A DNA stretch of 43,464 nt from Candidatus Parcubacteria bacterium (lineage in GTDB: Bacteria; Patescibacteriota; Minisyncoccia; Phycocordibacterales; UBA918). The position numbers and the translations under genes are program-made. The DNA lies in contig JBJOPW010000009.1 of NCBI GenBank assembly GCA_046050355.1, positions 1-43,464 on the forward strand, written 5' to 3'. Position 1 is the stretch's first letter. The number at the start of each line of letters is the position of its first letter. The notes below the pieces were generated by a model. The model saw only the letters and a list, made by a program, of their open reading frames with translations, did not search any database and was not told the origin of the DNA. Of the stretch, positions 1 through 43,464 are shown one piece after another.

Positions 1-58
1 AGACGAGGTGGTATTTGCAATCAAAGACGGTATGGCTGGTCTTGCGGTAGAGTTGCAT
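1..58 (-). mobile_element. tnpA: IS200/IS605-family transposase TnpA (Y1 HUH), 5' end only, runs off window
   Basis: Minus strand from ATG at 58 reads MQLYRKTSHTVFDCKYHLV, the typical N-terminus of IS200 TnpA. Not in the ORF track. Confidence 0.85.
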
Positions 59-85
59 GGAGTGTAGTGTACCACCTTAAAAGAA

Positions 86-99
86 TCGCCTGAAGGCGA
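86..99. repeat. Subterminal hairpin of the IS200-like element (left end)
   Basis: TCGCC-TGAA-GGCGA hairpin ~30 nt upstream of tnpA; IS200/IS605 ends carry such hairpins. Confidence 0.55.
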
Positions 100-189
100 G
101 GGGTTTGCTCCCAAAGGTTGATACAAACAATAAATTTCTCTGTAGGATTGCCAAGCAACCATCTAAGGCTGCGTTAGGAGGAAAAGTTC

Positions 190-363
190 ATGAAACCGAA
201 CGACGATCGGGACTGGCGGTGGAATGGTCGTCCTGACCGCCGTCTCCCGAGTGTCAGGGGAACCTCGAACCCTGAAGAGTCCGACGTCACCGGAGCTGAT
301 GAAGTTGATCGTCTTCCAGACGACCGGGAAGATCCTGCCTCGGAAGGTAACCGCAACGGCTGA
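190..363 (+). CDS. Small hypothetical protein, 57 aa (MKPNDDRDWRWNGRPDRR...)
   Basis: AGGAGG at 176-181, 8 nt before ATG; followed by an intrinsic terminator at 401-430. Confidence 0.4.
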   Translation: MKPNDDRDWRWNGRPDRRLPSVRGTSNPEESDVTGADEVDRLPDDREDPASEGNRNG

Positions 364-400
364 CGAAACTGCCAGCTGAATACCGACAGGAAGCAACGAC

Positions 401-430
401 GGAGGCGCGGGCTTGCTCGCGCCTCCTTTT
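401..430 (+). terminator. Intrinsic terminator
   Basis: GC-rich stem GGAGGCGCGGGC/GCTCGCGCCTCC followed by TTTT. Confidence 0.7.
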
Positions 431-516
431 CATATTTCCCTTTTTCCCTACCTTTTGCTAGGATGTGAGTGCGCTGCCAGTTATTGTCCAAATGCGCCAA
501 ACTAGCCTTATATTCT

Positions 517-1119
517 ATGAAATCTGAAATGAACCCAATCCAAAACAACCTCGTCCCCATGGTGATCGAAAAGACCCAGGGTGGCGAACGTGCCTTTGAT
601 ATCTTTTCACGCCTTCTCAAGGAACGTATTATCTTTATCACCGGCGGTATCGAAGATCACATGGCGAACCTCGTCGTGGCCCAGCTCCTCTTCCTCGAAG
701 CCGAAGACCCAAAGAAGGACATTTTTCTCTACATCAACTCACCGGGCGGGAGTGTGACTGCCGGCCTCTCGATTATCGACACGATGCACCACATCAAGCC
801 AGACGTAGCGACCGTCTGTGTGGGTATGGCCGCGTCGATGGGGTCACTCATCCTCTCACAGGGCGCTAAGGGTAAGCGGGCAATTCTCCCGAATGCCGAA
901 GTGATGATTCACCAGCCATCAGGTGGTGCCTACGGCCAGGCATCTGACATCGATATCACCGCCAAGCACATCATGAAGACCCGTGATCGCCTCAACAAAA
1001 TGCTCGCGAAGGCCACCGGCCAAAAGCTCCAGCAAATTGAAAAAGATGTCGACCGCGACTACTTTATGGATGCTGAAGAGGCCAAGGCCTATGGTATCGT
1101 TGATCAAATCTACAAGTAA
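517..1119 (+). CDS. clpP: ATP-dependent Clp protease proteolytic subunit
   Basis: [26 protein letters not shown] (catalytic Ser), MIHQP. Start at 517 or 529. Confidence 0.97.
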
Positions 1120-1149
1120 GAAGAAGCGGCTCAGTTGAGCCGCTTCTTT
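1120..1149. terminator. Bidirectional terminator after clpP
   Basis: AAGAAGCGGCTCA/TGAGCCGCTTCTT inverted repeat between convergent genes. Confidence 0.75.
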
Positions 1150-1352
1150 CCCTTTAGGTGGTCGACAATCATATCCGCCAATGCATTCCAACAAACGCAA
1201 GCAAAGATGAAGAGGAGGGCGATTTTGCCCCAGCTCCACTCCACATGCCACACCCCGTACGTAAGAGCAACTGGCGTGGTCAATAGGAAGAGCGCTTTTA
1301 GTCCCTTCCATAGAACATCAATCACCTTACTAATTTTTAGGAACGTTAACAT
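1131..1352 (-). CDS. Small membrane protein (about 2 TM helices)
   Basis: GAAGGAG 6 nt before ATG at 1352; two hydrophobic segments, basic C-tail. Confidence 0.55.
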   Translation of the reverse strand: MLTFLKISKVIDVLWKGLKALFLLTTPVALTYGVWHVEWSWGKIALLFIFACVCWNALADMIVDHLKGKKRLN

Positions 1353-1500
1353 CGCCATCTCCTTCTGGCTAGCCTAAACCAAGAATACCAAAATTGCGAT
1401 CGATGTACAAATGATCAATTTTCTGGTACTGTAAAAACACAACCGTACCGACAGTTTTGACCGCCTCGCCACCCCTTTTACTGAACTTAGTCCCTGACGT

Positions 1501-3030
1501 ATGCCACCAATATCGCCGATTCTCGTGATATTCATGAGTCTTGGGGTTGGAATCGGCGCTGGATACTACCTCCGCTATCTCCATGCCCTTGGAAAAAAAG
1601 CCTCCATTGAGCTCTCCATCAAAGAAAAGCTCGTCGAAGCTGAAGAAAAAGCTCTCAAAATAGTCGAAAAAGCCGAAAATAAGGCTGAGACACTACTCGC
1701 CGAAGCCAAGGCCGAGGAAAAAGCCACCGAGGAAAAACTTGATCACAAAGAATCACACCTCCAAAAACGGGAGGAGCTTTTGGATAGTCGCCAGATTGAA
1801 ATTGATTCCCAAAAAGAAGCCTTGCGAACTAAGGTAGAAGAAATCAAAGCTATCAAAGCCCGCCTCGACGAACGCAAAGATGAGCTCGATGAACGACTCG
1901 AGACGATTGCTGGAATTACCCGTGAAGCAGCCTACGCGCGCATCATAGACAAAGTGGAACACGAACGAGCAAGTGACCTCGTCACCCACCTCCGCAAAAT
2001 TGAGATGTTTAATGAAGAGCAATTTGAGGCAAAGGCCCAGAATCTCCTTCTCGCCGCTATCCACCGCGTCGGAAACAACATGCCAACGAGTGTGATGACC
2101 GCCCATGTTGAAATTCCAAGTGATGACATCAAGGGTAAAGTGATCGGTAAAGAAGGACGGAATGTCCGCGCCTTTGAGCGCGCTACCGGAGTGGATGTGC
2201 TCGTTGATGAGACTCCTGGCTACGTCGTCCTCTCGTCATTTGATCCAATTCGTCGGGAAATAGCACGGGTCGCCATGGAAGCCCTCGTCAAAGACGGCCG
2301 CATCCAACCGGCGAAGATTGAAGAGTGTGTCGAAACCGCACGCAAAGAAGTCTCACAGACCGTCCGCAAGATGGGTGAAAAAGCTTGTTACGATGCTGGG
2401 GTACCGAACCTCCACCCGGACCTCGTCGCTATTCTCGGTCGCCTCCACTTCCGCACCAGTTATGGTCAAAATGTGTTGTGGCACTCAGTGGAGATGGCCA
2501 ATATGGCTGCGATTATCGCTGAAGAAGTGGGCGCTGACGTGGCCGTCGCGCGCGCTGGTGCTCTCCTTCATGATATTGGGAAGACCGTCAGTCACGAGGT
2601 CGCTGGTACCCACGTTGAAATTGGTATTCGTATCTTGCAGAAGTACGGTGTCGACGAAGCCGTTATCCTCGCGATGCGGGCTCACCACGAAGAGTATCCG
2701 TACGAAACCCCGGAATCAATCATCGTCCAGGTCTGTGATGCCCTCTCGGGTGCGCGACCCGGGGCCCGTCGTGATTCCATCGAGAACTACATCAAGCGCC
2801 TCGCTGACCTCGAAGCGATTGCGACCACCCTTGAGGGCGTCGAGAAGGCGTTTGCCATTGCCGCCGGTCGCGAGATCCGTGTGCTCGTGAACCCAACCAC
2901 CCTCAATGATTTTGAAACCCACGCCCTTGCGCGCACCATCGCGACCGCTATTGAGGCGAAGCTTCGCTATCCCGGTGAGATCAAAGTCCACGTCATCCGT
3001 GAGACCCGTGTCGTCTCATACGCTCGGTAA
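1501..3030 (+). CDS. rny: Ribonuclease Y
   Basis: N-terminal TM, coiled coil, KH domain (KGKVIGKEGRN), HD domain (LLHDIGK), C-terminal YPGEIKVHVIRE. Confidence 0.97.
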   Translation: MPPISPILVIFMSLGVGIGAGYYLRYLHALGKKASIELSIKEKLVEAEEKALKIVEKAENKAETLLAEAKAEEKATEEKLDHKESHLQKREELLDSRQIEIDSQKEALRTKVEEIKAIKARLDERKDELDERLETIAGITREAAYARIIDKVEHERASDLVTHLRKIEMFNEEQFEAKAQNLLLAAIHRVGNNMPTSVMTAHVEIPSDDIKGKVIGKEGRNVRAFERATGVDVLVDETPGYVVLSSFDPIRREIARVAMEALVKDGRIQPAKIEECVETARKEVSQTVRKMGEKACYDAGVPNLHPDLVAILGRLHFRTSYGQNVLWHSVEMANMAAIIAEEVGADVAVARAGALLHDIGKTVSHEVAGTHVEIGIRILQKYGVDEAVILAMRAHHEEYPYETPESIIVQVCDALSGARPGARRDSIENYIKRLADLEAIATTLEGVEKAFAIAAGREIRVLVNPTTLNDFETHALARTIATAIEAKLRYPGEIKVHVIRETRVVSYAR

Positions 3031-3032
3031 AC

Positions 3033-3077
3033 TATAACAAAAGCTGCCCGACCAGAGGTCGGGCCGCTTTTGTTATA
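3033..3077. terminator. Terminator after rny
   Basis: TATAACAAAAGC..GCCCGACC/GGTCGGGC..GCTTTTGTTATA inverted repeat. Confidence 0.75.
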
Positions 3078-3322
3078 CCCACCTCCCTATCGCCGTATGA
3101 ACGAAACAGGCGTACGCTAAATAGGAAAGGAGTCGCGCCCATGTTCTTCTTTACGACACGTTTTTGTGTGAACACATGGCTCGAATTCATGTATCTACAC
3201 AGCCAAGCCTGGGGAATATTTTCTCCAGCCACCCATCTCAATCTACCTCGGTCGCTCCCTCCCCCTAGCGACTGAGGCCCCGGCGGTCAGAGGATCCTCC
3301 CCCTCTGGCCGCCCCCTTCGTT

Positions 3323-3889
3323 TTACAGTATTGGCTCCGCGACGACAAAGGTCGTTTTATTTATTTTTGCATCTTGAATTGAGGCCTCAAGTATCGAGAG
3401 TCCATACACTTCAGCGGCACGGCGTGACGCTATCACCGCCGTAGTCTTTGGCAACACGCCACTCGCGAGATCGGCAGCCGCGGCGGCCGTGTCTTTGTAC
3501 GGCATTACCTCTGCTTCAACCCACTCCCGCTCGAGATATCCCCGACACTGCTTAATGGCCTGATCATGCGAAATGATAGTTGTAATTATGTCTCTGGTCA
3601 CACCCTCGGCCACCAAGAGCATATGGTGTACGTCCATATCAAACATATTTTCGATTTTACACTGGTATTTCGCCAGTGCATGGATAGCTTCGATGACCAG
3701 CCCGCCGTTGTTGTTCATCACCGGAAATATGGCTTTATCTATGGCTTTTTCTGCGAGTGCGGCGAGTACCGCCTCGGCGGTAACCAGTGGCACGATAGTG
3801 CTATCAAATAACCCTTCACTGTTACGATAATATTCTCCAGCCTGTTCCGAAAAACTACCAATTGCTCCCATCACGCCAATTTTTATCAT
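3323..3889 (-). CDS. Prephenate dehydratase domain protein (no ACT domain)
   Basis: GAIGSFSEQA, SHDQAIKQC, DTAAAA, IQD...NKTTF match PDT motifs; protein ends right after the catalytic domain. Confidence 0.85.
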   Translation of the reverse strand: MIKIGVMGAIGSFSEQAGEYYRNSEGLFDSTIVPLVTAEAVLAALAEKAIDKAIFPVMNNNGGLVIEAIHALAKYQCKIENMFDMDVHHMLLVAEGVTRDIITTIISHDQAIKQCRGYLEREWVEAEVMPYKDTAAAAADLASGVLPKTTAVIASRRAAEVYGLSILEASIQDAKINKTTFVVAEPIL

Positions 3890-3955
3890 CTTCGTATCGT
3901 ATCATAATCAGTTTCGGTATCAATATTACAACACACATTTTTACCAAGAGAAGTG

Positions 3956-3984
3956 TTGGCGCAAAAATATCCTTACTATATAAT
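3956..3984 (+). promoter_or_regulatory. Sigma70 promoter of hup
   Basis: TTGGCG-17 nt-TATAAT. Confidence 0.6.
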
Positions 3985-4067
3985 GGTGCTAAGCCAACAT
4001 TTCGGCAGCGCGGCTCAGCGTCAACTTGAGCAGACAATATTACACGTACAAATAAATTTTCCGTACT

Positions 4068-4340
4068 ATGAACAAAGCAGATATCATCGCAAAAGTGCAC
4101 GAAGTACTTGGTGGAACCAAGGCTGATGCAGAACGTGCAGTAGACACTGTTTTTGGCAGTATCGAAGCTGCTCTTAAAGATGGTGATCAGGTATCAGTAG
4201 CTGGTTTCGGTATTTTTGAAGCCAAGAAGCGTGCTGCCCGCGAAGCACGTAACCCACGCACCGGTGAGACCGTAAAGGTTCCAGCCATGCGCGCTCCAAA
4301 GTTCCGCGCTGCCAAGGCTCTCAAGGATTCTGTAAAGTAA
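4068..4340 (+). CDS. hup: DNA-binding protein HU
   Basis: MNKADII...GFGIF...ARNPRTGE...PKFRAAKALK. Confidence 0.97.
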   Translation: MNKADIIAKVHEVLGGTKADAERAVDTVFGSIEAALKDGDQVSVAGFGIFEAKKRAAREARNPRTGETVKVPAMRAPKFRAAKALKDSVK

Positions 4341-4351
4341 TCAAAGAGTCA

Positions 4352-4394
4352 AAAAACAAAACTTGTACCACACGCTGGTACGAGTTTTGTTTTT
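4352..4394. terminator. Terminator after hup
   Basis: AAAAACAAAACTTGTACCA/TGGTACGAGTTTTGTTTTT inverted repeat. Confidence 0.8.
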
Positions 4395-4540
4395 GCACAT
4401 AGTTATACCGATATCTATCCCCTATTAATCCCCATACATATCCTCTCGCGTCAATAGTTTCTCTATGATAAAATATTCGTGTAGCGGAGGTAATAACGCT
4501 ATGGAAGTAGTAAAAGAGTGGATCTTCACTATTTCCCATC

Positions 4541-4581
4541 ACAAAACAAAAACGCCCTTCAGCCGGGCGTTTTTGTTTTGT
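4541..4581. terminator. Bidirectional terminator at the end of the HD gene
   Basis: ACAAAACAAAAACGCCC/GGGCGTTTTTGTTTTGT. Confidence 0.8.
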
Positions 4582-5234
4582 TACCGCTTCCCTTCCCATT
4601 CAGCAAAAAATTGTTCAAGAAACCCTTCCATATACCGATGTCTATCAGTAGCAATTTTCTTTCCCGTTTGAGTATTCATCAAGTCTTTTAATAACAAGAG
4701 TTTTTCATAAAAGTGATTGAGACTGGTCGAGTCGCCATTTTTATACTCTTCCTTATTCATGGCTACTCTTGGTGGAATATTAGGGTCGTATAATTTGCGA
4801 TTCTTATGACCCCCATACGTAAACACACGAGCAATTCCAATCGCACCTTGCGCATCAAGTCTATCTGCATCTTGTACTACCGCTAATTCGGGAGACATCC
4901 ACTTCTGTCCTTCCAATGAACCCTTAAATGAGATGTGCCTGATGATATTTTCAACATGTTCAATCACATCAGTAGGAAGATCAAGTGACTCTAGGAAGGT
5001 TCTCGCTGTTTTTGGTCCAATTTCTTCATCTCCATCATGAAACTTAGAGTCTGCAATATCATGCAGCAAGGCACCTAACTCAACGACAAGCCGGTTGACT
5101 TGCTCAGCTTCCATAATGAGCTTGCTGTTGTTCCAAACACGGTTAATATGCCACCAATCATGACCTCCTTCGGCTTCGGCGAGGGTTACTTTTACAAATT
5201 CAACGGTTTTTTCAATTATTTCCTGGTCTGACAT
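4581..5234 (-). CDS. HD-domain phosphohydrolase (YedJ/YpgQ-like)
   Basis: GHDWWHINRV, LLHDIAD, VQDADRLDA, HFYEKLLLL; start moved to MSDQEII. Confidence 0.92.
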   Translation of the reverse strand: MSDQEIIEKTVEFVKVTLAEAEGGHDWWHINRVWNNSKLIMEAEQVNRLVVELGALLHDIADSKFHDGDEEIGPKTARTFLESLDLPTDVIEHVENIIRHISFKGSLEGQKWMSPELAVVQDADRLDAQGAIGIARVFTYGGHKNRKLYDPNIPPRVAMNKEEYKNGDSTSLNHFYEKLLLLKDLMNTQTGKKIATDRHRYMEGFLEQFFAEWEGKR

Positions 5235-5244
5235 ATCGAGTATA

Positions 5245-5679
5245 TTACCAACCATACTCTGAATACACCACACCGTTCATATATGCTTGAAGTGCGTCTT
5301 TCACGTATCCAACCATATTTACCGGCAAGTTATCTAATGGAAACCAACTGAGGTCATCACATTTATCCGGTTCGTTATTAATGATGTCACCTGCAAATAC
5401 ACTGGCAATCATAAAGAAATCAATGCGTTCGTCTTTTGCCGCTTTACGATGCATAACATGCACAACTGTCAGGTCTTCTGGTTTTATCGTGACACCTATC
5501 TCTTCTCTAATCTCGCGCGCGCAACCCTCCCGCGCTGTTTCATTACCATCAAGGTGACCGGCCGGTACGCCATAGTTACCATCTTCAAAGCCAGTATTAA
5601 ACCGACGCTGGAGGAGTATCTGATTATCTTTGATGAGGAATAGGTAGGCTGAACCAATATAGGTGAAACGGGTAGACAT
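5245..5679 (-). CDS. NUDIX hydrolase
   Basis: Nudix box GHLDGNETAREGCAREIREEIG; NEPDKC; start MSTRF. Confidence 0.93.
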   Translation of the reverse strand: MSTRFTYIGSAYLFLIKDNQILLQRRFNTGFEDGNYGVPAGHLDGNETAREGCAREIREEIGVTIKPEDLTVVHVMHRKAAKDERIDFFMIASVFAGDIINNEPDKCDDLSWFPLDNLPVNMVGYVKDALQAYMNGVVYSEYGW

Positions 5680-5698
5680 AGGGGTAGTATAGCAACAA

Positions 5699-6346
5699 TT
5701 ACACCTCCCAATTGAGAAGACTTTCTTGTATTGACTTAGTTGTCTCATCATTAACGTCTTCTGGGTTTATACTAGAATTGGCAAATATCACTTGCTCAAT
5801 ATCTTTGAGCATCCGTTCTCGCTCATCGATATCTTCTGCTGAAAAACCTGGTTTGTTTCGAGAGATGTATCTGGCACGGAGATCATCCATTCTCTCTTGT
5901 ATGCTGATGATTCCAAATGGACCAACTCTCATATCACTGTAGGTAGCGATTTTTGCTCCCAGAGAATTACCAGCATGTACTGTGGCGGTATTTTCTGTAC
6001 CAATAGCATCAAGAGCGTAGCTTGTCGCCTCGGTTCCAGGATTTATTTCGTTAATTATAGCTACTGTGGCCAAATGCTCATCGGCTCCATATTGTTCTTT
6101 CATCTCAGCTTGCACTTGAGTCCAATACCCTACCCCTTCTGGTTCGTATAGCTCGGCCATACTGTCCATCTTTGCTTTAATTAAATTCCCCATATCGTGT
6201 AACAGACAGGCGGTGACAATATTCCTGGTATCAAGTTCAACGGTAGATTTGTCGCAGATAAGCTGAGCAACAGCGGCTACTCGAATCATATGCTCTCGCA
6301 AACCTTTGTTAATTCTATATTTGAGGTATATGTTGGTTATGTTCAT
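5699..6346 (-). CDS. HD-domain protein
   Basis: EHMIRVA, LLHDMGN, YSDMRV; start MNITNIY. Confidence 0.85.
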   Translation of the reverse strand: MNITNIYLKYRINKGLREHMIRVAAVAQLICDKSTVELDTRNIVTACLLHDMGNLIKAKMDSMAELYEPEGVGYWTQVQAEMKEQYGADEHLATVAIINEINPGTEATSYALDAIGTENTATVHAGNSLGAKIATYSDMRVGPFGIISIQERMDDLRARYISRNKPGFSAEDIDERERMLKDIEQVIFANSSINPEDVNDETTKSIQESLLNWEV

Positions 6347-6369
6347 AGATATTGAAGTATAGCAAAATT

Positions 6370-6683
6370 TGCGGGTGAGAAGAATCGTCCTGACGGTCAC
6401 CAAGCTATATTTGTTACAAGAATCGGTCACTCTCATGGCTATATTATTTCGCAAGCTCATAATCTAGCTCATTCGCTCGGTTCTTACAGAACCTGTCCAC
6501 TCATTCGCTTATTTGTTTCGAATAGCTCACAAATATGCAGAATGAGTCTTGCGAAATGGGGCCCATCCCATTTCTCACCCCACTCGCGTCGACCCAGAGG
6601 GTCCCCGACGCTCGGTTCGATTCTTCTCACCCGCTACAAACGGCAGCGAGCCAAACACTTTCGTGTTTGGCTCGGCCGATTTG
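6370..6683. repeat. tRNA-linked structured element, copy 1 (Gly-TCC)
   Basis: Direct copy of the tRNA 3' end at 6370-6387 (17/18), inverted copy at 6615-6634, scaffold shared with copies at 13964-14137 and 17795-17997. Confidence 0.8.
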
Positions 6684-6754
6684 TGCGGGCGAGAAGAATC
6701 GAACTCCCATCTACTGGTTGGAAGCCAGTCATTTTACCACTAAACTACGCCCGC
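6684..6754 (-). tRNA. tRNA-Gly(TCC), CCA not encoded
   Basis: GCGGGCGTAGTTTAGTGGTAAAATGACTGGCT-TCC-AACCAGTAGATGGGAGTTCGATTCTTCTCGCCCGCA cloverleaf. Confidence 0.95.
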
Positions 6755-6847
6755 ATATTTAATTGTCTGCTTTGCACTCCTATCGAAGTCCCGAGATTTT
6801 AGCACCATTTAATGAAAATTGCCACTCTAGTTTGCTATACTACCCCT

Positions 6848-7948
6848 ATGCAGTTCATTATCGATATTTTGGTGGCCGGACTGATGGCCTACCTCTCTTT
6901 TACTAACTATCTTGCTGTCGGCATCGAGAATCTTTTTGGTGCTGACGAACCAGAACCCACCGAATCAGCACCAGTGGCAGAAGCCCAGGCTGATACCGTA
7001 AGCAGCGAGCCGACTCGACTCGAATCTATCTTTGCCCGCATCCCAGACATCTTGAAGCGTAGTGCCGAATACCAAAAGGCAGCGGTCATAGACAGTACCA
7101 CTATCGCGGCCACACCCACCACCAATCCGGAGGCGGCTATTGTAAACATTTACTGTACTTTCACCACCGAACGCACCATCCGTACGACGACTGGTACCGG
7201 CTTTATGGTGAGTGAAGATGGTATCGTCCTCACCAATGCCCACGTCGCCCAGTTCCTCCTCCTTGAGGCCTCAGGTGCCCTTGGCGATAGTACTTGTACC
7301 ATTCGTACCGGCTCCCCCGCTGCTCCCCGCTATGTAGCTGAACTACTCTACATCCCACCGGCCTGGGTCTCTGAACATGCTTCCTTGATCGATGCCACTG
7401 CTCCGAGCGGCACCGGCGAACGTGATTATGCGCTATTACATATCACGAAGTCGGTTGATGATACTCCGCTCCCAGCCAAATTCACTGCCCTCCCCCTCTA
7501 CGATGGCCAACTAACACAAAAATCAATTCGCGGTGAGGTGATTGCGGCTGGTTACCCTGCCGTGTATGCCGCCGGCGACACAGACACCAATCTCCGTACA
7601 CGAAGCGCTACCACCTCGGTGTCTGAGCTCTTTACCTTTGGTAAGCAGGATGTCGATGTCCTCGCACTGCGTGGTAGCAGTATGGGGCAGCAAGGCTCAT
7701 CCGGTGGACCGGTCGTCAACGCTGACGGCTACGTGATTGGGATGATTGCCACCAGAGGTAACGATGAAACCGACGGTCCAGGTAGTCTCCGCGCTATCAC
7801 CATTGACCACATCAATCGCACTATTACCGAAGAAACGAACGCATCCCTAAATCAGCACCTCAGTGGCGATATCGCCTCTCGCGCTCGCATCTTTGCCACT
7901 ACTATGACACCGTTCCTTACTAATCTATTAACACAAGAAATTAACTAG
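6848..7948 (+). CDS. Membrane-anchored trypsin-like (S1) serine protease, no evident PDZ
   Basis: GTGF, LTNAHV, DYALL, QGSSGGPV; N-terminal TM. Confidence 0.9.
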   Translation: MQFIIDILVAGLMAYLSFTNYLAVGIENLFGADEPEPTESAPVAEAQADTVSSEPTRLESIFARIPDILKRSAEYQKAAVIDSTTIAATPTTNPEAAIVNIYCTFTTERTIRTTTGTGFMVSEDGIVLTNAHVAQFLLLEASGALGDSTCTIRTGSPAAPRYVAELLYIPPAWVSEHASLIDATAPSGTGERDYALLHITKSVDDTPLPAKFTALPLYDGQLTQKSIRGEVIAAGYPAVYAAGDTDTNLRTRSATTSVSELFTFGKQDVDVLALRGSSMGQQGSSGGPVVNADGYVIGMIATRGNDETDGPGSLRAITIDHINRTITEETNASLNQHLSGDIASRARIFATTMTPFLTNLLTQEIN

Positions 7949-7949
7949 G

Positions 7950-7987
7950 ATCACAAAAAGCGACTGAGACCAGTCGCTTTTTGTGAT
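7950..7987. terminator. Bidirectional terminator
   Basis: ATCACAAAAAGCGACTG/CAGTCGCTTTTTGTGAT between convergent genes. Confidence 0.85.
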
Positions 7988-7993
7988 AGTTTA

Positions 7994-9373
7994 TTACTCT
8001 TCAATGAGCGTTGTCCCAAATATATCGTCAGCCATCTCCGTGGCAATATTTGCTTCGCCTTCGGTCGTCGTGGCGGTGCTTGTCGCTTCAGGTACCTTGG
8101 CTGCCATCATCATGGTCGCGGTATCTGGATTCTCATTAGTAAACGATGCCAGACTAAGGATTGAACGAGTGTAGTCACGGGCTTCTTGAGCTGCTGATTT
8201 CGCTACCATCACGTCAGTATCAAATGATGAGGAAGCGGTCTCTAGAAGCGTTTTTATCTTTGGTACCGTGATAGTAACCTTATCGCTAATACCGGCATCA
8301 GTAACGACGGGGAGTGTTTGCTCAATTTTAACTAGAGCTAATGTGGCCTCGTCATAGGCTGTCATAGCCAAAGCTCGTTCTTCTTCTGGGGTCAGTACCA
8401 TTGGGACTAGCGTCTCGATGGCCAAAGTTGTCCGCACATCAATATCCGTCATGAACGTCAATACTACTTGCATATCTCGCCAGGTCTGCGTTAAATGATC
8501 TTGCCCTTTAGCAGTATCTTCAGTATAGAGGGCTGTGCCTGTTACAATCTTTCGTTCGATATCTCCCAATCGTCGTTCAATATCGGCGTACTCCTGCGCA
8601 GAAGCATCATCTTTTATGCTCAAGAGTAATTCACGTCCACGGGTTGTTTCCTGTTCTAACTGAGCGAGTAATCGGTCATATGAAACAGTGTCTTCCGAAA
8701 CCTGAGCCACTTCCGCTTGCGCTTCGTCAAGAGCCATCGCAATCGCGACTGTCGACATACCTTCAGTGGTACTTGCCGTGTCTCCTGCTCGCAGAGCAGC
8801 TGACTGCACATCAAGAACAGAGACAAAGGCTAATTCTGCCAACGCCGCCGCATCAGCATCAGTGCTTCGTAGCGTGGCGATCTCAGCAGTTGTAGCAGCT
8901 TGATGCTCACTCACGGCAGCAATAACACCAGCTTCGATTTCTGGAGTCAATTTTCCTTCTTTGGCTAAAATACGCGCTTCGGTAATGCGACGTTCTAATC
9001 GTTTGGTTTCCCAGGCAACTTTCTCATAGCCACCGCTGGTGAGACTGGCACGCACCTCTTCATTTACTCGCACTTTCATCGGATAGAGGACATCCCCTGG
9101 TACGGCTCGTTCAGCCAGTACTGGCACACCAATTATTACAAAAGCAAAACAGCCCAGTACCAGCTGGCGATAGAGACGAGTTGGCATCGCCCATTCAATA
9201 AACGGTTCTTGAAATAGTGTACGGCGAGTACTTGATGCTTGTTTTGCAACCGAAGTAGTGAGTGGGTGGTACGCCATATACGCAGTGAGTCGATCACGAA
9301 GAACATCCTTCTCCGCTGCTGAAAGACGGATGTTTGATGCTTGTTTCTTAAACTGTTCGCTAAATCGTTTCAT
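7994..9373 (-). CDS. DUF5667-like membrane protein, putative anti-sigma partner
   Basis: Single TM then AVPGDVLYPMKV..NE..RA motif; directly downstream of an ECF sigma factor. Confidence 0.75.
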   Translation of the reverse strand: MKRFSEQFKKQASNIRLSAAEKDVLRDRLTAYMAYHPLTTSVAKQASSTRRTLFQEPFIEWAMPTRLYRQLVLGCFAFVIIGVPVLAERAVPGDVLYPMKVRVNEEVRASLTSGGYEKVAWETKRLERRITEARILAKEGKLTPEIEAGVIAAVSEHQAATTAEIATLRSTDADAAALAELAFVSVLDVQSAALRAGDTASTTEGMSTVAIAMALDEAQAEVAQVSEDTVSYDRLLAQLEQETTRGRELLLSIKDDASAQEYADIERRLGDIERKIVTGTALYTEDTAKGQDHLTQTWRDMQVVLTFMTDIDVRTTLAIETLVPMVLTPEEERALAMTAYDEATLALVKIEQTLPVVTDAGISDKVTITVPKIKTLLETASSSFDTDVMVAKSAAQEARDYTRSILSLASFTNENPDTATMMMAAKVPEATSTATTTEGEANIATEMADDIFGTTLIEE

Positions 9374-9381
9374 TATGTATA

Positions 9382-9963
9382 TTATTTCTTTTTCTTCTTG
9401 ATTGCCGTGTCGGGGTTATTCCGAGCTTCAATCATGTCGCGTAAGAGCTTCAGTCCACGGTGAATACGGACTGAAACTACATTCTCCGATTCTTCCACCA
9501 GTTCACTAATTTCTTTTGGTCCGAGCCCATCGACAAAGCGGAAGAGGAGTACCTCGCGGTAGACATCAGGCAAAGTTGTAACCAAGGTAAATGCCTGTTT
9601 CCCATCAAGCGTGGCAGCGAGAGCCTCAGTTGTATCCTCGACCAATTCAGAGAATGAGCCTTCGGTTACCCCATCCTGGGCCAAAAGCGCATCAAGTGAT
9701 TGTTCCCGTTGCTTGCGGTACTCATCAATGATGAGATTGTTGAGTACCTTGTACAAAAATGGACGGTACTGCTCCACTTCATGGCCGTTCTTGATGTATG
9801 TCCACACTTTCGTAAAAGTATCGTGTACGAGGTCAATCGCCCGTTCACGGTCACTAATACGTAAAGCAGCATGCCTGAAAAGAGCGTCGTTATACTCAGA
9901 AAACGCTTCTAAAAAGCGCTCCTCTTGGCTTCCGCCTGTCGATGTGGTTTTAGAACCCGCCAT
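9382..9963 (-). CDS. ECF-type RNA polymerase sigma factor
   Basis: Region 2 (AIDLVHDTFTKVW...FLYKVLNNLIIDEYRK) and region 4 (LPDVYREV...KEIS...VSVRIHRG). Confidence 0.93.
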   Translation of the reverse strand: MAGSKTTSTGGSQEERFLEAFSEYNDALFRHAALRISDRERAIDLVHDTFTKVWTYIKNGHEVEQYRPFLYKVLNNLIIDEYRKQREQSLDALLAQDGVTEGSFSELVEDTTEALAATLDGKQAFTLVTTLPDVYREVLLFRFVDGLGPKEISELVEESENVVSVRIHRGLKLLRDMIEARNNPDTAIKKKKK

Positions 9964-10090
9964 GTGGAAACCATTATATATGTAGACGGCGCCCCTGCCT
10001 AATACTTACGGGGAACTAGTAAGTTTTCCACAGGTTGCGCATTCCACAACAATCTTTAAATTATGCAAGGTTAATTGCCTTATTACATAA

Positions 10091-11014
10091 CTAAAACCAC
10101 CCTTTTTTCTGGAAAAACCAGCTGAGAACAGCCAGGACAACCGCGTTGGCTCCCAAAATGTATACAAACGCGTACGGTGAATCCTGGAGTGGTAACTTGA
10201 TGTTCATACCGTAGAGTGAGGCGATTACGAGCGGTACGGTGAGGAGAATGGTGAGTACCGTGAGGATACTAAGTGAATTGTTGAGCCGACTGGTCATAAT
10301 CGCCTCAATCCCCCCACGCATGTTCTGAATAGTCTTGAGAATAGACCGAGCTTGGTTCACCACCTGATTGTTCGCGATGATAATATCTTCCATATCATCA
10401 ATATCGTCAGAGAACAGCTGCATGTAGTTCCCTTTTGGCACCTGCTGGAGCCAAGCGTTCGTCGGCACCAAGGCATCCACCATACTATTAAGGCGCGATT
10501 CGTATTGCACGAGACGTTCAATCCCCTTCATCCCAATCTTCGTGAGTCGAACCCGTTCCTTTTGTACCGCTTTACGCAGCTTAATCAGTTCACTATCGTA
10601 GGAGTTGGTGAGGGCTTCCACCATCAAAATAAAGAATTTGGCTTTCTGCGTGGTCACTACTGCCTCTTTGCCGCTAAAGAACCGCTCAAGGAACGGTACG
10701 GGACGCAGCGCCACCGTGAGCACAAACGATTCTCCCATGATGATGAGGAGTGGCGCGGTTTCGCTATCCTCTTTGATCTCTCGATACGGGTAGCGGGTAA
10801 AGAAATACGTACCGCCATCAGATTTTTCAAGGCGAGGTACCTCAAAGAAGTCCTCGGCGTCTTCCATAATATCCGCATCAAGCCCGAAATCAGCCTGGAG
10901 TTTCTTCATTTCTTCGGGGGTCGGTGATTCGGCATGCACCCATACCCCCGTTCGCACCGCATCGAGCTGCTTTAGTTCAGTGTCTTTAATGGTGCGAAAG
11001 TAGTACGTAATCAT
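10091..11014 (-). CDS. corA: CorA-family Mg2+ transporter
   Basis: Two C-terminal TMs with YGMN signature. Confidence 0.93.
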   Translation of the reverse strand: MITYYFRTIKDTELKQLDAVRTGVWVHAESPTPEEMKKLQADFGLDADIMEDAEDFFEVPRLEKSDGGTYFFTRYPYREIKEDSETAPLLIIMGESFVLTVALRPVPFLERFFSGKEAVVTTQKAKFFILMVEALTNSYDSELIKLRKAVQKERVRLTKIGMKGIERLVQYESRLNSMVDALVPTNAWLQQVPKGNYMQLFSDDIDDMEDIIIANNQVVNQARSILKTIQNMRGGIEAIMTSRLNNSLSILTVLTILLTVPLVIASLYGMNIKLPLQDSPYAFVYILGANAVVLAVLSWFFQKKGWF

Positions 11015-11056
11015 TGCCCTCTACCTTACGCTCCTATCACAATTTTTACAACCCAA

Positions 11057-11932
11057 TTATCCCAAAAACAAGAGGGAAACAATACACAATATGACGGCCA
11101 GTACTTTCTTCCAATCAATGTGTTCTTTGTAAATCAGTACCGCTAGCACAATTGGAATGACGATGTAGAGCCCATGGATGGTCTGCACGATACCTAAGTC
11201 TCCGCCGTGCCCATACGCATAGAGCACGAGGAGTAAAGACAGGCAGATGAGAATTGATCGGAATATAGACGCTTTTAGTAGATCCTTGGTTGTATGTTCT
11301 GTTATATAACGCCATGGCAACGTTCGAAATTTTAGGGATATCATGACGAGACTGGCAATAAAAATACCCCACGATGAATACCAGAGTGCCTCCCACTCAC
11401 TCATCCCCAGGTCAATAACGTACTTATTGAGTGCGGCCGCCAGAGCTGATGTTCCTGATACTACTAGCACCATAACTAATCCCATCAGGAGGTTGTTTTG
11501 GCGTTTGTTTTCAACCTTACTAATGAGGAGGAGCGGCACGAGGTGCCCGAGCGCAATACCAAACCACTCGAGAGCCGTAAATCGTTCACCAAAAAATATC
11601 AAACCAGCTAAAACCGCCAAAAAGGGACTGAGGAGCTTAAATAGCGGAAAGAATATGGTGGTATCAATATATCGAAGTGCAACAATCTTAAGCGAGCCCC
11701 CCTGTGCTGCAACTCCTCCGGCAATTACCGTAATAACAACCAATAAAAGCGTTACTACCCCATCTGGCCTGAGAATAAGTAAGCCAGCTCCTGCAAATAC
11801 TACCGAGACAACTCCCGAGTAAAGAATAAAAACATCGGCATCAAAACCCTTTTTGGCGGCAATCTTGAACCCAAAATTACTAATCCCTGCCAATACCATA
11901 CCAGTGACCGCCGCCCAAAACCAAAGTTGCAT
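11057..11932 (-). CDS. EamA/DMT-family transporter
   Basis: About 10 TM helices in two repeats (FFGERFT; IYKEHID); start MQLWFW. Confidence 0.85.
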   Translation of the reverse strand: MQLWFWAAVTGMVLAGISNFGFKIAAKKGFDADVFILYSGVVSVVFAGAGLLILRPDGVVTLLLVVITVIAGGVAAQGGSLKIVALRYIDTTIFFPLFKLLSPFLAVLAGLIFFGERFTALEWFGIALGHLVPLLLISKVENKRQNNLLMGLVMVLVVSGTSALAAALNKYVIDLGMSEWEALWYSSWGIFIASLVMISLKFRTLPWRYITEHTTKDLLKASIFRSILICLSLLLVLYAYGHGGDLGIVQTIHGLYIVIPIVLAVLIYKEHIDWKKVLAVILCIVSLLFLG

Positions 11933-12079
11933 ACGTGCAATTGTAGCAAACAAAAAGCCTGTTTCATACGAAACAGGCTTTTTGTTTATTTGTATGACAA
12001 TACAAACTTCACTCCCTTGGTCATAAAAATAAAACTTCGTTTTACTATGTCTTATTTTGCGACACCACTCGTTTATTTG

Positions 12080-12150
12080 TCGGGGAGCGGAGAATCGAAC
12101 TCCGGCCATTCGGTCCCAAACCGAACACACTACCATTATGCTACACCCCG
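12080..12150 (-). tRNA. tRNA-Pro(TGG), CCA not encoded
   Basis: CGGGGTGTAGCATAATGGTAGTGTGTTCGGTT-TGG-GACCGAATGGCCGGAGTTCGATTCTCCGCTCCCCGA. Confidence 0.93.
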
Positions 12151-12209
12151 ATATTCGTTTGTGGCTGTGATAATATCACCCTTTATCAAAAAAAGCGAGA
12201 AATTTTTGT

Positions 12210-12584
12210 CTAATTGGCTCGTGCTTCAAAATGTAAAATTCTATGGCAATTCGCACAAAGGACTGCGCATTTTGCTATCTCTTGATTCAACCGATCTGTG
12301 CCAAACTGATGATAATAATAATCAGAAATAGCAAAATCTTTTGTTTGACTATCTCGATGATGAAATTCCAGTACCCGGACATCACGAATACCACATCTCT
12401 CACAGCCTAACTCCTCTTTTCGTTCGTCAATAATAGAACGACGTTTGGATTTTAGAATATTCTTAGTCTTTCGGTAACAATATCTGCATTTTTGTCTTCT
12501 ATAGACTTTCTCACCAACAGTTTTTGCCACACCGAAATCTGTTTCTGGGTAAGACTTATGGCAATAGCGACAGACCTTATCCAT
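12210..12584 (-). CDS. Zinc-binding HNH-type endonuclease
   Basis: CRYC..CRYC, CERCG...LEFHH...LCANCHRILH; start 12584 (or 12596). Confidence 0.85.
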   Translation of the reverse strand: MDKVCRYCHKSYPETDFGVAKTVGEKVYRRQKCRYCYRKTKNILKSKRRSIIDERKEELGCERCGIRDVRVLEFHHRDSQTKDFAISDYYYHQFGTDRLNQEIAKCAVLCANCHRILHFEARAN

Positions 12585-12616
12585 AACTTTAATCATAGCA
12601 CATTTCGAACCACATC

Positions 12617-13121
12617 TTAAAGTCCCAAAACACTATTCAGACTAGTGCTATGATTTAAACTCGACAGAGCACCAAAACGACCATCAATAACCTCGCTCCC
12701 CTTTGTGCCCGGCCTAGCCATCCGCAGGACGGTGCTGTTTGGAAATTTCGTAGCAAATGCTTCCAAATGCTCGATTGTGTCGTCAATAAAAACTACCTTT
12801 TCACATGAAACACCGGAATCGAGGTACTTTTTTATGAAATCGGCCTTACTCCCCTGTTCCACGTAGAACATTTGATCAAAATGTGAGGCTAATCCAGATA
12901 GTCTAAACTTACATTCCTACACCTGACGGCGACCAAAAGTCACCAAATGGCAGGTAAAACCAGTTTGCTGTACGTTCCATATGAAACTTAGGACGTCGGG
13001 ATAGATGGACCTCAAAATCAGCTCCCAGCTGGCCAGCTATAATCCATGCCAGTTCCAGCGAGTTATAAAAACGTTCGGTATCAAAGAGAGTTCGATCAAA
13101 ATCCAGGAAGATATGTTTCAT
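12617..13121 (-). pseudogene. HAD-superfamily hydrolase pseudogene
   Basis: Motif I FLDFDRTLFD and motif IV VFIDDT are in different frames; frameshift near 13003 (continues YPDVLSF...LVTFG) plus in-frame TAG at 12917-12919. Confidence 0.8.
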
Positions 13122-13168
13122 TACAGATAACAACAAACAAATCAGCCAAAATGTTGCACATGAAACTA

Positions 13169-13582
13169 CTAGATAATGATATTTTCAATAACTTTTACGG
13201 TTGCAAACGTTTCACGTGGTACAATACGTACCGCTACTACATCAATTTGCCAATCCCCTTCATATTTATGCTCCATCAGCCAGCTTTCGATGGCACGGGA
13301 AAGCTTTTTGAGCTTGAATGGATGTACGTTCTCTTCTGGACGCCAGGTTCCATAAGAAACTGCCTGCTCTAGATTACTTTTTGTTTCATATGAAACTGTT
13401 TTCACCTCAATAAAGTGTACTTTTTCATACTTTTTGGCAATAACATCAATTTCTCCCCATTTTTTGCGATAATTCCGACCAATAATCAGAAAACCCTGCT
13501 TTTTTAGATATACCGCGGCTATAGACTCGCCGCGAGCACCAGTTTCGTTATTCTGTGCCTTTTTTCGGACACTCTGTTCCAT
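13169..13582 (-). CDS. yraN: YraN-family (UPF0102) nuclease
   Basis: GARGESIA..YL...RNYR...GEIDVIA...HFIEVKT. Confidence 0.93.
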   Translation of the reverse strand: MEQSVRKKAQNNETGARGESIAAVYLKKQGFLIIGRNYRKKWGEIDVIAKKYEKVHFIEVKTVSYETKSNLEQAVSYGTWRPEENVHPFKLKKLSRAIESWLMEHKYEGDWQIDVVAVRIVPRETFATVKVIENIII

Positions 13583-13741
13583 ATGAAACTAGTATACCAG
13601 TTTGTTATGCTAGAACGACTGCTTTAGCCTCAACTTTTAAGCCGTTTCATGTGTAACAACAAAAACACTTTCTTTTACTAGCCATATTCTACCAGCATTA
13701 ACAAGCAATGTGTGCCACGTGGCACACATATTTTCTATGAG

Positions 13742-13846
13742 ATATCCACGGCTTTGAGATTGTAGCCATATAAAATAAGGTTTTTTGTAAAAGAATCGTG
13801 TCTTTGAGACATGTCCTTTATACACATGTTCACACGGTTATGCACT
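13742..13846 (+). promoter_or_regulatory. DnaA-box-like sites in a non-coding gap, candidate oriC
   Basis: TTATACACA 13818-13826 (matches TTWTNCACA), TTATGCACT 13838-13846, ATATCCACG 13742-13750, AT-rich tract ~13768-13792. Confidence 0.35.
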
Positions 13847-13963
13847 GTTTTGCGATGTCTGCCCATAGTTTGTGCTACTAACACTGATTATAGTTAGGAA
13901 AATCAAGACTTTGGCGGTTGGGGTAGTCGTTAAGGTTGAGGTTTTCGCTCAGTTAACATTGCA

Positions 13964-14137
13964 GCGGCTAGAGAGACTTGATCCCTACCGGACTAAGTCA
14001 CCCAATTGGCTACATTATTTCGCTAGGCTTATAATCTACCGGAAACGCGCCTCGATTCTGCAAAAGGCTTTATTTGCATAAGTTTCGCTTCTAGCTGCAC
14101 ATATGAAAAACCCGCAATGAAGCGGGTTTTTCATATG
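13964..14137. repeat. tRNA-linked structured element, copy 2 (Gly-GCC), degenerate
   Basis: Direct tRNA-3' copy 13964-13981 (15/18), scaffold GTCAC..TGGCTACATTATTTCG..ATAATCTA, perfect 26-bp inverted repeat 14090-14115/14122-14147 entering the tRNA. Confidence 0.7.
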
Positions 14138-14208
14138 TGCAGCTAGAGAGAATCGAACTCTCGACTTAACATTGGCAATGTCATGTTATACCACTTAACC
14201 ATAGCTGC
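14138..14208 (-). tRNA. tRNA-Gly(GCC), CCA not encoded
   Basis: GCAGCTATGGTTAAGTGGTATAACATGACATT-GCC-AATGTTAAGTCGAGAGTTCGATTCTCTCTAGCTGCA. Confidence 0.92.
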
Positions 14209-14214
14209 TTTTAT

Positions 14215-14889
14215 TTATTTGTCACCCGAAGGTAATGTATTTAATACTATTTTGGGAATTTGGTCAATCCAAGTTAGCAACTTTCGTTTCAAGTACGTGT
14301 TACTGACAAGAATGGTACATGTTCCATATGGCAATTTTTTGGTTTTGTGACGACTTGGTAAGACCATTGTCTTATGGAAGACTTGTAATCCAGTGTTATT
14401 TTCCCAATATTTTTTACACTCTGTCTCGTCCAAATCTTCATATAAATATAGTGCCCCGCGTATTTTTTCTGGCGGAACCAAGCAAAATGTGAGTAAAAAT
14501 TGTCTGAACAGTTTGATCATTTGAGGATCAGTATTGGCTAAACGAACTAAACTACTTTTTGATTTATCTCCCTCACCCCAATACGCGACAACGCCAGCTA
14601 TAAATAACTGATTGTCTCTATATTTTATCAGTTCTTCGCTGGCTTCTCGCTCCGCTTGAGTATAGTAGGCTTGCAATAGATCTCCTCTAGCTCGATTCAA
14701 GACCTGTAATCGTGCAGTGCTTTTGGTCTGTGACGTTATAGTTAGGGCGCGTTTGATATCTTCCGAAAAATCTTGTCCCTTGAACCAGTTGGAAAGAGTA
14801 CTTTTTGCGACGTTGAGGGCTAACGCTATCTCATTGTAACTTTTACCTTCTTTACGAAGCATAAAAGCCCTATCTTTATCTGTTCTCAT
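14215..14889 (-). CDS. HTH + LAGLIDADG-like protein (tRNA-adjacent family)
   Basis: HTH LRKEGKSYNEIA..VAKSTLSNW; FIAGVVAYWGEG helix, NTDPQMI, C-terminal YGTC. Confidence 0.8.
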   Translation of the reverse strand: MRTDKDRAFMLRKEGKSYNEIALALNVAKSTLSNWFKGQDFSEDIKRALTITSQTKSTARLQVLNRARGDLLQAYYTQAEREASEELIKYRDNQLFIAGVVAYWGEGDKSKSSLVRLANTDPQMIKLFRQFLLTFCLVPPEKIRGALYLYEDLDETECKKYWENNTGLQVFHKTMVLPSRHKTKKLPYGTCTILVSNTYLKRKLLTWIDQIPKIVLNTLPSGDK

Positions 14890-14917
14890 TCATACTATAT
14901 TAGCATATGACCAAGGT

Positions 14918-15592
14918 TCATTTCTTCTGCAACTCTGTTTCGAGGAGGGATATCCATTTTTGGAGCTTTTTCTTGAGCAATGTGTTTGTAATCACCGTAT
15001 TTCCGACGCCAAAATGCAACGTCTCTTTCTGGGTACGGCTGGGAATAACCTGGTTCTTGTAGAATTGAGCCGGAGATAGAGTGGTTTTTTGGCACCAGCG
15101 CTTCATACTGGCCACTTCATCATGATCAGGATAGAGGAGCAGCCAGAAGCGTATATCAGCTTTAGCTACACCCAAGTAGGTGGTCACAAAGCGAATAAAG
15201 AGCCGGTGGAGCTCTGGGCGGCTACCAGACAGGCGGATAAGCCTCGGTTGTTTGCTGTCTCCAGCGGTCATATAAAGCGTCAGGCCAGCGATAAACAGGG
15301 CAGAGAGGCGATAGTGCTGATACTCCGTCCCGGCCGAGCGTAGCGCCTCGGTGTACTGGTGGCGGCGTTCCGCTACTCGAGCTTTATTGATAAGCGCGAG
15401 GCGTTTGGTGTTTTGAATGACTGCCTGCTTTTGATTATCTTTGGCCACTCCTTTTGAGAATGGTTCGTGTCGCAGCCAGTTACTCACCGTACCTTTGGAA
15501 ACGTTACAAATCTTGGCTATTTCCGCATACGTGAAGCCACGCCGACGGAAAGCGACGGCTTGTTCATAGGCTTCTTGCTTGTAGTGGGTCAT
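14918..15592 (-). CDS. HTH + LAGLIDADG-like paralog with altered motif
   Basis: Same length and architecture; FIAGLTLYMTAGD replaces AYWGEG. Confidence 0.78.
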   Translation of the reverse strand: MTHYKQEAYEQAVAFRRRGFTYAEIAKICNVSKGTVSNWLRHEPFSKGVAKDNQKQAVIQNTKRLALINKARVAERRHQYTEALRSAGTEYQHYRLSALFIAGLTLYMTAGDSKQPRLIRLSGSRPELHRLFIRFVTTYLGVAKADIRFWLLLYPDHDEVASMKRWCQKTTLSPAQFYKNQVIPSRTQKETLHFGVGNTVITNTLLKKKLQKWISLLETELQKK

Positions 15593-15702
15593 AATGAGTA
15601 TTGCAAAGTTCGTATATTATATAGTACTAGCAATGTTCATTTCTACTGCAAATGGAGCGCCGGTAGGGGATACCGACGTTACATATACCAGGACGAGGCG
15701 GA

Positions 15703-15987
15703 TTACGAATCACCGTCAATCTCTTCACCGACGACCAATTGCACACCTTGTGGCCCAACTACGGCATAGTGTGGAGTGGTGGGTGGAACATCAATGCGGT
15801 CACCGGTTTTGTAGTTTGTGGTTACTCCATTAATCGTAAAATCAATCGAACCCTCAGTGACAAACAACGCCACTTTACCAACATGACTATGCTCGGGATA
15901 GACGGTGCCGGGCTTATCTTGCCATTCGTAGATATAAGGCCAATCTTCTTTTTCAAACTGGGCGATACAGCGCTCGGAGAGTTCCAT
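15703..15987 (-). CDS. Cupin-domain protein
   Basis: PEHSH...VTEGSI...GDRIDVPPTTPH. Confidence 0.88.
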   Translation of the reverse strand: MELSERCIAQFEKEDWPYIYEWQDKPGTVYPEHSHVGKVALFVTEGSIDFTINGVTTNYKTGDRIDVPPTTPHYAVVGPQGVQLVVGEEIDGDS

Positions 15988-15989
15988 AA

Positions 15990-16634
15990 CTAGGCAAAGT
16001 GCTGCGTATCACCGTTTTTCATCGGAATAAAATCAATCTGATGGTTGGCCAGCTGATTTTTACAGAGTCCATGGACCAAGTTCATACCATCATCATTTAA
16101 TACCGCATCATGTACCGGAAAAGCCTGTTTCGGCGCAAGGGTGACAGCGTAATTGAGCGCATCTTTGATTGCGCACCAGGGACCAGAGACGGGTAGGGCA
16201 AGAATTGGTACGGGTTTGCCTGGATTGAGGTAGGCATCACCCGGGTAGAAGAGGGTTTTATCGATAAAAAATCCGGTGTTTTCTACCTGTCCGAATTCAC
16301 CAAAAATTTCCACGTGTTTGCCAGCACGAGCTTCAATACAGACATCACAGACATCAGTTTCTACTGCTTCCTCGAGCACGCTATAGGCAATCCCTAATTC
16401 TGTAAGCATTCGACCAACACTTTCGTTGGTGACCACTTGGGCTTGTGGGTTATTCTTCATTATCTGTGCCATAGAGTCACTATGGAGATGATCGGCATGC
16501 TCGTGGGTAATCAGGATAAGATCAATAGCAGTTAGATCATTCTGCGCAGTAGTAAAGCGTCCAGGGTCGGTAAGAATACGCTTACCCGCGGTTTCGATAA
16601 GGAGGCAGCACTGGCCAATTTTGGTGATGTTCAT
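15990..16634 (-). CDS. MBL-fold metallo-hydrolase
   Basis: ILTDPG, THEHADH, YPGD, PVHD; start MNITKIG. Confidence 0.92.
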   Translation of the reverse strand: MNITKIGQCCLLIETAGKRILTDPGRFTTAQNDLTAIDLILITHEHADHLHSDSMAQIMKNNPQAQVVTNESVGRMLTELGIAYSVLEEAVETDVCDVCIEARAGKHVEIFGEFGQVENTGFFIDKTLFYPGDAYLNPGKPVPILALPVSGPWCAIKDALNYAVTLAPKQAFPVHDAVLNDDGMNLVHGLCKNQLANHQIDFIPMKNGDTQHFA

Positions 16635-16723
16635 ACAAAGTAGTATAACAAAATCAACAGCAAACGTGATAGGAGTCTCAAGATTGGTGATTCTAGATGC
16701 AATTACTGGTAAGATGTCTGGTG

Positions 16724-17782
16724 ATGGATCCAAAAATTGACAGTCTGCTTGATCAGGCCGTGGCAAAAAATGTATTCCCTGGCTGTAATTTTGCTATTGT
16801 CAGCGCTGGCAGTGTTGCCTACAAGTCATTTGGTAATTTCACGTACGAAACTAACGCACCGCGAGTGACAATTGATACAATCTACGATTGTGCATCACTC
16901 ACCAAGATTGTTGGACCGATGGCTGTAGCAATGCAACTGGTAGACGAAGGAGTGCTTTCCCTTGATGAACCAGTTGGGAAGTATCTACCAGAGTTTGTAT
17001 CAGAACCACAAAAAGCCCACGCCACGATTGGGCATCTCATGACATATACGCTCGATTATGATATTCCTGGTGGATCAAAATCTCTCCTTGGCACACTATC
17101 ACCGGACCAAGTAGCCAAAAATGCAATTATATATCCTCTCAAACACGCTCCGGGGATAAATTATATGTACTCAAACATCACTGCATTTGTTTTGACGCAA
17201 GTGATAGAACGAGCAATTGGCCAAAACTTTTATGAGTTGGTGCAAGAACGGATTTTTAATCCTCTCCTCATGCACACTGCCACCTTTAATCCGTCAAAAG
17301 AGCAGATGAATACAATTCAGCCAACAGAACTAACGCCAGAACGAGGATTGGTGCAGGGAACTGTCCATGATGAATTTACGGACCGTACTACTGCCGGAAA
17401 CATCAGCAATGGGGCAGCCGGCTTATTTGCGAGCATAAAAGATATTGCTTCTTTTTTGCAGATGACCATCGAAAGCGGAAAAACGAGTACAAAAACATTT
17501 TTTAGTGATCACATGGTAAAAGCCTGGACAGAAGAACAATTTCCAAATTTACTGCCGATCCTGACGCCGCTCGGGTGGGGAGACCAAAATAATGCTTTGC
17601 TTGAAAAATATCACCGTCAGATGGTTGTTAAGAGTGGTTTTACAGGGTGCTTTATGGCAGGTGATTTACTAAACAAAAAAGGCTTTGCGCTGTTATCAAA
17701 CCGCACTTATCCGGTACGACCAATGAATGCGACAGCGTTTGGTGAAGTGAAAGAGAAATTGATGGAAGTGGTGTTTGGGTAA
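16724..17782 (+). CDS. Serine hydrolase, beta-lactamase/PBP family
   Basis: ASLTK (SxxK), YSN, GTVHDE, GAAGLF, KSGFTG. Confidence 0.92.
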   Translation: MDPKIDSLLDQAVAKNVFPGCNFAIVSAGSVAYKSFGNFTYETNAPRVTIDTIYDCASLTKIVGPMAVAMQLVDEGVLSLDEPVGKYLPEFVSEPQKAHATIGHLMTYTLDYDIPGGSKSLLGTLSPDQVAKNAIIYPLKHAPGINYMYSNITAFVLTQVIERAIGQNFYELVQERIFNPLLMHTATFNPSKEQMNTIQPTELTPERGLVQGTVHDEFTDRTTAGNISNGAAGLFASIKDIASFLQMTIESGKTSTKTFFSDHMVKAWTEEQFPNLLPILTPLGWGDQNNALLEKYHRQMVVKSGFTGCFMAGDLLNKKGFALLSNRTYPVRPMNATAFGEVKEKLMEVVFG

Positions 17783-17794
17783 GGTGATGGCTTG

Positions 17795-17997
17795 CCGGAG
17801 GGACTCGGTCCTTACAGGACCAGTATAGGACTCGGTCACGCTCATGGAGATTTTATTTCGTTCCTCATAAAATATCTCATTCGCCCGACCCGGACTGTTC
17901 CGGCCCTAAAGGGGACCCCGGAGCAGTCTTTCGAGTCCCACCGGGTGCTACAAACGGCAACGGCCCAAATGCGTATGCATTTGGGCCGGCCGGTTTG
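17795..17997. repeat. tRNA-linked structured element, copy 3 (Arg-TCG)
   Basis: Direct tRNA-3' copy 17795-17807 (13/13), inverted copy 17930-17948 (18/19), same scaffold as copy 1. Confidence 0.8.
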
Positions 17998-18070
17998 TGC
18001 ACCCGGAGGGACTCGAACCCCCAACCTTCTCGTCCGAAGCGAGCTGCCCTATCCGTTAGGCCACGGGTGC
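17998..18070 (-). tRNA. tRNA-Arg(TCG), CCA not encoded
   Basis: GCACCCGTGGCCTAACGGATAGGGCAGCTCGCT-TCG-GACGAGAAGGTTGGGGGTTCGAGTCCCTCCGGGTGCA. Confidence 0.92.
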
Positions 18071-18085
18071 AGTGGGGGCAGTCTA

Positions 18086-18763
18086 CTACTTTTTGAGGTG
18101 ATGTTCAACCTGTAAATTTATAAAGAACTTCATCTTCAGAAGTAATATCGAGCTTCTCGGTACTTCGATACGGAGGCATCCTTTATAATTTGGTCGCTTT
18201 TTTATACCAAGACTCGTCGGTTTTATAATGGTTTTTCTAAATTGAGAGGTTGATACACCGAGATAGTGTTGCCACCACGATTCCAGATCTTGCTGTGCAT
18301 AAGGTGCATGTATATATAAACGAAAACCAAACTCATGCATTTGATATCCAGTGAAAGTTATTAACCACTTCAACATAAGTGCAATCATCGATTCATCAGA
18401 ATTAACAAACAAGAATTGATTACTTCGTTTTGCTCCCTCTGCCCAATATACAGCAACGCCTGTATGAAAAAGTGAATTATGACAGTGTCGGGAAAATTCT
18501 TTTTTTGTTTCTTCAAATAATCTTTGAATTTGCTCCTCTCGATGAATAAGTGCTATGCCAGCTGCCCTAATCCTTCCTTTACTTATGTTATCGTCTTTGC
18601 GTTGTTGTAAAATCTTTTTTTCACTTTTAGATAACGGTAGATCACGAAACCAAAGTGACAAAGAACTTTTAGCCACTGGCACGACTTTTTGAATTTCTTT
18701 ATACGTATAACCACGTTTGCGTAATTCTATGGCTTTCGCTTTTTGTTGAACCAAAGCTTTCAT
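18086..18763 (-). CDS. HTH + LAGLIDADG-like protein (tRNA-adjacent family)
   Basis: LRKRGYTYKEI..VAKSSLSLW; FHTGVAVYWAEG; NSDESMI; YKGCLRI. Confidence 0.8.
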   Translation of the reverse strand: MKALVQQKAKAIELRKRGYTYKEIQKVVPVAKSSLSLWFRDLPLSKSEKKILQQRKDDNISKGRIRAAGIALIHREEQIQRLFEETKKEFSRHCHNSLFHTGVAVYWAEGAKRSNQFLFVNSDESMIALMLKWLITFTGYQMHEFGFRLYIHAPYAQQDLESWWQHYLGVSTSQFRKTIIKPTSLGIKKRPNYKGCLRIEVPRSSILLLKMKFFINLQVEHHLKK

Positions 18764-18822
18764 ATCAGTATCATATCATATCTGTTCGAATGCGGGAGTG
18801 AGAATTTTGACCCAAAATTCAA

Positions 18823-19392
18823 TTAGCGAAGATTGAAATGCTGTAAGATGGCAGCAAAGACAAGGAGGCCGTCACTTTCGTCCTGGTATTTCTCGAGATG
18901 AAAGATGGTGCCGATTTGGGGCCGTGACTCATGGCCAAACATGAGGATACCCCGAGCTGAGGGCAATATCGGATAGAGCGGCGGCGCCACCGATTCAATA
19001 ATCCATTGATGACCTTCATAGAGACAAAGGGGTGACGGTAGACTAAAGGAGTTTTCTGGAATCGCGTTAGCAAAAAAGCCTTTTACTTTATTTTCAGGAC
19101 CAAGATGATGGAGCTTGCCACCGTAGGCCTCCACAATCAGCTCGGCACCGTAACAAATCCCCAAGAGTGGTTTCGTCTGCTCTGGTATCCAGGCGAGTAT
19201 TGACGCTAATTCAGTCCGAAAGTAGGGAATGGGACGATGATTGCTGCCAGTGAGCACGATGAGATCATGTGGTGCTTGTGGATACGTCCCCATTATCGTT
19301 GCCGCTCCGACCACCTCAACCTCATCGTAGGGGAACAAGGCTGCTATATGCTTGGGAAACCTAACACCGTTATTAACGATAAGCACACGCAT
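18823..19392 (-). CDS. Class I glutamine amidotransferase, stand-alone
   Basis: IVLTGS, PLLGICYG (nucleophile Cys), FHLE. Confidence 0.87.
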   Translation of the reverse strand: MRVLIVNNGVRFPKHIAALFPYDEVEVVGAATIMGTYPQAPHDLIVLTGSNHRPIPYFRTELASILAWIPEQTKPLLGICYGAELIVEAYGGKLHHLGPENKVKGFFANAIPENSFSLPSPLCLYEGHQWIIESVAPPLYPILPSARGILMFGHESRPQIGTIFHLEKYQDESDGLLVFAAILQHFNLR

Positions 19393-19458
19393 AGGGGTTC
19401 ACAGCAGTATAACGCAAAGCGGGCAAACGGGAGACTTTCTGCTACAATAGCCCTATCT

Positions 19459-20928
19459 ATGATTGAGACGACTGATATTCCCCTCGCAGTCCGGGCGGTT
19501 GCAGACAGACTGCGCAGTGCCGGCTATGACGCCTATCTCGTGGGTGGTTGTGTGCGTGACCTCCTCCTCGGCAAAACCCCAAAAGACTGGGATTTTACGA
19601 CCGATGCCGTACCTGAAGCGATTATTTCCTTATTTGAAGACAGCTTTTGTAATAACGACTACGGAACCGTCGGAGTTAAAACTGATAGTGAAGACCTGCG
19701 GCTCGCGGTCATTGAAGTCACCCCATACCGCAGCGAAGGGGAGTATAGTGATGCACGTCGGCCAGACTCGGTCACCTTTGGGGTGTCGCTTGAGGAAGAC
19801 CTGGCCCGGCGGGACTTTACGGTAAATGCTATCGCCTTACGCCCCCACGACCTCGCTATTATTGATCACTACCAGGGACTGGAGGATCTCCGCGCCAAGC
19901 GCTTACGGGCGGTCGGCGACCCCAACGAACGTTTTGCTGAGGATGCACTCCGTATGATGCGAGCGGTACGCCTCGCCGCCCAGCTTGGTTTTACCATTGA
20001 TAGCGAGACGATGCAGGGTATTTTTGCTAATCGTGAACGTCTCGGACAGATTGCCATCGAACGTATCAGTACCGAGTTCCAAAAGCTGGTTTTATCTGAG
20101 ACTCCGATGCAGGGGATTGGTTTCCTCGAGAAACTGGGGTTATTGCCGTACATCCTGCCTGAAATTGAAGCAGCAATTGGCTGCGAGCAGGGTGGTATCC
20201 ACGCGTACGATGTCTACGAGCACCTCCTCCGGACACTCCAAGCGGCAGCGGACAAAGGTTATAGCCTTGAAATGCGCCTCGCCGCTCTCCTCCATGACAT
20301 CGGTAAGCCAGCGACCAAACGCACCGGTGGCAAAAATAAGCTCTACACCTTCTTTGGCCATGAGGTGGTCGGTGCTCGTATGACCAAAAGCATCTTAGAG
20401 CGCCTCAAAATGCCGCGCGAAACCATCGATACGGTCGAGAATCTCGTGCGTTGGCATATGTTTTTTGCCGACACCGAAGAAATCACCCTCGCAGCGGTCC
20501 GTCGGACCATTACCCGAGTAGGGGAAGATCAGATTGAAAACCTCCTCAACCTCCGTGTCTGCGACCGCATTGGTACTGGACGGCCAAAAGAGCAGCCATT
20601 TCGCTTCCGCAAATACAAAGCCATGGTGGACGAGGCCCTGCGTGACCCAATATCAGTTAAAATGCTCAAGATGGATGGGACCCGAATTATGGCGCTCACT
20701 GGGGAAAAGCCGGGGAAAAAGCTTGGATATATACTGCATGCACTACTCGAAGAGGTGTTGGTAGACCCAGGGAAAAATAGTGAAGAATATCTGGATAACC
20801 GTGTCAAAGAGTTGATTTTACTTGATGAAACGGCACTCAAAGCACTCGGTGACGCCGGTAAAGACAAACAGGCTGAGGAGGAAGCCGCGGCACTCAAAGC
20901 CATCGCCCGGGAACACAAGGTCGGGTAA
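19459..20928 (+). CDS. cca: CCA tRNA nucleotidyltransferase with HD domain
   Basis: VGGCVRD, DWDFTT, DLARRDFTVNA, RFAEDALR, LLHDIGK. PAP versus CCA specificity is not provable by eye, but the tRNAs here lack encoded CCA. Confidence 0.9.
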   Translation: MIETTDIPLAVRAVADRLRSAGYDAYLVGGCVRDLLLGKTPKDWDFTTDAVPEAIISLFEDSFCNNDYGTVGVKTDSEDLRLAVIEVTPYRSEGEYSDARRPDSVTFGVSLEEDLARRDFTVNAIALRPHDLAIIDHYQGLEDLRAKRLRAVGDPNERFAEDALRMMRAVRLAAQLGFTIDSETMQGIFANRERLGQIAIERISTEFQKLVLSETPMQGIGFLEKLGLLPYILPEIEAAIGCEQGGIHAYDVYEHLLRTLQAAADKGYSLEMRLAALLHDIGKPATKRTGGKNKLYTFFGHEVVGARMTKSILERLKMPRETIDTVENLVRWHMFFADTEEITLAAVRRTITRVGEDQIENLLNLRVCDRIGTGRPKEQPFRFRKYKAMVDEALRDPISVKMLKMDGTRIMALTGEKPGKKLGYILHALLEEVLVDPGKNSEEYLDNRVKELILLDETALKALGDAGKDKQAEEEAAALKAIAREHKVG

Positions 20929-20934
20929 ACAGTT

Positions 20935-21345
20935 ATGTATCAGATACCGGTAGAGATTAAGGCATCAAAAATTAACGGTCAGGGTGTCTTTGCACTCAGC
21001 CTGATACCCAAAGGGACACTGGTATGGATATTTGATGAAAACCACGACAAAACTTTAGTAAAGGAAGATTTTGATAAACTTTCACCTGAGGAGCAGTTAG
21101 CACTACGCCGTGTGGCATATTTATCGGCCACAACAGGAAGATGGGTATACCCACCAGAAAATGACCCGGCTTTATATACAAATCATTCACCGGACAATAA
21201 CATTTCTGTCGCATTTGATAAAAACCTCTCTCAGGAGCCGTTTTTTGTAGCCAACCAAGATATAAGTATCGGGGAGGAAATTACAAACAATTATCATGAG
21301 TTTGATAGTTTAGCATCACAATCAAAACAGACTTGGTTACAATAA
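20935..21345 (+). CDS. SET-domain protein
   Basis: SKINGQGVFA, YTNHSPDNN, DISIGEEITNNY. Confidence 0.92.
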   Translation: MYQIPVEIKASKINGQGVFALSLIPKGTLVWIFDENHDKTLVKEDFDKLSPEEQLALRRVAYLSATTGRWVYPPENDPALYTNHSPDNNISVAFDKNLSQEPFFVANQDISIGEEITNNYHEFDSLASQSKQTWLQ

Positions 21346-21359
21346 GTTGTTGGGGAGGG

Positions 21360-21391
21360 GAAAGGCTGGGGTTATGCACTCCCAGCCTTTT
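21360..21391. terminator. Terminator after cca-SET
   Basis: AAAGGCTGGG/CCCAGCCTTT followed by T. Confidence 0.65.
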
Positions 21392-22243
21392 CTAAACAAA
21401 AAGTAATGGGTCGCTTCGGAATTTTGGGGTTATTTTTCAAAGCCAAGCGAAGGAAATCGCCATTTTGACGAAGGAGGTGTATAAAATGGATTTTTGGATG
21501 AGGATTTTTTGAGACAGAAACTAATGCTGGACTGAAAGTAAAATGTGATTTTTAGCCTCAATATTGGATGCAGGGGTTTTGGAAACTAGGGCGACAGCGA
21601 CGAGGTGTATATAGACATACATTGAGGAGCGGGAATCCCTAGTTTGCGGAAGCACTGCGCCAATAGTGAGTGATAAAATAGAAAAAGGCCTTGGGAGATC
21701 GTAAGTCGAAGTAATATTTCAACTGCCGATGCCCCAAGACCTTTTATCGAGCTTTGGTTATTGAGACTAAGTCTCAGTTTGGAGTTACATAGGTGTAATC
21801 TGACCAAAAATTAAGCTCTTATAAAATGAGAAATCAATGTTACTTGCATATACCAGCGTAAGTCCATCTCAGCCGACCTTCGCTAATCATGTAAGAAGAT
21901 TTCTCTGTGGTTGGATCTTCTTTTTGTGCGTTAGAATTTTTTTGGAGGTAATTCTTTTTTTACAATGTACTCTTTACGGGGTGCCTCCAGGGTTCGAATC
22001 GTAATGTCTTTTATGAACCGAACTCTGGAGACTCCTGCGCGCCCTCTCTGGGCCTACCTGTATAGTATGTCCTTTATAGATTGTCGTAAAGGACAACACG
22101 GTGGATATCTGTGGATTGGTGAAAACAATTTGTCCTTTATAAAGGACAGGCCTTCTCAATACTAAAATTGCCCTTACAAAATAAGGGTAATTTTCACACT
22201 CATGAGTCTATATTGACAATCTCAGGTTGTGTATTCTTATTTT

Positions 22244-23053
22244 CTATTCATTTGACAGTGGTATGGTGAGCTCTACCGATACCGGACAATGGTCAGAGCC
22301 AAACACTAATGGATGTATCCGTGCCGACTTGAGGTGAAGGACTAATTCGGGGGAACACATCACATAGTCAATCCGCCAGCCGACATTACGTTCACGGGCG
22401 CCACCCCAGTGTGACCACCAGGTGTACTGGCCTCCTTCCTCGGGGTGGAGGTGACGGAAGGTATCAATGAAGCCAGCCTCGAGCATGGCGTCGAAGCCGG
22501 CGCGTTCCTCCTTGGTGAACCCTTTTTTGCCGTCGTTCTCTTTAGGTCGGGCGAGGTCAAGGGCTGTGTGTGCCACATTAAAGTCACCGCAGTAGATAAG
22601 TGGCTTTTCTGTCGCCAACCGTTTCATGTACATAAGGAAGGCTGGGTCCCAAGCCTGCCGCATCTGGATACGGGAAAGGTCGTCTTTGGCATTTGGGGTA
22701 TAAACCGTACTAACAAAAAAGCCTTCAAATTCAAGGGTGACTATCCGTCCTTCAGTAGTCGTGTCACCGTAGGAGTCTGTGAGGGCAAACTGGCCCGCTA
22801 TATCGGCCGGTAAACCGTAAAACACCGAAATGGGACTTATTTTGGTGAAAATCGCCGTGCCGGAGTAGCCCTTTTTCTCGGCACTACACCAGTATTCTTC
22901 ATATTCCCCAAGGTCTAGCTCGGTCTGTTCACGCTGTGCCTTGGTTTCCTGTAAGCAGAGGATATCGGGGTCATGTTCGGCCAAAAACCTTTGTAAATCA
23001 CCTTTTTTGTGTACCGCACGGATGCCATTTACGTTCCAGGAGTATAGTTTCAT
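22244..23053 (-). CDS. xth: Exodeoxyribonuclease III / AP endonuclease
   Basis: SWNVNG, LQETK, GDFNVAH, GWRIDY, SDHCP. Confidence 0.97.
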   Translation of the reverse strand: MKLYSWNVNGIRAVHKKGDLQRFLAEHDPDILCLQETKAQREQTELDLGEYEEYWCSAEKKGYSGTAIFTKISPISVFYGLPADIAGQFALTDSYGDTTTEGRIVTLEFEGFFVSTVYTPNAKDDLSRIQMRQAWDPAFLMYMKRLATEKPLIYCGDFNVAHTALDLARPKENDGKKGFTKEERAGFDAMLEAGFIDTFRHLHPEEGGQYTWWSHWGGARERNVGWRIDYVMCSPELVLHLKSARIHPLVFGSDHCPVSVELTIPLSNE

Positions 23054-23296
23054 ACGTCGTTGAGACTATCCTATCATATATATGTAGCCGTGAAACACGT
23101 TTCCTTTTGGTCACTATCGGCATGACGACATCAAACAGCGCCGCACAGCCGTTCCCTATAATACAGCGCTTGGACGCAGTGGCTTGTATTTATCTATATA
23201 TGTGCTTTAATAGAACCAGCGAAACTAAAACTCCTTGAGGCAAGGACAACGTTGATCAGGTGTAGTGACGTTTTGTTTAAAAAATAAATAAATAAT

Positions 23297-23494
23297 ATGA
23301 CAGGTTCAATCGTACGTAAGACTGATAAGGGCTTCGGCTTTATCAAGCCTGACGACGGCGGGAAAGATGTATTCTTCCATGCCCAAAATGTAGTAGACGG
23401 ATTGTTTGATGAACTCGCTGAAGGTGAAAAGGTTACCTTTGAAATTGAGCAGGGTCCAAAAGGTCCAGCTGCCAAGGACGTTCGTCGTGCATAA
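23297..23494 (+). CDS. csp: Cold-shock protein
   Basis: KGFGFI (RNP1), DVFFH (RNP2), GPKGPAA. Confidence 0.95.
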   Translation: MTGSIVRKTDKGFGFIKPDDGGKDVFFHAQNVVDGLFDELAEGEKVTFEIEQGPKGPAAKDVRRA

Positions 23495-23519
23495 GTGTTG
23501 ATTCCAATCAACCTCATAC

Positions 23520-23552
23520 CACAAAATGCCACCAAACTGGTGGCATTTTGTG
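23520..23552. terminator. Terminator after csp
   Basis: CACAAAATGCCACCA/TGGTGGCATTTTGTG. Confidence 0.8.
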
Positions 23553-23597
23553 TATACAATACATATATATGAACGTACTGCGGTATACTAATAGCGT

Positions 23598-23984
23598 ATG
23601 TTCTTCGGACTCATGGGCGAGTATTATCGTTGGCATTACACCAATGCTCTCATAGTATATCTTCGTATACTTAAAAACTTTTGGTGGTTTATTGTAGCCT
23701 ATTTTTCTATACCCTTACTCATAAAAACACTTTTTGTTCCGTACAAAAGAATGACTGAGAGTTCAACACGAACCATCAGTTCTTGGCTCGAAGCACGTGT
23801 CATGAATACGCTGTCTCGTTTGGTTGGATTGCTCGTCCGCAGCTGTCTCCTGATCACCGGCTTGATTAGCCTCGGCGCCCTTATCGGTATCGGTGTTTGT
23901 GGGTACATGATTTGGTTAGGGTTACCCATACTCACGATACTCCTTGGTATCTACGGTGGGGTGGTACTTATGGTTGCTCTGTAA
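23598..23984 (+). CDS. Small membrane protein coupled to the Clp-like ATPase
   Basis: WHY..A...FSIPLL..TLF.PYKR motif, TM helices; 1 nt gap to the next gene. Confidence 0.8.
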   Translation: MFFGLMGEYYRWHYTNALIVYLRILKNFWWFIVAYFSIPLLIKTLFVPYKRMTESSTRTISSWLEARVMNTLSRLVGLLVRSCLLITGLISLGALIGIGVCGYMIWLGLPILTILLGIYGGVVLMVAL

Positions 23985-23985
23985 T

Positions 23986-26403
23986 ATGGCTCCTCTCATT
24001 TCCCCACAGCACCAAGCGGTGATTAGATTGGAAACCTATTTTCCTCGTTTTAAGCAAGATCATTGGCGGGGTGTTTGTTTACTCCTAGCCGTTCTCACTA
24101 CTGGTTTTTTATTTGCGAATCAGCAGTACGGACTCTGGGTCGAAAACGAAATACCAATTGGTATTTTGTGTATCGTACTGACTCTCTATATTGATTTATT
24201 GGCGATTCGTCTATTCTCAAACGCTACGTATTACGCCGGTCTCAACTCAATAACCGGCAGCGGTAATTATGAACGTCACGGTTTTACCTACGACGCCATG
24301 ACAGTGCTCTATCATGGACAAGATGATCTCACGGGAGCATTTCTTGAATCATCATTTGGTCAACACATCTATATTCGTGCTGAATTAAGCAAACCACTTG
24401 TAATGCAATGGCTTACGAGTAACCGGCTCTGTATTAAAAGTACTGTTATTAGCCCAGTATCAAATCGATCAACGACGCTTATCGATATTGTGCAAGCAAT
24501 CATGACTCATGATAGTGGTTTTGTCACATTCATGAAATCACACGGCGTGACCAATGACACACTCCTCGGAGCCGCCCACTTAGTCATGGGCCATTACTAC
24601 CAAATCAAACGACAGGAACGCTGGTGGAGTCGTGATGTTCTCGGTCGTCGAGGATCGCTCGGTCGTGAACTGACACTGGGGGCGTGGCGTGATTATGTCC
24701 CCTACACGAAACCAGTAACAACCAACGTGACCGCACCAAATGAATTTGAACAACACTATCTCAATTTCCTTCACTCAATTTTACAATCACGACGTGATAG
24801 TAACATCCTCTTAATTGCCCCTGATACTGACATTAACCGTATGTTGATCGAAAAATTGCAACATTCGTTTATTGTCGGAACGGCGCTTGGATCAATTAAT
24901 ACTATGAGTATCATGACTATTGATCATGACGCTTTGTTATTTGAGAACGGAACCACCATTGACGTTGAGTCTGCCCTGCGGAGGGTATTAACAGAAGCCA
25001 GTGACGCTGGAAATATGATAATTGTGCTCGACGAGTTAGAAGGAGTAGCGGCACGGTATGCTACAAAGGGAGTCCTCTTTACTCATATTATTGAAGAGTT
25101 TTTAACCGCCAACCGTATCCACGTAATCATTACTAGTACCTCAACTACCTATCCAAATCTCAAACGCACCGAATTGCCACTGGTGAAACGATGCGAGGAA
25201 GTAGTAGTTGAGGCGCTCACAGAAGAGACTTTACTTCGCTATCTCACCACATATATTTATAGCATTGAAGCTACCATGAAGACCGTCTTCAGCTACCATG
25301 CACTAACCGCCATCACAAAAACCGTTTATGCCTACGATGTGCCACTCGGCGCTCGTGTCCAAGAAATCGCTTCGACCATTGCCCGTGAGTATGCCAACCA
25401 ACCAATTATCACACATGATATGGCGGAGCGGAGCCTCGGCAACCTACTTGATCTCCCCATTGGACCGTTAACTGAAAACGAACGCGACATACTGTTGTCG
25501 ATTGAAAGAATTATGCAACAAGAAGTCGTGGGGCAGAGTCGCGCTATCAATGCCATTGGCATTGCCCTGAGACGTACACGAGCGTCACTCATTGATACTA
25601 CGCAACCGCAAGCCTCATTTCTATTTTTAGGCCCGAGTGGGGTCGGTAAAACAGAAACAGCCAAAACTCTTGCTAAAGTATATTTTGGTAACGAAACTGC
25701 AATGCTCAGATTTGATATGTCAGAGTTCGCAGATCATGAAGCGCTTAGTCGACTCATCGGTAGTGAAACCCACCCGAGTTTTTTCGAATCACAGTTGCAA
25801 ATGCATCCCCGAGGAATCATTCTTTTTGATGAGTTTGAAAAAGCACATACTGACGTCCAAGCGATCTGCCTACAACTCCTCGATGAAGGGCAGATAACCA
25901 CCTATAGTGGAGCAGTCTTACGTTTTCGACCCTATATCATCATTGCCACGAGCAATGCCGGGAGTGATTTGATTGCCCGCACACGAGACAAACGAACCGA
26001 TAGTCCTACCCTTGATAGTGATATCATCGCCCATATCATTCGAACACGAGCGCTGACACCGGAACTCATTGGACGGTTTACTGATGTCATACTCTTTGAT
26101 GCACTCACCACACAAGAAGAAGTAACTATTGCACACCAACTTATTACTGCTCTGGGACTGCGAGTCCGCGAACGAGGCTTTGCCCTAAGTGTCGAACCAA
26201 CTGTGCCGGACCTGATCGTCGAGCAATATCACAATAGTCAATTTGGCGCCCGAACAATTCGACATGCCATTGAACACGTACTTGAAGATATTATTGCCAC
26301 ACATATCATTCGTGGCGACGTTAAACCAGGTGACACGATATTTATCACCAAGGAAGATTTACCACGGAGCACTCGTGGAGATGGTAGCCTCGTACTATAC
26401 TAG
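23986..26403 (+). CDS. Membrane-anchored ClpA/ClpB-like AAA+ ATPase with degenerate NBD1
   Basis: Two N-terminal TMs; NBD2 FLFLGPSGVGKT, RFDMSEF, LFDEFEKAH, IIATSN, FGAR; NBD1 Walker A lost. Confidence 0.88.
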   Translation: MAPLISPQHQAVIRLETYFPRFKQDHWRGVCLLLAVLTTGFLFANQQYGLWVENEIPIGILCIVLTLYIDLLAIRLFSNATYYAGLNSITGSGNYERHGFTYDAMTVLYHGQDDLTGAFLESSFGQHIYIRAELSKPLVMQWLTSNRLCIKSTVISPVSNRSTTLIDIVQAIMTHDSGFVTFMKSHGVTNDTLLGAAHLVMGHYYQIKRQERWWSRDVLGRRGSLGRELTLGAWRDYVPYTKPVTTNVTAPNEFEQHYLNFLHSILQSRRDSNILLIAPDTDINRMLIEKLQHSFIVGTALGSINTMSIMTIDHDALLFENGTTIDVESALRRVLTEASDAGNMIIVLDELEGVAARYATKGVLFTHIIEEFLTANRIHVIITSTSTTYPNLKRTELPLVKRCEEVVVEALTEETLLRYLTTYIYSIEATMKTVFSYHALTAITKTVYAYDVPLGARVQEIASTIAREYANQPIITHDMAERSLGNLLDLPIGPLTENERDILLSIERIMQQEVVGQSRAINAIGIALRRTRASLIDTTQPQASFLFLGPSGVGKTETAKTLAKVYFGNETAMLRFDMSEFADHEALSRLIGSETHPSFFESQLQMHPRGIILFDEFEKAHTDVQAICLQLLDEGQITTYSGAVLRFRPYIIIATSNAGSDLIARTRDKRTDSPTLDSDIIAHIIRTRALTPELIGRFTDVILFDALTTQEEVTIAHQLITALGLRVRERGFALSVEPTVPDLIVEQYHNSQFGARTIRHAIEHVLEDIIATHIIRGDVKPGDTIFITKEDLPRSTRGDGSLVLY

Positions 26404-26447
26404 GGTCATAATTAGTGATCATTAATCTGATCATGTAACTATTCACT

Positions 26448-26804
26448 ATGCCTCCATCAAATCAAACGTCGCCAGCTCCAACCCCACACCAATCAATCCG
26501 GGCAACGGAACACTCTTAGGTATTCTCGCGCACTTAGGACCACTCGTGGTTATGGTATCTCGTCGGAAAAGATAATTCATTTGTGCAGTATCACACCAAA
26601 CAGGGAATAGTCATGTTTGGTGTTGAACTCGCTATCTATGTACTCTCAATATTTAGGATGTCGAGTTTCATCATTCTGCCAATAATTTCACTCGGTAACC
26701 TTGGGTGCTTGATACTGACCATCGTCGGCATAGTTCGGGTGGTGCAACATGAAGAGAAACCGTTTCCTCACATTAGGAGTCTCGCCACCCACGCACCATT
26801 CTAG
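26448..26804 (+). pseudogene. DUF4870-like membrane protein pseudogene
   Basis: Segments MPPSNQ.., GTLLGILAHLGPLVV and YLVGKDNSFVQYHTKQG..KPFP require two frameshifts to join. Confidence 0.7.
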
Positions 26805-26911
26805 ACAACGCGACGTGCCATATGTATCGTTTGCAAAAACGCCCAAACCGGGCGCTTTTTGCACTCCCGAGCTTGTCCAAATATCAAACAGGGGTTGTAT
26901 ACTATATGAAC

Positions 26912-27610
26912 ATGAAAACCACATCTTACGCTCAGTTACTTCGTTATCTTCGTACCGAACGAAATATATCTCAGTCCACAGTCGCCAAACAATTGTCGTT
27001 GTCGCGAACCTCGTATCTTGGTCTTGAACACGGTACTCGTGAGTTAACATTAACCGAAGCGCTGGCAATCACCAACTTCTATGGCATTACCCTTGACGAT
27101 CTTATTCACAACAATAAACCTGATCGTGAGCGATACAAAATGATGATCTTGGCAGTACTTCGTTTTGCAAAGACTGAAGGAGTTGTGCTCAAAAAAACAA
27201 AACTGGCGTGCCTGTTATACCTAGCAGACATGAGAAACTATTACGACACCAAGAAGAGTATGAGTGGTCTGACGTATCAAAAAGGAAACTTCGGTCCGAT
27301 CACAAATACGTATCACCAACTCCTTGACGACATGGAACGAGGAGGGGAGATTATCATCACACAAATACTTCGCGATGACTACCATATGTACGAACTGAAA
27401 GAAAGTCGAGGGAGCCTACGACGAAAAATTACCCTCCTCAATCAAAAAGAACTTGGTCGTCTTGAAGCTCTCACTAAGGCCTGGAGTCATGCAGCAACGG
27501 CAGAGTTACAACAGTTCATACTGTCACAGCGACCAAGCAGTGAAACTGCCATCGGGAGCACTATCGACTATTCGTTGATTCTCACCGAGGAGCCCCATTT
27601 GGTCTCATGA
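26912..27610 (+). CDS. XRE-HTH + DUF4065 (Panacea/SocA-like) antitoxin-domain protein
   Basis: LRTERNISQSTVAKQL..LEHG; KTKLACLLYLAD...SGLTYQK..FGP. Start 26906 or 26912. Confidence 0.85.
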   Translation: MKTTSYAQLLRYLRTERNISQSTVAKQLSLSRTSYLGLEHGTRELTLTEALAITNFYGITLDDLIHNNKPDRERYKMMILAVLRFAKTEGVVLKKTKLACLLYLADMRNYYDTKKSMSGLTYQKGNFGPITNTYHQLLDDMERGGEIIITQILRDDYHMYELKESRGSLRRKITLLNQKELGRLEALTKAWSHAATAELQQFILSQRPSSETAIGSTIDYSLILTEEPHLVS

Positions 27611-27809
27611 GTTGATTCCCTTTTGGCACTGCTCTCTATTAGGTAGAGTTGTTAACTTGGTGCCATTGGCAGAGCAACCGTCCTACCCGGTCTCCCCCAG
27701 AGAGGCTATGGCACCAATTGCGGTATTACTGTTGGTAATTACTGAGACAGCGTTTACTCTTCGGTCACCCTCAGGTCTCATAGTCGGTAGGCATAGCTAG
27801 AACCCGTCC

Positions 27810-27837
27810 TTGCATTTTTAGTAGATTATGCTATAAT
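27810..27837 (+). promoter_or_regulatory. rpsO promoter
   Basis: TTGCAT-16 nt-TATAAT with extended TG. Confidence 0.65.
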
Positions 27838-27847
27838 TGGTCCATCC

Positions 27848-27915
27848 TTCGCAGGTTATTACAGTGAAGCCAATGCCAAGATTGCTTGGGTATCTACATT
27901 ACGGTTTCACTATTT
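27848..27915 (+). promoter_or_regulatory. Structured rpsO leader, candidate S15 autoregulatory RNA
   Basis: Nested stems AGTGAAGCC/GGTTTCACT, AATG/CATT, CCAAG/CTTGG. Confidence 0.5.
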
Positions 27916-27929
27916 ATTTACACTATTGT

Positions 27930-28196
27930 ATGTTAAGTAAGCGAGTTAAAGAGAATGTCATGAAGGCAGTAAAGCGCCATGATAGTGACACTGGTTCACC
28001 TGAAGCGCAGGTTGCGCTGCTTACCCGTCAGATTGAAGAACTTTCTACGCATCTTCGGAAGCACAAGAAGGACTTCCATTCACGCCGCGGTCTCCTGCAG
28101 CTCGTCGCTGATCGTCGCAAACACCTCAAGTATCTTGAGCGAAAAGACGAGAAGGCGTACCTCGGGTTGGTTGAAAAACTTGGACTCAAACGCTAA
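27930..28196 (+). CDS. rpsO: 30S ribosomal protein S15
   Basis: [29 protein letters not shown]. Confidence 0.98.
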
Positions 28197-28200
28197 CAAC

Positions 28201-28229
28201 GTGCTCCGTACCGGAGCACTTTGTTTTTT
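28201..28229 (+). terminator. Terminator after rpsO
   Basis: GTGCTCCG/CGGAGCAC followed by TTTGTTTTTT. Confidence 0.75.
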
Positions 28230-28276
28230 ACAAAACAAGCGTATAGTGATAGAGAAGGCTAACAGTTATTTTTTAT

Positions 28277-28861
28277 ATGGGAATCATTAGACATAAAGAT
28301 CAGCGTGTCGCGATTTTGATAGACACACAAAACCTCTACCACAGTGCCAAAAATTTATATAAAGCAAAAGTAAATTTTGGCAACGTTGTAAAAGCGGCCC
28401 TCGGTGATCGCAAACTTATCCGGGCGCTATCATACGTCGTTAATACTGAGAGTGGGGAGGAGGCACCATTTTTTGAAGCACTTGAGAAAGTTGGTATCGA
28501 AATTAAAACTAAAGATCTACAAATATTTTTTGGTGGAGCAAAAAAAGCCGACTGGGATGTTGGCTTGGCGATTGATGCAATTAAGCTTGCGCATAAGGTC
28601 GATGCGATTGTGCTCGCGACTGGTGATGGTGATTTTATCCCACTCGTGGAATACGTCAAAAGTCAGGGATGTCAAGTGGAAGTCATTACGTTTGGTCGAT
28701 CTGCGTCTGGACGACTCCGCGAAGTAGTGGACGATTTTATTGATCTCGATGAGGCTCCACATGAATTCTTAATTGGGTATCGTACCCATCGCCAAAAAAG
28801 TCCTGGGCTTCGAAAACAAATCAAGCGCGTCGTTGGAACAGATACCGATGACATACTCTAA
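28277..28861 (+). CDS. NYN-domain (LabA/DUF88, PIN-like) protein
   Basis: ILIDTQNLY, KADWDVGLAID, LATGDGDFIP. Confidence 0.92.
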   Translation: MGIIRHKDQRVAILIDTQNLYHSAKNLYKAKVNFGNVVKAALGDRKLIRALSYVVNTESGEEAPFFEALEKVGIEIKTKDLQIFFGGAKKADWDVGLAIDAIKLAHKVDAIVLATGDGDFIPLVEYVKSQGCQVEVITFGRSASGRLREVVDDFIDLDEAPHEFLIGYRTHRQKSPGLRKQIKRVVGTDTDDIL

Positions 28862-28984
28862 GCGCAGTAACAAATTACCTGTTGATACAATCATCAGTTT
28901 CATGTAACGACTGCTTCAGTAATGAACAGCCTACGTACACCACTCTCTATACATTGCGATGGGGGGTGGTTTTGGTATGCTTAG

Positions 28985-29062
28985 TTCGCAGGTAGTTTAT
29001 AAGTGAAGTGAGGAGGTAGGTAGATTTCAAAGAGTTGAAATCTAAAACCTCTTCACTTATTT
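28985..29062 (+). promoter_or_regulatory. Structured pnp leader
   Basis: Stems ATAAGTGAAG/CTTCACTTAT and TAGATTTCAA/TTGAAATCTA, downstream of TGGTATGCT (-10). Confidence 0.55.
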
Positions 29063-29076
29063 CTTGAAAGAGTTAT

Positions 29077-31200
29077 ATGTATACAAAAAGTTACGAAACA
29101 CAGTTTGGTGGCAAAAAACTTATCGCGGAGTTTAATGATCTAGCAGTGAAGGCTCATGGTTCGGTCATGATGCGCTATGGTGAAACAGTAGTGCTCGTCA
29201 CTGCTGTGATGGGCGACAAGGAACAACCCGATCTACCTTACTTTCCACTCTCTGTTGAATACGAAGAGAAGTTCTATGCAGCTGGTGCCATTCTCGGCAG
29301 TCGCTTTCAGAGACGCGAAGGTAGACCGAGTGACGAGGCAATCTTAAGCGCGCGTATTGTGGATCGCACCATACGCCCACTGTTTGACCACACGCTTCGT
29401 CGCGATGTACAGGTAGTCATTACGGTACTGGCGATTGGTGATGAAGACCCCGATATATTGGGTGTCATCGGCGCTAGTTTAGCGCTTGGTGTCTCATCGA
29501 TTCCATTTCAAGGACCAGTCAGTGCAGTCCGTATCACCAAGCGTAAGGATACCGGCGAACTCATCATCAACCCGACGTATTCCGATCGCGAAAATTCGTT
29601 ATTTGATTTTGAAGTACTCGCCTGTGGGAAAGAGGGCACTATCAATATGATTGAGACGAGTGCCCATGAGGTAAGTGAAAGTGATATCGTAGCAATTCTT
29701 GAAGCCGCCTCAATCTTGCATACCGACATTAATACCTTTGCACAAACTATAATCATGGAACGTGGTGTGGCCAAGTATGTCGCCCCACAGCAACCATCAG
29801 TGACAGCACTGGAAACACTATTTGCTCATGACTTTGCCAGCCGACTCGGCCAAACACTCTTTTCTGGACAGAGTGGAAAATCCCATCTTAACGAACTGCA
29901 ACAGCACTGGCTTGAAGCAGTCTCAGCATTACCTGAACCCGTGAGTAAAACTATCGCTGAGCGTTTTTTTGAAGACATGATCAACGAAGCTATTCATGTC
30001 GGCGCAATTGAATTTGGTAAACGAGCGGATGGCCGTGGCCTCGATGAGGTACGACCGCTGTATGCCCAAGTAGGTGGTATATCACCCGTGCTCCATGGTA
30101 GTGGCATCTTCTATCGGGGTGATACGCACATATTTACCGCTTTAACATTAGGTGGGCCAGAGGCCGCTCAGCTGATTGATACAATGGAAGATCAGTCAAC
30201 GACGAAGCGCTTTATGCACCATTACAACTTTCCACCGTTTTCAGTTGGTGAAACGGGACGGGTAGGGGGATTCAATCGGCGGATGATTGGTCATGGCGCA
30301 CTCGCAGAAAAAGCCCTCTTACCGGTAATTCCCAATAAAGAGACATTTCCGTACACTATCCGACTCGTATCAGAAACACTATCAAGCAATGGTTCTAGTT
30401 CCATGGGTTCAGTTTGTGCCAGCACTATCGCTCTCATGGATGGGGGTGTACCAATCACCAAGCCGGTAGCGGGCATTGCTTCTGGTGTCATGATACAAGG
30501 TGACCGCTACGCTCTACTCACCGATATTCAAGGACCAGAAGATGAACATGGGGACATGGATTTTAAAGTCGCTGGAACAAAAGATGGTATCACTGCTATC
30601 CAAATGGATGTAAAAGTTGGTGGTGTGACACTGGAGATACTAACAGGCGCACTCGAAAAAGCCCGCCTCGCCCGCCTCCATATCCTTAAGACCATGGCGA
30701 CTGCCATTAGTCAGCCCCGAACGACGATCTCTCCACGTGCTCCGGAAATTATTTCTCTCACTATTCTTAAAGAGCAGATCGGTTTAGTCATCGGGAGTGG
30801 CGGTAAAACAATTAATAAAATTAAAGAAGAATCTGGGGTAGCTGATATTACCATTGAGGATGATGGTACTGTGTTTATTACTGGTAAACATGGTACTGCA
30901 CAACAAGCAGCCAGCACTATTCGTAGCCTTACCCATATATACACCGTTGGAGAAACGGTTACAGCGACGATTACAAAAATCGCCGGCTTCGGTGCTTTTG
31001 CCAAACTCGACGAGTACCATGAGGGACTGATCCACATTTCGGAAATTGCACCGTTTAGACTAGACGATCTTAGTGGGGTGTTTACCGAAGGGGAAACTGT
31101 TACGGCAGTCGTTAGTAAAGTTGAGGAAGGTAAGATTGGACTCTCTATCAAACAAATAGACCCAGCTTTTGCTGAACGAAAGGGACTTACAGCAAAATAA
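29077..31200 (+). CDS. pnp: Polyribonucleotide nucleotidyltransferase
   Basis: RREGRP, DRTIRPLF, HYNFPPFSVGE, SNGSSSM, GDMDFKVAG, KH and S1 domains. Confidence 0.98.
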   Translation: MYTKSYETQFGGKKLIAEFNDLAVKAHGSVMMRYGETVVLVTAVMGDKEQPDLPYFPLSVEYEEKFYAAGAILGSRFQRREGRPSDEAILSARIVDRTIRPLFDHTLRRDVQVVITVLAIGDEDPDILGVIGASLALGVSSIPFQGPVSAVRITKRKDTGELIINPTYSDRENSLFDFEVLACGKEGTINMIETSAHEVSESDIVAILEAASILHTDINTFAQTIIMERGVAKYVAPQQPSVTALETLFAHDFASRLGQTLFSGQSGKSHLNELQQHWLEAVSALPEPVSKTIAERFFEDMINEAIHVGAIEFGKRADGRGLDEVRPLYAQVGGISPVLHGSGIFYRGDTHIFTALTLGGPEAAQLIDTMEDQSTTKRFMHHYNFPPFSVGETGRVGGFNRRMIGHGALAEKALLPVIPNKETFPYTIRLVSETLSSNGSSSMGSVCASTIALMDGGVPITKPVAGIASGVMIQGDRYALLTDIQGPEDEHGDMDFKVAGTKDGITAIQMDVKVGGVTLEILTGALEKARLARLHILKTMATAISQPRTTISPRAPEIISLTILKEQIGLVIGSGGKTINKIKEESGVADITIEDDGTVFITGKHGTAQQAASTIRSLTHIYTVGETVTATITKIAGFGAFAKLDEYHEGLIHISEIAPFRLDDLSGVFTEGETVTAVVSKVEEGKIGLSIKQIDPAFAERKGLTAK

Positions 31201-31216
31201 TCACAGCGAACCAGAA

Positions 31217-31253
31217 AACCACCCACCGCCCCACTCTGGGGCGGTGGGTGGTT
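31217..31253 (+). terminator. Terminator after pnp
   Basis: AACCACCCACCGCCCCA/TGGGGCGGTGGGTGGTT. Confidence 0.75.
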
Positions 31254-31307
31254 TGGAGTGAAAAAGTCTCTACCACTGCTTCCAAGGTATGAGATACTAT
31301 AGACACA

Positions 31308-33068
31308 ATGTCTGCTCCAGCTCTTAAAAAAGTTCATACGTTTGCTGATGACCTAAACCTTGTACGCGGCAAACAGGGTATAGTGATGAAGAAACCACCA
31401 ACCGTGGTACATCCCGGTGCTGCAACCCCAGCAAAAAATAATGCTGTACGAGTAGCGGAAACAGTCCCAGCTGGACCAAAGAAAATTTTAACCACTACAA
31501 AAGACACGTTACGTCCATCAGCCAATGATCTGCCAGCGACAGTCATTACTGACCAACGCGGGAAGCGTTTCAACTTGACCTCCGAAATGAGTTCAGCGAT
31601 TGCAGACTGGTGGAACGAAAAAATAAAATCAGTCAAAAAAACAAACAAAAAGAACTTGTATGGATTACCGGCCGCTGAGCGGCGGAAGGGGGTCATACAT
31701 ACGGCGACCACCTATACCGGTCGACAGGCAACCAGTGACTACGAGGCGGTAGTCACAAGAGTAAAAACCTCAGAATCGACAAAAGCAACACCTACTCCGA
31801 CCCAACCAAAAGTAGCGACCGAACTTGATATCACAACCGAAACAACTGGATGGACCACCGATACAGCAATGTCTCGCGAACAGGCCGCGCCCGTAGCAGT
31901 ACCGTCACCGGCGTCAATCATTTCGCCCCTACCACCAATCAAGCAGCAAGAACAAAACCAGATACAAGTTACTAACATTACCTACCGTCAACCGGCTTCT
32001 GAAATACTGGTACCACATGAAGCGCCTCACGATGACTTTGCTACTGTACCAGACAATGATAGTACATCTGAGATAGGTGTCGATGAACTACCCGAAACTC
32101 TACCTGAAGTTCAGGCGACAACCATTACCCCAATAGTGGTGCCGCCGCCACGGACATTTGAAAAAATTGCACCGCAGATACCAGAGACACCACCGACCGT
32201 GACACCAATGGTTGCGCCCAGTATACAAAGAAATAACACCCTATCATTACTTGGTGAAATTCCTGAGCCAAAAATTCAAAATAAACCTGAGTACGTCAAA
32301 GCATCAATTGCCGCCCGTAAAGAAACTCTTGAAAATACACAGACTTCACCACGATCAATGCGCTCGTTGTCTGCCTTAGCTCCATATCTAGCGGGAGGTA
32401 TGTTTGTGTTAGTGAGCGTCGGCAGTATTACTTATTTCATGTTTAGCAGTAACACTGACGACAGTGATCCAAGCACCGCAAATACCACCCTGCCGGTTAC
32501 TCCTAATACACCAGCGGATACTGCGTCAGGGAATAGCCTTACCCAATCTGTCACCGCCCGACTTGATGCTCCAAATAAAGCTTCACTGTTTGCAGCGATT
32601 GCGGCCACTACTGGTACTGGTGAAGGCCTCCAACTGGTGACACCGCTCGCACATGACAGCAATCTACCGCTCAGTAGCCGTGAGATTTTAAACCTGCTCA
32701 ATCGACAATTTTCACCGGTATTTATTGGTAATATCACCCAAGTGCACGTAGGTATGTACCGTGAGGAACCAGTGATTATACTCACGGTCAGTGACAGCAC
32801 CAATGCCCGAGGTGGTATGTACTCATGGGAGACTACTATGAGCCAAGATCTCAGTCCTTGGTTTGGCCTGCCTTTGGCCGGCTCTCAATCTGTGACTGGA
32901 TCTGCCTTTCTTGATAGTACTAGTGCTGGGTATGATATCCGCATACTCAAGGATGATATCGGGACTGAGCGTATTGTGTATGGCGTAGTGGGACCGTCAA
33001 CGGTGATAATTACGACCAGTAGTTTGGCTTTCCTTAATATTACTCAAAACTATAACCGGAGTTATTAA
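31308..33068 (+). CDS. Hypothetical bitopic membrane protein with Pro/Thr-rich N-terminal region
   Basis: 586-aa ORF, one TM (LAGGMFVLVSVGSITYFMF), C-terminal GGMYSWE...DIRIL domain. Confidence 0.8.
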   Translation: MSAPALKKVHTFADDLNLVRGKQGIVMKKPPTVVHPGAATPAKNNAVRVAETVPAGPKKILTTTKDTLRPSANDLPATVITDQRGKRFNLTSEMSSAIADWWNEKIKSVKKTNKKNLYGLPAAERRKGVIHTATTYTGRQATSDYEAVVTRVKTSESTKATPTPTQPKVATELDITTETTGWTTDTAMSREQAAPVAVPSPASIISPLPPIKQQEQNQIQVTNITYRQPASEILVPHEAPHDDFATVPDNDSTSEIGVDELPETLPEVQATTITPIVVPPPRTFEKIAPQIPETPPTVTPMVAPSIQRNNTLSLLGEIPEPKIQNKPEYVKASIAARKETLENTQTSPRSMRSLSALAPYLAGGMFVLVSVGSITYFMFSSNTDDSDPSTANTTLPVTPNTPADTASGNSLTQSVTARLDAPNKASLFAAIAATTGTGEGLQLVTPLAHDSNLPLSSREILNLLNRQFSPVFIGNITQVHVGMYREEPVIILTVSDSTNARGGMYSWETTMSQDLSPWFGLPLAGSQSVTGSAFLDSTSAGYDIRILKDDIGTERIVYGVVGPSTVIITTSSLAFLNITQNYNRSY

Positions 33069-33092
33069 TATTCGATGGTATACTGATAGAGT

Positions 33093-33461
33093 ATGCACGA
33101 AATAGCCAAACAACAACTTGAAGCACAACTAGATCAGGTGACAGCTGAGTTACAAACAATTGCTATATATCACGAAGAAAGCGACGATTGGGAAGCCCGC
33201 TTTGATAGTGATCTACATGATGAAGCAGACGAGGATCTCATTAGTGATAATGCCGAGGCAGCAGAGGAGGTGATTGCCACTTTAGCTCTCCTTGAAACAC
33301 AATTCCGCAACATTACCCGTGCTCTGTCTCACATAGCTACTGGCGACTACGGCAATTGTGAGATTTGTGGCCAGGCTATTGAAGCTGATCGGCTGGCTGT
33401 AAATCCAGCGGCTCGCACTTGCAAAGCTCACCTCAACGACGAGATTGATCTACCGCTCTAG
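33093..33461 (+). CDS. TraR/DksA-family zinc-finger protein
   Basis: YGNCEICG..IEADRL.VNPAARTCKAH; acidic coiled coil. Confidence 0.9.
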   Translation: MHEIAKQQLEAQLDQVTAELQTIAIYHEESDDWEARFDSDLHDEADEDLISDNAEAAEEVIATLALLETQFRNITRALSHIATGDYGNCEICGQAIEADRLAVNPAARTCKAHLNDEIDLPL

Positions 33462-33467
33462 ACTACT

Positions 33468-34991
33468 ATGTCAATTGCCCGCCTTTACACCGTTCAACCA
33501 ACAGTAACAGGCGGTCTCGTGGTAGCGGTGGAGGCTGATATTTCTAAAGGACTCCACTCATTTGCAATTGTTGGCTTAGCAGGTAAGGCCATTGAAGAGG
33601 CTAAAGATCGTATTTCCACTGCTATCAAATATAGCGGTTTTGATTCTCCAAAAACACAGAATCATAAAATTATTATATCGCTCGCGCCCGCCGATCTGAA
33701 AAAAGAAGGGCCGCTTTTTGATCTACCTTTAGCGCTGGCATATCTTATCGCACAAGAAGAAATACTCGTTGATGACACGAAACGAATTTTTGTTGGGGAA
33801 CTTGGTCTTGATGGCAGCTTACGACCAGTCCGCGGTGTAATCAACATGGTGATTGCTGCTAAAGCGGCTGGTTTTACCGAAGTGTTTGTACCACTTGAAA
33901 ACGCCAAAGAAGCTGCCTGTATTGAAGGAATAAAGATCTATGGTGCCAAAAATCTGATTTCGGTGGTCGCTCATATTAATAAAAAGAGTCGAGAGCAACA
34001 ATTGTTGCCGGTCACACCATTATCGCAACTAGACGAATCGTGGACAGATACGGTGATTAAACTTGAAGATATTAAAGGGCAGGAAAGCGCCAAACGGGCT
34101 CTTCTCATAGCAGCCGCTGGAAGACACAATGTCATTATGGTCGGGCCACCAGGTACTGGCAAAACTATGCTCGCCCGGGCTTTTCAAAGCCTCCTTCCAC
34201 CACTGACTCGTGACGAAGCCCTCAGGGTGGCAATGATTCGTTCATTCGCTGGCGATACCACTGATTTACTGACAACTAAACCACCATTTCGTACGCCACA
34301 CCATACCGCTTCACATACCGCACTTGTTGGCGGTGGAACACATCCTCGACCTGGCGAAATTACCTTGGCCCACCTCGGCGTATTATTCATGGATGAGTTT
34401 CCGGAATTTGATCGTCGTAGTTTAGATGCTTTACGACAACCATTAGAGGATCGTGTCGTGAGTATCTCCCGAGTGCAGGGAACCGCCTTGTTCCCGGCTG
34501 ACGTCATTCTCGTGGCGGCGATGAACCCGTATCGGGGAAGTGAGGATGGTACCACCAACCTCGCTGCTGCAATGCAGTATACCTACAAAGACAAGATTTC
34601 GGGCCCAATTCTTGACCGCATTGATCTTTGGATTGAGGTCCCTCATGTTCCCTATGAGACACTAACCACAAAAAACCGTGATGATACTGAAACTACTCGC
34701 GCCCGTGAAGCGATTAGAGCGGCCCGAGTCCGGCAACACCAACGACTCATTAATCGTGGAATTATGACTAATGCCACGATGACAAGTCGCGATATAGAAG
34801 ATACTATCTCGCTTAGTAGCGACGTCAAAAATTTACTAAAAAGTTCGGCCGAAAAATTAAATTTGTCTCCACGCGGTTACCATCGTCTGATAAAAGTCGC
34901 ACAAACCATTGCTGACCTTGAGGCCAGTCAACACATTACCACGGCCCATATCCTTGAGGCCTTACAATACCGAGTCCGTTTGTCCCCCTAA
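33468..34991 (+). CDS. comM: ComM/YifB Mg-chelatase-like AAA+ ATPase
   Basis: LAPADLKKEG, GELGLDG, GPPGTGKT, FRTPHH, PGEITLAH, DEFPEF, SGPILDRID. Confidence 0.93.
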   Translation: MSIARLYTVQPTVTGGLVVAVEADISKGLHSFAIVGLAGKAIEEAKDRISTAIKYSGFDSPKTQNHKIIISLAPADLKKEGPLFDLPLALAYLIAQEEILVDDTKRIFVGELGLDGSLRPVRGVINMVIAAKAAGFTEVFVPLENAKEAACIEGIKIYGAKNLISVVAHINKKSREQQLLPVTPLSQLDESWTDTVIKLEDIKGQESAKRALLIAAAGRHNVIMVGPPGTGKTMLARAFQSLLPPLTRDEALRVAMIRSFAGDTTDLLTTKPPFRTPHHTASHTALVGGGTHPRPGEITLAHLGVLFMDEFPEFDRRSLDALRQPLEDRVVSISRVQGTALFPADVILVAAMNPYRGSEDGTTNLAAAMQYTYKDKISGPILDRIDLWIEVPHVPYETLTTKNRDDTETTRAREAIRAARVRQHQRLINRGIMTNATMTSRDIEDTISLSSDVKNLLKSSAEKLNLSPRGYHRLIKVAQTIADLEASQHITTAHILEALQYRVRLSP

Positions 34992-35037
34992 AGACTACCA
35001 CGCTGTCGGGTACTGTGAAGTCGTGTTGATCGGTGGA

Positions 35038-36162
35038 TTAAAAGGGGTTGCGTCCACCACGGACCTCAAAGTGAAGGTGTGGTCCTGTCGATTTACCGGT
35101 ATTACCAAGTCCGCCAATGGTCTCGCCAGCCACCACCGTGTCACCCACACCCACACTGTTGCTCGAAAGGTGAGCATAGAGTGTTTGCGTACCATTATTG
35201 TGCTTAATAACCACATACTGGCCATAACCGCCATTCCAACCAGAACTTTTTGAAACAATCACCTCGCCACCAAGGGCAGCTCGAACTGGGGTACCAACCG
35301 ATCCGCCAAAATCAACACCGTTATAGCCATGAATGCCCTGCGTCTTAATTGTTCCTGGCGCTGGGTGCACAAAACTACCAGTGCCTTTGGCAGTAGCGGT
35401 AGCTTTACTGGTGCCATTGGTCTTTTTTGCCACAACCGTAGTATGGAGTGCACCACCAGGCACAATCACTGTTTCGCCAATAGTGAGCGGAGCGTCCTTT
35501 GCCAGCTGATTGTACGATGCTACTTCCTCAGCATTCGCCTCGTATTTTTTCGCAATAGACGCCAGGGTGTCGCCTGACTTCACGATATGTCGGACACCAG
35601 CTATCGGGAGAATAATCAAAGTATCGCCTGGTTTAATAGCTTTTGCACTCGAGAGATCGTTCGCCCATAAAATGGTATTTGCGGTCACATCAAACATCTC
35701 AGCGATCATCGATAGTGAGTCTCCCTCACGGACGGTATACACGCTAATCTCACCACTTGATTGCTTTTTGGCAGAAATTTCGTCTTTACCAATTGGCCCA
35801 GAAGAGACAAGGGCTCCGTCTTGAGCGAGCACGTCGGCGTCACCACGGGAGCTACTTGGATCAGGATTATTGGCGGCCACCAATAGCGGAGTGTCAAGCA
35901 CCGTGGTCATCGTGATTACCTCTGGGGTAGTGGTAGTGCCGGTAACATCAGTGCCACCAAAAAACGGAAAAACCCCCGCTTGCACAGAAAACGGTACTAT
36001 CACCACGAGAAGTCCAACGATGGTTTCAAGTACACGACCAGTAGTCGAAGGAGTGTTGTATGTGGTCACGAAACGGGCCGCCAGTTGCACGCGTTTCGAT
36101 GATTTTTTAATAAAACGTTGAATAAGGTAATGCTTATGGACTCGCCGCCTTGTTACAACCAT
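35038..36162 (-). CDS. LysM-LysM-M23 peptidase
   Basis: Two LysM repeats (YTVREGDSL, HIVKSGDTL), YAHL, STGPHLHFEV; start uncertain. Confidence 0.92.
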   Translation of the reverse strand: MVVTRRRVHKHYLIQRFIKKSSKRVQLAARFVTTYNTPSTTGRVLETIVGLLVVIVPFSVQAGVFPFFGGTDVTGTTTTPEVITMTTVLDTPLLVAANNPDPSSSRGDADVLAQDGALVSSGPIGKDEISAKKQSSGEISVYTVREGDSLSMIAEMFDVTANTILWANDLSSAKAIKPGDTLIILPIAGVRHIVKSGDTLASIAKKYEANAEEVASYNQLAKDAPLTIGETVIVPGGALHTTVVAKKTNGTSKATATAKGTGSFVHPAPGTIKTQGIHGYNGVDFGGSVGTPVRAALGGEVIVSKSSGWNGGYGQYVVIKHNNGTQTLYAHLSSNSVGVGDTVVAGETIGGLGNTGKSTGPHLHFEVRGGRNPF

Positions 36163-36403
36163 TACGGAAATACTGAAGTCACGAGAAGTCGTACTGACTT
36201 CGGGACAGAGCACCAAGCAAAGGGGTGCACGTGAGAATTATTTTACTAGATAGGCAGAAAGGGACAATTGACTCCCGTGCGTTTCTGGGGTATCAGGCAA
36301 GAGAAGGTGTACGGCCACTGTATTTATGGTTATTTTTACTCTCGACAGACTTAATTATTTATTATGTATTGAGTCATGGGGTTTATGGTATAGTACTCGC
36401 ACC

Positions 36404-38365
36404 ATGGAATCACGACCCTACCTTGCAACATTAAATAACGCCCAACGAAACGCCGTCACCCATATTACTGGACCACTTTTAGTCCTCGCTGGCGCTGGAT
36501 CAGGGAAAACTCGTGTCATTACCCACCGGATTGTGCACCTTATCCATGAGGGAGTCCGCCCCAACAATATCTTGGCGGTGACATTTACGAACAAGGCAGC
36601 CAAAGAAATGCGGGAACGGGTGGTGGCCCTCATGAATCAATACAGTCCATCGGCCCGAGCATCGGCTGATGCTCTTCCTACCGTTACCACCTTTCACTCT
36701 TTTGGGGTGCGAGTCCTCCGTGAATTTCATGGTGTATTAGGACTGCGTCGTCACTTCACTATTTATGACCGCAGCGATAGTATCCGTGCCATGAAAATGG
36801 CGATTGAACGCGCCAACTACAATCCCAAAGAATTTGAACCGCGGACAATCCTCGGTAAAATCTCACGTGCTAAGGGTGACGCCATTAGTGTTCAGGGTTT
36901 TAAAGATACTGCGAGCTCCTACCCAGACCGGGTTGCCGCTGAAGTGTGGGTAAAATACGAAGAGATTCTCACCGCTGAAGACGCCCTCGATTTTGATGAC
37001 CTCCTTGTAAAGACGCTCGTACTCCTGCGCGACTACGCACCGGTGCGTGATACCCTCGTTCAGCGGTACCACTACATTCATATTGATGAGTACCAGGATA
37101 CAAACCGTGTTCAGTTTGAAATCGCTCGTCTTCTCGCTGGCGAGGCGCAGAACATTTGTGCGGTAGGGGACATCGACCAAAATATCTACTCATGGCGTGG
37201 AGCAGACATCAAAAACGTTTTGCAGTTTGAGCGGTTCTTTCCGAAAGCGGAGACAGTCCTCCTCGAAGAGAATTACCGTTCCACTAAAAATATCATTGGG
37301 GCGGCCAATGATGTTATTGCCAAAAACAAAAACCGCGTCGAAAAAAATGTGTTCACAACCAATGAGGACGGGGAAAAAATCACCCTCTACGCGGCCATGA
37401 ACGGGGGAGATGAGGCGGAATACATAGCCCGTTCTGCCAATTCCTTAATCAAAGATGGTATTGCACCCAGTAGTATCGCGGTGTTATACCGCACAAACTT
37501 CCAATCACGCGCTCTTGAAGAAGCATTTTTGAATTATGGGGTAAGCTATCAACTCCTGGGGACTAAGTTTTATGAACGTAAAGAAATCAAAGACGTTCTT
37601 TCTTACCTACGTCTAGCGATGAATCCTGGTAGTAGTGCCGACCTTGCCCGCATCATTAATGAACCACCACGCGGTATCGGCAAAGTCACCATGCTAAAGG
37701 TCATCGAAGGACGACGAGGGGACCTGACCGGTGCTGCCCTTGAGAAAGTCACTCGCTTTGACGATATGATGATGGACATCGCCGCCGAAGCTCGAACGAA
37801 ACCGCTCTCTCTGGCACTTAAGTTTATTATTGCCCGCACCGGTATGGAAGCTGAGTTAAAGAAAAGTGGGACTGATGAAGACTTATCACGACTGGAGAAC
37901 CTCCGAGAGCTCGTTACTATCGCTACCCGCTACGACACGATGGATGTGGAGGCAGGTATTGAAGCTTTTATTGAAACGGTTGCGCTTCAGAGTGATCAAG
38001 ACGAACTCAAAGACAAAAGTGAGCAGGATGCGGTCCGCCTCATGACCGTACACGCAGCCAAAGGTCTCGAATTCCCTTACGTGTTTATTGCCGGCCTTGA
38101 AGAAGGGTTATTCCCCCATGAGCGACTGGATGATACTGGTATTGATCATGAGGAGGAACGGCGGCTCTTTTATGTAGCCTTGACCCGGGCTGAGAAAAAG
38201 ATCTTCTTGACCTACGCTCATATACGCACCATTTATGGGAGTCAGCGTGTTAATGTCCCGTCATCATTCCTTAATGATATTAGTCGTGCGTATGTCGAGA
38301 GCGCTAATCCAAAGGGTTTTGGGAGTGCCTCGTCAGGATACGAAACCACCATCTTCCTGGACTAG
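36404..38365 (+). CDS. pcrA: UvrD/PcrA SF1 DNA helicase
   Basis: AGAGSGKT, TFTNKAA, DEYQD, NYRS, TVHAAKGLEF, EERRLFYVALTRA. Confidence 0.96.
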   Translation: MESRPYLATLNNAQRNAVTHITGPLLVLAGAGSGKTRVITHRIVHLIHEGVRPNNILAVTFTNKAAKEMRERVVALMNQYSPSARASADALPTVTTFHSFGVRVLREFHGVLGLRRHFTIYDRSDSIRAMKMAIERANYNPKEFEPRTILGKISRAKGDAISVQGFKDTASSYPDRVAAEVWVKYEEILTAEDALDFDDLLVKTLVLLRDYAPVRDTLVQRYHYIHIDEYQDTNRVQFEIARLLAGEAQNICAVGDIDQNIYSWRGADIKNVLQFERFFPKAETVLLEENYRSTKNIIGAANDVIAKNKNRVEKNVFTTNEDGEKITLYAAMNGGDEAEYIARSANSLIKDGIAPSSIAVLYRTNFQSRALEEAFLNYGVSYQLLGTKFYERKEIKDVLSYLRLAMNPGSSADLARIINEPPRGIGKVTMLKVIEGRRGDLTGAALEKVTRFDDMMMDIAAEARTKPLSLALKFIIARTGMEAELKKSGTDEDLSRLENLRELVTIATRYDTMDVEAGIEAFIETVALQSDQDELKDKSEQDAVRLMTVHAAKGLEFPYVFIAGLEEGLFPHERLDDTGIDHEEERRLFYVALTRAEKKIFLTYAHIRTIYGSQRVNVPSSFLNDISRAYVESANPKGFGSASSGYETTIFLD

Positions 38366-38486
38366 AGCTCGCCCTGAAACTCCATATACTTTGTTGCATT
38401 TCGTTCGAAAACATTCAACGTACAATTAGTACGTCTCATATTTTCTCGCTCATGCGCCTCGTCTCTGGAGCTTCAGACCAAGCTCT
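38364..38486. repeat. ~120-bp imperfect long hairpin, REP/MITE-like
   Basis: Nested arms AGAGCT/AGCTCT, CTGAAACTCCA/TGGAGCTTCAG, GCAT/ATGC, GAAAA/TTTTC, ACGTAC/GTACGT. Confidence 0.65.
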
Positions 38487-38572
38487 TTGAGAGTCAAATG
38501 CTGATGCTACAAAAAATATATTACCTTTCAAACGTGTTGCATACACAAGAATTTACCGCTATGCTCACGGTA

Positions 38573-39400
38573 ATGACTACTCCCGACAGTGAATCTAAAG
38601 AGGGTTTTGCACACAAAAAGTCCTTGGGGCAGAACTTTTTGACTACCGGGGTGGTGCCTCATTGGATGTGTGAGGCCGGGGCAGTAGGAGCGGGGGACAC
38701 TATCATCGAAATTGGCCCGGGGACGGGAGCGTTGACGCGCACCCTCCTCGCTCGCGGCGCTACCGTCTACGCTATCGAGACCGACGATCGGGCCGTGGCG
38801 GTCCTTCGAGAGACATTCGCGAGCGAAATTGCCGAAGGACAACTACACCTTATATATGATGATGTGCGCACATTTGCTTTTGAGAGCCTGCCAATACAGC
38901 AAAAATCCTATAAAATAGTGGCTAATATACCGTATTATCTCTCAGGCTTTCTGCTTCGACACTGTCTTGAATTGCCCAATCCACCAACCACTATCGTATT
39001 TTTAATGCAAAAGGAGGTGGTGGAACGAATTGCCCGAGACAAAAAGAGCTCACTTTTATCCCTCTCGGTCCGTGTCTATGGTGAGCCAAAATACTACAAG
39101 ACCGTCTCACGTGGCCATTTTAAGCCGGCACCAAATGTAGATTCAGCTATTTTAGTGGTTAAAAATATTAACCACGAACGCTTACCAACAATTGCTGAGC
39201 GGGAGCGCTTTTTTGCACTCCTCCACGAAGGTTTGGGGCAACGACGTAAACAACTCATAGGCGCACTAACACACCGTTATGAGCGCGCTGCGTTAGAGGC
39301 TATATTCGCTCATCTCAACTTTTTACCAACCGTGCGGGGGGAAGATCTCTCGATTGATAATTGGCTGTCACTATACCAAGCACTAACAGACACACTCTAA
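38573..39400 (+). CDS. rsmA: 16S rRNA m6,2A dimethyltransferase
   Basis: KKSLGQNFL, IEIGPGTG, VANIPYY, MQKEV, PAPNVDS. Confidence 0.96.
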   Translation: MTTPDSESKEGFAHKKSLGQNFLTTGVVPHWMCEAGAVGAGDTIIEIGPGTGALTRTLLARGATVYAIETDDRAVAVLRETFASEIAEGQLHLIYDDVRTFAFESLPIQQKSYKIVANIPYYLSGFLLRHCLELPNPPTTIVFLMQKEVVERIARDKKSSLLSLSVRVYGEPKYYKTVSRGHFKPAPNVDSAILVVKNINHERLPTIAERERFFALLHEGLGQRRKQLIGALTHRYERAALEAIFAHLNFLPTVRGEDLSIDNWLSLYQALTDTL

Positions 39401-39453
39401 CCACAGGCCTACCGCCACTCATGGACTTATATTGCTATACTATGAGTGTCACT

Positions 39454-40347
39454 ATGGGACATATCCGTATGAATAAAAAGGTTCTTGGAGCCACACTGGT
39501 TGGTGTGTTTTTGGTGGGTGGTGCCCTGGTGCTGAACAACCGCCAAACAAACAACCAGCCGCTGGCAGCAATCGACCGTGTCCCCCAAGTCGATACCACC
39601 CTACCGGATCGGCAGTACATTCCCGTGACCGATACTAATAGTGACGGTATTGAAGATTGGCGTGAGGAATTTGTACTACAAGCACCCATTCAACTCCCCC
39701 CTAGCTCAACGACCGTAGACTTCACCATGCCGACCACCGTGACCGACCAGGTTGGTATTCAAGTATTTGAGTCGCTCCTCAAAAATAAGGCCAATGTGCA
39801 GTTTCAACAGACAAACGAAGTCATCGTCGAGCGCACCACTGACAAAATCAGCGGTCTCGCTAAAGATACTCTCTACACTGAGAGCAGTGTCAGTGTGGTA
39901 CCCACCGAGCCAGTCGCTATTCGTCGATACGCTAACATGATGGGGCAGAGCCTCATCACCAACAACGTCACTGGCTCAGACGGGGAGCTTGAGATTGTCT
40001 ATGCCGCACTGCAAGCCAACCGTCCCGAAGATCTCAAAAAACTCGAACCTTTGGCAGATATGTACAAAAAACTTCGTGATGATGCTATTGCCGCTCCCGT
40101 ACCCGAACGGTTTGCAAAAGATCATCTTAATCTTATTAACGCCTATCACGCGATGTACCGGAACATTTCAGATTTCCAACTGATTTTTGAGGACCCGCTA
40201 GTGGCTCTCCTCCGAATTAAACGGTATCAGGACGATGCCACCGCCCTCGCGATTATACTGAACACCATGTACCGCAACGCTGCCCCATTTCAATCGTTAT
40301 TCACTGCCGATGACCCTGCGACAGTGTTTATCGCATTTAGTAATTAA
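39454..40347 (+). CDS. Membrane-anchored hypothetical protein with DxxxDGxxDW Ca-binding-like motif
   Basis: N-terminal TM; DTNSDGIEDWRE; start 39454 or 39469. Confidence 0.75.
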   Translation: MGHIRMNKKVLGATLVGVFLVGGALVLNNRQTNNQPLAAIDRVPQVDTTLPDRQYIPVTDTNSDGIEDWREEFVLQAPIQLPPSSTTVDFTMPTTVTDQVGIQVFESLLKNKANVQFQQTNEVIVERTTDKISGLAKDTLYTESSVSVVPTEPVAIRRYANMMGQSLITNNVTGSDGELEIVYAALQANRPEDLKKLEPLADMYKKLRDDAIAAPVPERFAKDHLNLINAYHAMYRNISDFQLIFEDPLVALLRIKRYQDDATALAIILNTMYRNAAPFQSLFTADDPATVFIAFSN

Positions 40348-40356
40348 TTATTTACT

Positions 40357-41916
40357 ATGTCTACGTTCTTTTCTTACGCTCGCACCTGTCTCATCTTGGT
40401 ACTGATAGTCACGACCGCAACAATCGCGGTACCGTACGACAACGCCCTGGCCGGAGGAGCACTCACTGGTGGCTATTCTGAGATAACTGGCCAACAAGCG
40501 TTGACACAACAAAGAATATCAGCTGTTCAGGGCACCGTAACAGCAGCTAACACCAGCGCTACTGCCCTTGCTACCGGCCAATTGTTTGTCAAAGAGAATC
40601 TACTCGATGGTATCGCCTGGGCAGTCGCCAAACAGATGGTGAGCAATATGACCCGCAGTCTTATCAATTGGATCAATTCCGGCTTCCAAGGGAGCCCTAG
40701 TTTTGTCACCGACTTCAAGCAAATGCTCCTTGATAGCCTCGATCAAGTTGCTGGGGAATACATCAAGAGTCTTGGTGGGATTGGGGAATTTATTTGTTCA
40801 CCATTCCAACTTGATGTCCAAGCTGCACTTGCTATTAATTACGCCCAGGCTCGGAGTGGTAATCCATCGGGGCCCAACGAAAATCTCTGTACACTCACCG
40901 GTATTGCATCAAATATCGAGAACTTTCTCTCCGGTACGGCCGATAGTTGGGGGCAGTGGATGGAAGTCACTGCCAACCCACAAAATACCCCATACGGGGC
41001 CTACCTCGCGGCTGAGGCCTCACTCAATGTTCGTCTCCGCAATGAAGCCGGACAAGAGATAGAAGTAGCCAGCTGGGGCGACGGTTTTCTTTCGAACAAA
41101 GTCTGTCAGGCTATCGAGGGCACTACTCAGGAGGAGTGTAAAATTACTACTCCTGGTCAAGTGGTGAGCGAAGCCTTGACCTTCCAGCTGTCTACCGGCC
41201 CTCGCTCACTGATCGAAGCCGATGAAATTAATGAACTGATCGGCGCCCTCCTCAATCAACTTGTACTCCAAGCGGTCCAAGGCCTCAATGGACTTCTTGG
41301 TCTCAGTGAGACCGGTAGTAATGGCACCTCATACCTCGATGACGTTGTTAATGAAGGTATTAACAATATAGATTACACGCCATACAAAAAGGAGATGGAT
41401 GCCGCCTTTGATCGGGAAGTGGACATGCTTATCCTGATCGATAAAGCACTAGCTGCTGCTGCTTCTAATACAGCTACCAGTACGGTAATAAAGAGTAATT
41501 CTATAGATATTATGGCCCGAGTACTCGCTAATATGGCACAGTTGAATGCCTATATTGATAAAGTACTGAGCACATCAACGAACAATGGTGCGCTCACTAA
41601 TAATGAGAAATTGGCTTTGTTAGATGCCTCCACGATTCTTGACCGGGTCTCGGCTAACGTGACGGAACTAGCGGTACTGATTAACCGGTATGAAGGCGCT
41701 ACCACTACCGCCCAGGCCAACCTCGCATCATCAACCGCCAGTACCACGCCAAATAATCAAAAACTACGGGCCGAAATTAACCGTATTCGTCAAGATATTG
41801 TACTCGATTACCTCACCCTCAAGAGTAGCGGCAATCTCACTACCGACGCCCTTATTAAACAAAAGCGTCAGGAGTGGCAAGCGCTCATTTATCCGCAGGG
41901 TGGAGGACAGTTATAA
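40357..41916 (+). CDS. Secreted/membrane hypothetical protein, probably T4SS-like locus component
   Basis: Signal-like N-terminus, WINSGFQGSPSFV, paired Cys, ITTPG; upstream of a VirB6-like gene. Confidence 0.75.
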   Translation: MSTFFSYARTCLILVLIVTTATIAVPYDNALAGGALTGGYSEITGQQALTQQRISAVQGTVTAANTSATALATGQLFVKENLLDGIAWAVAKQMVSNMTRSLINWINSGFQGSPSFVTDFKQMLLDSLDQVAGEYIKSLGGIGEFICSPFQLDVQAALAINYAQARSGNPSGPNENLCTLTGIASNIENFLSGTADSWGQWMEVTANPQNTPYGAYLAAEASLNVRLRNEAGQEIEVASWGDGFLSNKVCQAIEGTTQEECKITTPGQVVSEALTFQLSTGPRSLIEADEINELIGALLNQLVLQAVQGLNGLLGLSETGSNGTSYLDDVVNEGINNIDYTPYKKEMDAAFDREVDMLILIDKALAAAASNTATSTVIKSNSIDIMARVLANMAQLNAYIDKVLSTSTNNGALTNNEKLALLDASTILDRVSANVTELAVLINRYEGATTTAQANLASSTASTTPNNQKLRAEINRIRQDIVLDYLTLKSSGNLTTDALIKQKRQEWQALIYPQGGGQL

Positions 41917-41954
41917 TTCTCAGTATCCTCACTTCTAAAACATAACCGAGAGAC

Positions 41955-41986
41955 CAACTCACCCACATCATCGATGTGGGTGGTTG
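41955..41986 (+). terminator. Hairpin, probable terminator
   Basis: CAAC-T-CACCCACATC/GATGTGGGTG-GTTG. Confidence 0.45.
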
Positions 41987-42071
41987 TGTAATATGGATTT
42001 CGTTTGATTTAATCACCACTTTTTTAGAATTGAGAAAGACAGTTACGCACTGATAATGGTATGATACCAGT

Positions 42072-43464
42072 ATGTTGGAGGGAATGGTCCCGTATCTAAA
42101 ACGTGCACTACCATTGGTGCTTATTTTGTGTTTTTTTGCCATAGGAATTCACCTGGCATCAGCACAGGGCACCATTTTTGATGACCCACTGTCACCAACC
42201 GGACCAGCTAATAACCCGCCAAACACTGGTGGTACCGTGACGGGGAGTGGTCAAACTAGTGGAAACAGCGCTTTGGATACCTATTTAAATGGTGACACTA
42301 GTTATACTGAGACAACACAGACTGCAGGCAATCAGGGTGTTACAGTGACGGATGGTGCTAGTTGTTGGAATTCGGCTCAGGGTTTTTTTCATTGTCTCGC
42401 CACCGCTTTTTTTGGTACGTTTGTAGCGATTGCTGGGTATGCGTTTGATGCCGCCATCAATTTGTTTATCACCCAGTTCGGGCAGATGTATATCGACTTT
42501 GGTGTCGGAGCGGTGGTCGAAGGTGTCTGGGGTACCGTGCGTGATATCTTCAACCTCACCTTCATTTTTGGCCTGGTCTATATTGGCTTTCAGATTATTC
42601 TTGGTATCAATGAGAGCAGTGCCAAGCGCACCATTCCACTCCTCATTGTCGCGGCTCTTCTTGTAAACTTCAGTCTTTTTATCGTTAAATTTGTAGTTGA
42701 TTTTGCCAACCTCACCGCTCTGCAAATATATAACTTGTTTAAAGCTGCCAATACGCTTAATGCCGGGGGTGGGCAAGCTAGTCCCGGGACTGTTGTTGAT
42801 ATGCTTGGTGGTGATCAACCAAGTATTTCTCTGGCATTTCTCAATACCATTGGTCTCACGAGTCTCTTGAGTCACAACCCGAGTTCCGGTGTCGCTGATG
42901 GTGTGCCACTTTTTTACACCTTCGGTATGATTGTGGTCTTTTTGGTCCTTATTTATGTCTTCTTTGCGGCCGCTATCCTTATCACTATTCGGTTTGCTGC
43001 GCTGACCTTCTACATGATATTTTCACCCATTATGTTTCTCGGCTGGGTATTCCCAGGAATGAAATCGTACAGTGACAAATTCTGGAGTGGACTTTTTGGT
43101 CAAGCATTTTTTGCACCTGCTCTCTTATTTATGCTCTATGTGACTTATCGATTGTCGGCAGGTCTAGCCGGACCTAACCGCGGAGACGCTACTTTGTTTC
43201 AAAACCAAGCTAACGCTGCAGGGTTTGCTCAGTTTGTACCCTACCTCGTACTCATTGTTGTATTCCTTATGGCATCACTCATTGTCGCAAAAAAAATGGC
43301 CAACCAGGGCGCGAGTATGGTTGGGAAGGTGAATGATTGGGCCCTTGGGAGAGCTGGAAGTTACCTTGGCAGAAATACACTTGGTCGAGCTTCAGACAGT
43401 TTGTATAAACTAAATGAAAAAATGGACGGAACAAAAGCAGGACGTCGCTTTAAAGGCCTGGTTA
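42072..43464 (+). CDS. VirB6/TrbL-like polytopic membrane protein, partial (runs off window)
   Basis: Not in the ORF track. From ATG 42072: signal peptide, then WGTVRDIFNLTFIFGLVYIG...ALLVNFSLFIVKFVVDFAN and further TMs. Confidence 0.75.
   Translation, partial: MLEGMVPYLKRALPLVLILCFFAIGIHLASAQGTIFDDPLSPTGPANNPPNTGGTVTGSGQTSGNSALDTYLNGDTSYTETTQTAGNQGVTVTDGASCWNSAQGFFHCLATAFFGTFVAIAGYAFDAAINLFITQFGQMYIDFGVGAVVEGVWGTVRDIFNLTFIFGLVYIGFQIILGINESSAKRTIPLLIVAALLVNFSLFIVKFVVDFANLTALQIYNLFKAANTLNAGGGQASPGTVVDMLGGDQPSISLAFLNTIGLTSLLSHNPSSGVADGVPLFYTFGMIVVFLVLIYVFFAAAILITIRFAALTFYMIFSPIMFLGWVFPGMKSYSDKFWSGLFGQAFFAPALLFMLYVTYRLSAGLAGPNRGDATLFQNQANAAGFAQFVPYLVLIVVFLMASLIVAKKMANQGASMVGKVNDWALGRAGSYLGRNTLGRASDSLYKLNEKMDGTKAGRRFKGLV

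Follow-up and report, generated by a model that had tools for sequence, protein, structure and literature searches.

The window analysed here, a stretch of 43,464 nucleotides from a Candidatus Parcubacteria bacterium (genome size 0.94 Mb, 42 tRNA genes, completeness 99.97%), contains three tRNA genes that are each followed by a small element carrying pieces of that same tRNA. What are these elements, and how do they come to resemble their neighbour? The initial annotation had described them as a three-copy family with a common scaffold and segments taken from the adjacent tRNA 3' end; this observation was confirmed, and the interpretation attached to it is partly supported. The three copies belong to a real homologous family, which is genome-wide and order-wide and was hence understated. 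About half of the tRNA genes in the genome are followed 3' by small non-coding, hairpin-rich modules, and over 20 different tRNAs carry one in a single 0.94-Mb genome. We consider these modules to be, with a probability of roughly 0.55, non-coding, non-autonomous and target-tailored insertion elements of about 110-310 nt, which would depend on an enzyme supplied in trans.

The units share the order X - H0 - rc(X) - scaffold - X'. Here X stands for the ~20 nt with which the upstream gene ends (from T loop to discriminator in the case of tRNAs), H0 for a hairpin that is part of the element, and rc(X) for X in reverse complement; the scaffold is one among a few conserved multi-hairpin modules, and X' is a direct copy of X with a length of 6-21 nt. 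X, H0 and rc(X) fold as one long hairpin, the stem of which bears two side hairpins in some units; the antisense arm of ~20 nt is either contiguous or split by a hairpin. H0 and the hairpin following X' were related in just 2 of 24 cases, which implies that H0 is element-borne. In the type C units, H0 lacks a T run, the same hairpin family is found behind Arg, Ala and Leu tRNAs, and its asymmetric bulges are conserved in the alignment of the copies. Wherever the stems of paralogous type C copies differ, they do so by full double changes (14/14, 10/10 and 4/4 positions), with no pair broken and no step via G-U.

The tRNA genes in the window were placed by ARAGORN and Rfam, and all three elements lie immediately 3' of minus-strand tRNAs, as had been noted, with the tRNA-side hairpin, the inverted copy, the hairpins with GA-rich loops and the distal direct copy at the places given earlier. 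All features listed here are on the minus strand. The last ~20 nt of tRNA-Gly(TCC) (6683/4-6754) form the X of copy 1, and directly after the tRNA comes an imperfect H0 of the type C kind without a T run (6641-6678), followed by the antisense arm, a reverse complement of the tRNA 3' end with one G-to-A-type difference (6615-6634). Within this copy a type A unit is nested (6478-6584), which was recovered by R1, a covariance model built on one scaffold type, at 85.5 bits (E 9e-19) and consists of hp1, a CAAGA junction, hp2, a GTAC-like junction and hp3 with a TGTAA loop. Further scaffold with a GA-loop hairpin and a GTGACC-type end (6388-6477) leads to the distal X' (6371-6387), which matches the tRNA at 17/20 across a 20-nt window. 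Behind tRNA-Gly(GCC) (14137/8-14208), copy 2 comprises a perfect A-run/T-run palindrome of the terminator type as H0 (14101-14136), an antisense copy of the acceptor 3' strand (14090-14100, 9/9), a scaffold (13980-14089) with a GA-loop hairpin at 14008-14040, and a partly decayed X' (13964-13979). Copy 3, behind tRNA-Arg(TCG) (17997/8-18070), has a type C hairpin H0 (17955-17992) and a contiguous antisense arm (17929-17949) that matches its own tRNA at 18/20 and other tRNAs at 10-13/20. Its type C scaffold with a GTGACC end (17834-17928) shows 94.8-96.9% identity to copies behind three tRNAs of the related genome G007, and is bounded on the right by a short direct copy of the start of the T loop/T stem (17828-17833). 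Beyond that boundary lie a hp3-type hairpin with a TGTAA loop, a type A unit remnant (17808-17825), and a second direct copy (17795-17807), which is longer and again corresponds to the tRNA 3' end; R1 matched weakly at 17806-17900 (26 bits). Paralogues of copy 3 in the genome were found with E = 1.8e-32 to 1.6e-17. The three copies fold better than their dinucleotide shuffles, none of which scored as well (z = -8.1, -4.7 and -6.3, respectively). The three copies represent differing module combinations: in copy 1 one unit is nested within a composite, copy 3 is a type C scaffold with a terminal hairpin, and copy 2 is a third type without an R1 match.

The match of the variable segments to the adjacent tRNA was borne out by a comparison of own with mismatched tRNA/flank pairs. 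A downstream direct copy of at least 12/15 was present in 16/42 own pairs versus 23/1722 mismatched pairs, and an antisense acceptor piece of at least 8/9 in 14/42 versus 19/1722. Direct copies of the last 17 nt with at most 3 mismatches occur within 600 nt downstream of 14 of the 42 tRNAs and upstream of none (0/42). Behind Arg-GCG, Phe-GAA and Arg-TCG of G007 lie scaffolds that share 95.8-96.9% identity, with arms of 57-65% identity that match their own tRNA at 18-19/20 and the other tRNAs at 10-12/20. The tailoring is not confined to tRNAs. At least one protein-coding gene has the same layout: its last ~24 nt and an arm further downstream pair up on either side of its hairpin (z = -8.2), and a scaffold and a direct copy follow. 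The 3' ends at which the elements occur are those of tRNA genes and, in some cases, of other genes with a hairpin behind them, and the tailoring follows whatever precedes that hairpin, tRNA or otherwise. At tRNA-Leu(CAG) the direct copies correspond to the 3' end of tRNA-Leu(TAG) (18/18, versus 14/18 for the local tRNA), and therefore X' was, at least at this locus, carried in and not copied from the target. In copy 1 the distal and inverted copies do both differ from the tRNA at the same base. The argument that had been built on this base is weakened: it is the sequence of tRNA-Gly(TCC) in two sister species, and since their tRNAs carry it, it reflects shared ancestry rather than covariation.

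A covariance-model scan, one of the checks proposed initially, found, with R1, 41 copies in this genome; R1 also matched 91 of 150 further genomes from the order, versus 1 of 150 sampled elsewhere in the phylum. With an exact 21-position pattern, at least 119 species-genome stretches were matched; all 80 listed titles were of the Patescibacteria type or without a name, and the genome records with matches bear Parcubacteria/Paceibacteria-type titles. The scaffold hairpins covary: 96.0% of the cells are paired and double changes occur in 21/21 pairs, a score reached in 0/500 shuffles. Rfam scans gave no family match to the elements, in agreement with the earlier failure to recognise a named family.

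Strong covariation would also be expected if the modules were cis-acting RNAs owned by the host and co-transcribed with the tRNA or mRNA, the arm pairing with the upstream RNA 3' end or with X' and the scaffold acting as a protein- or ligand-binding domain. Such an RNA might control 3'-end processing, stability or read-through, or tRNA-processing enzymes might release an RNA capped by a tRNA-like helix. The GA-rich apical loops of the scaffold hairpins and the retention of the modules across the order in very small genomes fit this possibility, and read-through from the tRNA is plausible because the type C H0 has no T run. On the tRNA-sense strand the stems contain more G-U than A-C combinations (15 vs 7, and 13 vs 5), although these were counted in an alignment fitted to a model of that very strand. 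No wobble bias is seen in the X:rc(X) mismatches, which are patternless (13 of the G-U type, 15 of the A-C type and 30 transversions), and G-U pairs make up just 13/431 of the H0 stem pairs. Moreover, the copies away from tRNAs show no consistent orientation to adjacent genes, about half of the tRNAs and 59/151 genomes of the order are without any such module, and scaffold types swap at one and the same tRNA. We therefore regard a host RNA function as possible but unlikely. One orthologous element match over 168 nt is 94% identical and two species share 96.9% identity in the Arg-TCG scaffold, whereas the flanking genes are 74-80% identical; this conservation could point to host-level constraint rather than selfish spread.

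The insertion element reading draws on the gain, loss and replacement of units at orthologous tRNAs. The tRNA-Pro(TGG) site (12079-12150, minus strand) is empty in this genome and in G007 and G019, and is occupied by tailored elements in the three sister species G018, G006 and G010. At Gly-TCC, Gly-GCC and Arg-TCG the scaffold type varies by species, the orthologous tRNAs of sister species being followed by other scaffold types or by none. At the site orthologous to Arg-GCG of G007, this genome contains another element type ahead of the same distal terminator. The nested unit of copy 1 is missing from a related strain's metagenome contig (run X5), where 56 different letters stand in place of 6480-6610; apart from this unit no filled/empty pair was seen at the strain level, nor was an excised or circular form. 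Tandem units occur in G007, and tRNA-Ser(ACT) is followed by three stacked units of three scaffold types, each tailored, with X' being perfect, perfect and decayed by growing distance; in stacks the most decayed X' belongs to the unit farthest from the gene. The elements behind Leu-TAA and Leu-CAA have a near-identical H0 and scaffold and differ in a small hairpin inside the arm region, a pattern that gene conversion between old elements fits as well as new insertion. Among the options of the initial annotation a target-programmable, non-autonomous element comes closest to the evidence, because of the insertion polymorphism between species, the strain without the nested unit, the stacking, and the near-identical scaffolds with different arms; the pre-tRNA folding switch and the decoy for tRNA-targeting integrases would be conceivable as well.

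Elements that integrate into tRNA genes, such as tyrosine-integrase islands, prophages and tycheposons, insert in the 3' part of the tRNA, which stays intact, and produce a direct repeat of its 3' end from in or near the T loop; repeated integration leads to arrays of partial tRNA ends. The units described here resemble them in the 3' tRNA site, the T-loop direct repeat, the intact tRNA and the arrays. They could accordingly be scars of larger phages, plasmids or islands, of which the att arms remain and the interior was deleted, the direct repeat being an ordinary attL/attR core; the genome does encode a P4-type integrase and two large serine recombinases. In contrast to such elements, however, the units are only 110-310 nt long and gene-free, harbour an internal copy antisense to the target, the two folding together into a long hairpin, have covarying multi-hairpin scaffolds, and occupy more than 20 tRNAs as well as the end of a protein-coding gene with the same architecture. 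Neither the hairpin covariation nor the antisense core copy is expected for att arms, and a simple att duplication leaves them unexplained, as had been argued before. A full-length version was never encountered, in a viral contig collection the exact pattern had a single hit, weak and intragenic, and an integrase lies beside none of the 30 loci examined. An origin as scars thus seems very improbable.

REP, BIME and REPIN sequences and other bacterial MITEs are short, intergenic, palindromic, modular, multi-copy and lineage-specific, and often lie just after gene ends. All of these properties are shared by the present elements, and hp3 has a conserved 5' motif that is reminiscent of the REP tetranucleotide. 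The genome also contains one IS200-like and three RAYT-like Y1 genes, which might move such repeats as single-stranded hairpins. The RAYT-like genes, however, are flanked by other GC-rich palindromes and not by these units, and the expected Y1/RAYT association is absent: in 151 genomes R1 and Y1_Tnp matches were both present in 55, R1 only in 37, Y1 only in 36 and neither in 23 (odds ratio 0.95). The R1-positive genomes without a Y1 match include G217 (24 hits) and the single-contig G221 (17 hits). Fixed terminal inverted repeats, as in MITEs, are absent; the "terminal repeats" are the end of the neighbouring gene and depend on the site. These observations make mobilization by Y1 (HUH) transposases most improbable.

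The combination of a constant scaffold and a 20-nt target-complementary segment recalls guide-carrying systems such as the IS110 bridge RNA and the IS200/IS605 guides, and X' has opposite-strand sense, such that the arm and X' could potentially read both target strands. The invariant unpaired nucleotides TAC-G and TGTAA beside or inside a covarying hairpin form the pattern expected of a protein-recognised hairpin, and an unrecognised RNA- or DNA-guided recombinase or nuclease encoded elsewhere might do the chemistry. In TIGR-Tas, dual spacers pair with opposite strands and one TasR ortholog comes from Parcubacteria (PMC12045711). Our units of at least 110 nt, however, are not 36-nt arrays beside a Tas gene. 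An arm of ~20 nt together with a direct target copy, which a guided enzyme would not need, also sets the elements apart from the guide-carrying systems. A DEDD IS110 transposase, a TnpB-type domain, a Nop domain and L7Ae were not found in this 99.97%-complete genome, which speaks against the suggested guide RNA for a known RNA-guided enzyme, and no recurrent neighbouring ORF was detected across 30 loci from 30 genomes. Taken together, we judge a guide function improbable.

How might target-tailored insertion elements move? We propose that new units would enter beside the gene by recombination at the X boundary (the T loop in tRNAs), by which the gene end would be retained and older units pushed outward, and that the 20-nt arm would be adapted anew to each site. 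This would most likely happen by fold-back templated synthesis, in which the target is copied across H0, with cassette exchange between already tailored sites as an alternative; the conserved asymmetric bulges of type C would count against simple fold-back copying, which would erase them. The enzyme would act in trans, and the elements may move, or be recognised, as folded single strands. Integron attC sites, the CTX phage attP and parvovirus terminal hairpins are folded single-strand recombination sites, and the long imperfect hairpin with conserved bulges resembles them, though in resemblance only, in that a folded-strand stem reproduces a duplex recognition site; here, by contrast, the stem sequence is the end of a host gene and depends on the site. 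Group IIC introns insert just downstream of terminator-like hairpins and contain an internal segment complementary to the upstream flank. The elements share this site preference and internal complement but are too small, and gave no group II intron match in Rfam scans. RVT_1 matches are absent from 49/92 element-bearing genomes (both 43, R1 only 49, RVT_1 only 19, neither 40; odds ratio 1.85, p 0.09), and the single reverse transcriptase of this genome belongs to the diversity-generating type. The elements are thus tracked neither by Y1/HUH nor by reverse transcriptase genes, and among the candidates searched no enzyme was linked to them. With their own hairpin, scaffold and site-dependent arms, these elements appear to be of a kind that has not been described before, and they appear to belong to a single order of tiny Patescibacteria.

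The window holds four tRNA genes, all on the minus strand: tRNA-Gly(TCC), tRNA-Pro(TGG), tRNA-Gly(GCC) and tRNA-Arg(TCG). Three of the four carry an element downstream, read in the orientation of the tRNA. From the tRNA end onward, and with no gap, these elements (copy 1 behind Gly-TCC, copy 2 behind Gly-GCC and copy 3 behind Arg-TCG) consist of a hairpin (H0), an arm (rc(X)) reverse-complementary to the 3' end of the tRNA, a scaffold of conserved hairpins and a direct copy of the same end (X'). On both sides the insert is bordered by the 3' end of the tRNA in direct repeat, and the tRNA itself is intact; the units measure 110-310 nt. Their folding was compared with that of shuffled sequences (z = -8.1, -4.7 and -6.3 for copies 1, 2 and 3; no shuffle as good), and in the predicted folds of all three the pairing of the arm with X' closes a multi-branched structure. 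A consensus scan for terminators called none of the three H0 hairpins in the window, as the T runs are located within the stems. The initial annotation had described elements behind these tRNAs, and they are confirmed here and enlarged to a genome-wide family. It had also pointed to a base at which the arm and X' of copy 1 depart from the tRNA in the same way. A simpler cause can be given: the variant base is found in the tRNA sequence itself in two sister species, so arm and X' preserve an older state of the tRNA. Immediately beyond the distal copy in the Gly-TCC element (window 6340-6370, minus strand) lies a conserved TGCTATACT-type extended -10 box, which recurs at equivalent places in two other loci (L022 and L023), with the ATG of the next gene some 10-25 nt beyond. 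This arrangement suggests a promoter of its own and a very short leader for the gene next to the Gly-TCC element.

The genome of the window, in which the window is contig C9, comprises 939,894 bases in 17 contigs, with 42 tRNA genes according to ARAGORN. The last 17 nt of the tRNA recur as a direct copy (at most 3 mismatches) within 600 nt downstream of 14 of these genes and as an inverted copy downstream of 8; upstream, neither was found for any of the 42. In a stricter test on 15 nt, which leaves out the conserved T loop and uses 1722 mismatched tRNA/flank pairs as controls, a copy of at least 12/15 was present in the own downstream flank of 16/42 tRNAs versus 23/1722 mismatched pairs, and an antisense acceptor piece of at least 8/9 in 14/42 versus 19/1722. 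By the direct or the antisense criterion, 19 of the 42 tRNAs are occupied. Reading of the sequences added Ala-GGC, Leu-TAG, Leu-CAG, Arg-GCG, Arg-CCT and a tRNA-Asp missed by ARAGORN. The latter, tRNA-Asp(GTC) (contig C4, around 67900-68400, minus strand), has an anticodon loop interrupted by a group I intron (locus L055:1827-2069; Rfam Intron_gpI, 79.2 bits against a gathering threshold of 50) and is followed by a composite element of types C and A, the arm of which matches the tRNA end at 22/22 positions by eye. The genome's tmRNA is placed elsewhere by ARAGORN and no tmRNA or tRNA-like gene was detected within the elements. The element criteria hold for only one of the eight tRNA genes that encode their own CCA (His), versus 18 of the 34 without an encoded CCA, and in the relative G019 the CCA of tRNA-Gly(GCC) is encoded and the site is empty. 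CCA-less gene ends may be linked to the entry of elements.

The scaffolds could be sub-divided into at least three recurring types. The most clearly delimited one, type A, is built of three hairpins: hp1 is small; hp2 is long, has an internal loop and ends in a GA-rich tip; and hp3 is short, its TGTAA loop and the TAC-G on its 5' side being invariant. Between hp1 and hp2 the junction reads CAAGA or TTCGAAGA, and between hp2 and hp3 it reads (T)GTAC. REP elements are short palindromes with a conserved 5' tetranucleotide, with which these invariant parts of hp3 may be compared. In an alignment of 20 type A copies the consensus holds 21 pairs, 20 of which show compensatory changes. The initial annotation had proposed a covariance model and a scan of this genome and other Patescibacteria; the model built from this alignment (R1) recovered 41 copies in the window's genome (E <= 0.01). 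For covariation, 46 R1 matches from 35 loci in many genomes were combined: 96.0% of the cells are paired and double changes occur in 21/21 pairs, in an alignment that was fitted to the model and thus leans toward structure. None of 500 shuffles reached the observed values, and pairing falls to 37-51% when the partners are slid by 1-3 columns. So large an effect, together with the independent result of RNAalifold, makes the scaffold hairpins secure.

The target of the arm need not be a tRNA. On contig C7 a protein-coding gene terminates before a hairpin, and its last ~24 nt pair with a stretch just past that hairpin (fold z = -8.2); there follow a type A scaffold, the gene end again as a diverged direct copy, and further units of like logic. 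The arms of the Arg-GCG, Arg-TCT and Arg-CCT elements match the spacer and only the final tRNA bases; at Arg-GCG and Arg-CCT the arm pairs with the spacer and the 5 terminal nt of the tRNA. From the protein-gene end and these Arg arms it follows that in the order X - H0 - rc(X) - scaffold - X' the sequence X is whatever stands before the hairpin, most commonly a tRNA end. 'Generic' type A units that are nested mostly lack a closing stem of their own and are located inside larger composites; around such units away from tRNAs, candidate closing stems were mostly no better than in shuffles. The rule on the arm and the upstream flank consequently applies to whole composites and not to every nested unit.

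The family is concentrated in a single order. In a sample of 150 other genomes from the order of the window's genome, covering more than 100 families, 91 have R1 matches, in many cases 10-25 per genome; in a second sample of 150, from the remainder of the phylum, only one genome has any. For the hp2-hp3 junction, an exact pattern of 21 positions was matched by at least 119 stretches of species-representative genomes; the titles of the 80 matches listed name Parcubacteria, Paceibacterota, Nomura-, Kaiser-, Zambryski- and Taylorbacteria, Patescibacteria or (as automated labels) 'Saccharibacteria', or are nameless. With copy 3 as DNA query, relatives were obtained in 21 of 41 genomes, the window's own genome included. 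Among the best 35 R1 matches in that genome, 14 lie on the same strand and at most 600 nt downstream of a tRNA called by ARAGORN and a fifteenth is found behind the tRNA-Asp that has the intron; the other 20 are intergenic elsewhere, in either orientation relative to the adjoining genes. At a contig end, the 5S rRNA gene (L018:946-1053) is flanked by type A units in inverted orientation (C2:125187-125295, plus strand, and C2:125694-125799, minus strand), which could pair in the rRNA precursor or may mark an assembly break at a repeat.

Synteny in five sister species gives evidence of insertion and turnover. The tRNA-Pro(TGG) site is empty in the window's genome and in two relatives (G007 and G019) and holds tailored elements in three others (G018, G006 and G010); tRNA-Arg(TCG) is empty in G006, and Gly-TCC is followed by three different scaffold types across species. 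A contig of a related strain from a public run spans both sides of copy 1 and lacks 6480-6610, which is the nested type A unit, with 56 other letters instead. Units are also stacked. Three tandem units follow Arg-TCG in G007, and tRNA-Ser(ACT) is followed by successive units of types A, B and C, each with its own H0 and an arm matching tRNA-Ser(ACT), the X' copies being perfect, perfect and decayed with growing distance. Such a stack is the result expected of repeated entry next to the gene. A long target-site duplication comprising both the hairpin and X is not in line with the data: only 2 of 24 elements have, behind X', a hairpin that resembles H0. Since, in addition, one H0 family is common to type C units at different tRNAs, H0 arrives with the element.

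The clearest view of the tailoring is given by the type C units of G007 at Arg-GCG, Phe-GAA and Arg-TCG. Their scaffolds of 95-96 nt are 95.8-96.9% identical to each other and 94.8-96.9% identical to that of the Arg-TCG copy in the window, and their 21-nt arms share only 57-65% identity; the arms match their own tRNA at 18-19/20 positions and other tRNAs at 10-12/20. One scaffold lineage is now found behind different tRNAs, and the arm is precisely different at each. H0 is intermediate (67-91% identity), and all the differences in its stem are full double changes (14/14, 10/10 and 4/4 positions), none via G-U and none leaving a broken pair. At the orthologous Arg-GCG site the window's genome has another element type before the same distal terminator as in G007, from which it follows that the whole unit has been exchanged since the species split.

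Two explanations, of which one or the other would apply, can be put forward for this pattern. The arm could be written from the target when the unit is installed. The perfect arms of the youngest-looking units and the symmetric changes in H0 speak for such fresh copying; the conserved bulges kept in the type C hairpin argue against a naive fold-back copying. Alternatively, the scaffolds could be swapped as cassettes between sites that are already tailored. That copies can be carried or exchanged is suggested by the Leu-CAG locus, where X' equals the Leu-TAG end at 18/18 positions, unlike the local tRNA, and by Leu-TAA and Leu-CAA, which share H0 and scaffold almost exactly and differ in a small hairpin in the arm region. 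The Leu-CAG locus (contig C5:46700-47800) holds two direct copies, both equal (18/18) to the 3' end of tRNA-Leu(TAG), whose gene is located on a different contig, a sign that loci of similar tRNAs exchange parts of their elements.

The main rival to a mobile element is a function of the units as RNA at the level of the host, which could coexist with mobility. A weak hint at RNA on the tRNA-sense strand is given by the excess of G-U over A-C in hp2 and hp3 (15 vs 7 and 13 vs 5, counts that the alignment method biases). The long hairpin does not seem to be constrained at the RNA level: the mismatches between X and the arm comprise 13 of the G-U type, 15 of the A-C type and 30 transversions, i.e. 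the X:rc(X) helix has no wobble asymmetry, and G-U accounts for only 13 of 431 H0 stem pairs. At the 64 sites compared where X' departs from the tRNA, many of them at the T-loop boundary, the arm sides with the tRNA in 52 cases and with X' in 8; arm and X' thus give no indication of having evolved in compensation. No RNA run was listed as containing the locus, and one metatranscriptome compared with it gave no coverage, which speaks neither for nor against expression.

Among the enzymes encoded in the genome are a Xer-like tyrosine recombinase, a P4-type integrase, two large serine recombinases and the products of four Y1 genes, one IS200-like and three RAYT-like. The initial annotation had put forward Y1/RAYT as a co-occurring gene, an idea that is not borne out. 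Over 151 genomes of the order, R1 and Y1_Tnp are independent (both 55, R1 only 37, Y1 only 36, neither 23; odds ratio 0.95), which speaks against mobilisation by Y1/HUH enzymes. The RAYT-like genes (C2:111284-111997, C1:5772-6458 and C1:69059-69706; 215-237 aa) are flanked by GC-rich perfect palindromes, a repeat family other than the tRNA-tailored elements, and no R1 match lies beside the three. For the reverse transcriptase domain RVT_1 the same 151 genomes (both 43, R1 only 49, RVT_1 only 19, neither 40) gave an odds ratio of 1.85 with a p of 0.09, a value that overstates the significance because the genomes are related. The link is at most weak, and reverse transcriptase is not required, being absent as RVT_1 from 49 of the 92 element-bearing genomes. 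At C11:360-2393 (locus L026) lies the core of a diversity-generating retroelement, with genes for a reverse transcriptase of 349 aa and a bAvd-like protein and, adjacent to them, for an OB-fold (tRNA_anti-like) protein; it has no scaffold unit next to it.

The elements were also compared with known systems. A group II (class C) intron is disfavoured by the lack of an Rfam match and by the bAvd partner of the genome's only reverse transcriptase, an IS110-type bridge RNA by 0 matches to PF01548 in this 99.97%-complete genome, and an omega or right-end RNA of IS200/IS605 by 0 matches to the TnpB-type PF07282 in the same genome. For TIGR-Tas, the Nop domain (PF01798) had 0 matches in the window's genome at E <= 0.1; according to PMC12045711, these systems are tandem arrays of short dual-spacer units with 36-nt guides, whereas the repeating units described here measure at least 110 nt. 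The L7Ae domain was not found in the window's genome either. Integrative elements that target tRNAs share the flanking direct repeats and the intact tRNA, but carry an integrase of their own, which our elements do not: no recurrent ORF family was found beside 30 loci, and the integrases of the window's genome are located elsewhere. As for a phage origin, a scan of viral contigs with one exact pattern returned one weak match (15.6 bits) inside an ORF, taken as chance. Scans of Rfam at gathering and permissive E-value thresholds, over the window elements and ten further loci, gave no family, the Rfam 15 threshold being reached in the scanned stretches only by tRNA, 5S rRNA and one group I intron. 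No description of such elements was found in Rfam or in the literature searched at the level of titles and abstract openings; journals beyond those searched may contain one.

The most economical reading is that of a family of non-autonomous, hairpin-structured insertion elements aimed at gene ends before hairpins, above all the 3' ends of tRNAs. The target-matching arm varies by site and the scaffold is conserved. Comparison between genomes shows that units insert, nest, stack and get replaced; how they move we infer, including whether the target serves as template for the arm, whether the active form is folded single-stranded DNA or an RNA, and which enzyme acts. More tentatively, with a probability of roughly one in four, the elements would be mobile DNA free of any transposase gene, with a specificity written in nucleic acid and rewritten at each jump. 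The hairpin and the scaffold would be brought by the element, and the 20-nt arm would be either made from the new target by copying back across the hairpin or used as a guide for a putative host-encoded recombinase. If so, any gene end in front of a hairpin would be open to colonisation by a single scaffold lineage, and a natural self-reprogramming insertion system would exist in the bacteria with the smallest genomes. If the elements are mobile, a gene-free parasite of ~150 nt occupies half of the tRNA genes in a 0.9-Mb genome and leaves the tRNAs unbroken, and its specificity can switch between tRNAs while the scaffold stays 96-97% identical.

As mobile DNA, these elements would bear on insertion specificity that is coded in nucleic acid rather than in protein, which is relevant to programmable insertion tools, on the reason for which the ends of tRNA genes serve universally as landing sites, and on what fills the intergenic space in the ultra-small genomes of the Patescibacteria. 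Under either reading they are left blank by current annotation pipelines, and their repeats probably break the assemblies of these genomes. If they are host RNA modules instead, they would represent an order-specific, previously unlisted layer of tRNA and mRNA 3'-end biology.
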